Below are positions 1 to 64,000 of a stretch of DNA of 64,000 nt, piece after piece. Below the pieces are notes generated by a model. It was not told where the DNA came from. It searched no databases and saw only the letters and a program-made list of their open reading frames with translations. Each line of letters opens with the position of its first letter. The first letter of the stretch is position 1. Source of the stretch: a virus. The stretch is from the IMG/VR virus record IMGVR_UViG_3300045988_168118; one strand, 5' to 3'. Made by a program: the position numbers and the translations under genes.

Positions 1-120
1 CAGCTCGATTTCATGGCTGAGAAAGTTAAGTGCTTCTTCTTTTGGTTCAAAGTCACTTTCTTCCAGAAAAGCTCTAATGGTTTCAAACCAATCTTTTTTT
101 GTCATTTTGTCTTTCATCAT
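1..120 (-). CDS. Early hypothetical protein, N-terminal part only (gene runs past the window start). Paralog of the 1389..1802 product.
   Basis: Minus-strand translation from ATG at 120 reads MKDKMTKKDWFETIRAFLEESDFEPKEEALNFLSHEIEL, similar to MTKKDFFKLLAGIVEKTEDFDKKTETLDFINHEIELL in 1389..1802. AGAGG lies 8 nt upstream and a consensus promoter sits at 155-183. Confidence 0.4.
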   Translation of the reverse strand, partial: MMKDKMTKKDWFETIRAFLEESDFEPKEEALNFLSHEIEL

Positions 121-154
121 ATTCATTACCTCTTTCTTTCTTTTGATATATTTA

Positions 155-183
155 TTATAGCATACTTTTTTGTTTTTGTCAAT
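155..183 (-). promoter_or_regulatory. Sigma-70-type promoter (TTGACA-17-TATAAT), first copy of a 75-nt duplicated promoter-leader cassette (127-200).
   Basis: On the minus strand, ttgaca at 183-178 and tataat at 160-155 with a 17-nt spacer. The cassette is near-identical to 409-483. Confidence 0.6.
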
Positions 184-213
184 TACTTTTTTATTTTTTT
201 TCTTTTCTGGTGC

Positions 214-402
214 TTACTTAATGTAAGCACCAGCAATAGACTTAACAGAGCCATCAGCATTGAAAAAGATAACATTATTCTGGATAACGTTAATACCTTT
301 ATTCTTTGCAAAATTTCTGAACACAAAGTCTGTATTCCAGAGTTTGATAAAATCAGCTTTTCTCATGCTTGCAAAACCTTTTGTGTAATTCATTGTTCTC
401 AT
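214..402 (-). CDS. Early hypothetical protein, 62 aa, MRTMNYTKGF...
   Basis: The ORF-track start at 492 lies upstream of the promoter. The usable start is ATG at 402, 9 nt after AGAGG and downstream of the 436-464 promoter. Confidence 0.45.
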   Translation of the reverse strand: MRTMNYTKGFASMRKADFIKLWNTDFVFRNFAKNKGINVIQNNVIFFNADGSVKSIAGAYIK

Positions 403-435
403 AGTCAATACCTCTTTCTTTCTTTTGATATATTT

Positions 436-464
436 ATTATAGCATACTTTTTTGCTTTTGTCAA
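436..464 (-). promoter_or_regulatory. Sigma-70-type promoter, second copy of the duplicated cassette (409-483).
   Basis: ttgaca at 464-459 and tataat at 441-436 on the minus strand, 17-nt spacer, followed by the leader gaaagaaagagg. Confidence 0.6.
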
Positions 465-749
465 TTACTTTTTTATTTTTTCTTGTTCCCACAAAACTAC
501 TTGAGTCATAAGCTTACCTTCTTCAATCCAGGCAAGAGAAAAGCTTACAATATTTGGTTGTTTTGGATTAAGATATTCAATAAAATCAATATCAAATTCA
601 AACTCCCATCCTTCTTTTTGATAGGATTCTAATAAATCATTAATAGCATTATAGCTATAATTATAGCTATAACTATCACTATTCCAAAAACCACCTTTTT
701 CTAAATCCGCTTCTAAGCGGTCTAAAATTTTTTCTAACATAAGTACCAC
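465..749 (-). CDS. Early hypothetical protein, 94 aa, acidic with YSYNYSYN.
   Basis: ORF with GGAAGGTGG RBS. Its own promoter is at 787-815. Confidence 0.5.
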   Translation of the reverse strand: MVLMLEKILDRLEADLEKGGFWNSDSYSYNYSYNAINDLLESYQKEGWEFEFDIDFIEYLNPKQPNIVSFSLAWIEEGKLMTQVVLWEQEKIKK

Positions 750-786
750 CTTCCTATTTCTTATTTCTTATTTATTTTATGTATAC

Positions 787-815
787 ATTATATCAAAAGA
801 AAAAATAAAAGTCAA
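787..815 (-). promoter_or_regulatory. Sigma-70-type promoter (TTGACT-17-TATAAT).
   Basis: Reverse complement of 787-815 reads ttgacttttattttttcttttgatataat. Confidence 0.5.
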
Positions 816-1006
816 TGGCATTTTACACAAAATATAATAAAATATTTTGTCTATTTTGACTATTGACAGGTTTAGCATTGTGCATAATAGAGAAAATTGG
901 CGGATTTTGATATAAAATTTTGTTCATTTTACCTATTGACAGAGATTTTTGTGCAAAACGGAGAATTTTGGGATAAAAAGTTTTTTATTTTTGTGCATTT
1001 TTTCTC

Positions 1007-1035
1007 TTGACAAAATCGTCAGCGTATGGTATAAT
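1007..1035 (+). promoter_or_regulatory. Plus-strand consensus promoter (TTGACA 1007-1012, TGgTATAAT 1027-1035), left half of face-to-face promoter unit A.
   Basis: 17-nt spacer and extended -10. Upstream tgtgcattttttctcttgacaaaat is identical to the upstream context of unit C at 4485-4509. No plus-strand gene lies downstream. Confidence 0.55.
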
Positions 1036-1044
1036 GGATATTTC

Positions 1045-1067
1045 GGTCGCCTTGATCCAAGGCGACC
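1045..1067. other. GC-rich hairpin ggtcgcc-ttgatccaa-ggcgacc centred between the two facing promoters of unit A.
   Basis: 7-bp perfect stem. Equivalent hairpins with different sequence but the same position occur in units B (4353-4375) and C (4533-4566). Confidence 0.55.
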
Positions 1068-1071
1068 CGCT

Positions 1072-1100
1072 ATTATACCACACTTTCGGGTGCTTGTCAA
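1072..1100 (-). promoter_or_regulatory. Minus-strand consensus promoter, right half of unit A.
   Basis: Reverse complement reads ttgacaagcacccgaaagtgtggtataat: -35 at 1100-1095, 17-nt spacer, extended -10 TGgTATAAT. Confidence 0.5.
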
Positions 1101-1290
1101 TAGGCAAAATAAACAAAATAAAAAATTTTTTGAGCCTTATTTTTGTTACATTTTCACAAAATTATAGACTGGGACTCTTTGTGCAACAATACCAAAATTA
1201 TAAAAATTTTTTGGCTATTTTTGTAATTTATGTGCATTGACTTTTTTGTTCTCTGGTATTTTTAAATAAAAAACATCCCTCCAGCAGCGG

Positions 1291-1328
1291 ATTTTTTGTG
1301 CAAAAAGTAGAAAAAAAATGCACAAAAA
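1291..1328. repeat. Inverted repeat TTTGTGCA-N20-TGCACAAA, operator-like.
   Basis: ttttttgtgcaaaaagtagaaaaaaaatgcacaaaaaagg. Half-sites recur throughout the islands at 890-1340, 4020-4660 and 7680-7930. Confidence 0.5.
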
Positions 1329-1339
1329 AGGAGGACGGA

Positions 1340-1375
1340 TTTTGTGTAATCCGCCCTCTTGACAAGGTTTATAAG
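1340..1375 (-). terminator. Weak hairpin (cggatt-ttgtgt-aatccg) then U-rich tract on the minus strand, downstream of gene 1389..1802.
   Basis: Minus strand reads cggattacacaaaatccg tcctcctttttt. Confidence 0.3.
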
Positions 1376-1388
1376 TTACTTTTTAGTT

Positions 1389-1802
1389 TTACTCTTCTTT
1401 CTCAGTTTCTTCTTCTTTTGCAAGAGAAAAGTAAGGAACTCTTTTTTCAACTGTCCTGACCACTTTGCCGGCTTCAATCATTTTTTTCAACAGTGCAGAC
1501 AACTTCTGAGAAGAAAGCTTACTCATTTCGGCGTTCTCTTTAATCATTGTAGTTACCGTGACAGGTTTACCAAACAGCTCTAAGGCAATTCCAATAAGTT
1601 CCATAAGCTCCTCATTTTCTTTAATGTGAGCTGTTTTCTTTTTGCCTGGTGCTGAAGATTTCTTATTTAACAGTTCAATCTCGTGATTGATAAAGTCAAG
1701 TGTTTCTGTTTTCTTGTCAAAATCTTCTGTTTTTTCTACGATACCTGCCAGCAGTTTAAAAAAGTCTTTTTTTGTCATTTTGTTTGTGTTTGTCATAATC
1801 AA
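1389..1802 (-). CDS. Early hypothetical protein, 137 aa, possible C-terminal winged-helix region. Paralog of the gene at the window start.
   Basis: ORF with AAAAGGGGAA RBS. Promoter at 1919-1947. A GC-rich leader hairpin gatggtc/gaccatc sits at 1855-1877. Confidence 0.5.
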   Translation of the reverse strand: MIMTNTNKMTKKDFFKLLAGIVEKTEDFDKKTETLDFINHEIELLNKKSSAPGKKKTAHIKENEELMELIGIALELFGKPVTVTTMIKENAEMSKLSSQKLSALLKKMIEAGKVVRTVEKRVPYFSLAKEEETEKEE

Positions 1803-1918
1803 ATTCCCCTTTTCTTTCTTTTAAAATTTTTTTGGTGGCTTGCGGTCGGTGGTCGATGGTCGATTTTGCTGACCATCCGAACCGCTGAAAATATTTTATT
1901 TATTGATTTGCTACAATG

Positions 1919-1947
1919 TTATTATACTACTTTTCTTTGCTATTGTC
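1919..1947 (-). promoter_or_regulatory. Sigma-70-type promoter (TTGACA-17-TATAAT).
   Basis: Reverse complement reads ttgacaatagcaaagaaaagtagtataat. Confidence 0.55.
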
Positions 1948-1957
1948 AAGCATTTTT

Positions 1958-2332
1958 TTATTTTTTCTTTTGTGGTCTATGTTTGATTAACGAAATTGAA
2001 TATTCCGCACCGCCAATTTTGAAAGTAATTTCTTTTTGCGGATTTGCGATTGTCACACTTTCAAAGTTCATTTCCTCAACTTCTTTCAAGTGACTTGCCA
2101 AAATTTCAATGATTTTGACTTTTTCCGCGTCCAATTTTACCTCACGTTTTTTCGTGCTTTTTTTCTCTGGTGTACTCTGAACATAGTTCTTAATGCCTTT
2201 AGCCTTAATTTCCATTTCCGCCATTTCAAGAGCTTCCTCTTTAGTTACCGGTTCTCCATCCGCTTCAAATTCTTTCATCAACTTAATAGCAAGCTTTTCG
2301 ATTGCATCTGCGGTCACTGTTGTTTTAGCCAT
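1958..2332 (-). CDS. Early hypothetical protein, 124 aa, Lys/Glu-rich.
   Basis: ORF. The 63-nt promoter-leader cassette lies upstream at 2358-2419. Confidence 0.5.
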   Translation of the reverse strand: MAKTTVTADAIEKLAIKLMKEFEADGEPVTKEEALEMAEMEIKAKGIKNYVQSTPEKKSTKKREVKLDAEKVKIIEILASHLKEVEEMNFESVTIANPQKEITFKIGGAEYSISLIKHRPQKKK

Positions 2333-2380
2333 GTTATATCACATCCTTTTTAAAATTTACTATTAACTTGTTACAATGGT

Positions 2381-2409
2381 ATTATATCGCATCTTAGCTT
2401 AAAAGTCAA
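2381..2409 (-). promoter_or_regulatory. Sigma-70-type promoter (TTGACT-17-TATAAT), copy 1 of a 63-nt exactly duplicated cassette (2358-2419 = 3149-3210).
   Basis: Placed by the 791-nt offset from the identical copy at 3172-3200. The conserved leader contains the palindrome TTGTAACAA. Confidence 0.55.
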
Positions 2410-3116
2410 GCACTTTCGTGTAATTCTTTTCTTTTTTTCTGCGGCAGTCTCCAACATGACGGCTTAATACTTCTATCCATTTTTTTATGCTGGTCAAAAC
2501 ATTTTTTCATAATTTCAATTTCAATTTTTACATCTTCTAAGCCTGTATGAGATTCTACAAAATCAATATTCTTTTTAATATATTTATAGCATACCTCAGC
2601 GTTAGTTAAAAGATTGCCTTTTTCAGACTCAAATCCGTTTTTCTCAGCAAATTTGATATAGGTGTTTGTACTTAAAATCATCTGACAAGCCATGTTCCAA
2701 ATACAAAAATATTCTGTACCATAAGGGAAAAACCAGCGAATAAAACTTTTGCTATGGTATCTAATAGCATTGTTTAATGCTTTTCTATCAAAATTCATAT
2801 TGTAAGCACCAACTTTTTTCACATTATATTCTCTCATGTCTGCAAACATCTGTTTTCTAATATTGAAAATGCTTTTCATGGTTCTTTTTCCGCTTTTTAA
2901 ATCATCCCAGTATTTCGGAATTTTTTCAGCGTAGTAGGCACTATTCATAGCTTCTTTCAAGTCAATAAATGTCTCAGCGACTACAAAGCTTCTTTCGGTG
3001 ACAATGTTACCGTGTCTATCTGCAATAGCATAGCCAATATCATAAGGGATTGGTTCATTTACACTATTCGCAGTTTCTGTATCCAATACCATGAAAAACT
3101 CTTTTCTTCTACTCAT
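2406..3116 (-). CDS. DEDDh-family 3'-5' exonuclease (DnaQ/epsilon, oligoribonuclease-like).
   Basis: Exo I motif VLDTETAN, Exo II GAYNMNFDRKAL and Exo III HTGLEDV are all present. The likely true start is ATG at 3116 (MSRRKEFF), 9 nt after GAGGA. The track start at 3131 is a TTG. Confidence 0.6.
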   Translation of the reverse strand: MSRRKEFFMVLDTETANSVNEPIPYDIGYAIADRHGNIVTERSFVVAETFIDLKEAMNSAYYAEKIPKYWDDLKSGKRTMKSIFNIRKQMFADMREYNVKKVGAYNMNFDRKALNNAIRYHSKSFIRWFFPYGTEYFCIWNMACQMILSTNTYIKFAEKNGFESEKGNLLTNAEVCYKYIKKNIDFVESHTGLEDVKIEIEIMKKCFDQHKKMDRSIKPSCWRLPQKKRKELHESA

Positions 3117-3171
3117 TTTTGATTTCCTCAACTTTCATTTATTTTTTTTACTATTAACTTGTTACAATGGT

Positions 3172-3200
3172 ATTATATCGCATCTTAGCTTAAAAGTCAA
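3172..3200 (-). promoter_or_regulatory. Sigma-70-type promoter, copy 2 of the 63-nt duplicated cassette.
   Basis: Reverse complement reads cttgacttttaagctaagatgcgatataat. Identical to the copy upstream of 1958..2332. Confidence 0.55.
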
Positions 3201-3210
3201 GCACTTTCGT

Positions 3211-3390
3211 TTATTTTTTAAAATCTTTTAACTGTTGGTTCGTAGACAACTCTTTAATTTTATATTTATGCAACCTATTGTTTAAACAATGAGTGCATGA
3301 ACCATGATTTCTGCATGACATTGACTTTGCTTTTGCTCTGCGGTATTCTTTTCTATGTTCTTTACCACTTCTGATTGCTTTATCCATCAT
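3211..3390 (-). CDS. Small basic Cys/His-rich protein, 59 aa (MMDKAIRSGKEHRKEYRRAKAKSMSCRNHGSCTHCLNNRLHKYKIKELSTNQQLKDFKK), possibly zinc-binding. Not in the ORF track because it is under 60 aa.
   Basis: Read manually from the minus strand. AGGTGA lies 8 nt upstream of ATG at 3390 and the stop TAA is at 3213-3211. Confidence 0.35.
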   Translation of the reverse strand: MMDKAIRSGKEHRKEYRRAKAKSMSCRNHGSCTHCLNNRLHKYKIKELSTNQQLKDFKK

Positions 3391-3407
3391 ATTCTATCAC
3401 CTACTTT

Positions 3408-3881
3408 CTATAAAAAATTTTTTAAGATTTCCATAATATTATTTACATCAAAAGCACCTTTTCCCCACTCGATTCGATTTTTTTCTTCATCATCAAAAAG
3501 CCACCCCTTGCAATCAACGACAGTACTTTTTGGTGTACCATAGTTTACAATTTTGATTTCATCCCATTTAATACTAGGTAAGTGTTTTTCAAGCCATGCA
3601 AGTTTTACACTTGTTACCGCCGTATTATAAGAAGCTGACCCGCTTTTACTTAACCAGCTTACAATACCAATTCTATAGCCATTAGCTTGTAACTTGTGAA
3701 GCACTCTTGCGAAAACTGAAAAATTAAAAAGTGGTTTTGCTACTTTGTATGGTGTAGTGTCTTCTTTTTCCAAATATGCTAACCAGTTTTCCACGCCGTA
3801 GAAGTTAGCAAGTGTGCCGTCCATGTCAAAATAAATAGTTCCCTTTGTGCTCATCATTTCTTTAATTGTATTATCCATCAT
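3408..3881 (-). CDS. HAD-superfamily 5'(3')-deoxyribonucleotidase-like protein (NT5C family).
   Basis: HAD motif I in YFDMDGTLANF, as in the cytosolic deoxyribonucleotidase VDMDGVLADF. The track start at 3893 is a TTG. The real start is probably the ATG-ATG at 3881/3878. Confidence 0.55.
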   Translation of the reverse strand: MMDNTIKEMMSTKGTIYFDMDGTLANFYGVENWLAYLEKEDTTPYKVAKPLFNFSVFARVLHKLQANGYRIGIVSWLSKSGSASYNTAVTSVKLAWLEKHLPSIKWDEIKIVNYGTPKSTVVDCKGWLFDDEEKNRIEWGKGAFDVNNIMEILKNFL

Positions 3882-3993
3882 AATAATTATCAATCCTTTC
3901 TTTTTTGATTATCGCAAGTGCCTTGCGACCGACCGCTCATTATGTAAGCTTTGCTTTATTTCTGATTTAAGTTTAATGTCCTTTGACAAGTAT

Positions 3994-4022
3994 ATATTAC
4001 TACATCTTAGCGAAAAAGTCAA
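3994..4022 (-). promoter_or_regulatory. Probable promoter (TTGACT-17-TAATAT) for 3408..3881, with leader hairpin cgcaag-gca-cttgcg at about 3925-3945.
   Basis: Reverse complement reads ttgactttttcgctaagatgtagtaatat. Confidence 0.4.
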
Positions 4023-4319
4023 ATTTATTTTTTATTGTGCAAAAGTGATGAAATTTTATATAAAAATCATAGTATTTTTGTCAAAATATACAAATGTAGA
4101 AAAATAATGCGGATTTAGGCGGATTCTTGTGCATTTTGCTACCTTAAATATCACATATTGTGTTTCTGCGTGTCAAAAAAGGTATGATTTTTTATTAAAA
4201 TTTCGTCACTTTGCACAAGGTGTAGAAAATTTTGGTATTATTTTATTAAATTTTGTGCATTTTGTATACCATGTCAAAAAATGGGATTTTTTTAATTTAT
4301 TTTTTGTGCAAATTGCCTA

Positions 4320-4348
4320 TTGACAAAAAGGTGCTAGATGTGGTATAA
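4320..4348 (+). promoter_or_regulatory. Plus-strand consensus promoter, left half of unit B.
   Basis: gcctattgaca-aaaaggtgctagatgtgg-tataat: -35 at 4320-4325, -10 at 4343-4348, extended TGg. Preceded by ttttgtgcaaattgcctattgaca. Confidence 0.55.
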
Positions 4349-4394
4349 TAAAATTTCGGGGTGCCCCGACCCCGAACGGACTTTGCCCTCTTTC

Positions 4395-4423
4395 ATTATA
4401 ACATACTCGAGCCACCTTGTCAA
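4395..4423 (-). promoter_or_regulatory. Minus-strand consensus promoter, right half of unit B.
   Basis: Reverse complement reads ttgacaaggtggctcgagtatgttataat (TGtTATAAT). It is followed on the minus strand by gaaagaggg and then the hairpin at 4353-4375 (ttcgggg..ccccgaa). Confidence 0.5.
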
Positions 4424-4501
4424 GAGTTTTTTTCAAAAAAAATGCACAAATTTTGGGATAAAAATTTTGAAAAATTTGTGCATTTTTTCTCTTGACAAAA
4501 T

Positions 4502-4530
4502 GTCTCAACTATGTTATAATGGAAGGCTCG
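4502..4530 (+). promoter_or_regulatory. Plus-strand consensus promoter, left half of unit C.
   Basis: ttgacaaaatgtctcaactatgttataat. Its upstream 25 nt are identical to unit A. Confidence 0.55.
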
Positions 4531-4568
4531 GCTCGCATTGACTGCTCGCGAGCCGGCTATTATAACAC

Positions 4569-4597
4569 ATTTTCCGCGACTTGTCAACCCCTTTTTA
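4569..4597 (-). promoter_or_regulatory. Minus-strand consensus promoter, right half of unit C.
   Basis: Reverse complement reads ttgacaagtcgcggaaaatgtgttataat. The hairpin ggctcgc-attgactgctc-gcgagcc (4533-4566) abuts both -10 elements. Confidence 0.5.
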
Positions 4598-4663
4598 AAA
4601 AATTTTTTATTTTCGTCATTTTGCACAAAAATAAAATTCAGCATTTTGCACAAAAAACAAAAG

Positions 4664-4700
4664 TCTAATTTACTTAGACTTTTGTTATAAAAATTTTTTC
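4664..4700. terminator. Bidirectional rho-independent terminator (caaaagtcta-atttact-tagacttttg with U-runs on both strands).
   Basis: 10-bp stem. It ends the plus-strand transcript from the unit C promoter, roughly 190 nt with no ATG, and the minus-strand gene 4751..4903. Confidence 0.55.
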
Positions 4701-4750
4701 TGCTTATGACTAGTTATTTTCATTATTTATTATTAAATTCACGTGATTTC

Positions 4751-4903
4751 TTATTTTTTTCGTTTCATTATTGCTTCATAAGCAATTTTTACTATTTCTT
4801 TTGAAATGTTTTGATTCTCTGCTATTTTACAGAATATAATTACTGTGTCATTTTCAAATCCTTTTACTTGAATCATTTTATCCATCATCTCTGTCCTTGT
4901 CAT
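4751..4903 (-). CDS. Small early protein, 50 aa (MTRTEMMDKMIQVKGFENDTVIIFCKIAENQNISKEIVKIAYEAIMKRKK). Not in the ORF track.
   Basis: Consensus promoter 4926-4954 and RBS AGAGAGG upstream of ATG at 4903. Confidence 0.35.
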   Translation of the reverse strand: MTRTEMMDKMIQVKGFENDTVIIFCKIAENQNISKEIVKIAYEAIMKRKK

Positions 4904-4925
4904 TATTGTTTTCCTCTCTTTCTTT

Positions 4926-4954
4926 AACTGTCTTTATTATATCACAAGAAGCTG
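4926..4954 (-). promoter_or_regulatory. Sigma-70-type promoter with conserved AAAGAGAGG leader.
   Basis: Reverse complement reads ttgacaaaatcagcttcttgtgatataat. Confidence 0.55.
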
Positions 4955-4971
4955 ATTTTGTCAACCCCTTT

Positions 4972-5205
4972 TTATAAAATTCCTTCAATTTTACAACATC
5001 TTCTGCAAGCATTAATACAATCATTCCATGCGTCATCATCATTTGCGTACTGCGTCAAGATTCTCTCATCCCACCCATCTTCTAACCCACAAGTAAACCA
5101 AACGTCAATGACAATGTCTTCGCTAATATTTTCTCTGATAAAAACATCCATCTGTCTAAGAAGATTCTTTCTAATTCTAACTATCTCTTTTCTTGATACG
5201 CTCAT
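4972..5205 (-). CDS. Early Cys-rich small protein, 77 aa (MSVSRKEIVRIRKNLLRQMDVFIRENISEDIV...CINACRRCCKIEGIL). Paralog of 5222..5509.
   Basis: The start is reassigned to ATG at 5205, after promoter 5236-5264 and RBS AGAGAGG. The track extends it upstream to 5346 through the promoter. Confidence 0.5.
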   Translation of the reverse strand: MSVSRKEIVRIRKNLLRQMDVFIRENISEDIVIDVWFTCGLEDGWDERILTQYANDDDAWNDCINACRRCCKIEGIL

Positions 5206-5221
5206 TTTATTTACCTCTCTT

Positions 5222-5509
5222 TCATTTGATACATTTATTATACCATATTTCCGACTTTTTGTCAACCCCTTTTTTAAAAAAATCAATTCCTTCAATTTCA
5301 AAACATTTGCGATAAGCGTTAATACAATTACACCAAGAATCATCATCGCTTACACACTTTGTTAGAATATCATCATTCCATCCATCTTTAAACAGGGGAA
5401 GCCAAACATTAGTTATTACGTCTTCACTAATGTATTTTCTGATGAATGAATTCATTCGTCTGAGATAATACTTTTTAATTTCAATTATTTCATCTCTTGA
5501 AAACTCCAT
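5222..5509 (-). CDS. Early Cys-rich small protein, 95 aa. Paralog of 4972..5205. Its C-terminus reads through the next promoter.
   Basis: ISEDVITNVWLPLFKDGWNDDILTKCVSDDDSWCNCINAYRKCFEIEG aligns with ISEDIVIDVWFTCGLEDGWDERILTQYANDDDAWNDCINACRRCCKIEG. Promoter 5537-5565. Confidence 0.5.
   Translation of the reverse strand: MEFSRDEIIEIKKYYLRRMNSFIRKYISEDVITNVWLPLFKDGWNDDILTKCVSDDDSWCNCINAYRKCFEIEGIDFFKKGVDKKSEIWYNKCIK
5236..5264 (-). promoter_or_regulatory. Sigma-70-type promoter followed by the ATCAAATGAAAGAGAGG leader.
   Basis: Reverse complement reads ttgacaaaaagtcggaaatatggtataat. Confidence 0.55.
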
Positions 5510-5536
5510 TTTTCCTCTCTTTCATTTGATATATTT

Positions 5537-5565
5537 ATTATACTATAGGTCTTGACTTTTGTCAA
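5537..5565 (-). promoter_or_regulatory. Sigma-70-type promoter whose -35 lies in a perfect palindrome ggtcttgac-tttt-gtcaagacc (5546-5567).
   Basis: Reverse complement reads ttgacaaaagtcaagacctatagtataat, followed by the atcaaatgaaagagagg leader. Confidence 0.55.
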
Positions 5566-5584
5566 GACCTATTTTAAATTAGTT

Positions 5585-5746
5585 TTAAAGAAGTTTTTGA
5601 AGTTTGCCGTCAGCATCAAATTGAAAGCCAATGTTTTCACCATAAGAAGAAAGCTCAGCTTCAAAATAATCCTTTTCCTCATAGCAAATCTCTATGTCGG
5701 CTTTTTTAAAAATCTGTAATAAAATTTCTTTATCTGTTTTTTTCAT
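5585..5746 (-). CDS. Small early protein, 53 aa (MKKTDKEILLQIFKKADIEICYEEKDYFEAELSSYGENIGFQFDADGKLQKLL). Not in the ORF track.
   Basis: Promoter 5783-5811 (TTGACA-17-TATACT) and RBS AAGAGG before ATG at 5746. Confidence 0.3.
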   Translation of the reverse strand: MKKTDKEILLQIFKKADIEICYEEKDYFEAELSSYGENIGFQFDADGKLQKLL

Positions 5747-5782
5747 TTTTATCAACCTCTTTCTCTTTCATTTGATATATTA

Positions 5783-5811
5783 AGTATAGCAGATATTTTT
5801 TATTTTGTCAA
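5783..5811 (-). promoter_or_regulatory. Sigma-70-type promoter (TTGACA-17-TATACT) with ATCAAATGAAAGAGAAAGAGG leader.
   Basis: Reverse complement of 5783-5811. Confidence 0.45.
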
Positions 5812-5873
5812 GCCTTTTTTAAAAAAAGGAAGATTTTTTATCTTCCTTTTTTCCCCATAACTCCATCTTGTTT

Positions 5874-6035
5874 TTATCTCAGTAATCTTAATAAATAGTT
5901 ATTTTCATGCTCTTTCAAAAAAGCGTTAATTTCTTCTATTGTTTCAGCGTAAATCTCGCCTGTCTCAGTGTCTACCAACATCAATTTTTTACTTCCTAAA
6001 AATAATCCTAAATCTAACATATTTAAGCCCTCCAT
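5874..6035 (-). CDS. Tiny ORF, about 53 aa (MEGLNMLDLGLFLGSKKLMLVDTETGEIYAETIEEINAFLKEHENNYLLRLLR), translationally coupled to the ORF upstream of it.
   Basis: TAATG stop/start overlap at 6033-6037. An internal ATG at 6020 is preceded by GGAGGG. Confidence 0.25.
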   Translation of the reverse strand: MEGLNMLDLGLFLGSKKLMLVDTETGEIYAETIEEINAFLKEHENNYLLRLLR

Positions 6036-6154
6036 TAAGAAATTTTTACCAGATAACCGTTTGTATTTTTTTCTACTGAAAAAATGTATTGATTATCTTT
6101 TAAGTATTTTTTTACAGTTTCAAATGCTTTTCGAGTTGTCAGTAACATTGTCAT
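6035..6154 (-). CDS. Tiny ORF, 39 aa (MTMLLTTRKAFETVKKYLKDNQYIFSVEKNTNGYLVKIS).
   Basis: Promoter 6187-6215 (TTGACA-17-TATCAT) and RBS GAGAGG before ATG at 6154. Confidence 0.25.
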   Translation of the reverse strand: MTMLLTTRKAFETVKKYLKDNQYIFSVEKNTNGYLVKIS

Positions 6155-6186
6155 ATTTCTTTACCTCTCTTTCATTTGATAATACT

Positions 6187-6215
6187 ATGATACTATATTT
6201 CCTTGCTTTTGTCAA
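6187..6215 (-). promoter_or_regulatory. Sigma-70-type promoter with ATCAAATGAAAGAGAGG leader.
   Basis: Reverse complement reads ttgacaaaagcaaggaaatatagtatcat. Confidence 0.45.
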
Positions 6216-6264
6216 GCATTTTAGGAAAATTTCTAAAGATTTTTTTATGCGGATTTCCACTGAA

Positions 6265-6330
6265 AAAACCTGAACTTAAGGAGATTGTAGGTGAACCGAC
6301 TCCAAAACTGTCAAGTTCGGGAGTCCCTTT
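6265..6330. terminator. Compound Y-shaped hairpin (cctgaactt...aagttcggg enclosing ggag/ctcc) with U-runs on both strands. Bidirectional terminator or insulator between early transcription units.
   Basis: 9-bp outer stem with one G-U pair, then gggagtcccttttttattt on the plus strand and ttttttcag on the minus strand. Confidence 0.4.
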
Positions 6331-6600
6331 TTTATTTAAGGAATGATTCTAAAGCCTTATAGCATAAATCAGCGTTTTCTTTATCTTTTATGCTAGTACC
6401 TTTAGAAAAGTCATTCATAGCGGCTGTTAGTAATTCCGGCACTGAAATAAATTCAAATACCAGTTGTAAAGCCGCCAATTCATTAAGATTGACTTTTTTT
6501 CATCGGTTCTTTCCTATCTCCTTTTTAAATATTTTATTTTCTTTACATTATTATTATATCAAATTTTTTAATAAAATTCAAAAAAGATACTTTATCTAAA

Positions 6601-6640
6601 TAAGCAAAGAAAAGGGCTGAACCTATTCCGCCCTTTTCCC
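6601..6640. terminator. Rho-independent terminator for the minus-strand gene 6650..6913 (agggc-N12-gccct, U-runs on both sides).
   Basis: Minus strand reads agggcggaataggttcagccct tttctttgcttattt. Confidence 0.45.
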
Positions 6641-6649
6641 GCTTTTCCG

Positions 6650-6913
6650 CTATCCTATTATCTCTGCATCTGTAATAATATCATCTGTCACACTATCAGT
6701 CCCTAAAGAATCCATGTATAATTTAACTTTATCTCTTGCTTTAAAACCGTCCCCGTAGAAACTCCATACATGCCCGTAGCTATCCATAACAACCACTTCA
6801 TTATTAAAAGAGCTAATCACTTTAGCTTCTCTTGTATACTTAGTAAAGCTACCAAAACCGCAAATACTACTTAAAGTTGCACTTACTATTAATCCTAAAA
6901 TCACCTTTTTCAT
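6650..6913 (-). CDS. Small secreted or lipoprotein-like early protein, 87 aa from MKKVILGLIVSATLSSICG.
   Basis: N-terminal signal-peptide-like hydrophobic stretch ending in Cys. The start is reassigned to ATG at 6913, because the track start is a TTG. Probably co-transcribed with 6919..7197. Confidence 0.45.
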   Translation of the reverse strand: MKKVILGLIVSATLSSICGFGSFTKYTREAKVISSFNNEVVVMDSYGHVWSFYGDGFKARDKVKLYMDSLGTDSVTDDIITDAEIIG

Positions 6914-6918
6914 TATGT

Positions 6919-7197
6919 CTAACTCCAACCTCTTTCTTTCTTAATCTTTTCGTATCTTCTTTTTTCTTCTTCTTCAATCTTCTTTTTGTCGTATACTCTA
7001 ACTTTCATTCTAGTATATCCGTCTCTTTTTAAACACCAACGTTCTGTTTTACGTTGTATTACTATCTTGTCGATAGCCCTTTGCTGTACCTCTTGCTTAT
7101 GAGTGTTATAATATTTGATACTCTCAATTTCTAATAAAGTACTTATTGGTCTGTACTTATTTGTTACACTAAACAAAGTGCATTGAATTGTTATCAT
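6919..7197 (-). CDS. Early hypothetical basic protein, 92 aa, with KKKIEEEEKRRYEKIKKERGW C-terminus.
   Basis: ORF with RBS AAAGAGAGGTGA. Promoter 7223-7251. Confidence 0.45.
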   Translation of the reverse strand: MITIQCTLFSVTNKYRPISTLLEIESIKYYNTHKQEVQQRAIDKIVIQRKTERWCLKRDGYTRMKVRVYDKKKIEEEEKRRYEKIKKERGWS

Positions 7198-7222
7198 CTT
7201 ATCACCTCTCTTTTCAAGTATT

Positions 7223-7251
7223 ATTATACTACCTTATTATACCATTGTCAA
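7223..7251 (-). promoter_or_regulatory. Sigma-70-type promoter (TTGACA-17-TATAAT).
   Basis: Reverse complement reads ttgacaatggtataataaggtagtataat. Confidence 0.5.
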
Positions 7252-7262
7252 GCTTTATTTAC

Positions 7263-7640
7263 AGTATTTTTATTTATTTTAATGCATATTTACTCATGTT
7301 ATTAAGATTAATAGTTAGTTTTAAATATATATATTTATATCTTTTTTATAAATAGTAAAATAAAATATAATATAAATATTATCATACTATTTTATTTAGT
7401 ATTATTTTATAAGCTTATTATTATTATTATTATACTATCTTATTATAATTATTATAAGATATTACAGTACCAATGTTAACATTATTATCATTATATTTCT
7501 TCTTTATATATAGTTATAATTGATAAGATTAACAATAATATAAGATAATGTTATTGTTAATTATATTTATGTATTGTATTGTTATAATATTGTATTATTA
7601 TTATTATTATTATTATCTTTCTTTTGTCTTAAGCTTAACC
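7263..7640. repeat. A/T-only tract of about 380 bp and roughly 10% GC, with (ATT)n/(TTA)n microsatellites at 7417-7434 and 7596-7618 and short TATA/ATAAT repeats. No ORF.
   Basis: Seen directly. Stop codons are frequent in all frames. Confidence 0.7.
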
Positions 7641-7679
7641 TCTCATTATAGCACCTTTAGCTCATTCTGTCAATAGACA

Positions 7680-7935
7680 TTTTACACAATTTTTCCTTTA
7701 AAACTTTGTGCAGATTGCCTATTGACATTTTTTGTCTATTGACATTTTACACAAAAATGAGAATATATTTTTGTACACTTTTACTATTGACAGGGTTTGT
7801 CAATAGACATAATGCACAAAATTTTCCACGTATTTTTGTACAATTTTACCTATTGACAAGTTCATTTTAGGAAAATATCTTTGTGCATTTTTTACAAAAA
7901 TTTAGCCAAAAATTTGTGCATTTTGCCTATTGACA
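7680..7935. promoter_or_regulatory. Cluster of at least 6 copies of the 9-10-mer (C/T)CTATTGACA(G/A) in both orientations, interleaved with TTGTGCA/TGCACAA half-sites. Includes the palindrome ctattgacagggtttgtcaatag. Iteron-like or operator array.
   Basis: Copies at about 7727, 7745, 7786, 7800 (reverse), 7850 and 7922. Most lack a good -10 at 17 nt, so they are unlikely all to be promoters. The triple composite tttgtgcaNNttgcctattgaca occurs at 4300, 7717 and 7910. Confidence 0.5.
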
Positions 7936-8451
7936 GGCTTCTCGGAGCGTTGCGAAAGTGTACGCTCCGACGATAGATGGCAAGCTACCAATAGCCAATA
8001 AAAATTCTAATCTTCTTGCTTTATTTTAGTTATTTAAAGAATTTATTTTATTAGTTTAACTCTTTCTCCTCTTTGCTTAAAATAATGTGTTCAAAACTCT
8101 TCTGAACAAAAAGCATATCCTCTTTGGAAAATGATTTGAAAAATTATTTGTTAGGCGGTGTCTTGTTGCTTCTTGCTCAAAAGAGATGCTCAAACTACAG
8201 ACCATACTTAAACATAATGCCGGGGTATATTAAAGGATTAAAATTTTTTACTTTTATAAAAAGATAGTGTTCTCCACAATTCTCTCTCCAAAAATTTTTT
8301 CAAATCTAAAAGTCTAAAAATAAAATCAAAAAACGAGAATTAAAAATCTCTCCAAAAAATTTTTTTAAACAAATTAAAATAAAATAAAATAAAGAGGATT
8401 TTAAAAAAATAAAAATATTTCTCATTTTCTCTTTAAAAACTACCCGCGATA

Positions 8452-9204
8452 TCAAACAAGGCTCCGAAAAGCGTCTAAATTAGATCCATTAGGGATAGCA
8501 AAAATTATTTTTTTAAAAATATAATTATTAGATAATTTCATAAATATCTTTTTAACTTCATTAGGATCTTGACCAAAAGCTCCGCATCCAAAAGCTCCTA
8601 AGATTAGAACATCAATTTTATTTTTCGCCGCAATGTCTAAAATAAAAGAGATTCTTTCTTTTAAAGCCTTAGTATTTTCTTCATCTGTTATCCCATTACG
8701 CTTAGCTTCTTTTTTATTCGGGGCTGCACAAGTAATAATATCACAATTATAAAAATCTTCAAAAAGAATGTTTGGACTATAAATCGCTCTATTCCAATAC
8801 AAACCGCGATTTATTAAGTTTTTATTTTCTCCATAAAAATCTTCTCTTTGCCGCCACAAAATATTATAAAGAATAGACTTATGACATAAGCTTCCTTCTT
8901 GAGTACTACTTCCTTTTAAAAAGCCTCCGCCAGGATATTTAAAAGATGCAAAATTAAGTGCGGCAATCTTACTATCAGGAAATTCAGATACAGCTTTTTT
9001 AATAGCATTAACAGTATCAGTTTCCCATATTTCATAATTAAGATTTTTTTCATTTATTTTCTTCATTTTATTTGCAATAGAACCTGGCACAAAACCACTA
9101 TAATATTTAGTTCTTGCGTTACACCATGCGATTTTATCTGAATATTCTTTTTCCATTTTATAAAAATGATTTATGGCTTGAATAGCTCTTTCTTTTTTAT
9201 TCAT
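8452..9204 (-). CDS. Bacterial-type poly(ADP-ribose) glycohydrolase / macrodomain hydrolase (DUF2263, TIGR02452 family).
   Basis: PARG signature NFASFKYPGGGFLKGSSTQEGSLCHKSILY (GGG-X7-QE) plus the diphosphate loop GAFGCGAFGQDP. It closely mirrors the NFANPxxPGGGFLxGAxAQEExLCRxSxLY and GAWGCGVFGN motifs of bacterial PARGs. The second catalytic Glu is replaced, giving QEG rather than QEE. Confidence 0.65.
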   Translation of the reverse strand: MNKKERAIQAINHFYKMEKEYSDKIAWCNARTKYYSGFVPGSIANKMKKINEKNLNYEIWETDTVNAIKKAVSEFPDSKIAALNFASFKYPGGGFLKGSSTQEGSLCHKSILYNILWRQREDFYGENKNLINRGLYWNRAIYSPNILFEDFYNCDIITCAAPNKKEAKRNGITDEENTKALKERISFILDIAAKNKIDVLILGAFGCGAFGQDPNEVKKIFMKLSNNYIFKKIIFAIPNGSNLDAFRSLV

Positions 9205-9224
9205 CTATTAACATCCTCGTTTTA

Positions 9225-9413
9225 TTAGAACATCGCATTTGCTTGTTCATAATATTTTAATTCTTGAATCCAAGCGATTGGAATTACCATTTCCGCTTTA
9301 GCATATCTTTCTATAGCATCCATAATCTCATTTCTTCTACTATTAATTACTTCTAATCTAAAAGCTTCACGCGGAACCAAACCTGCAACTGTCTTTTTTG
9401 CTTCATTATTCAT
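9225..9413 (-). CDS. Hypothetical protein, 62 aa.
   Basis: ORF packed tightly between the PARG-like and DUF2493 genes, with 2-nt and 20-nt gaps. Confidence 0.4.
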   Translation of the reverse strand: MNNEAKKTVAGLVPREAFRLEVINSRRNEIMDAIERYAKAEMVIPIAWIQELKYYEQANAMF

Positions 9414-9414
9414 A

Positions 9415-9762
9415 TTATTTTCCTCCTATTTTAATTACTTTACCATGCTTTCCATTCATTTTCATTTTCATAATAATTTTTCTAATTATTGCATCTTTTC
9501 CGTCATAAAAAAATATACCAAAATCAATATTTTCTACCATTTTCTGAATTAATTTATCTATGTTGCGATCAAATACATATTCAATAGGAGCACCATTATT
9601 TTCTGCCCATATTTTTCCAATAGACTCCGAGAGCTTCTTCTCCGTATTCCCGCAAACAACAGTAAATAAATAACATTGCGTTTCGCGGATAAAATCTTCC
9701 ATAGTTGCGGAGACTAGGCGATTATCTGCGAAACCGCGACTTCCAAGAATACTAATTTTCAT
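9415..9762 (-). CDS. DUF2493 / SLOG-superfamily (DprA/LOG-like Rossmann) protein.
   Basis: ILGSRGF...VVCGNTEKKLSESIGKIWAENNGAPIEYVF...FFYDGKDAIIRKIIMKMKMNGKHGKVIKI matches the DUF2493 pattern vtGsRdf...vhGgarGaD...waae.gvp.e.f...fwdGkSrGTkhmielakk.gkpv.vi. RBS AAGAGGAAAAAG. Confidence 0.5.
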   Translation of the reverse strand: MKISILGSRGFADNRLVSATMEDFIRETQCYLFTVVCGNTEKKLSESIGKIWAENNGAPIEYVFDRNIDKLIQKMVENIDFGIFFYDGKDAIIRKIIMKMKMNGKHGKVIKIGGK

Positions 9763-9843
9763 TTCTTTTTCCTCTTGTTTTATTTATAAAATAATTATAA
9801 CAAAAATTTTTTAAAAAATCCAATTAAAGTGCTTTAATCAAAT

Positions 9844-9872
9844 TTGACAAAAAAATTTTTTTGTGGTATAAT
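9844..9872 (+). promoter_or_regulatory. Consensus promoter (TTGACA-17-TGgTATAAT) for the plus-strand morphogenesis block. It diverges from the minus-strand promoter of the SLOG-PARG operon, TGtTATAAT at about 9795-9803.
   Basis: tttgacaaaaaaatttttttgtggtataat, 27 nt upstream of RBS AAGGAG and the ATG at 9900. Confidence 0.6.
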
Positions 9873-9899
9873 ATAATTGTAAACTAGAAAGGAGAAATT

Positions 9900-11063
9900 A
9901 TGACACCAATAACATTAGAAGATAAGGCTTTTGAGGAGAATAATGTTTTAGAAGAAGAAAAAAAAATAACAGAAAAACAAATCGAAGAAGAAAATATGCA
10001 AACTACTATTAAACTAGATTATTCTTTAGAAACTCCTGAAGAGCGGAATGAATTAGTTAAAAAAATTATAGATAAGACTCCTTCTGAGCAATTAACACCT
10101 AAATATTTAGAAATATTATCAGATTACATTATTTTTGCTATGGATAAACAAGAGCGGAAACAGAAGCAAATATTAACTGATAATCATATGGTCACAGTTA
10201 ATAAAAGAGAAACTTCTTTTGAAGGATTAGTTGGTCGCTTAGAGAATGGCGAAGATGGCATTTATAATATGATCGCCAATGATAAGAATATTATTTTTAC
10301 ACCTAAATTTCAAATAACTCAACAGGATATTGCGGAAATCCCTGAGTTAAAGCAACTTGTAGACGCGATTGCGGAAGTCGAAAAAGCTGAGAAAAAAGCA
10401 GTTGGTAAAAAGAAATTTTTATTAAAAAAGCAACTTATTGCTATGAGACAAGATCAATATGTAATTAGAAGTGCATACAAGCCGCCAATTTATTGTATGA
10501 ACGCAATTAAAAGTTTTAGCAAAATTGATTTTGATGAAAATGTTTCTATTAGCGGAAATGATGAAATTGAAGATAATAGCTTAGTTTCTTTTTTTAATCC
10601 TAAGCACATATCTGCATTATTATGTAACTATTCCCGCCTAAAAGAAGATGCATGGGGAAAATTCTACAGTGATTCATATTTTTTAATGGAGGATTTAGAT
10701 ACATTAATAGAGAAGACTCTAAGAGATAGTTATCCAATGTATTATGACCTCTTGATTTATAAAATAGACGGAAAACAAAATCTTGAAATTCAGAGTCTGT
10801 TGAATCAAAAACACAATGTAAAACATTCAGTGGAATATATATCATCTTTATGGCGGAATAAAATACCTAAGCTATTGTCAGAGCAAGCTCAGGAAGACTA
10901 TTTAATTTGGTATTACACAACTCAGAAAAAAGGAAAATGGAAAAAATGTTCCCGTTGTGGGGAAATCAAATTAGCTCATAATAAATTTTTTTCAAAGAAT
11001 AAGACAAGTAAAGATCATTTTTACAGTATATGTAAATGTTGTCGAAATAAGAAAAATAAATAA
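9900..11063 (+). CDS. Hypothetical protein, 387 aa, with C-terminal C4 zinc ribbon (CSRCGEIK...CKCC).
   Basis: ORF with RBS AGGAG. First gene of the late block. No family recognised. Confidence 0.55.
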   Translation: MTPITLEDKAFEENNVLEEEKKITEKQIEEENMQTTIKLDYSLETPEERNELVKKIIDKTPSEQLTPKYLEILSDYIIFAMDKQERKQKQILTDNHMVTVNKRETSFEGLVGRLENGEDGIYNMIANDKNIIFTPKFQITQQDIAEIPELKQLVDAIAEVEKAEKKAVGKKKFLLKKQLIAMRQDQYVIRSAYKPPIYCMNAIKSFSKIDFDENVSISGNDEIEDNSLVSFFNPKHISALLCNYSRLKEDAWGKFYSDSYFLMEDLDTLIEKTLRDSYPMYYDLLIYKIDGKQNLEIQSLLNQKHNVKHSVEYISSLWRNKIPKLLSEQAQEDYLIWYYTTQKKGKWKKCSRCGEIKLAHNKFFSKNKTSKDHFYSICKCCRNKKNK

Positions 11064-11075
11064 AGGAGGCTAATA

Positions 11076-12275
11076 ATGAATTATACTTGCAACAAATGCG
11101 GAAAGTCAATGGATGAAATAAATTTTTATACATATAAAAATGGTAAAAAAACAGAATTATGTAAAAAATGTTTAACTATGCATATAAATAATTTTGAACC
11201 TAATACTTTCCTATGGGCATTAGAAAAGATGGATGTTCCATATGTTCCAGAAGAATGGAATATTTTAAGGGATAAAGCCTATGCAAAAGACCCTTATAAA
11301 ATGAATGGGATGTCAGTATTTGGAAAATATCTTTCTAAAATGCGGCTAAAGCAGTGGAAAGATTATAGTTGGGCAGATACAGAAAAGATTGCTCAAGAAA
11401 AAGAAGAAAAGACTCAAAAGGATCTTGAACAACAGAAAAAGTTTGAAGAAAGTATGAAGCAACAGCTTGAAAAAGGTGAAATTTCTGAAGCTGAATACAA
11501 AACGATGGTTTCTACCCCCACTCAAAACGCGGAATTGGCGGTAAAAGCTCCTAAGAATGAGATTGGAACTGACAATTTTTATGATGAAAATAATTTTATA
11601 AGCGAGGATGAATTAATTGATCCCGCCGCGGAATTAACTCAAGAAGATAAGATTTACTTAGCTATGAAATGGGGACGTTTGTATAAACCAAATGAATGGG
11701 TTGAACTAGAGAAAAAATATGAAGAGATGACTAGTTCTTTTGATATTCAAGACTCAGATACTACAGGAACTTTAATTCTTATTTGTAAAACTTATTTAAA
11801 GATGAATCAGGCGATCGATTGCGGTGACATGGATGGCTATCAGAAGTTATCCAGAGTATATGATTCATTACGTAAATCTGCGAAATTCACAGCCGCACAA
11901 AATAAAGAAGTAAAAAGTGATTTTGTAGATTGTATTGGAGAGATGGTTGCCTATTGTGAAAAAAATGGCGGTCAGATTCCAAGGATGAAAATAGATGCAC
12001 CAAATGATATAGTTGATAAAGTTATCATGGATTTAAAAGAGTATACAAGATCATTAATCTATGATGATAAGTCTCTTGCTCAACAGATAGAAAATTATAT
12101 TAAGCAGAGAGAAAATGCTGATGCAATGAAGAAAGATAGAGAAGAAGCTAAAGAAAAAGGCTATAATCAGATAGAAATAAAAGATAGAGATTATCAAGCT
12201 TATTTTGAAAATATTGCAAAAGAAAAAGAAGAAGATGAAAAAATTTATATAGGAGAGGATGAAGACTTTATATGA
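11076..12275 (+). CDS. Putative terminase small subunit, 399 aa, with N-terminal CxxC...CxxC zinc ribbon, coiled-coil and acidic C-terminus.
   Basis: Sits immediately upstream of TerL with an ATGA start/stop overlap at 12272-12275. The function is inferred from position only. Confidence 0.35.
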   Translation: MNYTCNKCGKSMDEINFYTYKNGKKTELCKKCLTMHINNFEPNTFLWALEKMDVPYVPEEWNILRDKAYAKDPYKMNGMSVFGKYLSKMRLKQWKDYSWADTEKIAQEKEEKTQKDLEQQKKFEESMKQQLEKGEISEAEYKTMVSTPTQNAELAVKAPKNEIGTDNFYDENNFISEDELIDPAAELTQEDKIYLAMKWGRLYKPNEWVELEKKYEEMTSSFDIQDSDTTGTLILICKTYLKMNQAIDCGDMDGYQKLSRVYDSLRKSAKFTAAQNKEVKSDFVDCIGEMVAYCEKNGGQIPRMKIDAPNDIVDKVIMDLKEYTRSLIYDDKSLAQQIENYIKQRENADAMKKDREEAKEKGYNQIEIKDRDYQAYFENIAKEKEEDEKIYIGEDEDFI

Positions 12276-12607
12276 GTTTAAAAGGTCTATTAGATTTATC
12301 TGAATCTAGAACCCTTAAGAAACAGGGCATGTCAGAAGAAAGACTAAAAGCTCAACTTCCTCATTTAAGAAATCTAATCGCTTATTATAGAGAATATCCA
12401 GACCTTTTGGTAGACTTTATGAAAGGTCCTGAGAGTACTTTTAAATTCTTTTTTTATCAGAGAATATTTTTAAGGATTACGATGCGGCATAGGTATGTGT
12501 ATGCTACTTTTCCACGTGCGTATAGTAAATCATTCTTATCTATGATGATTCTTATGTTAAGGTGTATTCTCTATCCTAATTCACATTTGTTTGTTACTAC
12601 TGGTGGT
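12272..12607 (+). CDS. terL: Terminase large subunit, exon 1 (ATPase domain with Walker A-like ATFPRAYSKSF).
   Basis: FYQRIFLRIT...ATFPRAYSKSFLSMMILM...HLFVTTGG is TerL N-terminal architecture. The open frame hits a stop 2 codons later. The proposed 5' splice site is after T12607. Confidence 0.6.
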
Positions 12608-13587
12608 AAAATATAATTATAAGTAAAGGAGGAGCATTAAAAATGAGTGCAAAAAACGTCCTAACTAATTTTAATAAAATTGATACTGAAGAAAAAGCTT
12701 ATTGGTTAGGCTTTTTATATGCGGATGGAAGTGTTGGTTCTAAAGAAGATAAAATAGAACTAGGACTAGCAAAAAAAGATTTAAAACATATAGAAAAATT
12801 TAGAGATTTTATGAATATAACTAATAAAATTAGCTATAGAGAAAGAACAAAATCTTATAGAATGAGTTTTAGGAATGCTCAATGTAAACAGGATTTAATA
12901 GATAAAGGGTGCGTTCCTAAAAAATCATTAATTCTTGATTTTCCAAATGAAAAACAAGTACCAAAACATTTAATTAGACATTTTATAAGAGGGTATTTTG
13001 ATGGCGATGGATGGTTTACAAATACAGAAAGTTGTTTTCAAATAGGTATAATCGGAACTGAAAATTTTATAAAAGGTTTTTTGAAATCTATTGAAAATAT
13101 AAATAAAGAAAATAAAATTTTCGATGTTCATAGAGAAAATGGAGCTAAAAGATATGTTTTTGGAGCTTATGAAGATGTTTTAAATTTTTTAAATTGGATT
13201 TATAAAGATTCAAGTATTTATTTGGAAAGAAAATATGCTAGTTATTTAGATTTTATCCAAAATGGAAGTAAGTATCATAAAATAAAATAAAAAATTTTTG
13301 CCGTATATTAAAGAAATTTAATATATGATTATTGCGGAATTAAGCGGGGAGGCTGAGATGCTAATCCGAACCGAAGGCTATAGGAACTATAGTCAGGGGC
13401 AACGCATAGATGGTGAAAAGATATAATCCATCCACGAGTCCGCAACACAGCATTATATAGGAATGCTTGAGACTATCTCACCAATAGTCAAACCTAACGT
13501 AAAACGAGGGTGAAAAGATATGCTAAGCTTATACGAAAAAGAAGTATAAGAACTAAAGGATAAAAAGCCTTTAGGATAATATAACTG
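12608..13587 (+). mobile_element. Group I-like self-splicing intron of about 980 nt interrupting TerL and carrying a LAGLIDADG homing-endonuclease ORF. Boundaries are inferred.
   Basis: The exon 2 frame opens at 13585 with no start codon or RBS, yet encodes conserved TerL sequence (EQAASITIAKIEEICKLIPALNNELDWSRG...SSRGQRRTGGLMEE). Joining after U12607 and G13587 restores the frame to give ...FVTTGG|KEQAASITIAK.... The 3' part of the intron (13300-13587) is non-coding. Confidence 0.55.
12643..13290 (+). CDS. LAGLIDADG homing endonuclease with two motifs, encoded within the intron.
   Basis: Motifs YWLGFLYADGSVG and IRGYFDGDGWF. Own RBS AAGGAGG. Confidence 0.8.
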   Translation: MSAKNVLTNFNKIDTEEKAYWLGFLYADGSVGSKEDKIELGLAKKDLKHIEKFRDFMNITNKISYRERTKSYRMSFRNAQCKQDLIDKGCVPKKSLILDFPNEKQVPKHLIRHFIRGYFDGDGWFTNTESCFQIGIIGTENFIKGFLKSIENINKENKIFDVHRENGAKRYVFGAYEDVLNFLNWIYKDSSIYLERKYASYLDFIQNGSKYHKIK

Positions 13588-14994
13588 AAAGAGCAGGCTG
13601 CCAGTATCACCATAGCGAAAATTGAAGAAATATGTAAGCTTATCCCCGCACTTAATAATGAGCTAGATTGGTCAAGGGGAGCTTCTAAAAAATCAAAAGA
13701 TGATGTTAATTATATCTTTAAAAATGGTTCTTCTATTGATATATTAGCCGCTAAACAATCTTCTAGAGGCCAGCGTAGAACGGGTGGTTTAATGGAAGAA
13801 TGTGTTCTTATAGATGGAGATATATTAAATGAAATAATAATTCCTACAACAAACGTTGATAGATTATTACCAGATGGAACTAGACATAAAGAAGAAATAA
13901 TTAACAAGAGTCAAATATATATTACAACAGCTGGGTGGAAGAATTCATTCGCGTATGACAAACTGACGGAACTTTTGGTTCAGTCTATGATTGAGCCTGA
14001 TAAAGTTATGGTTATGGGTGGAACGTATGAAACGCCTGTTGCGGAAGGGCTTTTAGATGAAGATTTTGTAGATCAGCTCAAATTACAAGGTACATTTAAA
14101 GAAGATTCTTTTGATAGGGAATATCGTTCTAAATGGAGCGGAGATGCAGAAAATGCATTTTATTCTTCTGAAAAGTTTGATAGGTATAGAGTGTTATCCC
14201 AACCAGAATACGAATATAGCGGAAGAAGTAGTAAATCAGCTTATTATGTTATAGGGGTAGACGTCGGACGTATAGGCTGCACAACTGAAGCTTGCATATT
14301 CAAAGTTACCCCTCAACCGCAAGGAACGGCTTTAAAAAGTTTGGTTAATATCTATACTTATGAAGCAGAACATTTTGAGACTCAAGCAATTAATTTAAAA
14401 AAATTATTTTATAAATATAAAGCTAAAATTATCTCTATTGATGCGAATGGCTTGGGTATCGGGCTCATCGACTTCATGACAAGGGCGCAGATTGACCCAG
14501 AAACAGGAGATACTCTTCCGCCATTTGGAGTTGAGGGAGGAACATCAGAGGATGCTATTGCTCCTTACAGAAAAATTAAAGGCGGAGATGTGGAAGATAA
14601 TGCTTTATATTTAATTAAAGCAAACGCACCAATTAACACTGAAGCCTATTCATACACTCAGACTCAAATGTCTAGCGGAAAAATTAAATTTTTGAAAGAT
14701 GAGTCTGAAGCTAAAGCTAAACTAATGTCATCAAAAGTTGGTCAGAATATGGATGCGGATAAAAGAAACGAATATCTAAAACCTTTTGTTTTAACAACAA
14801 TTTTAAGAGAACAAATGCTAAATCTAGTTGAAGAAAATGAAGGAGTTAATATTATTTTAAAACAATCTTCAAGAGGTATAAAGAAAGATAAATTTTCTGC
14901 TTTTATATATGGATTATATTATATAAAGCAGGAAGAAGACCATAAGAAAAAGAAACGAAGTAGAAATATATCAGATTTTATGTTCTTTAACTAA
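13588..14994 (+). CDS. terL: Terminase large subunit, exon 2 (rest of the ATPase domain plus the nuclease domain).
   Basis: Conserved SRGQRRTGGLMEECVLIDGD, ITTAGWKNSFAYDKL and a C-terminal RNase H-like region. The first in-frame ATG is only at 13792. Confidence 0.65.
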   Translation, partial: KEQAASITIAKIEEICKLIPALNNELDWSRGASKKSKDDVNYIFKNGSSIDILAAKQSSRGQRRTGGLMEECVLIDGDILNEIIIPTTNVDRLLPDGTRHKEEIINKSQIYITTAGWKNSFAYDKLTELLVQSMIEPDKVMVMGGTYETPVAEGLLDEDFVDQLKLQGTFKEDSFDREYRSKWSGDAENAFYSSEKFDRYRVLSQPEYEYSGRSSKSAYYVIGVDVGRIGCTTEACIFKVTPQPQGTALKSLVNIYTYEAEHFETQAINLKKLFYKYKAKIISIDANGLGIGLIDFMTRAQIDPETGDTLPPFGVEGGTSEDAIAPYRKIKGGDVEDNALYLIKANAPINTEAYSYTQTQMSSGKIKFLKDESEAKAKLMSSKVGQNMDADKRNEYLKPFVLTTILREQMLNLVEENEGVNIILKQSSRGIKKDKFSAFIYGLYYIKQEEDHKKKKRSRNISDFMFFN

Positions 14995-15067
14995 AACAAA
15001 ATGGACAAATGTTTATAAAAAAGAAGAAATATTTTTAAAGTACTATGAAAAAGAAGGGAGAGTTGCT

Positions 15068-15424
15068 ATGCGAGCAAGTAGAGGTGAAATAAAAATTGAA
15101 GAAATTCTTCAAGAGTCAGGTTTGAATTTTAAAGAAGAGTATATTTTCTCTGACCTTGTAAGTTCTAGTGGTCGACCCCTCAGATTTGATTTTGCGATTT
15201 TAGACGATAATAACGAATTAGATTTTTTAATAGAGTTTCAGGGAATCCAACATTATGAGCCAAAGAGTAAATTTGGCGGAATCTCTGGATTGCGGAAGCA
15301 GCAATATAATGATATGAAGAAGAGAGAATATTGTGCTAAGCACAATATTCCTCTTGTAATCATTCCTTATTGGGATGAAGGTAGACTTGATTATGATTAT
15401 ATTATGACTGCCGCGGGATATTAA
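15068..15424 (+). CDS. DUF559 / Vsr-like PD-(D/E)xK endonuclease, possibly a free-standing homing endonuclease.
   Basis: RFDFAILDDNNELDFLIEFQGIQHYE...PLVIIPYWD matches the DUF559 core rfDF...IEvDG.qH. Lies between TerL and the portal gene. Confidence 0.5.
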   Translation: MRASRGEIKIEEILQESGLNFKEEYIFSDLVSSSGRPLRFDFAILDDNNELDFLIEFQGIQHYEPKSKFGGISGLRKQQYNDMKKREYCAKHNIPLVIIPYWDEGRLDYDYIMTAAGY

Positions 15425-15540
15425 AATTTTTATTTTAATAAATTAGATAAAATTGTATTTTATGTTATACTATACTTAGAAAGGTTAAGGTGTATATCTT
15501 GATAAATAGAGTAGCAGAAATAAAGAAGAAGGGGTTCCAA

Positions 15541-17082
15541 ATGAGTATTAATGACTCCGCAGAAGATATATATACTCAATCTTTTAATGCAGTAGACTTT
15601 TCTAAAATCAAAGTTGGAATAAAAACTTTAGATGATGCTATTGTAAACTTAGGAGAGCTAAAAAAAATTAATCCTAGGTTAGCTGATAAAAAAGAAGTTT
15701 TACGAGCTATTAATAATGGAGACTATGAAACTATGAGAGATATATCTAATTTCTTTTATAAAACTAGTGGTATTTATAATAGACTTTGTAGATATATGGC
15801 ATATTTATATAGATATGATTGGTTAATTACTCCTTATATTAATTCAGATAATTTAAAGCCAGAAAAAGTATTAGATGGATTTAATAAAGCTTTAATGTAT
15901 TTAGATAACTTTGAGGCTAAACGTTTTTTTGGGGAAGTTGCATTAAAAGTTATTAAGAATGGCTGTTATTATGGATATTTGATCCCCCAAAAAGATCGAA
16001 TGGTAATACAAGAATTGCCGCCCAAATATTGCCGTTCAAGATTTAGTGTTAATGGACGTCCTGCGGTAGAGTTTAATATGAGATTTTTTGATGAAGCATT
16101 TAGAGATACAACTCAAAAGATGAAAATGCTAAATCTGTTTCCTGCGGAATTTAAGAAAGCTTATATTCTTTACAAAGAAGGAAAATTAAAAGCTGATTTT
16201 GCTGGAGATACATCTGGGTGGTATCTATTAAACATTGATAACGTAATAAAATTTAACTTGAATGGAGATGATTTTCCAGCTTTCATTTCAGTCATTCCTG
16301 CAATTATAGATCTAGACGCCGCTCAAGAGCTAGATAGAAAAAAAATGCAACAAAAACTATTAAAAATTATCATTCAGAAAATGCCTGTTGATAAAAATGG
16401 AGATTTGGTTTTTGATGTAGAAGAAGCTCAACAGTTACATAATAACGCTGTGAAAATGTTAGGAAAGGCGATTGGAATAGATGTTTTAACTACTTTTGCT
16501 GATGTCGAAGTTGCGGATATGGCTGATAAGAGTTCCACTACTACTGTTGATGAATTGGAAAAGGTTGAGCGTGCAGTTTATAACGAAGCTGGAGTCTCTC
16601 AGATGCAATTTAATACAGATGGAAATATTGCCTTAGAAAAATCTATTTTGAATGACGAAGCTTCCATGTATAATTTATTAATTCAATTTGAAGGGTTTTT
16701 AAATACATTATTAAAGCCTTTTAATAAGAATCCAAAAAAAGTATACTATAAAGCACAGATTTTAACTACAACAATTTATAATTATAAAGAGATGGCTAAA
16801 TTATATAAAGAACAGACTCAATTAGGTTATTCTAAGATGTTACCGCAAATAGCTCTAGGTCAATCTCAAAGTTCAATTTTAGCTAATGCTTATTTTGAAA
16901 ATGATGTTTTAGATTTAGTAAATCTATTTATTCCGCCTTTAATGTCTAGCACTATGAATGTAGAGGCATTAAACCAAGCAAAACCCGCGGAAGATGGAGA
17001 AGAAAAGAAAGCGGGCAGAAAAGAAAAAGCTGATGATGAGAAAAGTGAAAAAACTATGAAAAATATAGAATCTCAAGGTTGA
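15541..17082 (+). CDS. Portal protein (putative).
   Basis: About 515 aa, directly downstream of the terminase. The start is reassigned to ATG at 15541 (MSINDSAEDIY), 7 nt after AAGGGG. The track start at 15490 is a GTG with a poor RBS. Confidence 0.55.
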   Translation: MSINDSAEDIYTQSFNAVDFSKIKVGIKTLDDAIVNLGELKKINPRLADKKEVLRAINNGDYETMRDISNFFYKTSGIYNRLCRYMAYLYRYDWLITPYINSDNLKPEKVLDGFNKALMYLDNFEAKRFFGEVALKVIKNGCYYGYLIPQKDRMVIQELPPKYCRSRFSVNGRPAVEFNMRFFDEAFRDTTQKMKMLNLFPAEFKKAYILYKEGKLKADFAGDTSGWYLLNIDNVIKFNLNGDDFPAFISVIPAIIDLDAAQELDRKKMQQKLLKIIIQKMPVDKNGDLVFDVEEAQQLHNNAVKMLGKAIGIDVLTTFADVEVADMADKSSTTTVDELEKVERAVYNEAGVSQMQFNTDGNIALEKSILNDEASMYNLLIQFEGFLNTLLKPFNKNPKKVYYKAQILTTTIYNYKEMAKLYKEQTQLGYSKMLPQIALGQSQSSILANAYFENDVLDLVNLFIPPLMSSTMNVEALNQAKPAEDGEEKKAGRKEKADDEKSEKTMKNIESQG

Positions 17083-17101
17083 TTAAATTGGAGGTAGCTA
17101 A

Positions 17102-18532
17102 ATGTCAAGAATGAGTATAGCTACAATAGATAGTCCAGAATTTATAAACGTTTCCCCATATAATCCTTTAATTTCAGAATGTGAAATTAAAGTTTTGTAT
17201 TTGGGAGAAAATAGAAATCATAGCTATATAAGTAAAGAAGTAGCTACAGAGATGGCTAATTCATTACCTGGATGTCCTATTGTAGGTTATTTTAAACAAG
17301 ATGTAAAAGATTTTGGCGATCATGGGGATCAAGTGGTAATTGATGAAAATGGAATACATTTTAATTGTCTTACAAAGCCTTATGGATTTGTAGCTCCTAA
17401 TGCTAAAATTTGGTTTCAAAAATTTGAGGATACAGACGATTTTGGAAATTCTATTATTAGAGAATATTTAATGACTACTGGGTTTTTGTGGACAGGGCAG
17501 TTTGAAGAGGCTCAAGCTGTTGTTGAGCATGGAAAACCACATTCTATGGAATTAGATGAAGATTCTTTAAAAGGAGAATGGTCAAAAAATTATAAAACAG
17601 GTATAGACTTTTTTATTATAAATGACGCAATATTTTCAAAATTATGCATTTTAGGAGACAAAGTTGAACCTTGTTTTGAGGGTTCGAACATAACAGCTCC
17701 ATATGTAAGTACATCGTTCACTAAAGTAGATGATAATTTTAAAAAAACTTTATATACTATGATGCATGAATTAAAGGATGCATTAGAAGGAGGACAAATG
17801 GCTTTAGAAAAAGATAATAAAAAAGTTTCTGATGAAAAGGACAAAAAAGAACAAAACTTTTCCGCAGAAAATCAAAATTCTACAGAGGGATTAAATCAAA
17901 CTGATTTTGTAGCTTCTGATAAAGATAAAAAAGAAAAAGAGGAAGCTAAAAAAGATCAGCCTAAAAATGATGAAACCACAAAGACAGAAGAAAATGATGA
18001 AGATAAGAAGAAAAACTTTGTAAAAAAAGAAGAGGATAAAACTGTTAAAGAAGAAAAAACTAATACAGAAGATTCTACTTCAAAGGAAGATAAAAAAGAC
18101 GATAATAAAGCATCTTCTGATGATGATGATGAAGAAGAAAAGAAGAAGAATGATAAATATACTTTATTAGAAGCTCAATATCAAAATTTACAAAGTAAAT
18201 ACTCTGCATTAGAAGAGGATTTTCAATCATTAGTAGCTTTTAAAAATCAAATTGAAAATGAGAAAAAAGATGCTTTAATTAACAGTTTTTATATGCTTTC
18301 AGATGAGGATAAGAAAGATGTAGTTACAAATAAAGCTAAATATTCTTTAGATGATATTGAAGCAAAGTTATCTGTAATTTGTGTTAGAAAGAAAGTTAAT
18401 TTTGATTTAGAAAATACCTCAAAAAATGAAAAAGATAATCCTGTTACAACTTTTAGCCTAGAAGAACAGGATAGCTCTATCCCAGCGTGGATAAATGCTT
18501 TAAAAAATACTCGAAACAGTAGAAATGATTAA
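17102..18532 (+). CDS. Scaffolding-like protein: N-terminal domain, long acidic K/E/D low-complexity linker and C-terminal coiled coil.
   Basis: Composition and position between the portal and capsid genes. RBS GGAGG. Confidence 0.35.
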   Translation: MSRMSIATIDSPEFINVSPYNPLISECEIKVLYLGENRNHSYISKEVATEMANSLPGCPIVGYFKQDVKDFGDHGDQVVIDENGIHFNCLTKPYGFVAPNAKIWFQKFEDTDDFGNSIIREYLMTTGFLWTGQFEEAQAVVEHGKPHSMELDEDSLKGEWSKNYKTGIDFFIINDAIFSKLCILGDKVEPCFEGSNITAPYVSTSFTKVDDNFKKTLYTMMHELKDALEGGQMALEKDNKKVSDEKDKKEQNFSAENQNSTEGLNQTDFVASDKDKKEKEEAKKDQPKNDETTKTEENDEDKKKNFVKKEEDKTVKEEKTNTEDSTSKEDKKDDNKASSDDDDEEEKKKNDKYTLLEAQYQNLQSKYSALEEDFQSLVAFKNQIENEKKDALINSFYMLSDEDKKDVVTNKAKYSLDDIEAKLSVICVRKKVNFDLENTSKNEKDNPVTTFSLEEQDSSIPAWINALKNTRNSRND

Positions 18533-18545
18533 GGAGGATATATAG

Positions 18546-19130
18546 ATGGCTACAACAATTAAAAGAGTTGGTTTTGGTCAAGTTGAACCTAATCATTTGT
18601 CAGCTCAAAGAACTTCTCAGATTTACGCACAATTACCAGCAAAATCTGATATTAGTATTCTTGAAAATGGTCAGTATGTAAAATATGACTATGCTAATGG
18701 AGAAGTTAATTTTACTGGCGAAGGTGAATGGATGATGGTGTTCAACGAAGTAAAATTATACGATGATAAGTGGAGAGAGTCTTATAAAGACTTTGCTATG
18801 ATTAAAGATAATTATACTGCGGGAAGCGATGATATTACTCACGATGGCTTAGGTCCGTTTAAAGGTCAGATGGTTCCGCGTGTAATTAAAACAAATGTTG
18901 GAGATATTTATACTACTAATGCTGTTGGTGCTGCAAATACAAGCGGAAAAGCAGAGTATGCTGGTATTGCTCTTGAAGTAGGAGACTTTTTAAAAGTTGA
19001 CACAACAACAGGCTTCTTAGTAAAAGATGAAACAGCAGAAGCTTCAACAGAAAGCATGCTATGGCAAGTAGTAAAAATTTATACTATGGCAGATGGACAA
19101 CCAGCTGTTAAGGTAATGAGAGTTAAATAA
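18546..19130 (+). CDS. Capsid-associated protein (decoration or minor capsid, putative).
   Basis: 194 aa with RBS AAGGAGG, immediately upstream of the major capsid gene. Confidence 0.3.
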   Translation: MATTIKRVGFGQVEPNHLSAQRTSQIYAQLPAKSDISILENGQYVKYDYANGEVNFTGEGEWMMVFNEVKLYDDKWRESYKDFAMIKDNYTAGSDDITHDGLGPFKGQMVPRVIKTNVGDIYTTNAVGAANTSGKAEYAGIALEVGDFLKVDTTTGFLVKDETAEASTESMLWQVVKIYTMADGQPAVKVMRVK

Positions 19131-19145
19131 GGAGGATTATAAGAG

Positions 19146-20174
19146 ATGGCTTTAAGTAGAAAAGATTTATTTACATTAGCTAAAACCGTAGCAAAAGCTA
19201 ATCCTTCTTCTCAGGTTGCTTATTCTTTCGGTAATGAAAAATTTAGCTATGCAGATTTAAACGATACATTAAGAAACGAATTAAGAGAAATCGCGGGAAC
19301 ATACGCACTTTATCGCGAAAATAAGAATACAATTTTTGCTCTTATGGAAGAGACTATTGATGATGTTCTTCCAAAAAAAGTATTAGAGCAATATGGTCAA
19401 TTCGCTGAAATTAAAACATTTAGTCAGGGAGACAAACCTGTATTTACTCAGAGAATTACAGTTGCTTCAAAGAGACGTGCAAAGCAATTTATTACAAAAG
19501 TTGGATTAGCAGGTATTTATGAAGTATTCAAACTGGATGGTAAATCTTATGAAGTTCCTACAAGTGCTTTTGGTGGAGCTGCTCAAATTGGATTTGAAGA
19601 ATTCTTAGATAAACGTATAGATTTCGCGGATGTTCTTGATATTATTATGGAAGGTTTGGATGAAAGCCTTTATCTTGAAATTGAAAGAGCTTTGAAAGGT
19701 GCCGTAACTAATTTACAAGCTAATAACAAGACTACTCAAGGCTCTTTTGTAGAAGCTGAAATGGATAAATTATTAGCTGTAGCAGACTCTTATGGACAAG
19801 CTACCATTTATTGTACATATGAATTCGCGGCTACTATGGTACCTGCTGAGGGTTGGATTTCAGACGCTATGAAAGACCAAAAATGGAATAACGGTTATTT
19901 AGCAAGCTATAAAGGACATAGAGTAATTGTTTTACCTCAGTCTTATGAAGATGAAACTAATAGTAAAAAAGTTATCGACCCATCTTATGCATGGATTATT
20001 CCTACTGGCGGAAATGATAAACCTGTAAAAGTTGCTCTTGAAGGACAGACTATCGTTAGAGAAATTGAAAATGCTGATATGTCAAGAGAAATTCAGGTTT
20101 ACAAGAAAATGGGTGTTGCTGCAATTATCACTAATAATATTTGCGTATATAGAAACACTAGTTTGACTCAATAA
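19146..20174 (+). CDS. Major capsid protein (putative).
   Basis: 342 aa with RBS AAGGAGG. Followed by a strong attenuator hairpin at 20183-20214, as is typical after major capsid genes. Confidence 0.5.
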   Translation: MALSRKDLFTLAKTVAKANPSSQVAYSFGNEKFSYADLNDTLRNELREIAGTYALYRENKNTIFALMEETIDDVLPKKVLEQYGQFAEIKTFSQGDKPVFTQRITVASKRRAKQFITKVGLAGIYEVFKLDGKSYEVPTSAFGGAAQIGFEEFLDKRIDFADVLDIIMEGLDESLYLEIERALKGAVTNLQANNKTTQGSFVEAEMDKLLAVADSYGQATIYCTYEFAATMVPAEGWISDAMKDQKWNNGYLASYKGHRVIVLPQSYEDETNSKKVIDPSYAWIIPTGGNDKPVKVALEGQTIVREIENADMSREIQVYKKMGVAAIITNNICVYRNTSLTQ

Positions 20175-20182
20175 TTTAATAT

Positions 20183-20214
20183 GGGGAAGATAATATATCT
20201 TCCCCAATATTTTT
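20183..20214 (+). terminator. Rho-independent terminator or attenuator after the capsid gene (ggggaagata-ata-tatcttcccc followed by a U-run).
   Basis: 10-bp stem then aatattttt. Confidence 0.6.
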
Positions 20215-20243
20215 ATATATATTTAGAGATAAAAGGAGAAAAT

Positions 20244-20813
20244 ATGTTAGAGAAAGATACTTTAATCAAAGTTATAAATAGAGATAATGGAACTGTTGGT
20301 TATACAATTCCTGACTTAGGAAATTTACATCGTAATTTTCAGCCAAGAGAAGAAAAAGAAGTTACTATGGATGAGTTGAGAAAGCTATCTTATTTACCAG
20401 GCGGAATAGTTATTTTAAAAGACTGTTTAATCATTAAAAACAAAGAGGCTTTAGAAGAATTACTTCCAGAAGTCGAGCCAGAATATTTTTATTCAGAAGA
20501 AGATATTAAAAAATTACTTTTAACAGGTTCATTAGATCAGCTTATGGATTGCTTAGACTTTGCTCCTATTGGTGTTATTGATTTAATTAAAGAGTTGGCA
20601 GTTAAGTTAAAAATTAATGATATTAGTAAGAGAGAAGCTATTTTTGAGAAGACTGGTTTTAATGTAAATAAGGCTATTGAAATTAATAAAGAAACAGATG
20701 AAAATGAAATTCCTAAAGAAAAAGCTAGAAGAACTACCCCAGTTTCTTCAACTTCAACTGCGACAGGAAGAAGAACAGCTCCGCCAAAATACAAAGTAAC
20801 AGTTACAAAATAA
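20244..20813 (+). CDS. Hypothetical head or head-tail joining protein, 189 aa.
   Basis: The start is reassigned to ATG at 20244 (MLEKDTLIKV), after RBS AAAGGAG. The track start at 20181 lies inside the terminator hairpin. Confidence 0.45.
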   Translation: MLEKDTLIKVINRDNGTVGYTIPDLGNLHRNFQPREEKEVTMDELRKLSYLPGGIVILKDCLIIKNKEALEELLPEVEPEYFYSEEDIKKLLLTGSLDQLMDCLDFAPIGVIDLIKELAVKLKINDISKREAIFEKTGFNVNKAIEINKETDENEIPKEKARRTTPVSSTSTATGRRTAPPKYKVTVTK

Positions 20814-20832
20814 AACATAAAGGGAGGCAATT

Positions 20833-21402
20833 ATGAATAATATTAATAAAACTCCTTTTTCTAAAGTTTATGATTGTTTTTTATCAACTAAGGTAACAGA
20901 CGATATGTACTTAGAATTAACTGAATTAGAGACGTTTCGTATGTTGCAAGATCTCTTGCTTTCCGCAATGTATAAATTTGAATTTCCGCGAGTTAATCTT
21001 TATGACTATGAAGAAGATTCTTTTGTAGATGAATCTACTTATAAAGGCGTTGAAAGTAACAATATAGAAGTTAAAGCTTTTATTTATTCAGGTGGTTTTT
21101 TTAATAGTTTTTTAACTCAAGAGGAAATTAACATTCTTGCGGTTTACATGGTTGTAGAGTGGATAGGATATCAGTTAGCTTCGATTGAAAATACTAGACT
21201 TAAATATAGCGGTTCAGATTTTAAATTTACTTCTCAGGCAAATCATATGCATAAATTATTAGCAATTAAGAAAGATTATGAAAGAGAAGGATTTCATTTA
21301 CAGAGATTGTATAAAAGAAGAAAAGTTGATAAAAAAGGCATTGTGCGTTCAACCTTCAATATTATTATGGAACCAATAGAGGAGGAGCGTCATGATACTT
21401 AA
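20833..21402 (+). CDS. Hypothetical head-tail connector protein.
   Basis: ORF with RBS AAGGGAGG. Confidence 0.4.
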   Translation: MNNINKTPFSKVYDCFLSTKVTDDMYLELTELETFRMLQDLLLSAMYKFEFPRVNLYDYEEDSFVDESTYKGVESNNIEVKAFIYSGGFFNSFLTQEEINILAVYMVVEWIGYQLASIENTRLKYSGSDFKFTSQANHMHKLLAIKKDYEREGFHLQRLYKRRKVDKKGIVRSTFNIIMEPIEEERHDT

Positions 21403-21697
21403 GTATGGTGCGGAAATAGATAAATCCGCTATTGATAAAAATCTAAATAGAATTACAAATCAAATCTATAAGTTATTGCCAAGTAGAGAAGAAAAATCAG
21501 ATTGGCAAAAACCATTAACTACTATTATTGAGGAGCTGGCGGGAATGGATAGATTGTTATTTGACCAGCATGAAGTTCTGTTTCCGCTCTTGTGTAAATT
21601 AGAAGGACTATTCCTACTATCAGAAGATAAAGACTTTTTTCTTTATAGAAGAACTATCTTTGAATGTTTAGGATTGATAAATAATATAAAGATATGA
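21392..21697 (+). CDS. Hypothetical head-tail joining protein, 101 aa.
   Basis: Overlaps both neighbours, with an ATGA overlap at 21694. Confidence 0.4.
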   Translation: MILKYGAEIDKSAIDKNLNRITNQIYKLLPSREEKSDWQKPLTTIIEELAGMDRLLFDQHEVLFPLLCKLEGLFLLSEDKDFFLYRRTIFECLGLINNIKI

Positions 21698-22653
21698 ATG
21701 GATTAGATAATTTAAAAACTAGACTTAATTATTATGGCGGAAGTAAGGAACAAAGGCTTATTAATGATAAGCTCAGGTCATTAAAAAAAGCTATGTATTC
21801 TTATCAAGGTCAAACCGCGATTCTTGAAGATGGACGAGAGTTTAAGTGCTTAATTAACCCAAATAAATTAAATCCAGATTATGATAATAAAATACTTTCT
21901 ATACCTTATAGAGATGTATGTTTAAATAAAAGTAGACTAGGGAAAACTTCTGAAGCAGAAGAGGAGTTGGGGATAAAGTCTGGAGACATTATCTCTTGGA
22001 AAGAGACTAATACTAAATGGATTATTTATTTACCTTTTTTAGAAGAAGTTGCTTATTTTAGAGCGGAGATTAGAAAGTGCGAGGCTCAAGCTGAATTAAA
22101 CGGGAAGAAATATTGGATTTATATTAGAGGCCCTGTAGAAACTACTATTCAATGGAATAAAAAGAATAATACAGTTTGGAATGACTTAAATAATACCTTA
22201 GTTTTTTATATTACTAAGAATAAGGAAACTTTAGATTTTTTTCATAGATTTAAGTTATTGAAGATAGAAGGACAAACTTGGGAAGTCCAAGACACGAATA
22301 TCTTTTATGGGGAAGGTATTATTAAAGTTACTGTAAAAGAATATTATGAGAATCCGCTTCAAGATTATTATGAAGAGAGAGAAAAAGAAAAAAAAGAAGA
22401 TTCAACAACAGAATCTGATATAGCCGGAGATGTTGAAGTATATCCATATGATATAAAGGAATATTCTTTAAAAGGAGATTTTAAAGAAGGCACTTGGAGT
22501 ATAAATAATAATAAAGCAAAAATTATAGAAATAAAAGATAATTCTGCTATTGTAGAAGTAGTAACTGGAAAAAGTGGAGAATTTATTTTGGCTTACAGTG
22601 AAAAAGATCAAGGAAAAGTTTTAACTTTAAAAGTAAAAATCAATTCTTTGTAA
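21694..22653 (+). CDS. Hypothetical structural protein, 319 aa.
   Basis: ORF translationally coupled to the preceding gene. Confidence 0.4.
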   Translation: MNGLDNLKTRLNYYGGSKEQRLINDKLRSLKKAMYSYQGQTAILEDGREFKCLINPNKLNPDYDNKILSIPYRDVCLNKSRLGKTSEAEEELGIKSGDIISWKETNTKWIIYLPFLEEVAYFRAEIRKCEAQAELNGKKYWIYIRGPVETTIQWNKKNNTVWNDLNNTLVFYITKNKETLDFFHRFKLLKIEGQTWEVQDTNIFYGEGIIKVTVKEYYENPLQDYYEEREKEKKEDSTTESDIAGDVEVYPYDIKEYSLKGDFKEGTWSINNNKAKIIEIKDNSAIVEVVTGKSGEFILAYSEKDQGKVLTLKVKINSL

Positions 22654-22680
22654 AATATAAATGGAGATAAAAGGAGTAAT

Positions 22681-23265
22681 ATGAAAAGAAATTTAGCCGT
22701 AACGAATATTCAATCATCTTTTCTCTCTTGTGAAAAAGATACTGAAAGAATATTAAAAAAGCTTTTTGTTGAAAGTAAACCTTATAGTGATGATCTAAAA
22801 AGACTTTTGGTAATAAACACTAAAGATTGTTTAGATAATAAAGAAGATGAACAGTATAAAAAAAGATTAACTGAAATGACTCTTGGAAAAATGATTGAGC
22901 AGGGTTATGTTAAATTAAAACCTAAGCTTAGACTTCCTGAACATGAAGAAATTAAATCTTATATAATTGTTTCTTATGATAATTTTACACCCAATAGAAC
23001 AAATCCAGAATTTAGAGATTGTACGATTAATTTTGACGTATTATGTCATACTGATTATTGGGATATAGGAAACTATAGAGTGAGACCGCTTAAAATTTGC
23101 GGTTATATAGATGGGCTTTTGAATAATACAAAATTAACAGGAATTGGAGAATTGCAGTTGGTAAGATGTAATGAATTGCTTTTAGATGAAGACTTAAGCG
23201 GATATAGTTTAACTTATAAAGCAATTCATGGCAGTGATGATAAGATTCCTTCTGAGGAAGAATAA
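22681..23265 (+). CDS. Hypothetical structural protein, 194 aa.
   Basis: RBS AAAAGGAG. Confidence 0.4.
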   Translation: MKRNLAVTNIQSSFLSCEKDTERILKKLFVESKPYSDDLKRLLVINTKDCLDNKEDEQYKKRLTEMTLGKMIEQGYVKLKPKLRLPEHEEIKSYIIVSYDNFTPNRTNPEFRDCTINFDVLCHTDYWDIGNYRVRPLKICGYIDGLLNNTKLTGIGELQLVRCNELLLDEDLSGYSLTYKAIHGSDDKIPSEEE

Positions 23266-24008
23266 TGAATAATGATTTACTTTTATTGTCTGGTAATGAT
23301 ATTGCTTTTACAGAAGCTCAACTCACTGTACATCAACCTATTATTAAAGAAATTGCTTATATTGGAGAAGAAACTTTTTTTATGGGATGCGAATTTCTAA
23401 ATTTTTCAAAAGATAATTTAAGTAAAGAGGACAAAGTTAATTTAAGAAATAAAACTAATTTTGAAATATTAATGTCAATAATGAAAAGCAAAAATGTTAT
23501 TGCCCAACAGAATAAAAACTGTGCTCTATTAGTGCTAATGTTATTATTCCCAGAATATAGTTTATCATTAGATATGTTTATGGAACAAATTGTTCTAAAA
23601 AAAGATGGAAAAGAATATTTTATCAATAATAAAAATTATGAAGCATTTAAAAGTATTCTAATCTCTGTCTTTTGTTTAGATAAAAACAAAGATGATGTAT
23701 CTTCATATAATCCTGGTAATGACGCAGCTAGAAAAATCGCGGAAAAGCTGAAAAAAGGTCGAGCTAAAGTTGCATCTTTAAAAGGTGATTCTCAAAAAAT
23801 TTCTATTTTAGAAAGATATATTTCTATCTTAGCTGTTGGAGAAAATAAAGATATAAATTCTTTAATGCAATATACTGTTTATCAATTATTTGACGAGTTC
23901 CAGCGGTTTGAACTAAAGCAAAGCCATGATACATACCTTAAGGCTAAATTAGCTGGAGCTAAAGATTTGGATGAAGTAGAAAATTGGATGAAAAATATCC
24001 ATCCATAA
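23265..24008 (+). CDS. Hypothetical structural protein, 247 aa.
   Basis: ATGA-type overlap with the previous gene. Confidence 0.4.
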   Translation: MNNDLLLLSGNDIAFTEAQLTVHQPIIKEIAYIGEETFFMGCEFLNFSKDNLSKEDKVNLRNKTNFEILMSIMKSKNVIAQQNKNCALLVLMLLFPEYSLSLDMFMEQIVLKKDGKEYFINNKNYEAFKSILISVFCLDKNKDDVSSYNPGNDAARKIAEKLKKGRAKVASLKGDSQKISILERYISILAVGENKDINSLMQYTVYQLFDEFQRFELKQSHDTYLKAKLAGAKDLDEVENWMKNIHP

Positions 24009-24092
24009 TATTACTTTTATGTATAAAGATAACTTAAAAAAGTTATTTTTAAAAGATAAATTAAGAATTTTATATAAGGAGGATAATGCGTT

Positions 24093-25037
24093 ATGAAGTT
24101 TGGCGTTAGAGAGATTTGTGATGTAGTGTTTAAAGCGAAAGCAAATGTCACTATTGGTAATACTAAATTCGTCAAAGGTCAGCCTGTACTTTATATAGAT
24201 ACAGCAAAAACTTCTACCTTAGAAGGTGCTGCAACCACAGTCTATGCACAGGGTGGAAAAGGAAACACTAGACTGATCGCGTGGGAAGGTGAAAAGACTT
24301 TAACTTTTACAGTTGAAGATGCCCTATTATCACCTATTGGTTTTGCTGTACTTTCTGGAGCAGGCTTAATTAAAGCTGATAGTAAGAATTTAGTCCATGT
24401 TCATATGACAACTGATGTAATCGCGGGAGCAGAAGGTGTTTGTGAAATCACTTATGAAGCTTTTGATGATGAAACAACAACAATCTGTAATACAACAGAT
24501 GTTCCTGTATTTGGTACTGTTTTAGATGGTTCTGGCTCAGGTATTAAATTCTTAGGAGCAGGTACATTTGAAGCAGCAACCGCAACGGTAAATGTAAAAT
24601 CTGCTACTATAGAAAATGCTATTGAAGTATCAAACGGTAAAACTTGTCAGATTAAATTTACAGGTGCGGTTGAAGGTCAGGTAGTAAGAATTGATTATTA
24701 CATTATTAAATCTGCAGGTGCTCAGACCATCACTATTGATGCTGAAAACTTTGCTGGTTACTACTATGTAGAGGCTAGTACATTATTTAGACGTCAGGAT
24801 ACTGGAGTAGATATGCCTGCTGAATTAGTTATTCCGAATGTAAAAATTCAGTCTAACTTTACATTCACTATGGCGGCTACTGGAGATCCATCTACATTTA
24901 CTTTTACGATGGATGCTTTCCCAGGATATACAATGTTTGATAGAACAAAGAAAGTTCTTTGTGCAATTCAAATTATTGGTACGGACGCAGTAGATGATGC
25001 TGAAGATACTGGTCATACAAACCATCAAAAAGGTTGA
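24093..25037 (+). CDS. Major tail (tube) protein (putative), with a Thr/Gly-rich Ig-like C-terminal part.
   Basis: 314 aa with RBS AAGGAGG. Followed by an attenuator terminator and lies upstream of the chaperone-like and tape-measure genes. Confidence 0.45.
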   Translation: MKFGVREICDVVFKAKANVTIGNTKFVKGQPVLYIDTAKTSTLEGAATTVYAQGGKGNTRLIAWEGEKTLTFTVEDALLSPIGFAVLSGAGLIKADSKNLVHVHMTTDVIAGAEGVCEITYEAFDDETTTICNTTDVPVFGTVLDGSGSGIKFLGAGTFEAATATVNVKSATIENAIEVSNGKTCQIKFTGAVEGQVVRIDYYIIKSAGAQTITIDAENFAGYYYVEASTLFRRQDTGVDMPAELVIPNVKIQSNFTFTMAATGDPSTFTFTMDAFPGYTMFDRTKKVLCAIQIIGTDAVDDAEDTGHTNHQKG

Positions 25038-25046
25038 TAATTAAAT

Positions 25047-25078
25047 AGGAGAGTTTAATAACTCTCCTATTTTTTTTT
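25047..25078 (+). terminator. Rho-independent terminator or attenuator after the tail tube gene (aggagagtt-taat-aactctcct followed by a T9 run).
   Basis: 9-bp stem then tatttttttttat. Confidence 0.6.
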
Positions 25079-25098
25079 ATTTATGGAGGAAGTATAAT

Positions 25099-26280
25099 AT
25101 GGCAAAAACTAAAATGGATGTTAATGAGAAAGATATTGATAAAATGGAAGATACTGTTCTAGATGCTATGGATGAACCTGTTAAAGAAGTTGTTAAAGGC
25201 AATTTAAAAAAAATGAGAGAGGAAGCTCAAATCTATTTAAGTAAATTAGACGAATTAAAAGATGGAGTTAAAGATATAGAAGATAGGATTAAAAAACTAA
25301 AAGAATTTAGACATCAATATTCTAATAAAGTAAAAGTTCCAGGTAGAAAAAAAGCAGTGTCAGAATATGAATTAATGGATGAATATGTGCATGCAAGAGC
25401 AGAAAAGAATAGACTTTTAGCTGGAGATATTCCTAAACAACTTTATGAAAGTAGTTTTAAGTTTCAAAAAGCTTTAAATGAATTTTTAGATCAAAAAGTA
25501 ACAATGGTTTATGTATATAGATATAAAAATCAAGCACCTGTTTTATATGAAATACTGAATGAAGATATATTAAAATTTGGAGATGCTTCAAAGTCTGGAT
25601 TTACAGCTAGATATAAGGCAACTCAAAAACAAATAGAAAATATGTTAGAAAGTAAAGCTATTCAGCAGTTAGAAATAGGGAATGATTTTAATTTCAATCT
25701 TAATAACTTAAATCAAACATATGATGAAGTTATGTTTAGGTTTAGAAAAAGTAAAAAAGTAACAGGTGGTCATTATATTATATTATGGCAAAATCCATTA
25801 AAAACTTGGCATCAGGCTTTTATATCTTCAGAAGGTGATATTAATGAAACTTACGCTTCTATTGTTTTGGCAAATAGACAAGAGCCTAGCTTTGAAATAA
25901 CTGAAAGCGATATTCTGTTACAATTAGAACTTTTTGTAAAGGACTTTATTGACGAAGTTTTAAAAGTAAATAGTTTATCTGGGGCGTTAGAAGGAGATTT
26001 AGAGATAGGAGAAATTGAATATGGAATTAAATCTGCTGGTGCTTCAGCATTAGGGCTGCAACAATTAGCAGATTTAGCAAAAAGTATTGTAGAAGATGAA
26101 AATTATAGTGAAGAAGAATTATTAAAGAAGAAAAAAGAATTTAAAGAGAACAAACAGACAAGAAATAAACTTTTAGAATCATTAGAAGATCAAGTTGATA
26201 AGAGTATAAAAGAAGCAATAATAGATGCATACCAGATGGGTGGAAAAAGAGCTTTAAACAGAGCAAAAAAATTAACTTGA
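25099..26280 (+). CDS. Hypothetical K/E-rich coiled-coil protein, 393 aa, in the tail-assembly position.
   Basis: RBS GGAGGAAG. Confidence 0.4.
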   Translation: MAKTKMDVNEKDIDKMEDTVLDAMDEPVKEVVKGNLKKMREEAQIYLSKLDELKDGVKDIEDRIKKLKEFRHQYSNKVKVPGRKKAVSEYELMDEYVHARAEKNRLLAGDIPKQLYESSFKFQKALNEFLDQKVTMVYVYRYKNQAPVLYEILNEDILKFGDASKSGFTARYKATQKQIENMLESKAIQQLEIGNDFNFNLNNLNQTYDEVMFRFRKSKKVTGGHYIILWQNPLKTWHQAFISSEGDINETYASIVLANRQEPSFEITESDILLQLELFVKDFIDEVLKVNSLSGALEGDLEIGEIEYGIKSAGASALGLQQLADLAKSIVEDENYSEEELLKKKKEFKENKQTRNKLLESLEDQVDKSIKEAIIDAYQMGGKRALNRAKKLT

Positions 26281-26342
26281 CAAAAGAAAAATTTTATAGT
26301 ATAATATTCTTATAAGATGAGACAAAAGGAGAAATAAATAAA

Positions 26343-26876
26343 ATGAAAGTAAGTTATGCAAATTTAAAATTAAAAACTAAAGATGAAATTAAAACTTTTA
26401 ATTTTAATAATACAGAAATAGAAGTTAAACAATATTTACCTATTGAAGATAAATATGATTTAGTTATGATTACTTTACAAAAAGCAGAAGAAAATGGTAT
26501 TTATAATGCTTTAAAATTAGATATGTATTTTCATTTGCATTTAGTTTATATGTATACTAATTTAAGTTTTACAGAAAAACAAAAAGAGAATGAAATGAAA
26601 ATTTATGATACTTTAGAGAGCAATGGTTTTATTGATAAAATGATTGAAGTTATTCCTGAAGAAGAATATAATGCTTTATTCACTTTTATGGATGAAATAA
26701 TGCTTAATACTTTAAATTATACCAATACCGCGGGAGCCGTTATTCAAAGTATTATAAATGATTTACCTAAAAACGCAAAAGTTGCTAAAGATATAGTTGA
26801 TTCTTTTGATAAAGAAAAATATCAAGAGGTAATTGAATTTGCGAAAGCGGCTAATGGAAATCGTCCAATTGGGTAA
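26343..26876 (+). CDS. Hypothetical protein, 177 aa, possibly a tail assembly chaperone.
   Basis: Sits immediately upstream of the tape-measure gene. No frameshift partner is evident. Confidence 0.35.
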   Translation: MKVSYANLKLKTKDEIKTFNFNNTEIEVKQYLPIEDKYDLVMITLQKAEENGIYNALKLDMYFHLHLVYMYTNLSFTEKQKENEMKIYDTLESNGFIDKMIEVIPEEEYNALFTFMDEIMLNTLNYTNTAGAVIQSIINDLPKNAKVAKDIVDSFDKEKYQEVIEFAKAANGNRPIG

Positions 26877-26959
26877 GATAAATTAATAAAAATGCCTTTA
26901 TTATCATATTATGGTAGTAAAGGTATTTTTTTATGCGTAATTTTAGGAGGTAAAAGGAT

Positions 26960-29900
26960 ATGGCGGCTACAAATCGTATTGATTTTACAGTTGGCTTTAA
27001 TACAGACCAAAGCGGTTTATCAACCATTAAGAAGTCATTAGAAGAAATTCAAAAGATGACTTCTAGTGATTTGATGAGTTTAAATAAAGGTATGGATTTA
27101 AGCGAAGCCAATAGCAGATTAACCCAGATAAAAGAATCTGCTAGTCAAGTTCAAAAAGCGTTAGATAAAGCTTTTAACGCAAATTTAGGAACATTAAATG
27201 TTTCTAAATTTAATAACGAATTAAAAAATTTAGATATAAACAAAATTTATAATGATTTTAATAGTGCGGGTTCGGCAGGACAAACTGCATTTAAAAATAT
27301 GACAACTCAGGTTTTAACTACTAATATGCAGTTAAAACAAACTCATAGCTTCTTAGAAAATATGGCTACAACTTTGTCTAATACTATTAAATGGAATATT
27401 GCGTCTGGAGCTATGAACGCATTAACTAATAATGTACAACAAGCAGTTAATTATGTTGAGAAATTAGATACTTCATTAAATAATATTAGAGTCGTAACTG
27501 GCAAATCTGCGGAAGAGATGCGTGATTTCGCGGAATCTGCAAGTCAAACCGCCCAGGAACTATCTGCAAGTACGAGAGATATAACTGAAGGAGCTTTAAT
27601 TTACTATCAACAGGGTGATACAGATGAAAATGCTCTTGCTAAAGCTGAGATTACTCAGAAAACCGCGAATGTATCTCAGATTAGCTCAGAACAGGCTGCG
27701 GAATATTTAACTGCGGTTTGGAATGGTTATAAAGTAGCTAATGAAGCTGCGGCTGAAGGAATGGACGTTTATGAAAAATATGTAGATAAGTTAGCGGCTG
27801 TAGCAGCTACAACTGCGTCAGACTTGGCTGAATCTTCTATGGCTATTTCTAAAGTGGCTTCCGCAGCAAGTTCTATGGGTGTTGACTTTGATCAGTTAAA
27901 TGCTCAGATTGCGACTATTATTTCTGTTACCCGCCAAGCACCAGAATCAGTAGGTACAGCTTTAAAAACAATTTATGCTCGTATGGGTGATCTAGCTGTT
28001 GATGGTGTTGATGAATTTGGAGTTTCTCTTGGTGAAGTTTCTGGAAAGATGAAAACAATGGGCATTGACATCTTAGATGAGAATGGTCATCTAAAAGAGA
28101 TGGGAAATGTTATTGAAGAAGTAGCAGGTAAGTGGAGTACTTGGACAGACGAACAAAGACAAGCGGCAGCAGTTGCAATCGCGGGTAAGAGACAGTATAA
28201 TAACTTAATTGCTTTATTTGATAACTGGGATATGTACACTGATGCTTTAGACACTTCTAAAAATGCATTGGGAACTCTTGAAGAGCAACAAGATATTTAT
28301 TCTGAAAGAACAGAAGCTCATATCCAAAGAATGAGAACTACTTTCGAGGATTTATATGACTCTTTATTAAAGCCAGAAGCTATTAATGAAGTTGTTGATG
28401 GAATTACTTTTGTTGTAGATAAAATTGCAACATTGGTTGATAATATCGGCGGTGGTAAGACTGTTCTTGCTGAGTTAGGATCTTTAGGTGTAAGAGTATT
28501 TAGTAAACAAATCGCTGGTGGTATTTCTACAACTATAGCTAATTTTAAAAATGTAAAATCTAATGCTGAACAACTTAATGCTCAGTTAGAGATTCTACAA
28601 CAGTATAAAGGATTATCTGCATTAGACGAAGATACTAAAGAATTAGTAAATATGAAGCAAGAGATTGTGGATTTAGGATCTGTTGCTACTACTGAACAAC
28701 AGAACATTGCTAACGGTTTTATTGAACAAATAAATGCTTTGCAAAATCAAAAGAAACAGTTAGAAGAGAATGAGGAAGCTGCAAAAAATCTTTATAAGGC
28801 TTTAACTAATGAAGAATTAGACTTAGATAGCCTTAGAGGGAAGGGCGAAGGAGCAAAAAATACAGATACATATGACAAAATTAAGAAGCAAGTAGATGAG
28901 ACTCAGAAACAATATAAAAGTTTGAATAAAGAAGCCTCTAATTATGCTGGGGCTTTGACTTTAGCTACTTTTAATCAAAGACAAGCTTCTAAAGATAATT
29001 CAAAGCAAGAAGAGGCAATTAAATCTTATGAAGCTTTAACTACCGCTGTAAAAAATTATAATGATGAAGTAAAAAAAATAGTTTCTTCAAGTCCAGAAGT
29101 CGCAAGTGCTTATGAAAATTTTAATAAGAAATTAAAAGAGTATAGTGAACTCACAGGAAATGCTGAAAAATCGGTAGGAGAATTAATTGCGACTTACCCA
29201 GAATTAAGCAAAGCTTTCAAAGAGGTAACAGAAGCAAGTAAAGATTATGCTAGTCAAGCGGCAAGTGATGCACAGAAGGTTATGAAAACTGCACAAGATG
29301 TCGCTGCAGGGACAGGGGAAAAAGTAAAAGAAAAGTTAGATGAGTCTCGCTCTGCATGGAAAAGCTTTATAGATGATGTAAGAAATACTGCGGTTATTCA
29401 ATCAGCTTTAGACATAGCGGGTTCTATTGGAGAAATAGGTTCTTCTATAGCTGGTTTAAAAGGAGTATGGGATGTTTTTTCAGATGAATCTTTATCTACA
29501 ACAGAGAAATTAGGACAATCCTTTACTATTTTGCTTTCTACTTTACCGCTTCTTATAAATGGGATTCAAGGACTTCAAGCAGGTCTTATAACTTTGGCTC
29601 AAACTGCAATTCCAGCTCTAGCTGGCTCTTCTTTAACTGCGGGGGAAGCATTTTTAGCATTATTTTCAGCCTCTTGGATTGGTTGGGCTGCGGCGGCGGC
29701 AGCAGCGATTGGGATAGTAGTATTCGCTATAGACAAAATGACTGTAAGTGCAAAAGAAGCAAAAGAAGCTTTAGAGAGTCAATTTGAAGAATATGAGAAG
29801 GCTCAACAGGAAGTAGACGAATTAAATTCTAAATTAGAAACGACGCAAGAAAGATTAAAAGAACTGTATCAAATTTCTCCAGATGAACTTACTCTTGCAC

Positions 29901-32900
29901 AAAAGGAAGAATTAAGAACCTTAGAAGCTCAAAACGCGGCATTAGCAACACAGCTTGAGCTAAGAAAGAAAGTTGCAAAAGCTGAGGAAAAGAAAACAGT
30001 AGAAGCCGCAGAACAAGCCGCAAAAAAAGACGCATATGGTAAAGAACTTGACGCAGCATCGGTAGACGCGTCAGTAGATAGAAGCCAATTAGCAGAGGTA
30101 TCTGGAGTAGATATTGGAAATGGAAGGAAAGTTCAAGATATACTTCTTGATGACTCTGTTGCTAAGTTTCAACTAGGCGATGAGAAAGCTTATAAGGAAT
30201 ATAAAGCTGAAGTAGAATACTCTATTTCTGAAATTAGAGAATTACTAGCGAAAAAGAATACTGGAATCAATTATGATCAGAGAGAAGCTTTAAGTGCTTA
30301 TGTAAATAACTTAGAGCATACTCTATCAGCAGTAAATAAGAAATGGGAAAATTCTTCTGGTGAAGTTTCTAAAAGTTTAACAGACGCGTATAATAACGCT
30401 TTAAAACAGATTCCTTTGTTAGAAGAAGCTGGTTCAGAATATGTTGACTATTACTATAATATTGTCGAACAGTATTATAGAAAGACAGATACATTAGGTT
30501 TCGCTACTAAGCAAGCTTTCGGTGAAGCTTTAAGTGAAAATAAAGAAGCTTTTGATAAAATGAAAGCGGAGATAGAAAAAGAAGGCGGAATTGATGTATT
30601 ATTAGCGGATGATGGCAAAAAGCTACGAAATGTTATAGGTAGTAATGCTTTTGAATCTTTAAAAGAATACTCTACTCAAACAGGACTTTCTTTAGAAACT
30701 TTATTAAAGAGTCTTGATGAGATTGATGCTAAATATGATGATATTAAAGATGGAGCATCTATTGCAGCTAACACAGAGAAAAAAGAAATTGAAGAACTAA
30801 CGAAAAAACAAGAAGAGTATCAAGAAGAATTAGATAAAAAATCTGTAATTGGAGATATTTCTTCTCAGTTGGCTAGTGAAGGTAGCTTAGATAAATTAAG
30901 TAAAACCAAAGAAGGAAAGGCTACTTTAGAGACTTTTAATCAGATGTTAGAGGAAACCGCAGGCATCTATAATAAAAATGTAAGTGCGGCTCAAGAGTTT
31001 GAAGAAGCTGCTACTAGAGGTGTTCTTGGACAAATAGAATACCTAGAAGATTTAAGAGAAGCAGATTCTAATTATTATACTGAAGTTATCGAGTTAGAAA
31101 AACAAAAATTAGAAGCGGAATTAGATTCTAATAAAAAAATATTAGAAGGATATGCACAGAGAAAAACTGAATTAACTATGCATATCAATCAGCTAGAGGA
31201 TATAAGAGAGAAAGAAGGTTCTCTTAGCAAAGAACAACTAGATGAGCTTAGTAATGCTCAAGTTGAATTAGAAGCAGTTACAGAAAAATATAATGAATAT
31301 CAAAACGCTGTTTCAGATACAAAGAAAGAAATAGAGGATACTGATTGGGAATTAAAAATTGATTTAGCTGGGGTTGAAGAAATCTTAAGCATTGGTGATT
31401 CTGTTCTAAGTGAATCTGATAAAATTAGAGAAGCTGCGATGATGATTGGAGAGGGATATATCGTTGCATCTGAAGATGCTAAAAAATTAGCAGAAGTTTT
31501 CCCTGAGATACTAGATGGTGCCCAGGTAATGGCAGATGGACAAATTCAACTTCAAGAAGATGTTGCTAAAGATGCATTAGGTAATCAAGAAAGTATCCTT
31601 GATGGCGATGTAGAATCTACTAACGCTAGAATAGAAAATGAGATTCAACTATTGACTGCAAAAAAAGAATCTGCTGAAGCCGAATTAGCGATGGCTAAGT
31701 CTGTTGCTGAAGGTGGAGTAAAATTAACTAAAGAACAAATAGAGAAAATTTCTAATGGGCGTCAACAACTAACTAATTATTTAATGAAGTTAGGTTTAGA
31801 AGAAACTGATGCTAATAAAGCAGTAGCTGCCGCGATGTCAGGTAATATGGATGAATATAATCGTATTACTGCGAATGTTTCAGATGATGTAGCTCATAAC
31901 TTAGCACAATCTTTATCTGATGCAGCAACGTCAGCTAAGGAAAATTCTTCTAATATGGTTACTTCGGTTTCTGCGGTAGGCGAACAGGCAAGTAAAGTGG
32001 CTAACCAAATTAAAAATATGCCTAAAGGAATCAAAACTGATGTTTCGAAAGTGAATGTTGGAGGTGGAGGAACAGGAGGTTCGAACTTTACAGCTACCAC
32101 AAATAAGGGAGATTTTAAAGGAGTCGATCCGGTTGAATCTTCTGCTTCTTTACCAGAAATAGATGAGTGGATAAGTGATCTTGAGCTAGATATTTCCACT
32201 TATGAACAAAGCATTTCTAGAATGAGAGCATTACAAGCAACTTTGTATGAAAATGCTGGTTCAACCAAAAAAGCCCTCGATAGTGCAAAATCTGGTTTAG
32301 GTGGTTCAACACCTTTTGAAAAAGATAAAAGTAGTAAAGGTGGAAAAGGTGGTAGTGGAGGAAAAGGCTCTTCATCAGATGCACAAGCAGATACGATGGA
32401 TTTATTGCAAGATGAGGCTGAAGTATATCACGACATAGATCTTCAAATAAAAGATATCACAAAAGACTTAGATGCTTTACAGAAAAAACAAGAAAAGCTT
32501 GCTGGTAAAGAACTAACTAAAAATCTTCAAGAACAGTTAGATTTATTAGAAAAGCAAAAAGAAGCGTATGCTACAAAAATAGAGGTAGCTAAAATTAGGT
32601 CTAGTACGTATAAATCTGCACTTAAAGCAGAAGGAGTCACTTTTAACGCAGATGGAGACATAACTAATTATTTTAAAATTATGCAAACTAAAATGGATAA
32701 TGTCAATAAAATGATTACTAAATATAATGGCATGTCCAAAGAAGAGCAAAAGAAATATAAGCAAACAGTTGAAGCTGCAAAAAAGGATTATGAGAAATTT
32801 AAAAAGATTCTTAGCAAATATGAAGAGTTAAATGCAGATGAAAAAGAGATAGAAAAACAACAGCAAGAAATAGAAGATAAAGCTACAGAAGTAAGAATTA

Positions 32901-35488
32901 AGAAGTTTACTTTAAAAGTTGACTTAGCTCTTGATACAGCTCAAGCAGAGAGAGATTTTAATGCTTTTAAAAAGAAAGTTATTGATGGCATAAAAGATGA
33001 TGACTTCGCGGGTCAAGCTAACGCTTTACTATCTAATTTTAGTTCATATGTAAAGCCAGATGGTACAGGCGAGATTCAAGCTTTAACAGATCAGCTTAAT
33101 AAAACTAAAAGTGAAATTGAAATTATGGAAGCTGGCGGAAAATCAACTATTTATGGAGATAACCTTGCTAAAGCTTATGAAGATTTAGAGAAGTATGAAA
33201 AAAATGCGGAAACCGCGTTAGAAAATTATGCACAAATATCAAAGGATATTGAAGAGACTTATTTAAGTGCAATAGATAAAGCTCAAGAAAAACTAGACGA
33301 ACAATCAGAACAATATGAATTTATATCTGATTTAATTGACCATGATAAAGATGTAATTGGTTTAATTTATGGCGATAAAGCTTATTCTCAATTAGCTAAA
33401 TATTATGAGATGCAAAGAAAAAATAATAATGATAATTTGGACTTTGCAAGAAAACAGGTAGAATTCTGGAAACAGAGAATGGATAACGAAGAAAAAGATT
33501 CCAAAGCTTGGAAAGAATATAAAGCTAATTATGAAAAAGCGGTTACTGATTTAAACTCAAAAGTTAAGAGTTCTATTGAGGAAGTTATTGAAGAATACAA
33601 AAATACTATAAATAAAATCTTTGAAGATATTAACAAGAGACTAACCAATGGAAGCGGATTAGATCATGTTAAAGATCAATGGGATTTAATTAACAAAAAT
33701 GCAGATATGTATTTGGATAGTATCAATTCTTCTTTTGAAATTCAAAAACTTCAAAATAAGTATTTAGATTCTATTGATAATACAAGTAGTTTATCTGCTC
33801 AAAAGAAATTGAATAACCTGATGAATGAGCAAATTGAAATGCTTAAAGCTAAGGAAAAATTGACTCAATATGACGTAGATCGTGCTAATGCACTATACGA
33901 AATAGCTTTAAAAGAAATTGCTTTGCAAGATGCTCAAAAAAATAAGTCAAAAATGAGATTGAGACGTGATTCTCAAGGAAATTATAGTTATCAATATGTT
34001 TCTGATGAAGACAGTATAGCTCAAGCACAGCAAGAGCTATTAGAAGCTCAAAATTCTCTCTATAATTTGGATAAAGACAAGTATAAGAGTAATTTAGATG
34101 AAATCTATAGCACTTATTCTGAATTCCAACAGAAATTATTAGAACTGTATTCAGATACTACCCTTGCAGATGAAGAAAGAGAAGAAAAGAAAAAATTATT
34201 AGCAGAACAATATGGCGAAATAATAAATAACTTAGTTGAACAAAATGAGCAAGTTAAGCAGAATCTTCAGGATACAACTTTCCAAGAATTAGCTAAAAAG
34301 TATAATACCGATGTAGCTAACTTCCAAGCAATGTCAGATGAGGAAAAGAGAATCTTAATGGAGAGCATGATTCCGCAATGGAATTCAGGCGTTCAGCAAA
34401 TGACTGATAAATTTGCGGGAGAAGGCGGTTTTATTCCAACTTGTGAAAATGCCTTTAAACAGCTAGATGAAGCTTTACTTACTTATAGAAATAACTTGAG
34501 TGAGACAAGCGAACGTTCAGGGGTAGATTTCAACAAGATTGCTGAAGGATATGATATGAATATCCAAAAAGCTAAAGAGCTTCTTGAGGAAAATGATAAG
34601 TTACTTGAAAAATACAAGGCTCAATTAGAAGCTGTTCAAGATGTACTTCAAGAAGTAAAACAGTTAGAAGAAGCTTATAGAGGTGTTGCGGCAGCTGCTA
34701 TTTCTGCGGTTACAGAAGCTAATAAATTAAAGCAACAGAAGGATAAGGAAGCGAGAGAAGCAGCAGATAAAGAGGCTGCTGAAAATGGCAAAAGCGGAGA
34801 TAATAAAAAGAATAACAAAAGTAATAAAGGTGAAGGAAAGAATACAATCGTTGATGTCAAAGCGGATCCTTCTGATACTCCAGCAAGTGCAGTTGACATG
34901 GACGAAGGTAGTAAGAAATTTAAAATTGGAGATAAGGTTAAATTACTAAAAGGAAAAAGATATTATTATACGTCTGAAGGAGCTGAACCTTCAGGAAATA
35001 GAGGAGCTGGACAGAATAAACCTGGTACGATTACTCAGATTGAAAAGGGAGCTAAAAAGCCTATTCATGTTCAGAGTAATGATGGTCCATTCGGGTGGCT
35101 TACGAAAGATGATATCAAGAAATTTGATACTGGCGGATACACTGGAGCATGGAACGGAAATGAGGGAAAAGTTGGTATTCTTCATCAAAAAGAATTAGTT
35201 TTGAATAAAGAAGATACTAAAAATTTCTTATCTGCTATGAATGTTGTTAGAAGTTTAGACAGTGTTTTAGATACAATTAATGCATCTATGATGGATAGAC
35301 TGATTGGGCTACTAGCTCAGACTACTACTTCTTTGAGCGGCTTTTCCGCATCTCAAGATTTGACTATTGACCAGAAAGTCCAAATAGAAGCTTCTTTCCC
35401 GAATGTTCAAAATTCTGGAGAAATTGAAAAGGCATTTAAAAATTTAGTAAATTATGCAAGTCAACACGCATATGATACTAAACGTTAA
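26960..35488 (+). CDS. Tail tape-measure protein, 2842 aa.
   Basis: Giant ORF rich in coiled-coil and Ala/Gln/Glu/Lys with almost no Cys, followed by a terminator and sited between the tail tube and fibre genes. A conserved tape-measure-like C-terminal block reads FDTGGYTGAWNGNEGKVGILHQKELVLNKEDT. RBS AGGAGG. Confidence 0.8.
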   Translation: MAATNRIDFTVGFNTDQSGLSTIKKSLEEIQKMTSSDLMSLNKGMDLSEANSRLTQIKESASQVQKALDKAFNANLGTLNVSKFNNELKNLDINKIYNDFNSAGSAGQTAFKNMTTQVLTTNMQLKQTHSFLENMATTLSNTIKWNIASGAMNALTNNVQQAVNYVEKLDTSLNNIRVVTGKSAEEMRDFAESASQTAQELSASTRDITEGALIYYQQGDTDENALAKAEITQKTANVSQISSEQAAEYLTAVWNGYKVANEAAAEGMDVYEKYVDKLAAVAATTASDLAESSMAISKVASAASSMGVDFDQLNAQIATIISVTRQAPESVGTALKTIYARMGDLAVDGVDEFGVSLGEVSGKMKTMGIDILDENGHLKEMGNVIEEVAGKWSTWTDEQRQAAAVAIAGKRQYNNLIALFDNWDMYTDALDTSKNALGTLEEQQDIYSERTEAHIQRMRTTFEDLYDSLLKPEAINEVVDGITFVVDKIATLVDNIGGGKTVLAELGSLGVRVFSKQIAGGISTTIANFKNVKSNAEQLNAQLEILQQYKGLSALDEDTKELVNMKQEIVDLGSVATTEQQNIANGFIEQINALQNQKKQLEENEEAAKNLYKALTNEELDLDSLRGKGEGAKNTDTYDKIKKQVDETQKQYKSLNKEASNYAGALTLATFNQRQASKDNSKQEEAIKSYEALTTAVKNYNDEVKKIVSSSPEVASAYENFNKKLKEYSELTGNAEKSVGELIATYPELSKAFKEVTEASKDYASQAASDAQKVMKTAQDVAAGTGEKVKEKLDESRSAWKSFIDDVRNTAVIQSALDIAGSIGEIGSSIAGLKGVWDVFSDESLSTTEKLGQSFTILLSTLPLLINGIQGLQAGLITLAQTAIPALAGSSLTAGEAFLALFSASWIGWAAAAAAAIGIVVFAIDKMTVSAKEAKEALESQFEEYEKAQQEVDELNSKLETTQERLKELYQISPDELTLAQKEELRTLEAQNAALATQLELRKKVAKAEEKKTVEAAEQAAKKDAYGKELDAASVDASVDRSQLAEVSGVDIGNGRKVQDILLDDSVAKFQLGDEKAYKEYKAEVEYSISEIRELLAKKNTGINYDQREALSAYVNNLEHTLSAVNKKWENSSGEVSKSLTDAYNNALKQIPLLEEAGSEYVDYYYNIVEQYYRKTDTLGFATKQAFGEALSENKEAFDKMKAEIEKEGGIDVLLADDGKKLRNVIGSNAFESLKEYSTQTGLSLETLLKSLDEIDAKYDDIKDGASIAANTEKKEIEELTKKQEEYQEELDKKSVIGDISSQLASEGSLDKLSKTKEGKATLETFNQMLEETAGIYNKNVSAAQEFEEAATRGVLGQIEYLEDLREADSNYYTEVIELEKQKLEAELDSNKKILEGYAQRKTELTMHINQLEDIREKEGSLSKEQLDELSNAQVELEAVTEKYNEYQNAVSDTKKEIEDTDWELKIDLAGVEEILSIGDSVLSESDKIREAAMMIGEGYIVASEDAKKLAEVFPEILDGAQVMADGQIQLQEDVAKDALGNQESILDGDVESTNARIENEIQLLTAKKESAEAELAMAKSVAEGGVKLTKEQIEKISNGRQQLTNYLMKLGLEETDANKAVAAAMSGNMDEYNRITANVSDDVAHNLAQSLSDAATSAKENSSNMVTSVSAVGEQASKVANQIKNMPKGIKTDVSKVNVGGGGTGGSNFTATTNKGDFKGVDPVESSASLPEIDEWISDLELDISTYEQSISRMRALQATLYENAGSTKKALDSAKSGLGGSTPFEKDKSSKGGKGGSGGKGSSSDAQADTMDLLQDEAEVYHDIDLQIKDITKDLDALQKKQEKLAGKELTKNLQEQLDLLEKQKEAYATKIEVAKIRSSTYKSALKAEGVTFNADGDITNYFKIMQTKMDNVNKMITKYNGMSKEEQKKYKQTVEAAKKDYEKFKKILSKYEELNADEKEIEKQQQEIEDKATEVRIKKFTLKVDLALDTAQAERDFNAFKKKVIDGIKDDDFAGQANALLSNFSSYVKPDGTGEIQALTDQLNKTKSEIEIMEAGGKSTIYGDNLAKAYEDLEKYEKNAETALENYAQISKDIEETYLSAIDKAQEKLDEQSEQYEFISDLIDHDKDVIGLIYGDKAYSQLAKYYEMQRKNNNDNLDFARKQVEFWKQRMDNEEKDSKAWKEYKANYEKAVTDLNSKVKSSIEEVIEEYKNTINKIFEDINKRLTNGSGLDHVKDQWDLINKNADMYLDSINSSFEIQKLQNKYLDSIDNTSSLSAQKKLNNLMNEQIEMLKAKEKLTQYDVDRANALYEIALKEIALQDAQKNKSKMRLRRDSQGNYSYQYVSDEDSIAQAQQELLEAQNSLYNLDKDKYKSNLDEIYSTYSEFQQKLLELYSDTTLADEEREEKKKLLAEQYGEIINNLVEQNEQVKQNLQDTTFQELAKKYNTDVANFQAMSDEEKRILMESMIPQWNSGVQQMTDKFAGEGGFIPTCENAFKQLDEALLTYRNNLSETSERSGVDFNKIAEGYDMNIQKAKELLEENDKLLEKYKAQLEAVQDVLQEVKQLEEAYRGVAAAAISAVTEANKLKQQKDKEAREAADKEAAENGKSGDNKKNNKSNKGEGKNTIVDVKADPSDTPASAVDMDEGSKKFKIGDKVKLLKGKRYYYTSEGAEPSGNRGAGQNKPGTITQIEKGAKKPIHVQSNDGPFGWLTKDDIKKFDTGGYTGAWNGNEGKVGILHQKELVLNKEDTKNFLSAMNVVRSLDSVLDTINASMMDRLIGLLAQTTTSLSGFSASQDLTIDQKVQIEASFPNVQNSGEIEKAFKNLVNYASQHAYDTKR

Positions 35489-35490
35489 AT

Positions 35491-35524
35491 AAGAGAGGCT
35501 TTATACCTCTCTTATTTTTTTTTG
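35491..35524 (+). terminator. Rho-independent terminator after the tape-measure gene (agagagg-N-cctctct followed by a T10 run).
   Basis: aagagaggctttatacctctcttatttttttttgg. Confidence 0.6.
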
Positions 35525-35593
35525 GACATTTTTATTTAAAAATCTTTAATAAAAAATTATATTTTATATAAAGAGAGAAAAGGAGTGTATAAG

Positions 35594-38500
35594 TTGAGCA
35601 ATAACATAGAAAGCAATATTTGCAAAGCTATTGATATTATCGTAAAGAAAGCAGTAAATCAAGCTAGTTATGATAAGACAATTCAAGCAACGATTCTTTC
35701 GTGTATAGATGCTACTATTGGTAAATACAAAGTAAAGTATCAAGATAGCATTTTTTATGCATACTCAGGAAATTCTGATACCACTTATACAGATGGTTCT
35801 AATGTCTATATACTAATTCCTGGTAACGATATGAAAAAAGATAAGACTATTTTAGGTACAACAAAAAAACTAGGTATTAACTATATAGCTACTTCAGAAG
35901 GAGAGGAAAGTTATGAACCTATTGGTAATAACTGTATTTCTTCATCTACTGTTTTTGGATTAAGTTCATATTCAAAAGGCGAACAAGAGAAAATCTTATA
36001 TAGTAGAGATTTTCCAAATAAGAATTTAATAAAAGTAGATAGTGCATCTGCGGAAGAATATATAAAACAATCTGCAAATTTAGTTTGCAGCATGAAAGTA
36101 AGGACACTACTGCCGCCAGAACAACAGAGTAGAGGTAACTATGGTATTATCTTTGCGTTAGATTTTTTAGATAATGCGACTAATAAAATTATAACGAGAA
36201 ATTATGTTATAGATGTGGATAAAATGACAGGTAATCCTTATAAATTGGTTTACTCAACCAAACAATATGGTATTTTTGATATAGATGGAATAAATTTCAA
36301 ATCTATAAAAGAAATTAAATTATTTTGTTATAATTTCCCGAATAGCAAGGAGAATTATATTGATGATATTTTTATAGAAGATTTGCAATTTTATGGAGTT
36401 GCAAAACTTAGCGAGGAGGATATTAATGGTTGTAGTTTAAGTATCATAACTCCGCAAGGTAATTTTTTCAATAAAAATGCAAATAAAAATGATTATAAAA
36501 AGCTACAAGCACAAGTTAGAGTTAAAGGTAAAGTTATAGATAATAATTCTCAAAAACTTCCTTTCTATTGGTTTGTGGAAGATATTAATATTACATCAAA
36601 AAGTTTAGGTTATCATAAGTATGGCGGTCAGGGTTGGAGATGTCTAAATAAGTATAATATTATTCAAGATGCAAATGAAGAAAATGGAGAAGCCGCGATA
36701 GTAGAATATGTTGCTCTTGATTCTGAATATAAAGTTTGTTTTGAAGATGTAATTGCAAAAGAGACTAAATATAAATGCGTTGTTATTTACGATGAGAGTG
36801 CTTTAGAAAAACAGATTGTGATTAAAAATTATAATTCTAATTATCAATTTTCATTAGTATCTGATTTAGGAGAGCAGTTTTATTATGATGTTGGTTATCC
36901 TACTTTAACTTGTTTAATGAATGGAGAACAAATAAAAGATACGAGTAATTATGAATTTTCTTGGATTACTGTTGATAGCATAGGCGGTTTTAGTAATCTT
37001 GAAGAGACGACCGCGGAAAATGAAGAATATAATAACGCAGTTAAGAATAAAAAAGATTTAGAAAAAGCTATTAGTGATGGTACAAAATATTACGAAGTTG
37101 TAAAGGATGAATTAGACAGATATAATGCTGTTATAGAGAAATATAATACAATAACAAGAGTAGAAAAAGATAAGATCATTCATATAGATGTGCGTTCTAT
37201 TACACGAAATAAAACTTATAAATGTGCGGTATATTATATTAGAAATGGAAGTAAAACCTTCCTAGGATCAGCATCAATCACTTTAACTAATTCTTTAAGC
37301 ACAGAAGGTTTATATACTTTAGTTATTAATAATGGTATCCAAACTTTTAAATATAATGAAAATGGAATTAGTCCAGCTTCTAAATCATTAGAGAAACCTA
37401 TTACTTTGCAAGCTTTAACTTTTACTATTTATAATAATTTAGGTCAACCTATTGATGATGAAGTGGCTAAACATTGCAAAATTAAATGGATTGTTCCTTC
37501 TAAAAACACTATGTTAAAGATTTCATCTGATTATAATAATGTCAAAGATGAAGATTTAATCAATAATACAACAACATATAATAATATTACAACATTAACA
37601 TATGGTATTGAAGATAAGTATTCTGTTAATAAGGTTAGAAATAATATTCAATTAGCAGTAGAATATAAAGAGATGAATCTAATTGCGGAGACTAACTTTA
37701 CTTTTGTTAAAGAAGGAGAACCTGGAACAAATGGAACTGACATTGTGTGCAAGATAGTTCCAAATGTTAAAGATGGAGAGCCTATTCCAGTATATCCAAT
37801 CCTTACTAAAAGCGGTGCTAACTATAGTTTTAATTTTAATAAGAAAGATAATGCGTCTAATTTTAAAATTGAAATATGGAAAGATGGAGAAATAGTTTTT
37901 AGCGGAAGTACTACGTCAGGTAATACGACAGTAGTTTGGAGCGTATTAAAAAATAAATATGGACTTGATTATGGGAATTCTAGCGGTACAGATTATTCTT
38001 TCATACAAATTAATCCTCAGAATGGAAATGTTTCATTAATTTCTACAAATGGGAAGCCTTTACCTTGGGATGATCACTCTGGAGTTGCTAATATTATAAA
38101 AGCTACAGTAAAATACGATGGAATAACTTATTATGCTACTATGCCAATTATAGTTGCGGAAATTTATGATGACAACTATAAAGTTAATTTAAAAGATTAT
38201 ACTGGTTTTAGATATGTTATTTATAATGCGGATGGAAGGAAACCTAAATATGATAATGCTACTCCTTTTACTTTAGAAGTTAAGAAACGTATGCAAGAAG
38301 CTAATGGTTATGTGGATATTAGTATCAATTCAAAAACTAATTATACATGGGATAGAAAAGGAAGCATTTTAGAATATCACCAAAGTTCTGGAATTAATGA
38401 TTTAACTTGTTGGGAAGAAAAATCTTCTTTACATTTAATAGATATTAGTCCAACAAACATTCCAATAAATCAGCGTAGCTATAAGCCTGTTGATGATTAT

Positions 38501-40339
38501 GATGGACAATGTGTAAATAATGGTATAGTATGTACAATAAAAGATGAAACTAATGAAAGTAAAATTATTGCGAATATTTATATACCAGTACATTTATACT
38601 TAAATAGATTTAATAATGCGGCTATAAATGATTGGGATGGTAATAGTGTTAATGTAAATAGCGATGGCGGATTTATTCTATCTCCGCAAGTTGGAGCAGG
38701 AGTAAAAGATAATAACAATGCTTTTACAGGTATTGTTATGGGAAAAGTACAAGAAGCTAATCAGAATAATATTGAGATAGGATTATTCGGATATAATAAA
38801 GGTCAAAGAAATATATTTTTAGACGCTGAAACGGGTAAAGCTGTTTTTGGTGTTAATAATGGCGGACAAATTATTTTAAATCCATCTGAGGGAAAAGCTG
38901 AGATAAAATCTGGAAATTATAATGATTCAGGAGAACAAAAAGGCGGTATGTTAATTGATTTAACTACGCCAAAAATCAACTTTGGTACAGGTAATTTCAG
39001 TGTTAATAGCAGTGGTTATTTAACAGCAAAAGGTGGAGGAAGTATTGCTGGATGGAAAATCGGTAATACAGCATTAACTTCTGACAATAATAAAGTTTCT
39101 TTTAACTCCTTAAGCGAAAAGGCTGATGGTACATCTATAGTAATAAAAGCTGGCGATTATTTTACTGTAGATTTTAACGGTAAGATAAAAGCTGCTAAAG
39201 GAATACTTGGTAGCGGTACTTCTCCTATTACAATAGGAAAGGGAGAAGGTACAAGTGAAGGAAAAAGTGCTTTATATAGTAAAAAAACATCAAAAGATAG
39301 TAGTAGTGATGGTTTTTATCTAGGAACGGATGGATTTGCTCTTGGTAATCGACATGATACATGGGTAAAAGATGAGGCAAAAACAGTTAGTAGTTTTCAA
39401 GTTGACACAGACGGCACTGTTTACATGAAGGAAGGATATATTGGAGGTAGTGACCAAGGAAATCCTCCTCTGAGGATAACTGAAAGTAGTATTAGATATA
39501 AAAAGACATCTTATAATGAAGAAAAGAACGAGGGATTTTATCTAGGTCCTTCAGGAATTGGACTAGGTCAAGGTAAGTTTACAGTTAATAACAAAGGAAA
39601 ACTAACTGCAACGAGCGGAAGCATTGGAGGATGGACGATTAACGATTCTAGCTTAACTGGAAAAGATGATGGAGAGAAAATGACTTTAAGTCCAACGACA
39701 GGTATAAATTTTAATAGCGTCTTTACAGTTGATCAGAATGGAGTTTTAAACGCAACGAGTGGAAGCGTTGGAGGATGGACTCTTGGTAAGGAATTCTTAA
39801 AAGGAGGCAACTTAACTTTAGATAATACTGGAGCTATAACTGGAAAGAATTGGAGTATTACTGCTGATGGAGTTGCTAAGTTTACTAATGAAGCAAGTTT
39901 TTCAAACATTTCTGCAACAGGAGGTTCAGTAGCAGGAAAAATTGTTGGAAGCGGTATTAATGGAGCACATCTTAATAATACCTCAGTTGCCAAGGAGAAA
40001 TTCGATGATAATGTTAAAACTTGGATACAAGATTTAATTGCAGATAGGGTAACAATATTAAAAGCTTTAAACGTAGATACTAAAAGCGGAGGCTATTTAC
40101 GTGTTGGAATAGAAGCTAACCGCGTGGTGATGGGTAATGTACGTTTTGAAGGAGGTATTGAATTAGAAGGAGAAGACGGAAGAAGTGGAACAGGAGTAGA
40201 TGGTAGTGTAAGTTGTATTACTGAAATATCTGTAGATAACGCTGAATTTGACGAGAAAACTAAAAAAGTTACAGTTAATTTAACTAAAAAAACACAAACA
40301 CTTACATTTGTTAAAGGTATTTGCACAGGATTGAAGTAA
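35594..40339 (+). CDS. Large tail fibre or distal tail structural protein, about 1580 aa, with C-terminal repeated modules (GSIAGWKIGNTALTS / GSIGGWTINDSSLTG / GSVGGWTLGKEFLKG).
   Basis: The likely start is TTG at 35594, 9 nt after AAAGGAG. The track shows GTG at 35585. Asn/Gly/Thr-rich beta-rich composition, with three or more tandem copies of a roughly 45-aa repeat near 39000-39800. Confidence 0.5.
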   Translation: MSNNIESNICKAIDIIVKKAVNQASYDKTIQATILSCIDATIGKYKVKYQDSIFYAYSGNSDTTYTDGSNVYILIPGNDMKKDKTILGTTKKLGINYIATSEGEESYEPIGNNCISSSTVFGLSSYSKGEQEKILYSRDFPNKNLIKVDSASAEEYIKQSANLVCSMKVRTLLPPEQQSRGNYGIIFALDFLDNATNKIITRNYVIDVDKMTGNPYKLVYSTKQYGIFDIDGINFKSIKEIKLFCYNFPNSKENYIDDIFIEDLQFYGVAKLSEEDINGCSLSIITPQGNFFNKNANKNDYKKLQAQVRVKGKVIDNNSQKLPFYWFVEDINITSKSLGYHKYGGQGWRCLNKYNIIQDANEENGEAAIVEYVALDSEYKVCFEDVIAKETKYKCVVIYDESALEKQIVIKNYNSNYQFSLVSDLGEQFYYDVGYPTLTCLMNGEQIKDTSNYEFSWITVDSIGGFSNLEETTAENEEYNNAVKNKKDLEKAISDGTKYYEVVKDELDRYNAVIEKYNTITRVEKDKIIHIDVRSITRNKTYKCAVYYIRNGSKTFLGSASITLTNSLSTEGLYTLVINNGIQTFKYNENGISPASKSLEKPITLQALTFTIYNNLGQPIDDEVAKHCKIKWIVPSKNTMLKISSDYNNVKDEDLINNTTTYNNITTLTYGIEDKYSVNKVRNNIQLAVEYKEMNLIAETNFTFVKEGEPGTNGTDIVCKIVPNVKDGEPIPVYPILTKSGANYSFNFNKKDNASNFKIEIWKDGEIVFSGSTTSGNTTVVWSVLKNKYGLDYGNSSGTDYSFIQINPQNGNVSLISTNGKPLPWDDHSGVANIIKATVKYDGITYYATMPIIVAEIYDDNYKVNLKDYTGFRYVIYNADGRKPKYDNATPFTLEVKKRMQEANGYVDISINSKTNYTWDRKGSILEYHQSSGINDLTCWEEKSSLHLIDISPTNIPINQRSYKPVDDYDGQCVNNGIVCTIKDETNESKIIANIYIPVHLYLNRFNNAAINDWDGNSVNVNSDGGFILSPQVGAGVKDNNNAFTGIVMGKVQEANQNNIEIGLFGYNKGQRNIFLDAETGKAVFGVNNGGQIILNPSEGKAEIKSGNYNDSGEQKGGMLIDLTTPKINFGTGNFSVNSSGYLTAKGGGSIAGWKIGNTALTSDNNKVSFNSLSEKADGTSIVIKAGDYFTVDFNGKIKAAKGILGSGTSPITIGKGEGTSEGKSALYSKKTSKDSSSDGFYLGTDGFALGNRHDTWVKDEAKTVSSFQVDTDGTVYMKEGYIGGSDQGNPPLRITESSIRYKKTSYNEEKNEGFYLGPSGIGLGQGKFTVNNKGKLTATSGSIGGWTINDSSLTGKDDGEKMTLSPTTGINFNSVFTVDQNGVLNATSGSVGGWTLGKEFLKGGNLTLDNTGAITGKNWSITADGVAKFTNEASFSNISATGGSVAGKIVGSGINGAHLNNTSVAKEKFDDNVKTWIQDLIADRVTILKALNVDTKSGGYLRVGIEANRVVMGNVRFEGGIELEGEDGRSGTGVDGSVSCITEISVDNAEFDEKTKKVTVNLTKKTQTLTFVKGICTGLK

Positions 40340-40366
40340 CAAACAATATAAGAAGGAGAAAACTTA

Positions 40367-40617
40367 TGGAACAAGATTTAATTATAAAGATGCATAGTAA
40401 TTTATGTAATGAAATTAATTCAACAAATTTGCCAATTAGTGCAAAATATTTTGTTATAAAAGATATATTTGAAGAAATTCAACTTGCATATTATAAATGT
40501 TATTCTCAATATCAAAATAATATGCAGCAAAAAAAAGAAGAATCTGAAAAAATAACTCTTCAAATTCCTATAGAAAACGATAATAGCAAAGAAGATTTAG
40601 AAGAAAAGGAGAATTAA
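40367..40617 (+). CDS. Hypothetical protein, 83 aa.
   Basis: The start is reassigned to ATG at 40367 (MEQDLIIK), after AAGGAG. Confidence 0.4.
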
Positions 40618-40618
40618 T

Positions 40619-41002
40619 ATGGTAGATGTATTAATGGTATTTTTAAAATTAGTTATTATGGTTGTTGTTCCAGTAGCAACATCAGTTTTAACATTCTTAT
40701 TAAAAACTTATCTTGAAGAACTGATTAACAAAAATGTTCAAAATGAAACTGCGGATGCTCTAAAGAAAGGACTAAATATTATTTTAGATTCAGTTAATTA
40801 TGTTCAACAGACATACGTAGATAATTTAAAGAAAGAAGATAAGTTTACTGCGGAAGCTCAGTCTAAAGCTCTTCAAAGTGCAAAACAACGTGCTATTGAA
40901 TTAATGAATACTGATGTCCAATCCGCGATTGAAGCTAGTTACGGTAATTTGGATACTTATGTTACTACAGTAATAGAAAGTTTAATAAAGAAAAATAAAT
41001 AA
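40619..41002 (+). CDS. Holin-like small membrane protein, 127 aa, with one N-terminal transmembrane segment (LL-H-family-like).
   Basis: VLMVFLKLVIMVVVPVATSVLTFLL hydrophobic segment, then an amphipathic charged tail. RBS AAAGGAG. Confidence 0.35.
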   Translation: MVDVLMVFLKLVIMVVVPVATSVLTFLLKTYLEELINKNVQNETADALKKGLNIILDSVNYVQQTYVDNLKKEDKFTAEAQSKALQSAKQRAIELMNTDVQSAIEASYGNLDTYVTTVIESLIKKNK

Positions 41003-41013
41003 GAAAGGGGAGA

Positions 41014-41037
41014 GGCGGGTTCATCCCGCCTATTTTT
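41014..41037 (+). terminator. Rho-independent terminator (ggcggg-ttcat-cccgcc followed by tattttt).
   Basis: Seen directly after the holin-like gene. Confidence 0.6.
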
Positions 41038-41040
41038 AGT

Positions 41041-42441
41041 ATGGATAAAATTAAATTAGCAAAAATATCTTTAGATGATGGTGCTAGTTATGGTGAAGAA
41101 ATTCCTATTGGTGTAGAGGCTTCTAATGTAGATTTACCAGATGGAACTAATTTAGGTGATTATTTAGAAGATATGAAGATTGCGAATGAACTTAAAGCAA
41201 GTTTAAAATCTGCCAGATTACGTAATTATCAAGGAGAAGTTCCTGTTGGGGCGAGAAGCTTGACTATTGGATCAAATAATAGAGCAGTTGGAGAAGATTC
41301 TTTTGCAGAAGGAAAAGCAACCTATGCAGTAGGTAATTTTTGCCATGCTGAAGGTAATGGTACTACTGCGGGTTTTAAAGACACATCAACTGGTAAAACA
41401 ACTTATGCAGCACATGCTGAAGGCGGTAATACTCAAGCTTTAGGAATGTATTCTCATGCAGAAGGATATAATACAATAGCTAAAGCAAATATGTCTCATT
41501 GTGAGGGTTTTGGCGGAGAAGCAAGAGGTACTAGTTCTCATGTAGAAGGACTTGGAACTATTTCTCATGCTTCATATCAGCACGTACAAGGAAAATATAA
41601 TGTAGAAGATATTGAAAATAAGTATGCCCATATTGTAGGCGGTGGCACAGGTAGTTCTGAGGATCAAAGAAAAAATATTCACACTCTTGATTGGTATGGT
41701 AATGCTGTATATTCAGGAGATGTTACTATAACTGTTGAAGGAGAGCAAATACCTCTATCTTCTATAGTTGATGTTTTTCGTACTGGAGCTGCAGCTCATA
41801 ATTCAGTATACAGAGGAAAGTTCTTAGGGGATACTATTACTCCAGAACAAGCTTCTGCGATTAATGATGGGACTTTTAAAAATTTATATTTAGGCGATTA
41901 TTGGACTGTTAATGGAGTCAATTATAGGATAGCGGATTTTGATTATTGGATAAATAAAGGCTTTCCAGAGGTTGATAAAACAAAAGTTCATCATCTTGCT
42001 ATTGTTCCAGATAGTTGTTTAGCTACTGGACAAATGAATTCTTCCCTTACTACTAATGGTGGATATATAGGTTCTGGAATGAAAACAAATATATTAAATA
42101 CTGTTACATCAAATTTACCAGATACTTTTAAATCAAGAATACTATCTCGTAGAATTATGGCTGAAGGAACTTGGACTATCACTACATTAGATCTGATGAA
42201 TGAAGTGATGGTATATGGCTGCTATGTTTATACCCATAACAATAATAAACAAACCTCTGACAGTAGACAATTAAATTTATTTCGTTTCAATTCAGGTTTA
42301 CTAAATATCAATAGTGATTATTGGTTGAGAGATGTATCAAGCGAAACTAAGTTTTGCTTAATTTCTCAATATGGAGATGCGAGTAGAGATGATGCCACTA
42401 ACACTTATGGTGTTAGACCTATTTTTGCGATAGGTGGCTAA
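41041..42441 (+). CDS. Tail fibre or receptor-binding protein with YadA-head-like degenerate repeats (AVGxxSFAEG / SHAEG / SHCEG / SHVEG) and a distinct C-terminal domain.
   Basis: Repeats NNRAVGEDSFAEGKATYAVGNFCHAEGNGTTAG...AAHAEGGNTQALGMYSHAEGYNTIAKANMSHCEGFGGEARGTSSHVEGLG. There is no Shine-Dalgarno before the ATG, which lies 3 nt after the terminator. Confidence 0.45.
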   Translation: MDKIKLAKISLDDGASYGEEIPIGVEASNVDLPDGTNLGDYLEDMKIANELKASLKSARLRNYQGEVPVGARSLTIGSNNRAVGEDSFAEGKATYAVGNFCHAEGNGTTAGFKDTSTGKTTYAAHAEGGNTQALGMYSHAEGYNTIAKANMSHCEGFGGEARGTSSHVEGLGTISHASYQHVQGKYNVEDIENKYAHIVGGGTGSSEDQRKNIHTLDWYGNAVYSGDVTITVEGEQIPLSSIVDVFRTGAAAHNSVYRGKFLGDTITPEQASAINDGTFKNLYLGDYWTVNGVNYRIADFDYWINKGFPEVDKTKVHHLAIVPDSCLATGQMNSSLTTNGGYIGSGMKTNILNTVTSNLPDTFKSRILSRRIMAEGTWTITTLDLMNEVMVYGCYVYTHNNNKQTSDSRQLNLFRFNSGLLNINSDYWLRDVSSETKFCLISQYGDASRDDATNTYGVRPIFAIGG

Positions 42442-42539
42442 TATAGGTTTTTAGTAGCTCTATATGGGTAGAACTATTTAATTACTTTTTTCTTTTTTTA
42501 AAATATTGTGAAGAAAGACAAAATAGGAGGGCAAGTTTT

Positions 42540-43022
42540 GTGATAGAGCTATTAGCAAAATATTCTTTATCAGAAATTGCGGCTTTTTTAATCACTTTTG
42601 CTTTGGCTATAAAAGGAGTTATTTCTTTTTATGATTGGGCAACTGAACGATTAAAAAAGGCTTTTAGTAAAGAGACGCAGAGAGATAAAGAAAAAGAAGT
42701 ATTAGAAGAGAGATTGGTTTATGGAGCTGATAAAATGCGGGCTTTAGACAAACAACAGAAACAAACTAATGAACAATTAAAAGCAATTCATAAACAATTA
42801 GAAATGTTAATTTCTTCTGATAAAGATGATATAAAAGCTGATTTAACTAAAGATCATCATTATTTTTGTTATAAAAAAAAGTGGATAGATGATTATAGCT
42901 TAGATTGTATGCAAAGAAGATTTGAAAGATATGTAGAAGAAGGCGGCAATTCTTTTATTGAAAAATTGATGGATGAAGTTAAAGATTTACCAAACCAGCC
43001 GCCTTCTGATTTAGATAATTGA
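42540..43022 (+). CDS. Membrane-anchored hypothetical protein, 160 aa, with an N-terminal transmembrane segment and coiled coil.
   Basis: GTG start 8 nt after AGGAGGG. The transmembrane segment reads IAAFLITFALAIKGVISF. Confidence 0.4.
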   Translation: MIELLAKYSLSEIAAFLITFALAIKGVISFYDWATERLKKAFSKETQRDKEKEVLEERLVYGADKMRALDKQQKQTNEQLKAIHKQLEMLISSDKDDIKADLTKDHHYFCYKKKWIDDYSLDCMQRRFERYVEEGGNSFIEKLMDEVKDLPNQPPSDLDN

Positions 43023-43054
43023 ATTAAATTAAAGAGAAAAAAGGAGAAAATAAT

Positions 43055-45775
43055 ATGGCAAGCATAGGAAATAATTTATATCCCCCAATTATAGATACAT
43101 TTATGCCAGCCTTTGTACGAACTCAAACTTGTAGAGTTTATTTTTCATTGTCAAGATATAATGATATAAAAGAAGTAATGAACGCACAGATTATCGTAAG
43201 TAATCAAAGTACTAACGCATCTGTATTAGATTCCGTCACTTACCCCGCGGGCATAAAAGTATCTAATATTTTGATTGATTCAGAAAGAAATGCTGATGAT
43301 AAATATTATGTAGAAATAAATCCCTCAGATTTAGCAGGAAATAGGGGGTTTGGAGTTAATCAATTTTATAAAGTTCAAATTCGTTTTACTAGTATAAATG
43401 CTACTAGTTTTCCAAGCGATACCAATAAAATAGCTAGTTGGTTATCAAGTAATGAAAGTTATTTTTCTGAATGGTCTACGGTTTGTGTTATTAAAGGTAT
43501 AGAGAAGCCACAATTATCTATTGTAGGATTCGAGAATGGATTAGACCAAGAAATTATTTTTACAAATCAAGTTACATCAATAGTAGGTTCAATGTATTAT
43601 TCTGCTAATTCTACTCTTGAAAAAGAATTTTTAAAAACCTATCAAATTCAAATTTATAATAGTGAGACAGAGGGAGCAAAGCCTGTTATAGATAGTGGGA
43701 TTTTGTATTCTAATCCATATAGTCCTAATGAAATTAATTATACTTTAAATTATCAACTAGAAGAAGGGACTCAGTATAGAGTAGATATTACTTACACTAC
43801 AAATAATTATTATACTTCTACGCAATCGTATAATTTCATTATTATTAGTTATGGAATAGATAGGTTAAATGCTACTATAACCGCATTAGATGATCTTGAT
43901 GAAGGGCGAGTTAAAATTCATATATTAAGTACAAAAGATGAAACTTTTTTTGGAAACGTTACAATCAGAAGAACCTCCAGTAGCAGTAATTTTCAAGTTT
44001 GGGAAGATATATATACAATTAGTATTGTTGCGAGTGAAAAACTGGATTTAACTTGGTACGATTACACTGTTGAGAGCGGCATTTGGTATAAGTATTGTGC
44101 TCAGAAAACAAATGGGCGTGGAGATCGAGGTCCGATAATTCAAATTGATAGTCCAATCATGTTAAATCTTGAAGATAGTTATTTAAGTGCGAACGGAAAA
44201 CATTTAAAATTAAAATTTGATAATCAGATTTCTTCTTTCCAACATACTATTTCAGAAACTAAGACGGACACCATAGGCTCTCAATTTCCATATATTAGAA
44301 GAAATGGCAATATGAATTATCGTCAGTTTCCTATCACTGGATTGATAACTAGCTTTTGCGATGAACAAGAATTATTTACTAGCAAAGATGAAATTTATGG
44401 TGAAAGTAAAAATCTTTATAAAGAATATAACAGTGAACAGAATATTTCTGATTATAGAGATTTTATATATGAGAAGAAGTTTCGAGATAAGGTATTGGAT
44501 TTTTTATATGAAGATTCTGTTAAACTTTTTAGGTCAACAACAGAAGGAAATATATTAGTTAAGTTAATGGATGTTACTTTAACCCCTAATCAAACATTAG
44601 GTAGAATGTTATATTCATTTTCCGCGAACGCATATGAAATAGATGAAAGCAATTTGGTCAATTATAATAAATATAATATTCAACTAAGTGGAGAAACAGT
44701 ATCATATATAGAAGGTACTTTTTCTAAAATTGGTCAACTATATGGAGAATTTAGAAAGAATACTAATATTTTTTCTGTAATTTCAGAAAAATATGCAGAA
44801 TTTAGTAAAACAGGTGTAGTAAATGTTCCTCAATATTTAAGCTATTTGAAAGTTGAATTTAATTCAAAGCCTTATTTAATTGTAGATGGGAGTAATCCCC
44901 GCCCTGCATTACCAAATGAAAAATCAAATAATCTAGTTCAAGGATATATAGTGACGATTAATGGAAAAAATATCATAGTAAAAGAACGCGGTTTTTATGA
45001 ACTAAGAGATGATGGTATTAATATAACTTCATTAGTTTTTCCTGTTGATTGTAATGTTACTATTGATTATGTTTACGTTTATACAAAAGAAGAAGATACT
45101 CGTAGAAAAGTTGATAGAGTTTATTATACTCAAAAGATTGGTCAATTATTTGGTACTTTTGGTATAAAAGATCTTTTAATAAACAAAGTTTACTCAAAAT
45201 ATTTTGAAGATACTAAAACATATTATCAAAAATTAGTTTCTATAAATGGAATTAATGTAGAAGCTAATCCAGGAGTTGTTATTTATGTACAAGATTCAGA
45301 AGATGAAAGTTTATTTAGACACGTAATTGGAGAGACTGGAGTTTTACAGCTATATAGTGATGATGCGATTATTCAAGGTTTTTATTTTGGTGGATTTCAC
45401 TTAACTGAATTTACTGGAGAGAATTTAGAAGTTATGGATTTGGATAATCAATATATAGAAACTGGCATTGAAGCAAACGATTTTAATGAGATAAAAAATC
45501 CTATTCCAAATGGGGTCTATAGAATAAAAAATTATGGGATACATAGTGATAAATATGAAAATCCAATGTTATTTTTGTCATCAAATAAAGGAATAGTTAA
45601 AGATTCAGTAACTCAAAAGTATATATTGCTATTGAGACAGTTAATCAATAATAGATTCATTTATTTTAGAGACAAATGGTATGTATTTAATGATAACGGA
45701 GATGTTCTTTGTCCAATAGATGCATTAATAGATTATTTTTGTGAAGTAGAGAAAGGAGAGTATTCAGTAACATGA
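43055..45775 (+). CDS. Large tail or baseplate structural protein, 906 aa.
   Basis: RBS AAAAGGAG. Asn/Tyr/Ser-rich. Confidence 0.45.
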   Translation: MASIGNNLYPPIIDTFMPAFVRTQTCRVYFSLSRYNDIKEVMNAQIIVSNQSTNASVLDSVTYPAGIKVSNILIDSERNADDKYYVEINPSDLAGNRGFGVNQFYKVQIRFTSINATSFPSDTNKIASWLSSNESYFSEWSTVCVIKGIEKPQLSIVGFENGLDQEIIFTNQVTSIVGSMYYSANSTLEKEFLKTYQIQIYNSETEGAKPVIDSGILYSNPYSPNEINYTLNYQLEEGTQYRVDITYTTNNYYTSTQSYNFIIISYGIDRLNATITALDDLDEGRVKIHILSTKDETFFGNVTIRRTSSSSNFQVWEDIYTISIVASEKLDLTWYDYTVESGIWYKYCAQKTNGRGDRGPIIQIDSPIMLNLEDSYLSANGKHLKLKFDNQISSFQHTISETKTDTIGSQFPYIRRNGNMNYRQFPITGLITSFCDEQELFTSKDEIYGESKNLYKEYNSEQNISDYRDFIYEKKFRDKVLDFLYEDSVKLFRSTTEGNILVKLMDVTLTPNQTLGRMLYSFSANAYEIDESNLVNYNKYNIQLSGETVSYIEGTFSKIGQLYGEFRKNTNIFSVISEKYAEFSKTGVVNVPQYLSYLKVEFNSKPYLIVDGSNPRPALPNEKSNNLVQGYIVTINGKNIIVKERGFYELRDDGINITSLVFPVDCNVTIDYVYVYTKEEDTRRKVDRVYYTQKIGQLFGTFGIKDLLINKVYSKYFEDTKTYYQKLVSINGINVEANPGVVIYVQDSEDESLFRHVIGETGVLQLYSDDAIIQGFYFGGFHLTEFTGENLEVMDLDNQYIETGIEANDFNEIKNPIPNGVYRIKNYGIHSDKYENPMLFLSSNKGIVKDSVTQKYILLLRQLINNRFIYFRDKWYVFNDNGDVLCPIDALIDYFCEVEKGEYSVT

Positions 45776-47799
45776 GATATCCTTATTTAAAAGACTCTTC
45801 TTTTTTAAGAGAAATTGATAAATTAAGAATAAAAGAACAATTTGTAAAAATTGTACTATTAGATTTTTATGAAAATTCAATAAGAGAAATACAAGGAAAA
45901 GCTATAAGTGGTAGCTTAAATTTAGAAGGGGAATCAAATATTAGAAGGACTTGCAATTTAACTATGGTTGCAAGTCCTTTTGAAAATGACTTAACTAATA
46001 TAAATAATCTTATTTCTATAAATAAAAAGATTCAATTAGAAATAGGAATTTTAAATACTACAAAAAAATATCAAGAGTACAAAATAATCTGGTTTCCACA
46101 AGGCGTTTTCGTTAATATCAATTCATCTATTTCACATTCTACTAGTGACGTAACTATATCATTACAGATGAAAGATAAAATGTGTTTACTTAATGGAGAG
46201 TGTGGAGGTACTATTTCTGCTTCTACAACTTTTCACGAATATGAGACAACTGATGAAAATGGCAATATAGTAATAAGTAATCCAACAATTTATCAGATTA
46301 TTCAAGAAGTAGTTAATCATTTTGGCGGAGAACAATTAAGTAAAATTATTATTAGCGATATTGATTCCCGCATTAAGAAAGTTATGAAGTGGACAGGAAG
46401 TTCTCCTTTCTACTTAATAAAAAAAATGAAAAATAATACTATTCAATATTTGCCTACTACTAACGCAGATGAGCTTACAAAAGAAGATGTCCAAGAATAT
46501 AAGATATATGAATATGGAGAAGATATAGGATATGTATACGCGGATTTTGTTTATCCAGGAGAATTAATTGGAGATGCCGGAAGTACTGTATGTGATATTT
46601 TGGACTCTATTAAAGACACTTTAGGGAATTATGAATATTTTTATGATGTAGAAGGAAATTTTATTTTTCAAGAAATTAAAAATTATTTAAACAATTCTCA
46701 AGCAAAAGTTGAATTAAATAGTATGTCAAATGATAATTATTTAATTGATATGAGTAAAGGTAAGTCTGTTTATACTTTTGATGATGGCTGTTCAGTTACT
46801 TCTTATTCCAATAACCCGCAATATGGAATGATAAAAAATGATTTTATAGTATGGGGTATGAAAGAAAATGAGAATGGAAATACAATGCCTATTCGTTATC
46901 ATTTAGCTATTGATTCTAAGCCTAAAGTTGGAAATACTTATAAATGTTTTTTCTATGAAGATCCAGATGATAAAATTAAAAAGGCTAAATGCCCTATTAC
47001 TTTTCCTACTTTTTCTGATTTTCCAAAAGAAGGTAAAGCAGATGTTTTTTACATGGCTAAAGATTCAGGCATAATATATAAGTGGACTACTTCAGAAAAT
47101 GGAGATGAAAAATATATTGCTATAGAAAATCAATTAACTTCCATTACTACTTCTGATTGGCGGACTGAGTTATATTTATCTGGTGTTAATGGAGAGCCTT
47201 TGGGTTCAGATTCTAATTATTATTATACTGAACTATTGAATGAGTGGCCTAAGCTCTATGATATTGAGAACGGGAAATTTTATGATGAAAACCTAAAAAC
47301 GCCAAGTGATATAGACTATTTTTTAGATTTCATAGATTCTTCAGCGTCAATTTCTGAACTTAGTGTATCTAATATAGGAAGAAGAACTAAAGTTATTAAT
47401 GACGATAAGATAAACTGTATTTTTGAACCAGAGATTCCCGACTTAGTATTATTAAATTTAGCTGATAAAAATGTTGAAGAGTTAAGAATAGAATGTGATA
47501 ACAAAGGACAAGATTATGTACAGTTGGAAGATAGAATTTTTAATATGATTGTCGCAGGAGGGAAATCTAATTCCGCGTATAATATGGTTCGAGAACTTCT
47601 ATATCAATATACTAGTTATAATGAAAGTATTACAATAGATGCATTACCAATTTATTATTTAGAGCCTAATGTTAGAATTACAGTAAGAGATAGTCTAAGT
47701 GGAATCTACGGAGACTATATGATAAAAAGTATTTCTCTTCCATTAGACATATCTAGTACAATGTCGATATCTTGTACAAGAGCTTTAGAAAGATTTTAA
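45772..47799 (+). CDS. Baseplate hub or tail-associated (Tal-like) protein (putative), 675 aa.
   Basis: The N-terminus (KIVLLDFYENSIREIQGKAISGSLNLEGESNIRRTCNLTMVAS) resembles the conserved N-terminal domain of siphovirus tail-associated proteins. ATGA overlap with the previous gene. Confidence 0.4.
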   Translation: MRYPYLKDSSFLREIDKLRIKEQFVKIVLLDFYENSIREIQGKAISGSLNLEGESNIRRTCNLTMVASPFENDLTNINNLISINKKIQLEIGILNTTKKYQEYKIIWFPQGVFVNINSSISHSTSDVTISLQMKDKMCLLNGECGGTISASTTFHEYETTDENGNIVISNPTIYQIIQEVVNHFGGEQLSKIIISDIDSRIKKVMKWTGSSPFYLIKKMKNNTIQYLPTTNADELTKEDVQEYKIYEYGEDIGYVYADFVYPGELIGDAGSTVCDILDSIKDTLGNYEYFYDVEGNFIFQEIKNYLNNSQAKVELNSMSNDNYLIDMSKGKSVYTFDDGCSVTSYSNNPQYGMIKNDFIVWGMKENENGNTMPIRYHLAIDSKPKVGNTYKCFFYEDPDDKIKKAKCPITFPTFSDFPKEGKADVFYMAKDSGIIYKWTTSENGDEKYIAIENQLTSITTSDWRTELYLSGVNGEPLGSDSNYYYTELLNEWPKLYDIENGKFYDENLKTPSDIDYFLDFIDSSASISELSVSNIGRRTKVINDDKINCIFEPEIPDLVLLNLADKNVEELRIECDNKGQDYVQLEDRIFNMIVAGGKSNSAYNMVRELLYQYTSYNESITIDALPIYYLEPNVRITVRDSLSGIYGDYMIKSISLPLDISSTMSISCTRALERF

Positions 47800-47820
47800 T
47801 AATAAGAAAGGAGAAAACTT

Positions 47821-48561
47821 ATGTATCAAATAGGTCAATTTCGTAGAACTCAATTACCTATAGATAGATACAAAATTACCAAACAAGGTGAAATTGTAAG
47901 CGTAAAAAGCCACTTTAAAAGCAGCAATGGGGAAGAAGATGACTCTTTTGTTTTTGAAAACAAAGGACTTTTATTAGAAGGTAGTAATGTTTTAGATAAT
48001 CAAACTAGCTATTATTTAAAGTTTACTGTTTATAAGAAAACTTCTGGAGAACAAAGTTTTGACTTAATTTTAAAGAATAGTGATGTTTCAAACAAAGAAA
48101 CTCAGACTATAGAGTCTTTTGTTGCGGCGAAGCTAGTAGAGGGAGAAAAAAATAATAAAGTAACTTTCGAAGTAATTATTTCTCCTAATTCAACATATAA
48201 TCAAATTGTTTTTGATTTAGATAGAACTTCAATAGATTTAAAAGAAGCTAATCAAGAGAAAGAGGATGTAGTTGGAAGAGTTATGAATATTGAAGTTAAT
48301 GATTTTTATGCTATTCATAATATAATTGAAGATTTATCTTCTAATCTTAATTATTCTGATTTAGAAGAGCTAGCTAAAATCGGCGTACAAGGGCCGCCTG
48401 GATTGATTATGTGTATCAATAGGGAACAAATTAGAATAGGTAGAACTGGAATATATGAATTAAATAATGGGATGAAGATTCAATCTATTGGTTTTGTTTT
48501 AAAAAAATCTGATTTTTATTTAGATGGAACTGATTATTTCATAATGGATTTCCAGTATTAA
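47821..48561 (+). CDS. Hypothetical baseplate or tail protein, 246 aa.
   Basis: RBS AAAGGAG. Confidence 0.4.
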   Translation: MYQIGQFRRTQLPIDRYKITKQGEIVSVKSHFKSSNGEEDDSFVFENKGLLLEGSNVLDNQTSYYLKFTVYKKTSGEQSFDLILKNSDVSNKETQTIESFVAAKLVEGEKNNKVTFEVIISPNSTYNQIVFDLDRTSIDLKEANQEKEDVVGRVMNIEVNDFYAIHNIIEDLSSNLNYSDLEELAKIGVQGPPGLIMCINREQIRIGRTGIYELNNGMKIQSIGFVLKKSDFYLDGTDYFIMDFQY

Positions 48562-48571
48562 GGAGGTTAGA

Positions 48572-50164
48572 ATGTTAGGAAGTTTTTATGGAGGTAAACC
48601 AGGAGTCTCTTTTATCATTGTAAAGAGCTATTTGTCTATCGAGGCAATGAAAAATGATTTTAAACAAGGTCCGCTCTTTAGTGAAGTTACTTTTGGGGAA
48701 TATGTTTTAATCAATACTGAGAACAAAAATGATCCTGATAATGGAAAGGTTTTTAGAAGAGGATTAAATTATACTGATACGAAAACTGCGGGAGCTATTT
48801 ATATAGGTGCTATTGTCGGACCTGCGGGAAGAGCTCCGATGCTAGAAGTTACTACTTTAGATATAATAAAAGATAAACAAATTGAAGAAGGCTTTGAATA
48901 TAGAAAAGGTGAAGGCTCTTATACCTTAAGCGGAAAAGATTTATTACCAGGTAAAGTAGATGGAGAAGACCAATATAATGATGAAATTCAATGGGGATAC
49001 TGCTCTGTTAGAAATGCAAATGGAGAAGATACTACTGCATATATTGGTTTTAAATTTCCTTATTTAGTAGTTGACTTTAAAGCTAATTCAGTTAGTCCAT
49101 ATTATAATAGAAGTAATGACACAGCTAATTTTACTAATAATAATTTAGTTGAAAGAGCTGATGATAAGTCTCATCCTTTTTATGAAGAATGGGATATTAA
49201 AATTCCAAAAGGAATAAAAGGAGACTCTTTAAAAAACTTAAGAGTAATGGTTGCTGATGATTCAGTCCAATATGAAAACTTAAGTAAAAAAGCAGATGAT
49301 ATCGCCAATAGTAGAAAAGTTCTAGTATATGATTATTATAATTATGATGCTAATGCGAATGGTGAATTAACTCCTATTTACTTAGGAGATTATAATATGA
49401 TTGAAGATATCTATATAGATGGAGTAACAGGCAAGATTACTATTAATTATACACATGATGATGACTATGGTAAATTTTTACAATTTGTTAATGGAATTTC
49501 AATAGCGGAAAATGGAACTGTCACTCTTAGCTATACAGGCGGTGCTTCAGATGTAGTTTTATCTACTAAATTAAAATGGATTTCTAATGTAACGGTAAAC
49601 ACTGGAACTCAAGAGGGAAATGGCACTCAGAAAATCGCTGTAACTTATAATGATGGAACTTCTAGTGAAATTGGAAATCCATTAAATTATATTATGAGAA
49701 TAGCGGTAAATGAAGAAAATTATCATTTGTTAATTCTTTATAGCGATCCCGCCCGCAGACAAAGTTTAATTTCATCTGGACAAGCAGTTACTTATAATGG
49801 AATTCAAGGATGGTTAGATTTAGGTTCAGTAAAAGATAAGGGTGGATTATTAGTAGGTCCGCGTATAAAAATCTCAGACTTAGGATTGACAAGTAGTGCA
49901 ACTACACAACAGATTGCTGCGGCTTTAAAACGTTTATATCCAAATGGTTTTTCAGATGCAGATAAAGGAAAAGTTGCAGTTATAGAGTTTGATGAAACAA
50001 TAAAAGACTATTATGGATTCGATTATGATAGTAATGAATGGTATTACATCGCGGGTTCTGCTTTAATTAATATTCCTATTGTAGTAGGTAAAGAGAATGA
50101 TGCAGATATAGAATCAAAGATAAATGATTTACCTGAAGGTGGTATCTGGTTTGTAATAGACTAA
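48572..50164 (+). CDS. Hypothetical baseplate or tail protein, 530 aa.
   Basis: RBS AAGGAGG. Confidence 0.4.
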   Translation: MLGSFYGGKPGVSFIIVKSYLSIEAMKNDFKQGPLFSEVTFGEYVLINTENKNDPDNGKVFRRGLNYTDTKTAGAIYIGAIVGPAGRAPMLEVTTLDIIKDKQIEEGFEYRKGEGSYTLSGKDLLPGKVDGEDQYNDEIQWGYCSVRNANGEDTTAYIGFKFPYLVVDFKANSVSPYYNRSNDTANFTNNNLVERADDKSHPFYEEWDIKIPKGIKGDSLKNLRVMVADDSVQYENLSKKADDIANSRKVLVYDYYNYDANANGELTPIYLGDYNMIEDIYIDGVTGKITINYTHDDDYGKFLQFVNGISIAENGTVTLSYTGGASDVVLSTKLKWISNVTVNTGTQEGNGTQKIAVTYNDGTSSEIGNPLNYIMRIAVNEENYHLLILYSDPARRQSLISSGQAVTYNGIQGWLDLGSVKDKGGLLVGPRIKISDLGLTSSATTQQIAAALKRLYPNGFSDADKGKVAVIEFDETIKDYYGFDYDSNEWYYIAGSALINIPIVVGKENDADIESKINDLPEGGIWFVID

Positions 50165-50176
50165 AGGAGTTAAAAT

Positions 50177-50467
50177 ATGAGTGATACAAGTGTTAATAAA
50201 TTCTTTGGTCAGATACGAGGACCTTTTACCAAAGACCAAGAAATTATAGAATTAATTAGAACTATGACTAACTATAGAAATTTAAGTTATTTAAAAAAAG
50301 TAGGTATTCAAACAAATGTAAGAAACGAGATAGAAATAAATGGTCATATCTTTGAAATAGGTAAAACTGGTATTTTGGAGAGTGATTATGATAATAAAAT
50401 TACTTCTTTAAAATTTAAGCAGGATGTTGATGAATATACTATTGTAGATTTTATTTGTAATAAATGA
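50177..50467 (+). CDS. Hypothetical protein, 96 aa.
   Basis: RBS AAAGGAG. Confidence 0.4.
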   Translation: MSDTSVNKFFGQIRGPFTKDQEIIELIRTMTNYRNLSYLKKVGIQTNVRNEIEINGHIFEIGKTGILESDYDNKITSLKFKQDVDEYTIVDFICNK

Positions 50468-50481
50468 AAGGAGTGTGTTAG

Positions 50482-51045
50482 ATGGCGGAAACAAGCAGTT
50501 CATTTAAAGTTAAACAAAAAGATGGCACTTTTAAAGATTTTAAATTTAAAGTAGATACAATAAATGTAAAGTTATTCGACCAGTATCAAGGTACTCAAGG
50601 ATTGGATAATTTAGAAGATTTTTTAAAGGCTGAAAAAGAATGGACAAGTAGCGGAAATCTTAATTATGAGATCTCAGATGGTACTGTCATTAGATTGACC
50701 ATTACCCCAGCCGCGAAAAAATTAGCAAATTGTCTTTATATTTTTTCTGAGTATAATGGTCATCCTATGGAAGTAAAACAGATTCCTGTAAATATGGTAG
50801 ATTATGAAAATAAGATAATTCAATTATCCTATACTATTGTAGATCCCATTACCCATGCTATGACTATTTTTCAATATAATCTAACTTGGGAAAATGATAA
50901 AAATACTTTAACAGTTTCTGATGTTCGTACAGCAGAATTAAAAGTAATTATAGAATCCGATGATAGCAAAAATTTAGATTTTCAAGTGGTAGAAGGAAAA
51001 AATAATAAAGCTTATAGATTAAGACAATTATGCCTTTCAAGATAG
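50482..51045 (+). CDS. Hypothetical protein, 187 aa.
   Basis: RBS AAAGGAG. Last gene before the strong terminator. Confidence 0.4.
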   Translation: MAETSSSFKVKQKDGTFKDFKFKVDTINVKLFDQYQGTQGLDNLEDFLKAEKEWTSSGNLNYEISDGTVIRLTITPAAKKLANCLYIFSEYNGHPMEVKQIPVNMVDYENKIIQLSYTIVDPITHAMTIFQYNLTWENDKNTLTVSDVRTAELKVIIESDDSKNLDFQVVEGKNNKAYRLRQLCLSR

Positions 51046-51054
51046 TAAAATGCT

Positions 51055-51097
51055 AGCCAAGAATAATATTTATTGTTATTCTTGGCTATTTTTTTGT
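51055..51097 (+). terminator. Strong rho-independent terminator (agccaagaataa-tatttattg-ttattcttggct followed by a T7 run).
   Basis: 12-bp perfect stem. Confidence 0.65.
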
Positions 51098-51251
51098 TTT
51101 ATACAGAATTTTATACGTGCTTTTTATTTTCTTACTTTAGGAGCCAAATTTACTTTTTAAATAAATTTTAATGAAAATTTCGGGCAAAGTATAAAATTTA
51201 TTACCAGTCATTTTTCATATACCATTGCAAGGGAAAGGAGTGAAAAGTAAA

Positions 51252-51734
51252 ATGTATCAAAATTTACAACAACTGCAAAACAGTCCTTATTACCAATACC
51301 CTTATAATCAACAATATCAACGCCTGGCACAATTAGAGCAACAACAACAGATGAATACTCCGTATAATACTATGGTTTCTCAAAATCAAAGTTTTTTAAA
51401 AGGTAGACCAGTAGTATCCATGGAGGAAGCCCGTGCCGCACAGATTGATTTAGATGGTTCGTTGTTTATTTTTACTGACATAGGAAATAAAAAGATTTAT
51501 ACTAAACAGATAAATCTTGATGGAACTGCTACTTTAAACACTTACTCTCTTGTAGAAAATGTAGCACCAATAGAAAGTTATGTCACTAAAACTGAATTTG
51601 AAAAAGCCATCTCATCAATTAGAGAAGAAATGGTTAAAAAGGAAACATTAGAAAGGAATGTAGATAATGACTCAATTAAACAGCAACAATCTGGAACAAC
51701 TAAAAAAGCAGTTTGCAAATCATCCTCTTTTTAA
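51252..51734 (+). CDS. Gln/Tyr/Asn-rich hypothetical protein, 160 aa (MYQNLQQLQNSPYYQYPYNQQYQ...).
   Basis: Start at ATG 51252, after GGAGTGAAAAG. The track start at 51225 is a TTG. Low-complexity Q/Y-rich N-terminus. Confidence 0.45.
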   Translation: MYQNLQQLQNSPYYQYPYNQQYQRLAQLEQQQQMNTPYNTMVSQNQSFLKGRPVVSMEEARAAQIDLDGSLFIFTDIGNKKIYTKQINLDGTATLNTYSLVENVAPIESYVTKTEFEKAISSIREEMVKKETLERNVDNDSIKQQQSGTTKKAVCKSSSF

Positions 51735-51864
51735 TAGAGCAGAACAAATGGTATCTGGAAAAACACCAGAAGAGATAGAGCAAATTGCAAAAAATTTATG
51801 CCAGCAAAGAGGAATTAATTTTGATGAAGCATGGAAAATGTTTCAGCAACAATTTAGATTTTAG
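51667..51864 (+). CDS. Small helical hypothetical protein, 65 aa, overlapping the previous gene by 68 nt in another frame.
   Basis: ORF whose own RBS-like GAAAGGA lies about 10 nt upstream. Confidence 0.3.
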   Translation: MTQLNSNNLEQLKKQFANHPLFNRAEQMVSGKTPEEIEQIAKNLCQQRGINFDEAWKMFQQQFRF

Positions 51865-51918
51865 CGTACAAGGCTTTTATGGAAAACAAATTATAAATTA
51901 TAAAAAAGGAGATTTATT

Positions 51919-52677
51919 ATGGGAATGATGAATGATGGATTAAGTATCGCTGATGCTATGGCTTTAGCAAAAGATGGAGATTGCACTGGATTCGGCGGAA
52001 ATGGCACTTGGATTTGGGTGTTCTTCTTATTTTTCTTGTTAGCTTGGGGCGGAAATGGCTTCTTTGGTAATAGAAGTGGAGTAGACAGTGCCGCAGTTCA
52101 AGGAGCTTTAACAAGAGCAGATTTATTTGAAGGATTTAACAACAGCGACGTTCAAAGACAATTACAAGGATTATCTAATGGACTTTGTGATGGATTCTAC
52201 GCTCAAAATACAACTATGTTAAATGGTTTTAATACTGTTGGTAGAGAGCTTTGTCAAGGTTTTGGCGGAGTCAATAGTAATATGAGTTTAGGTTTTGCAG
52301 GAATCCAATCTGCAATTAATGATGCAAAATTTGCGGATCAGCAATGCTGCTGTGAAACGAATCGCAACATAGACGCGGTTCGCTATGAAAACTCTCGTAA
52401 TACTTGCGATATTGTAAATGCAATTCGTGAAGATGGAAATACTACAAGAGCGTTAATCAATGCTAATACAATGCAAGATTTAAGAGATAAATTAGCAGAT
52501 AGAGATAGAGATCTTATGACCGCAAATTTTCAATTAAGTCAACAGGCTCAAAGTGCTAATTTGATTGGAACTTTAAGACCTTATCCACAACCAGCTTATA
52601 TTACTTGCTCTCCATATGAAGCTTCCTTATTAGGAAACAGAATTTATAATGGATATAACGGATGCGGCTGTAACTAA
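51919..52677 (+). CDS. Cys-rich membrane protein, 252 aa. It has one transmembrane segment flanked by GGNG motifs, a CCCE motif and a C-terminal NGYNGCGCN.
   Basis: RBS AAAGGAG. Hydrophobic WIWVFFLFFLLAW. Contains 13 Cys residues including QQCCCETNRN. No family recognised. Confidence 0.45.
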   Translation: MGMMNDGLSIADAMALAKDGDCTGFGGNGTWIWVFFLFFLLAWGGNGFFGNRSGVDSAAVQGALTRADLFEGFNNSDVQRQLQGLSNGLCDGFYAQNTTMLNGFNTVGRELCQGFGGVNSNMSLGFAGIQSAINDAKFADQQCCCETNRNIDAVRYENSRNTCDIVNAIREDGNTTRALINANTMQDLRDKLADRDRDLMTANFQLSQQAQSANLIGTLRPYPQPAYITCSPYEASLLGNRIYNGYNGCGCN

Positions 52678-52729
52678 TCTTAATAGAATACGGGCGGAGA
52701 TTCTCCGCCCAAGAAAGGAAATATAAAAT

Positions 52730-53179
52730 ATGGGATATACAATAAACAAAGCATATCAAAAAAGCGTATTAAATGCTGTATCTACTGCAAATGAGACTTT
52801 AACAACAGGACAACTTCTACCATTTACTAATATTAATATTTTAAATGGATGTTCTATCAATTACATTGCTGGTTCTTCTTCAATTCAGTTAAAGAAACCA
52901 GGAGTTTATCTAATCAGTGTAGACGCTATCGCTGCAGAGTCTGGAACTGCGGGAACTGTTACTATGCAATTACAAAAGAACGGAGTTAATGTAGAAGGAG
53001 CAACAAGTAGTTCTAATTCCGCGGCAGTAACAGACTTTAATGGAATGTCTTTTTCAACTGTTATTAAAGTTTTACCTTCTTGTGCTTCTATTGATAATAC
53101 TACTACTCTAACTGTATTAAATACTGGCGTAGGAGCTATTTATTCTAATACTAATATAACTGTAGTTAAATTATGTTAA
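52730..53179 (+). CDS. BclA-C-terminal-domain-like (C1q/TNF-like jelly-roll) protein, 149 aa, with no collagen-like repeats.
   Basis: GVYLISVDAIAAESGTAGTVTMQLQKNGVNVEGATSSSNSAAV...LTVLNTGVGAIYSNTNITVVKL parallels the BclA C-terminal pattern GFYKIEVIAANTATASVLGGLTIQVNGVPVPGTGSS...ASIIIEKVA. Confidence 0.45.
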   Translation: MGYTINKAYQKSVLNAVSTANETLTTGQLLPFTNINILNGCSINYIAGSSSIQLKKPGVYLISVDAIAAESGTAGTVTMQLQKNGVNVEGATSSSNSAAVTDFNGMSFSTVIKVLPSCASIDNTTTLTVLNTGVGAIYSNTNITVVKLC

Positions 53180-53194
53180 TGAGGAGGCTATGTT

Positions 53195-53743
53195 ATGGCA
53201 GAAACAATATCTCCGAAAGCAACAATAGAAGAAAATACAAATGAGGACATGATGGTTAAGATGATGGAGCAGAACTTAGAAGGAGTAATGTTTCATTTAT
53301 TTGAAACAGACTTATATGATTTATTAAAATTACCTGGATTTAAGGCTTTACATTACCACCAATCACAAGAAGAGACTGAAACTCTTGAGCTTTTAAAACA
53401 TAAATATATTGAGAAATATAAAAAATTTCCAATCTTAAAAACAAAAAGTATTGACCGTTGGGAAGAAAACGAGGATTTATATAAAGATTTATCTGAAGAA
53501 AAAATTATTTCTTTAGTGAAAGAATCTATGAAACAATATGCTGATTGGGAAAGCGAAGTTTTAGAACATCTATTACAATGGAAAAGAAATGTAGAAGATA
53601 GAAAGATCGTGCATAAAATGATAGAAGATGTCATGCAAGAGATAAAGCATATAGAAACATTAATGGACATCTTAGAAGAACATGATTATAATTATCAATG
53701 TATCTGTGAAATCTCTGATTACCTTAGTCGTAGATATAAATAA
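53195..53743 (+). CDS. Hypothetical acidic helical protein, 182 aa.
   Basis: RBS GAGGAGG. Last plus-strand gene. Confidence 0.4.
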   Translation: MAETISPKATIEENTNEDMMVKMMEQNLEGVMFHLFETDLYDLLKLPGFKALHYHQSQEETETLELLKHKYIEKYKKFPILKTKSIDRWEENEDLYKDLSEEKIISLVKESMKQYADWESEVLEHLLQWKRNVEDRKIVHKMIEDVMQEIKHIETLMDILEEHDYNYQCICEISDYLSRRYK

Positions 53744-53744
53744 T

Positions 53745-53772
53745 GGGAGCTATTTAGCTCCCATATTTTTTT
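53745..53772. terminator. Bidirectional terminator between the converging late and replication blocks (gggagct-attt-agctccc, then T8 on the plus strand and an A-run on the other side).
   Basis: Seen directly. Confidence 0.6.
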
Positions 53773-54265
53773 ATTCCCAAATAATCTTATTATTTAAAAG
53801 AATATATGCATAACCTATTCCTATAGCATCTGCTTCATCATCATTTACTTTAATATTAAATTTTTCTTCTACAAATCGAATATCTTCAAGCTTTAATTCT
53901 TCTCTTTTGATTCCTTTTCCTGTGCGGATTCCACATGCAGAACGCCATTCACTTGGGTATAAATATTCAATTTTTATTTGTGGAAAATTATCATGTACAG
54001 TAAAAGCTATCGCTGCTTGAAGCCACATCAAAACACGATGAGTTTGAATATTTTGCAATCCATTTTCTGGTCTAACTTCCTCCAAAATAATTTTATCTAT
54101 AGAATATTTCTTTAAAATTTCAATTAGTCCTTCTATCATTTTTTTTATTCTTGCGATAACATCTTTTGAAGAAGCCGTAATACAAGTATGATAAGTTAGT
54201 TTATTATTTTCAAAAATAGCAAATCCGCTACTTTTGGAACTTGCATCTATTGATAATATGTTCAT
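53771..54265 (-). CDS. RuvC-like Holliday junction resolvase.
   Basis: MNILSIDASSKSSGFAIFEN with the first catalytic Asp. Acidic residues in ILEEVRP and VNDDEADAIGIGY are typical of phage RuvC resolvases. RBS AAAGGAG. Own promoter at 54294-54322. Confidence 0.65.
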   Translation of the reverse strand: MNILSIDASSKSSGFAIFENNKLTYHTCITASSKDVIARIKKMIEGLIEILKKYSIDKIILEEVRPENGLQNIQTHRVLMWLQAAIAFTVHDNFPQIKIEYLYPSEWRSACGIRTGKGIKREELKLEDIRFVEEKFNIKVNDDEADAIGIGYAYILLNNKIIWE

Positions 54266-54293
54266 ATTTAATCTCCTTTATTTTTCTATCTAA

Positions 54294-54322
54294 ATTATAA
54301 CATATTATTCTAACTCTGTCAA
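54294..54322 (-). promoter_or_regulatory. Consensus promoter (TTGACA-17-TGtTATAAT) for the resolvase gene.
   Basis: Reverse complement reads ttgacagagttagaataatatgttataat. Confidence 0.55.
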
Positions 54323-54344
54323 ATTTTATTTAAACAAAAAAAAT

Positions 54345-54377
54345 AGAGTATATAATAATATATATATTATATACTCT
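54345..54377 (-). terminator. A/T-rich near-perfect 33-nt palindrome (AGAGTATATAATA...TATTATATACTCT) with a U-run on the minus strand. Terminator after dut.
   Basis: Seen directly. The stem is entirely A/T apart from the AGAG/CTCT clamp. Confidence 0.4.
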
Positions 54378-54386
54378 ACTTAATAT

Positions 54387-54830
54387 TTATTTGGAACCGG
54401 TAGAACCAAAGCCCCCTGCCCCTCTGCTGGTATCTGTGAGAGAGTCAGTCTCTTCAAAAGTAGCTGGAATAAAAGGCATAATAATCAGTTGTGCTATTCT
54501 TTCTCCAGCCTCTACTACCATTGCTTTATCAGAATCATTATGAACGGCTACAATATATTCGCCCCGATAATCTGGGTCACAAGCACCTACACAGTTAGCT
54601 GGACGTAATCCTTTTTTTGTAGCCAATCCGCTTCTCGCGAAAATGGCTCCAAAAGTGTTTTCCTCTAATTCAATAGCAAGTCCAGTACCTATCTTTACAG
54701 TTTTATGAGGAGGAATTTCTATATCATACGCGGTCGCCGCGTATAAATCATAACCTGCGGCGTATTCGCTTCCGCGTGTAGGAATTTTTGCTAAATCATT
54801 TAAACGTTTTATTTTTACTTTATTTGCCAT
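54387..54830 (-). CDS. dut: dUTP diphosphatase (trimeric dUTPase).
   Basis: All five dUTPase motifs are present: AGYDLYA, ARSGLA, GACDPDYRGE, RIAQLII and RGAGGFGSTG. Confidence 0.85.
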   Translation of the reverse strand: MANKVKIKRLNDLAKIPTRGSEYAAGYDLYAATAYDIEIPPHKTVKIGTGLAIELEENTFGAIFARSGLATKKGLRPANCVGACDPDYRGEYIVAVHNDSDKAMVVEAGERIAQLIIMPFIPATFEETDSLTDTSRGAGGFGSTGSK

Positions 54831-55081
54831 TAAAAAACTCCTTTTTTAGTATATTCAATATCAATCTCACTATCTGGCTCTTGTTCATTATTAAAAAGTT
54901 TTACAACTTCAAAACGAATCCATTCATCAATTATTTCGCCTTTTGATTTTTTCTCTTTTTTGGTACTACTATATTTAGCTACCGTAAAATGCGGATCGGC
55001 TTTTAATTCTTTAAGAAAATCTTCTACTTCTCTTTCATTACTTAATCTATATGTTTCTACTACTTTTGTTAAATATCTCAT
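54830..55081 (-). CDS. Hypothetical protein, 83 aa.
   Basis: ORF with TAATG overlap with dut. Confidence 0.4.
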   Translation of the reverse strand: MRYLTKVVETYRLSNEREVEDFLKELKADPHFTVAKYSSTKKEKKSKGEIIDEWIRFEVVKLFNNEQEPDSEIDIEYTKKGVF

Positions 55082-55092
55082 TATAATTCTCC

Positions 55093-55350
55093 CTAAATTA
55101 AATTAATTTGAATTGAGTTTTTATTATATTTAGAAAATTCTGCTTCTTTAATTTTTTTACTAATGCCTTTTGTATATTGCTTAGGTCCAGTCAAATCTAC
55201 CTGAGTAATATTATACTTTTCTACAAAAGCAAAGATAATTTCATTTACCTCGTCTATTGTAGGATAAGCCATATCAATTTTATTACCATTTTCATAAACG
55301 TAAAAGCTTTGTTCCAAATCAAAAGGTCTTAATATTCCAATTATTTTCAT
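55093..55350 (-). CDS. Hypothetical protein, 85 aa.
   Basis: ORF in an operon with its neighbours. Confidence 0.4.
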   Translation of the reverse strand: MKIIGILRPFDLEQSFYVYENGNKIDMAYPTIDEVNEIIFAFVEKYNITQVDLTGPKQYTKGISKKIKEAEFSKYNKNSIQINLI

Positions 55351-55351
55351 A

Positions 55352-55720
55352 TTACACCTCTATAATAGCTTCATCATATGGAAATAAATAATAGCAATAT
55401 GCATCATTATTCATTTTAATCCAAATTTCAAAAGCTTCTTGTATTTCGTCTACTTTACTAATATCTAAAACTTCCCCTCTATTGAGTAAACACTCTTTTA
55501 ATTCTTCTGTTGCCTTTTCCGCGGAAGCATGATTGTTTATTTTAAAAATAGTGTAATCCTTTGCTTCATTGCAAAGTAGCATAAAATACATTTTATTATT
55601 TTTAAAAAATTTAGTTACCTGTTTTAATTTATTAGTCAAAGCAGGATAAGAAAGTTTTTTTTCTTTTTTCATAAGGTTTTTGTTAATATCGTATAAAGTT
55701 CCTAAACTAACTTCTCCCAT
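55352..55720 (-). CDS. Hypothetical protein, 122 aa.
   Basis: ORF. Confidence 0.4.
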   Translation of the reverse strand: MGEVSLGTLYDINKNLMKKEKKLSYPALTNKLKQVTKFFKNNKMYFMLLCNEAKDYTIFKINNHASAEKATEELKECLLNRGEVLDISKVDEIQEAFEIWIKMNNDAYCYYLFPYDEAIIEV

Positions 55721-55755
55721 TTTTTTACTCCTTATTTATTATAATATATTTTTAT

Positions 55756-56235
55756 TTAAAAGTCAATTCCTTTTTTTAATATTCGTTGATTGCGGCTGCC
55801 TCTTAGCCAGAGAGAATAATCTTTCTGTTCTTCTATAAAAGGTCCATCTATTAAATAGTTTATATTTAATAATATATATTTTAAATCTTTATTATTTTTA
55901 ATATCTAGCTGATTTAAAGTATATCCAGTCCATAAAAAAATTTTTATATTTGGATATTTTTTCCTTACTTCTTGAATAATATTTTTAACTAATGGAATAT
56001 TCTCTGGGCAGAGAGGTTCTCCGCCCAAGATAGAAAAATTTCGCATGACTCCATTGGCATTAATAGCTTCTATTATTGTTTTAGTTAGATTTTCTATTTC
56101 TTTTCCACCAGAAAAGCTCCAAGTTTGAGGATTGAAGCACCCCTTGCAGTGATGTGGACATCCTTGAACAAATAGAGAAACACATACCCCTATTCCATTC
56201 ACGACATCATTTTTTATAATTCCAGATATTTTCAT
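55756..56235 (-). CDS. nrdG: Anaerobic ribonucleotide reductase activating protein (radical SAM).
   Basis: CPHHCKGC (CxxxCxxC) cluster near the N-terminus, a size of 159 aa, and a position adjacent to nrdD. Confidence 0.8.
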   Translation of the reverse strand: MKISGIIKNDVVNGIGVCVSLFVQGCPHHCKGCFNPQTWSFSGGKEIENLTKTIIEAINANGVMRNFSILGGEPLCPENIPLVKNIIQEVRKKYPNIKIFLWTGYTLNQLDIKNNKDLKYILLNINYLIDGPFIEEQKDYSLWLRGSRNQRILKKGIDF

Positions 56236-56248
56236 ATTTATTTTTCTC

Positions 56249-58594
56249 CTAACGATGACGAACTCTCATTTTTACTTCTGCTTGCTTTCCAGGATTAAAT
56301 GCAGTTGAATAATCTCCTGTTAAATATCCTGTTACACGTCTTAATCTTTGAAAATTTTTGCTATGGCAAATAGGACAATTATTATCAAATTCTCCAGTAA
56401 AACCGCAGTCTAAGCAAGTGTCGTTAGGAACATTCACTGCGAAATAAGGAATGTCGTGATCCATGGCATAATTTACTATTGTTTCAAGTGCATCAAGATT
56501 ATTTTTTATCCCACCATCTAATTCAACGTAGGTAATACAACCTGCAGAAGAATACCCCGTTAGTTGAGATTCAATATCAATTTTTTCAAAAGGAGACATT
56601 TCTTTCCATACTGGCACATGCATTGAATTTGTGAAAAAATCTTTGTCACTTACGTTTTCTATTACTCCATACTTATCTTTAAATTTGTTCATAGCAGTAT
56701 AGCATAAGTTTTCTGCGGGAGTAAAATAAACTCCAAAATTAAGATGATATTTACACTTAAATTCATTGCATTTATCTGAAAATAGCTGTTCAATCTTTTT
56801 TGCTAATTTCATACCTTCTGGAGAAGTGTGATCTTTTCCAATTAATAATTGTAAAGTCTCCGCTAAGCCTAATTGACCTATTGCAAGAGTCCCATGCTTT
56901 AAAGCACTTCTTATTCCCTCTTCTGGGACGTATCCTGCAATAACTCCATTTTCATACATAAATTTCGCGGAATCTGGAGATTGCGAGCAAATCCACTCAA
57001 AGCGTTCAATTAACATATCTTTTGCTTCATCTATTTTTTTATCTAAAAGAGTTAAGAAATTATCAATGGCTAATCCTTCTAAATATTCTGTAAAAGGCTC
57101 TGAATTTTTTAAACTAGTTTCTTTAACTTCCATTGCTAAAGTAGGCATAATGATTGTCACAGGACAAATATTACCTCTTCCATCCTTAAGTTGATTTAAT
57201 CCATTAATATCCCAACCATTTGCAGTTCTACATCCCATCGTTGAGAAATAAGTGCTAGGATCGTCTTTATTATACCCTGCATTACCAGTCCAATCTACAT
57301 TTGCGTAGTTTGGGTATAATCGAGTGGCAGTACTTTTTAATGCAAGTCTATATAAATCATAATTAGGATCTTCAGGAGCTCGATTGACGCCTTTCATACA
57401 TTGAAAAATTCCGCATGGAAAAATAGAAGTTCTATGTAGTTTTCCTACTCCATTAATAGAACCTTGTAATAAGGCTTTTATTATCATTCTTCCCTCTGGT
57501 AAAGTGCAAGTTCCATAATTAATACTTGTAAAAGGCAACTGATTCCCACTTCTACTTTGGAGAGAATTTAAATTATGATACAATCCCTCTACTGCTTGTT
57601 CACATTCTTTTTTAGTCATATCTAAAGCATATCTATATGCTCTAGGACATTCTTTAAAATATTCGCTTTCAATAGATTGTTTTTCCATCCAATGAGGAGA
57701 ATCTACTTTTTTAGATCCGACTGTCTGTTTTTCTGCCTTTGTTTTATAATTATTTTGAAGTCTTTTAAAAACACCTTCAGGCATATCCTCTATTTTAAAA
57801 CCTGCCCATCCGTCATCCTCGCAATAAAATAAGCCATTTAGATAATGTTTTACGAAACTTTTTCTTACATATGGCACCATAGTCCAATCAAGATGAGTCG
57901 CTGAAACGCCTCCAAATTGCTGTAAAGATTGAAGTTGAAAAATTACCGCGACTAATTGAAAAGCTGTACTTAAACTTCTTGCAGGGCGAATGTCTACTTG
58001 TCTGGTATTAAAACCTTCTGCTAGTAATTTATCAAAAGGGATACTTAAACAATTATGCATACCTACAGCGTAGGATCCTAAATCATGGATATAAATTTCA
58101 TTATTAATATGATTTTTTTTAGAAAGATTTGAAACGCAATAATCTAAAGCATATTGTTTCATTAAAGCATCACTGGCTTCTCCCATACGACCTCCAAAAG
58201 AACGCTCATCCACATTTGCGTTTTGATTTTGGACATCTATCGCGTTAATTTTACTGGCAATCATCATTTGATTTCTTTTTATATTTTTTTTATATCTATA
58301 TGTAATATATGCTCTAGCAACATCTTTTCGTTTAGTTGACATAAGACCATTTTCTACTAAATCTTGAATTTCTTCTACTGTTAAATAAGAAGAGTTATTT
58401 TTTTCATCATTAGAATGGTTTTGCTTCTCACGCTCTTTACAAGTTTCTAGTATATAGTCTGCTATATTACCAGCTTTAATATAAGCATAGTCTGATACAT
58501 CTCCGTCTACTTCTTTAAAAGCAGATAACACTGCATCAATAATTTTATTTTGATCAAATGCAACAGTTTCTCCATTTCTTTTAATAATTTTCAT
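56249..58594 (-). CDS. nrdD: Anaerobic (class III) ribonucleoside-triphosphate reductase.
   Basis: N-terminal ATP-cone (MKIIKRNGETVAFDQNKI), C-terminal zinc ribbon (CLDCGF...CPICHS) and glycyl-radical motif RVTGYLTG near the C-terminus. 781 aa. Confidence 0.85.
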   Translation of the reverse strand: MKIIKRNGETVAFDQNKIIDAVLSAFKEVDGDVSDYAYIKAGNIADYILETCKEREKQNHSNDEKNNSSYLTVEEIQDLVENGLMSTKRKDVARAYITYRYKKNIKRNQMMIASKINAIDVQNQNANVDERSFGGRMGEASDALMKQYALDYCVSNLSKKNHINNEIYIHDLGSYAVGMHNCLSIPFDKLLAEGFNTRQVDIRPARSLSTAFQLVAVIFQLQSLQQFGGVSATHLDWTMVPYVRKSFVKHYLNGLFYCEDDGWAGFKIEDMPEGVFKRLQNNYKTKAEKQTVGSKKVDSPHWMEKQSIESEYFKECPRAYRYALDMTKKECEQAVEGLYHNLNSLQSRSGNQLPFTSINYGTCTLPEGRMIIKALLQGSINGVGKLHRTSIFPCGIFQCMKGVNRAPEDPNYDLYRLALKSTATRLYPNYANVDWTGNAGYNKDDPSTYFSTMGCRTANGWDINGLNQLKDGRGNICPVTIIMPTLAMEVKETSLKNSEPFTEYLEGLAIDNFLTLLDKKIDEAKDMLIERFEWICSQSPDSAKFMYENGVIAGYVPEEGIRSALKHGTLAIGQLGLAETLQLLIGKDHTSPEGMKLAKKIEQLFSDKCNEFKCKYHLNFGVYFTPAENLCYTAMNKFKDKYGVIENVSDKDFFTNSMHVPVWKEMSPFEKIDIESQLTGYSSAGCITYVELDGGIKNNLDALETIVNYAMDHDIPYFAVNVPNDTCLDCGFTGEFDNNCPICHSKNFQRLRRVTGYLTGDYSTAFNPGKQAEVKMRVRHR

Positions 58595-58667
58595 AATTAT
58601 CCTCCTAATTATATTATTATTTTAAGGTTTATAATATACATAATTTTTATTTATTAAACATTATTAG

Positions 58668-59258
58668 TTATTGCCCATGCATAAAATCTACAATAGGCTC
58701 AAAAGAGTCAAACATACTAGGGGCATAATCAGATTCATTATAAAAAGTTACATATTCAAAATTAATGTCTGAAAAATCTCTTTCATCAGCAAGGAACCTT
58801 CGACAAATTTCTTTACAATCTGGATTATATTCTCTTCTTAAAGCTCTTTTTAATCTTTCTTTTCCTGGCACTTCTATTAAAACTGGTAGTACCTCTATTC
58901 TTTCATCTATCAATAGTTGTCTAATTCCCGCGATACTAAAAACACCTACATTTATCTTATCTTTATCTAACTCTTGGATAGAAGTGCCATATACCCATTT
59001 TTTAAAATAAACTGCATCTATTATATCTTTATTGCGAATTCGTCTGTCAAAATCCTCACGATATAAAAAATAATAATCTACGCCATCTCTTTCGTATTCT
59101 CTTGGCGGTCTAGTAGTACAACTAATAATTTCTTTTATTTCTGAATGATTGCAACACATTCGTTTTTTTATAGTATCTTTTCCTGCACCGCTCTTTCCGA
59201 ACAGTGCAAGAACTTTATATTTTGACATTCTATTCTCCTTCCATACCATATCTAACAT
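58668..59258 (-). CDS. Guanylate-kinase-like nucleoside monophosphate kinase.
   Basis: P-loop LFGKSGAGKDT, then SCTTRPPREYERDGVDYYF (the S-TTR-PR-GE-G-DY-F guanylate kinase signature). Confidence 0.6.
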   Translation of the reverse strand: MLDMVWKENRMSKYKVLALFGKSGAGKDTIKKRMCCNHSEIKEIISCTTRPPREYERDGVDYYFLYREDFDRRIRNKDIIDAVYFKKWVYGTSIQELDKDKINVGVFSIAGIRQLLIDERIEVLPVLIEVPGKERLKRALRREYNPDCKEICRRFLADERDFSDINFEYVTFYNESDYAPSMFDSFEPIVDFMHGQ

Positions 59259-62200
59259 GCTCTAGTTTCATATCTGAACCATTAACGTCAATAATTTTGT
59301 AGAGCTGATGGGTAGGGGTGTGTTTATACGATTTAGTCTGAAATGTATCTCCACGCCTAAACCCAGTACACATTACTTTTGTTCCTCTTTGAAACCAGCC
59401 TTTTTCCATAACTTTTTTAGTTCCATCTTCTTGTTTTTCAGAAATTTGTCTTCCAAACATAGCAAAATAATCTTTTGTAAATTTTACATTAACAACTCCA
59501 GAAGTTGTTAATAATGATATTGAAGAACGAGCATCATTTTTACTAATTACAGTACCAATGATTTTATAAGTTTTGTAAATAGGAATTTCTTTTCCATTTC
59601 TTTTGAAAAAATAATCTACAACAGGCTCTTCGGGTAATTTAGAGAAATCTGAAATTCCATATTTTGAAGTATCAATATTTATTAACTCATGCGGATGATA
59701 GTAAAAACATAAGCTTTCCATTTCCCACGCTGAGATATTTCCTTTAGCATATTTATTCCAAGAGTCAAGAAATAAAGCCTCATTAAATTCTTTTAATACT
59801 GTCTGTTGATTTTCTTTAAGCCAGTCTCTAGCTCTATCCATGCCTTTTTGATACTTTTTATCCCATTTGTTTTGTAAAATACAAACGCATCCGTTTATTA
59901 CTTCAAGATCTTCCATATCATACCTTTGATTGTAGAATTTTTCACAAGCATCATCAAAGACATAATATTTTCCAACTTTTTTCTCAGTCTTTAGATATTT
60001 ATTAAAGAAAAATAATCTTTTCATACTATCTAAAGAAGGTGGAATTAAGTCTTTTTGAATTAAACCATTAAAGTTTTGTAGCGTTAATCTTTTCTTTGGC
60101 TCGCTAACAACAGATAAATAATATATCATTACAAGCACTCTTGGCTCAACATTTAATTCTTTTGCCCATTCTAATTCTAGTTTATCAAAGGCTCCGCTCT
60201 TTATTAAAGAAATCATTGCAGATTTATTTAAAGGACATCTTATCATAAAATCTTTAATACTTTTATATGGTCTACCAGAAAAAATCTGCTCAATAATTGG
60301 TGTGCCTACATTACTCAATGCTTTCATTCCAAAAAGAATTTCGTTATTTTCAGCATCTGGTTTAAAACTATAATCAGATTTATTTATATCAACTAAGGAA
60401 ACCTTAATTCCTCTATCAATTATTTCCCCTAAAGCTTGAGCCATTTTAGCATAATCTGTTGTTTTTTCTTTCTTCTTTTCTTCACTTTCATCTGTTATTT
60501 CATATTCAATTTCATCATCTTTTTCTTTATATGTTTCGATAGACCCGCTATTTACAATAAGACAGGCTGTATTCCAGTATATAATTGGATATTTATAAGC
60601 CAAATTCATTTCTTGTAAAGCAACCAAAGAATACGCTAAACAGTGACTTCGATTAAAAGAATATCCTCTCTGTACCTTAAGTAAAACATCCCAAACATAA
60701 TGTGCTAAAGTCTCTGAACAATTATTTTTTTTAATATTTTCGTAAAAAATATCTTCACATTCTTGAAAGAGTTTTCCCTGTTTTTTAGCAATACCTTTAC
60801 GACACTTGTCAGCAAAAGTAAGAGAATTCCCTCCTAGTCTTGGCTCTTGTACTAAAGACATCAATCCTTCTTGAGATTCGCATATTCCATTAGTAATTGC
60901 TGAGTGATTAGAAAGCCACTTTATCTCTTCTTTTGATAAACCATACCTTTCCATTTCTCTTATCCACACATTAATGTCTTTTCTATAAATTGCCCACATT
61001 TCAAGAGGGGTTTTACTATTTTTGTCAGGAGCCATTAAACGAATAACAGAATTAAGTACACTTAAATCGTTGACTGATCTTGGCTTAGCTAATTTAATCC
61101 CTTGAATTCCGCTTTGTTGCTCCATCTGAAATAATGATAAGATTTTATGATTCCACACCATTTCCCACATCTTTAAATCATCTCTTTCAATGTTATATAC
61201 ACCTATAACTTCTTCGTATGTCTCTCTTAAAGTAGGTTTTTTAATAATCTTTTTATCCTCAATTAGTAGATTTAGACAAGCGTGAATTTTGTCCATAGCT
61301 TCTACAGATAAAGCGTCATATTTTATTAGACTTACTTCCTCCGCATCATGGAGATCAAATTGTGTTGTAATTGTACCATCCGGTGCTCTCATTAAGGCAG
61401 TAGATTTAGTAAAAGGCTCATCTACAAAAATTACTCCGCCAGCATGAATACCAGTTCCGCATATGAGTCCTTCAATTCCTTGAGCTACTTCCCATAAATC
61501 GGGATAATTGTTTGTCATCTCATTAACAAATATTGTATTAGGTTTAAAATCTTTTTCCTTATTTCCATAAAAAACTTCTTTTAAAGTTCTAAGCTGTCCT
61601 CTATCAGAAGGAATCAAAGATGCCAAATAACTTGCTATATCATTATCATATCCTAACCCTCTCGCAGCGGTAAGAATAGCTGCTTTTGATTTTTCCGTTC
61701 TAAAGGTTAGAACATTTGCTACCCTATCTTCACCGTAAAATTCTCTAAATTTATTTAAAACCTGTGGACGACGTCCGCCCTCTATATCAAAATCTATGTC
61801 CAGAACAGAAACTCTTTCTGGATTTAAGAAACGCCAAGCATAACATTTAGTTTCTTCTCTTAAAGGGTTAATTTGAGTTATACCTAAACAATATAACAAA
61901 ATAAAACCAACCCCTGAGCCTCTTCCTGGACCTACTATGGAACCCGCTTCCCAACATAAATCTATAATTTTTTGAAGATTAAGATAATATGCTGACCAAT
62001 GCGTTTTATTAACATTAGAAGATAACCACGTAGTTTCGAGATTACTATTTATTTCATTATAAGCTTCTTTATTTTGTAAATCAGGGTGAGTTAATATACC
62101 ATGAATTATTGCTTTTACTAGTACTTTATCCCCAATATAATCAGAATCTAAAAAAGTTTTAAAGAATGGTATACGATCAATCCATTCTTCAGTTACTTCA

Positions 62201-63144
62201 ATAGAAGAATAATCATTCCATTGCAAAGTAGGAATTTTAAGAGGCTTTTTAATGTCAAAGTCTTCACATAAATCTCTCACTTTTTCGATGTTATGAAAGC
62301 CTCTTTCTATCTCTTGAGAAGTAAGACTTAAATGTTTGATTAAATCCTCTGTATCCATTAAATAAGTTGTGGCGTAAAAAGAATCTACTTCTCTTTCTCC
62401 TTCTTTTGCTTTTAAGAAAGCTTTATGTATTTCTCTATCTTCCGCTTTAAGATAATGTGTATCACAAGTTATTATATAATCTATATTTAATTCTCTTGAT
62501 ATATCTATAAGTTTAGAATTAACATAAGTTTGTTCTACTGAAGCAGAAGGCTGTAGCTCAAGATAAAAATAATCTTTTCCGCCAAAGGTATGACACATTA
62601 GTTTACACCAATTAAGAATTTTTTCCCATAATTTATCATCATTAGATTGCTTATACTCAAGTAATTTAGTTGGTAGAAATCCACCCAAACATGCAGTACT
62701 CGCAACAACATGACCTGGATTAGCACCGATAATTTCTATTATATCTCTATAATAGGTTGGAACTCTACGCATGCCTCTACTTTTGTAGCTTCTTAACCAT
62801 GCTCGCGTAGATAATTCACAAATTTGTTGAAAGCCTATTTTATCTTTTGCTAATAATACAAAATGATAATACTTATCTTCCTCAGTTATAAAATTATCTT
62901 TATTTAAGCCGTCTCTGCATAAATAAATTTCATTTCCCATAATAATTTTAATTTTGTCTTTAAGTTTGTCTTTTATTTTAGAGATTTTAACAGCAGAGGC
63001 AATAGTCTCATGATCTGTTATTGCAACAACAGAATGACCTAATTCAATGGCTCTGTTAATTAAATCTTCTTCTTTAATAATACAATCTCTTAAACGAAAA
63101 TTAGACATTTGGGTATGATTATGTAAAGAGCCTGTATAGTTCAT
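59230..63144 (-). CDS. dnaE: DNA polymerase III alpha subunit (DnaE-type, with N-terminal PHP domain).
   Basis: PHP motifs SLHNHTQMS...VAITDHETIASA and the palm motif GPGRGSGVGFILLYCLGITQINPL. 1304 aa. Confidence 0.85.
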   Translation of the reverse strand: MNYTGSLHNHTQMSNFRLRDCIIKEEDLINRAIELGHSVVAITDHETIASAVKISKIKDKLKDKIKIIMGNEIYLCRDGLNKDNFITEEDKYYHFVLLAKDKIGFQQICELSTRAWLRSYKSRGMRRVPTYYRDIIEIIGANPGHVVASTACLGGFLPTKLLEYKQSNDDKLWEKILNWCKLMCHTFGGKDYFYLELQPSASVEQTYVNSKLIDISRELNIDYIITCDTHYLKAEDREIHKAFLKAKEGEREVDSFYATTYLMDTEDLIKHLSLTSQEIERGFHNIEKVRDLCEDFDIKKPLKIPTLQWNDYSSIEVTEEWIDRIPFFKTFLDSDYIGDKVLVKAIIHGILTHPDLQNKEAYNEINSNLETTWLSSNVNKTHWSAYYLNLQKIIDLCWEAGSIVGPGRGSGVGFILLYCLGITQINPLREETKCYAWRFLNPERVSVLDIDFDIEGGRRPQVLNKFREFYGEDRVANVLTFRTEKSKAAILTAARGLGYDNDIASYLASLIPSDRGQLRTLKEVFYGNKEKDFKPNTIFVNEMTNNYPDLWEVAQGIEGLICGTGIHAGGVIFVDEPFTKSTALMRAPDGTITTQFDLHDAEEVSLIKYDALSVEAMDKIHACLNLLIEDKKIIKKPTLRETYEEVIGVYNIERDDLKMWEMVWNHKILSLFQMEQQSGIQGIKLAKPRSVNDLSVLNSVIRLMAPDKNSKTPLEMWAIYRKDINVWIREMERYGLSKEEIKWLSNHSAITNGICESQEGLMSLVQEPRLGGNSLTFADKCRKGIAKKQGKLFQECEDIFYENIKKNNCSETLAHYVWDVLLKVQRGYSFNRSHCLAYSLVALQEMNLAYKYPIIYWNTACLIVNSGSIETYKEKDDEIEYEITDESEEKKKEKTTDYAKMAQALGEIIDRGIKVSLVDINKSDYSFKPDAENNEILFGMKALSNVGTPIIEQIFSGRPYKSIKDFMIRCPLNKSAMISLIKSGAFDKLELEWAKELNVEPRVLVMIYYLSVVSEPKKRLTLQNFNGLIQKDLIPPSLDSMKRLFFFNKYLKTEKKVGKYYVFDDACEKFYNQRYDMEDLEVINGCVCILQNKWDKKYQKGMDRARDWLKENQQTVLKEFNEALFLDSWNKYAKGNISAWEMESLCFYYHPHELINIDTSKYGISDFSKLPEEPVVDYFFKRNGKEIPIYKTYKIIGTVISKNDARSSISLLTTSGVVNVKFTKDYFAMFGRQISEKQEDGTKKVMEKGWFQRGTKVMCTGFRRGDTFQTKSYKHTPTHQLYKIIDVNGSDMKLEHVRYGMEGE

Positions 63145-63228
63145 TTTAATTAACCCCGCTTATTTGTATAATACTATTTCTATTAAATTAAATAAATAAA
63201 ATTATTTATACTATTAAAATATATTATA

Positions 63229-63402
63229 TTATATTATATTTTTTTTATTATTGTCAATACATCTTTTACATTTAATCATTTCTATAGAGTCCCTACCAAG
63301 CTCTCTATAGAAAAGATTATATCCTTCAAAAAGAAAAAGCCTATTACATTTATTACATCTTTTTGGGATAATTGCATACTTATCATAATAAGTTATTGTC
63401 AT
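63229..63402 (-). CDS. Small C4 zinc-ribbon protein, 57 aa (MTITYYDKYAIIPKRCNKCNRLFLFEGYNLFYRELGRDSIEMIKCKRCIDNNKKNII). Not in the ORF track.
   Basis: Manual translation with CxxC-N31-CxxC. RBS AAGGAATGA. Lies between the helicase and dnaE. Confidence 0.3.
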   Translation of the reverse strand: MTITYYDKYAIIPKRCNKCNRLFLFEGYNLFYRELGRDSIEMIKCKRCIDNNKKNII

Positions 63403-63405
63403 ATT

Positions 63406-63990
63406 TTATTCATTCCTTATTAAAACTAATTTTTCGCTTGCCCGTGTAACTGTAGTGTATAGCCAACGTGCATGTTCTGTCTTGTCAAAAGGAAAAGCTT
63501 CCTCAATAACTAAGACTTTATCCCATTCACTTCCTTGCGACTTATGTCCCGTAATAGCGTACGCGTATGCGAATTCTTTAGGAACTACATCTCCAATTTT
63601 ATTTTTTAGTTTCCCTAATTGATAAGCTACTTTCCAATCACAGCATCTTTCTCCATTTAAAATTAGTTGTTTATCTACAAGAACATAATTAAATGAAGTA
63701 TTTTTATCAATAATAAAATCTGAGCTAATCATCTCTAATTTACGTTTATCAGCTTTTATAAATCGCGGAATTGTATAAAAAGTTTCAAAAGGGTTTTTTA
63801 AATAGCCAATAGTTCCATTTACTAATGAGTCTCCATTTTCATTAATATCATCCCAATAATTTCTTAAACAGATAACTTTATCTCCATCTTCTGGGAGTGA
63901 TCCCCGCTCCAATAAAGCTCTCATCTGGTTATTGATATTTTGACGAGTCGCATTTGTTCCTACCAAAATTTGATCCGCCCAAGTAAGCAT
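63406..63990 (-). CDS. SF1 DNA helicase (RecD/Dda-like), C-terminal part only. The gene continues beyond the window end.
   Basis: Helicase motifs V and VI (AYAITGHKSQGSEWDKVLV and LYTTVTRASEKLVLI). Walker A is absent from this fragment. Confidence 0.6.
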   Translation of the reverse strand: MLTWADQILVGTNATRQNINNQMRALLERGSLPEDGDKVICLRNYWDDINENGDSLVNGTIGYLKNPFETFYTIPRFIKADKRKLEMISSDFIIDKNTSFNYVLVDKQLILNGERCCDWKVAYQLGKLKNKIGDVVPKEFAYAYAITGHKSQGSEWDKVLVIEEAFPFDKTEHARWLYTTVTRASEKLVLIRNE

Positions 63991-64000
63991 CCCTGTATTT

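Follow-up and report, generated by a model that had tools for sequence, protein, structure and literature searches.

A five-gene phage cassette best explained as one copy of a widespread, mobile module with a cysteine-rich membrane protein

The five open reading frames at positions 51252–53743 of the window (the whole 64-kb stretch of viral DNA analysed here) are best explained as one copy of a mobile module that is widespread among phages and of which the first three genes, g1, g2 and g3, form the core. The module is not particular to the window phage: thousands of gut phages, whose hosts span many bacterial phyla, carry it, and the recurrence of its gene order is far above chance. The order g1-g2-g3, followed by either g4 or an unrelated gene (c38) in a fourth slot and by a variable fifth slot, is seen across 170 fetched loci, 93 of them non-redundant; all percentages below refer to these 93. 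The five genes called in the first-pass annotation are borne out by this recurrence as well as by their reading frames, all on the plus strand and each preceded by a Shine-Dalgarno sequence (Table 1). The linked g1-g2-g3 module appears to be undescribed so far. We found no account of it in the literature, nor a functional one for DUF7841, the PHROG identifiers or the Clostridium perfringens phages, and the PHROG families of the module proteins carry the label 'unknown function'.

Table 1. Features of the cassette and its flanks (coordinates of the window)
Feature	Position	Strand	Description
Intrinsic terminator	51054..51088	+	End of preceding tail-gene transcript; 15-bp stem, 5-nt loop, T run
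Putative cassette promoter	51167..51195	+	TTTAAT, 17 nt, TATAAA; upstream element kept in relatives
g1	51252-51734	+	160 aa; Q/Y/N/P-rich N-terminus, conserved domain of ~55 aa, C-terminal coiled coil
g2	51667-51864	+	65 aa; small helical protein with its own RBS
g3	51919-52677	+	252 aa; Cys-rich single-pass membrane protein
GC-rich hairpin	52691..52711		Between g3 and g4; lacks a T run on the plus strand
g4	52730-53179	+	149 aa; stand-alone BclA-CTD/C1q/TNF-like jelly-roll protein
g5	53195-53743	+	182 aa; putative remote ferritin-like helical-bundle protein, variable fifth slot
Bidirectional terminator	53743..53764	both	Hairpin with T runs; common to the cassette and the convergent RuvC-like gene
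RuvC-like gene	53771-54265	-	Convergent to the cassette

The arrangement of terminator, conserved promoter-like element, g1 to g5 and second terminator is best explained as one autonomous transcription unit. The two strong terminators said earlier to bracket the cassette are both present as hairpins, but the upstream one is not a unique boundary, since further terminators lie within the late operon at about 25050–25085 and 35491–35525. The element AAATTTTAAT(G/A)AAAA.TT.GG.CAA..TATAAA upstream of g1 is conserved in two divergent relatives (L012 and L007) and in part also in L170, and we infer that it may act as a promoter. The hairpin that separates g3 from g4 may help to stabilise or process the mRNA.

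The g3 protein consists of an acidic N-terminal tail of about 30 residues, a transmembrane segment (residues 30–44), a low-confidence region containing GLCDGFY and CCCETNRNID, a long helix (residues 155–219), a PxPAYITCSPY motif, and a tail rich in glycine, tyrosine and cysteine. The transmembrane segment among GGNG repeats, the CCC motif and the C-terminal GCGC described previously are all located in the translation, with GGNG at residues 26 and 44 on either side of the hydrophobic segment, CCCE at residue 143, and GCGCN at residue 248 at the C-terminal end; the cysteines, however, number 10 and not 13, representing 4.0% of the residues compared to 1.0% in 32 other window proteins. The AF2 model, built from a 38-sequence alignment, is poor (pLDDT 48.7) but still places the transmembrane segment, at residues 30–42 in the model, and the long helix. 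g3 matches phrog_16490 (E 8e-30) in PHROGs and nothing in Pfam, and its alignment profile found nothing among PDB sequences. The family is large: clustered at 90% identity it comprises more than 7,874 groups, and at 50% about 2,400 (2,418). CCC is present in 87 of the 93 loci, and 79 of 88 have at least two cysteines within the last 12 residues. The most likely topology has the short acidic N-tail outside and the large Cys-rich domain in the cytoplasm, as suggested by a weak charge bias: the N-tail has 3.5 D/E versus 1.3 K/R, and K/R residues are richer on the C-terminal flank of the transmembrane segment in 32 loci, poorer in 12, and tied in 45. Between phages assigned to different phyla g3 is 50–60% identical, a level more in keeping with a self-contained assembly than with a protein specific to one receptor.

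In 75 of the non-redundant loci (81%) a g1 homolog precedes g3, and g2 or the related family c15 is represented in 67 (72%). The first 45 residues of g1 include 14 glutamines and seven tyrosines, and its conserved domain has the pattern GRPVxSxEEAxAAxIDxDGS...IYTK...G; it matches phrog_21718 (E 4e-8, PHROGs), and the only PDB sequences matched by its alignment profile are coiled coils, of a generic kind. The g2 protein has the motif NNP...GKxPxQxEQ..RN...RG. The two genes overlap by 68 nt in different frames, raising the idea of a programmed frameshift fusing them, which we reject because the frame relation varies among loci (e.g. a 4-nt ATGA overlap in L003 and 8 nt in L001). From a reading of the translations, none of g1, g2, g4 and g5 has an N-terminal hydrophobic signal sequence.

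The first-pass annotation described g4 as similar to the C-terminal domain of BclA or to C1q, without the collagen stalk, and structure prediction agrees: the fold is a ten-strand TNF/C1q jelly-roll whose nearest solved structures are the C-terminal domains of F-BclA and BclA, with ExsFA also among the best matches. At the sequence level, neither Pfam nor NCBIfam yields a BclA_C or C1q match at E≤1, and a phmmer search against the PDB is empty at E≤10. Only 12 residues precede the first strand, there are no GXY repeats, and no NCBIfam model is matched, among which the exosporium leader model would be included. The family conserves an N-terminal peptide (N6, Y9, K11 and S12) and a C-terminal cysteine, and all of its members are free proteins of 102–162 residues, none being fused to a fibre shaft. 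The fold assignment itself is not new, as metagenomic phage proteins of this type are already named 'BclA protein' (e.g. A0A8S5S925 of Phage sp. ctGns7, an automatic name; TM-score 0.87–0.91 and 34% identity to g4). The C1q/TNF head is thus familiar, and the novelty appears to lie in the linked module.

The fourth and fifth slots are variable. Slot 4 is filled in 89% of the loci and switches between two unrelated families, g4 and the small Cys-rich c38 (hhalign probability 22%), while g3 stays conserved. Slot 5 is occupied in 58%, by DUF7841, by the putative remote ferritin-like protein of the window, by c22 or by others; g5, DUF7841 and c22 are mutually unrelated by hhalign. These comparisons led us to abandon the notion that each slot is filled by a single divergent family. 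Slot 5 is heterogeneous and its genes may be unrelated cargo. Homologs of g5 are present in 17 of the 93 loci. It has no match in Pfam, and the top 23 matches of its profile to the PDB are all prokaryotic ferritins (E 8e-4 to 0.12), some covering profile positions 16–151. The invariant residues of the family (H34, G48, F49, W89, E119, V146 and E149; H53, Q56, W118 and others are nearly so) map imperfectly onto the E/ExxH/E/ExxH di-iron pattern, and the window copy lacks an ExxH-like histidine. An ENA/F-ENA-like fibre was also considered, from the N-terminal cysteine cluster of c38 and the resemblance of g4 to F-BclA, and was rejected, there being no DUF3992 or DUF4183 match and the hosts including non-sporulating bacteria.

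The module always occupies either the distal end of the late-gene region or one end of a prophage, is always co-oriented with the late genes, and varies in position from phage to phage. Tail-fibre genes directly precede it in the window family and in a Dialister prophage, tail fibres likewise lie before it in L007 and L124, and in Salmonella phage Segz_1 it comes after the capsid gene; in many prophages it lies past the holin and endolysin genes at the prophage end, and in the C. perfringens phages between the antirepressor and Gam/Erf genes. A sigma-region-4/LuxR-type regulator of 80 residues, matching the Pfam GerE/LuxR HTH model, is encoded upstream in 25 of the 93 loci. In some of them it is joined to a 4-TM domain, and a terminator frequently comes after it. 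Six AgrB matches upstream had hinted at a quorum-peptide link, but on reading the sequences we take them, with good likelihood, to represent the 4-TM domains that are joined to the regulator.

Many MAG contigs bear host labels that cannot be relied on, and only long contigs, isolates and cultured phages are counted as evidence of the host. In Phascolarctobacterium the full module including g4 lies in a prophage, on a contig of 545 kb, next to genes that read as ExbB/ExbD/TonB-like; a Megasphaera prophage also has the full module, and a Dialister isolate genome has the core g1-g2-g3 without g4. Homologs of g3 are found in a crAss-like phage and in Segz_1, which is one of the cultured carriers of the module along with C. 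perfringens phages XP41-N3, HMD-PC1 and CPD1. Many carriers are Clostridia, large and apparently virulent phages are included, and phages of Treponema and Melainabacteria probably carry the module too. A multi-gene unit conserved so broadly probably serves a general, still unnamed step of phage biology, and the cultured carriers make its function directly testable.

As to what that function might be, our preferred reading, offered tentatively and at somewhat less than an even chance, is that the products form a membrane-anchored complex of a stalk and a trimeric head, with an accessory role late at the cell envelope. Such a complex would assemble in the infected or lysogenic cell. The g3 protein would insert through its single N-terminal transmembrane segment, with the acidic tail outside and the Cys-rich domain most likely in the cytoplasm, and would oligomerise through its 65-residue helix into a stalk, its clustered cysteines (CCC and the C-terminal CxC) binding metal or forming cross-links. 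A putative g4 trimer would dock on this stalk via its conserved N-terminal peptide or its C-terminal cysteine, and g1 and g2, with their coiled coil and low-complexity regions, would be assembly partners. The complex might act, for example, in exclusion of superinfecting phage or in control of egress, rather than in peptidoglycan hydrolysis or spore decoration. The broader proposal, that g1-g2-g3 and a small beta-rich fourth protein constitute an unrecognised cross-phylum phage machine, in which a coiled-coil stalk with clustered cysteines or metal takes interchangeable heads and partners, is more doubtful. If true, the heads would be a C1q-like trimer or c38 and the helical-bundle partners ferritin-like, DUF7841 or His-rich proteins; the machine would be common to phages of monoderm and diderm hosts, and would provide a late-infection function without a described analogue, such as timing or organising egress, or closing the membrane against incoming phage DNA.

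The alternative closest to the first-pass proposal of a receptor-binding tip with its assembly factor is that the module contributes to the virion, with g4 as a free receptor-binding or decoration knob, g1 as a trimeric coiled-coil adaptor or fibre, and g2 and g3 as assembly factors. The module does adjoin tail genes in the window family, and a site directly after tail-fibre or capsid genes, invariably co-oriented with the late genes, is a position expected of a virion component too, which counts against the complex. However, the uniformly free state of the g4 homologs, the location outside the tail module in many phages (at the prophage end, or in the antirepressor-Gam/Erf interval), and the frequent presence of a dedicated regulator and terminator weaken the virion reading; moreover a conserved single-pass membrane protein would be unusual as a fibre chaperone, and slot 4 swaps unrelated families beside a constant g3. 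We consider a virion role unlikely.

A more specific form of the accessory reading is a moron that excludes superinfecting phages or otherwise acts against phage, its genes being expressed from the prophage or at a late stage of infection. Where the module lies between lysis genes on one side and the end of the prophage or the integrase on the other, it occupies the classical site of morons; the possession of a regulator and a membrane anchor would fit, as would the variability of slots 4 and 5, which recalls polymorphic cargo. PADLOC, however, gives no match for g1 to g5, DUF7841, c38 or c22 (the HTH regulator alone matches the HTH part of CARF models), there is no enzymatic effector domain, g3 is unusually conserved for a protein in an arms race, and the carriers extend to large, apparently virulent phages and a crAss-like phage; we thus regard this form as improbable.

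The first-pass annotation also recognised no endolysin, as was likewise the case in our domain searches of the window, and suggested that the cassette stands in for the missing lysis genes; g3 would then be a holin, antiholin or spanin-like protein. The 466-aa gene after the holin has YadA-head-like HAEG repeats and DUF6273, which assign it to the fibres. Some neighbourhoods do point towards lysis, in that endolysins or holins make up about 15 of the 148 nearest upstream neighbours, and that in crAss-like phage cr53_1 the g3 homolog is three genes downstream of a holin, with a LysB-like protein and a DUF7841 homolog between; g3 also has the predicted outline of an i-spanin (N-terminal transmembrane segment, coiled coil and cysteines), although the segment and helix are from a low-confidence model and the charge bias favours a cytoplasmic C-terminal domain. 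Against this, the upstream neighbours include Amidase_2, M15, GH25 and M23 proteins, and complete pairs of a holin with an amidase or GH25 coexist with the module (amidase and holin in L001, Phage_holin_4_1 and GH25 in L004). The window itself has a holin at 40619–41002 (Phage_holin_6_1, scoring 40.4 bits where the cut-off is 24.9). Its contig is 86 kb long, of which the window covers 64 kb, so that an endolysin may lie outside it. Since the module co-occurs with holin-endolysin pairs and the window has its own holin, it is not a lysis substitute. Furthermore, no lysis family, hydrolase domain or holin is matched by g1 to g5 in Pfam, PHROGs or NCBIfam, no lipobox partner can be read among g1, g2, g4 and g5, and in phages of monoderm C. 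perfringens spanins would be without a target, so a lysis role is quite improbable.

Deposition of g4, the Cys/Gly/Tyr-rich g3 and the low-complexity g1 and g2 on the spores of a sporulating host, the remaining suggestion of a spore-surface moron, is very improbable, the range of hosts having gone most of the way to refuting it. In its favour, g4 finds its closest structural counterparts among exosporium proteins (F-BclA, BclA and ExsFA), the composition of g1 to g3 is reminiscent of coat and exosporium proteins, the regulator matches a GerE model and many of the carriers are Clostridia. But that Pfam model is a generic HTH model, g4 lacks a collagen stalk, no NCBIfam model matches any of the five proteins, and the module or its g3 gene is carried in hosts that do not sporulate: in prophages of the Negativicutes Phascolarctobacterium, Megasphaera and (core only) Dialister, in Segz_1 and in the crAss-like phage. 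Decoration of spores and replacement of lysis genes are thus two tempting readings that can be corrected as wrong.

Several known systems resemble parts of the module. The Rz-type i-spanins of two-component spanins share with g3 an N-terminal transmembrane segment and a long coiled coil, both as predicted for g3, together with conserved cysteines and a late gene, and the g3 homolog of the crAss-like phage, near the holin, is in a spanin-like position; g3 differs in having no lipoprotein partner, in occurring in phages of monoderm hosts, in the presence of a separate LysB-like protein in cr53_1, and in its additional cysteines and G/Y/C tail. Entries such as A0A8S5S925 are the same free protein as g4. 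The C-terminal domains of BclA and F-BclA (Pfam BclA_C, PF18573, of the TNF/C1q superfamily), from the Bacillus exosporium and endospore appendages, have the fold of g4, which however is phage-encoded, present in non-sporulating hosts, always a free protein of about 145 residues, and devoid of both a collagen-like stalk and an exosporium leader. ExsF is a free trimer of the TNF/C1q fold in which leader peptides bind in the inter-subunit clefts (PMC12357932). This protein (ExsFA/BxpB), of the exosporium basal layer, docks BclA-type leader peptides and is like g4 a free jelly-roll; g4 has no sequence relationship to it, and its putative partner would be a membrane protein rather than a collagen-like fibre. 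In the TNF-family ligands, which are type II membrane proteins, stalk and trimeric TNF-homology head are parts of one chain, whereas here anchor and stalk (g3) and head (g4) are separate polypeptides, the g3 domain is likely cytoplasmic, and apart from the fold no evolutionary relationship connects the two systems. The proposed g3-g4 complex would thus resemble a TNF ligand, or the nap formed by BclA and ExsF, but spread over separate polypeptides.

The five cassette genes are present as the first-pass annotation described them. They encode a Q/Y-rich protein (g1), a small helical protein (g2), a Cys-rich membrane protein (g3), a BclA-CTD/C1q-like protein (g4) and a protein with remote, putative similarity to ferritins (g5); a promoter-like element upstream of g1 is conserved between the window phage and divergent relatives. 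The upstream terminator marks no special frontier, since similarly strong terminators lie within the late operon; TATAAT-like elements are found downstream of both of these, suggesting several transcription units within the late region. The g3–g4 interval contains a GC-rich 8–9-bp hairpin, GGGCGGAG-ATT-CTCCGCCC, lacking a T run on the coding strand; it may set the g3:g4 ratio by acting on mRNA stability or processing. The window matches, at 100% identity, a stretch of the longer viral contig IMGVR_UViG_3300045988_162193 (L011, 86 kb), and codes for a portal, terminase-like and virion proteins and a tape measure of 2,842 aa, as well as a phage sigma factor, Pol III alpha, NrdD/NrdG, a dUTPase and a RuvC-like resolvase. 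The sigma factor gene heads a plus-strand block, with a microbial-type poly(ADP-ribose) glycohydrolase gene just upstream.

Coordinates of cassette, window and module-locus features (window positions unless a locus, L, is named)
Feature	Position	Strand	Remark
g1	51252-51734	+	ORF, Shine-Dalgarno sequence
g2	51667-51864	+	ORF, Shine-Dalgarno sequence
g3	51919-52677	+	ORF, Shine-Dalgarno sequence
g4	52730-53179	+	ORF, Shine-Dalgarno sequence
g5	53195-53743	+	ORF, Shine-Dalgarno sequence
Terminator-like hairpin	51054-51088		T run; upstream of cassette
Promoter-like element	51167-51195		TTTAAT-17-TATAAA
g1/g2 overlap	51667-51734		68 nt, different frames
g3–g4 hairpin	52691-52711		
Terminator-like hairpin	53743-53764	both	T run; downstream of cassette
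Late-operon terminators	~25050-25085, ~35491-35525		strong hairpin, T run
PARG_cat_microb	8452-9204	-	
Sigma factor	9900-11063	+	phrog_5767
Holin	40619-41002		Phage_holin_6_1
Holin and following gene	40619-42441		
c38 examples	L001 5715-6092, L003 5813-6196, L074 1460-1840		
4-TM–HTH fusions	L113 4491-5168, L132 3667-4449, L156 3441-4037, L159 4345-4962, L167 3646-4233		
cr53_1 g3 homologue	L010 3719-4633		
Segz_1 gp24–gp25	L171 3833-4925		

At 90% identity the relatives of g3 form over 7,874 clusters, and an exhaustive profile search gave 2,418 clusters at 50% identity. A total of 170 loci were fetched (phage records, homologue-encoding contigs, 80 viral contigs and 80 from a one-genome-per-species collection), and a conserved module emerges from the 93 that are non-redundant at 85% g3 identity. 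Upstream of g3 are g1 (81%) and g2 or its homologous variant c15 (72%; hhalign 93%), and the slot after g3 is occupied in 89% of loci by either g4 (53%) or the unrelated c38 (37%; hhalign probability 22%). The c38 proteins, without a match in Pfam or PADLOC, are about 125 aa long and beta-rich, with about nine cysteines including an N-terminal CxxC/CxCC cluster. The fifth slot contains DUF7841 (34%), the g5 family (18%) or a third family, c22, all mutually unrelated. An 80-aa sigma-region-4/LuxR-type protein is encoded upstream in 27% of the loci, and in 24 of 75 loci g1 is preceded, at no more than 180 nt, by a terminator-like hairpin. In some loci the regulator slot instead contains a 4-TM domain fused to a sigma-region-4/LuxR HTH; judging from their sequences these look like membrane-tethered transcription factors, and are probably the source of six AgrB Pfam hits. 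Overlaps of g1 and g2 recur in other loci (4–80 nt), and a conserved frameshift is unlikely because the frame relation varies between loci.

The g3 protein matches phrog_16490 (E 8e-30), a family listed with unknown function, and no Pfam family. GGNG flanks the hydrophobic segment at either end, CCCE is found at 143 and GCGCN at the C-terminus; there are 10 cysteines rather than the 13 of the first-pass annotation (4.0%, compared to 1.0% in 32 other window proteins). Alignment reveals the conserved motifs GLCDGFY, QQCCCETNRNID, NTCDI, TRALI, FQLSQQAQ and PxPAYITCSPY and a G/Y/C tail; 87 of 93 members carry CCC, and the last 12 residues include 2–4 cysteines in most. AF2 modelling fails (pLDDT 49), and still places a TM helix at 30–42 and a 65-residue helix at 155–219. 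Among 89 non-redundant members the N-tail is short and acidic (D/E 3.5 versus K/R 1.3), and the flank on the C side is the K/R-richer one in 32 loci and the poorer one in 12. Together with the Cys content and the lack of a signal peptide in the translations of g1, g2, g4 and g5, these features weakly favour an N-out/C-in topology in which the Cys-rich domain and its partners would be cytoplasmic.

Structure comparison bears out the BclA-CTD/C1q-like fold predicted for g4, with matches that include EDA, Caprin-2 C1q, C1q, ExsFA, many TNF ligands and phage fibre tips; g4 has no collagen stalk, and no Pfam or NCBIfam match even at E≤1. Its best BFVD matches are free proteins of 130–153 aa from uncultured gut phages, and the fold assignment of such proteins is not new, two of them already being named 'BclA protein'. 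In the g1 protein a low-complexity N-terminus (14 Q and 7 Y in the first 45 residues) is followed by a conserved domain some 55 residues long and, C-terminally, by a coiled coil. The top 23 PDB matches of the g5 family profile are all prokaryotic ferritins (E 8e-4 to 0.12), with the di-iron ligands not clearly retained.

The module's position differs from phage to phage. In the window family and a Dialister prophage it comes after the tail fibres. In many gut prophages it sits at the prophage end, behind holin and endolysin; one of these is a Phascolarctobacterium prophage (545-kb contig), in which it abuts genes whose translations read as ExbB/ExbD/TonB-like. In C. perfringens phages, which carry their own amidase and holin, it lies between antirepressor and Gam/Erf. 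In the crAss-like cr53_1 it is three genes downstream of the holin, past a LysB-like protein and a DUF7841 homologue, the latter annotated as 'sigma factor/ubiquitin-like protein'; the g3 homologue, annotated as 'spike protein/glycoprotein', has a TAG in frame, which would fit recoding of stop codons in this phage. In Salmonella phage Segz_1 it follows the capsid gene, and gp24, the g3 homologue, retains CCCETNRNI and a C-terminal GCC. The gp24 N-terminus is glycine-zipper-like, and downstream is a His-rich protein of 119 aa with an HHHHHYHH run. MAG labels add Megasphaera, Treponema, Gastranaerophilales and E. coli, the last probably mis-binned; only long contigs, the isolate and cultured phages provide reliable host evidence.

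Our tentative reading, held at somewhat below even confidence, is that the cassette is an autonomous late or accessory unit building a membrane-anchored complex. In this complex g3, with its clustered cysteines, would oligomerise to form the anchor and stalk, g4 or c38 would be the head docked on it, and g1 and g2 would be assembly partners, with the fifth gene variable; the products may bind metal, and could serve to exclude incoming phage or to control egress. Alternatively, the products may be virion accessories: fibre tips often carry C1q knobs, and the module genes invariably run in the same direction as late genes. This reading is weakened by a g4 that stands free, by the shifts in module position, by the dedicated regulator and by the conserved membrane protein in the core. 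The functional proposals of the first-pass annotation were mostly wrong. A replacement for lysis genes is contradicted by the complete lysis cassettes that accompany the module, the lack of matches to lysis families, and a holin within the window's tail-fibre block scoring above the Pfam cut-off. The gene after this holin (466 aa, with YadA-head-like 'HAEG' repeats and a DUF6273 C-terminus) is a fibre rather than an endolysin, and the 64-kb window as a whole yielded no endolysin domain. The existence of carriers whose hosts do not sporulate contradicts a role at the spore surface.

No PADLOC models were matched and we found no publications dealing with the families of g3, g1 or DUF7841; the main value of these observations is that they lead to a large, conserved and uncharacterised phage module testable in cultured phages, with Segz_1, a cultured phage carrying a g3 homologue, providing a tractable system. 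The proposed complex of g3 stalk and g4 head recalls the design of TNF ligands and of the BclA/ExsF nap (PMC12357932), except that here the parts are split over separate polypeptides.
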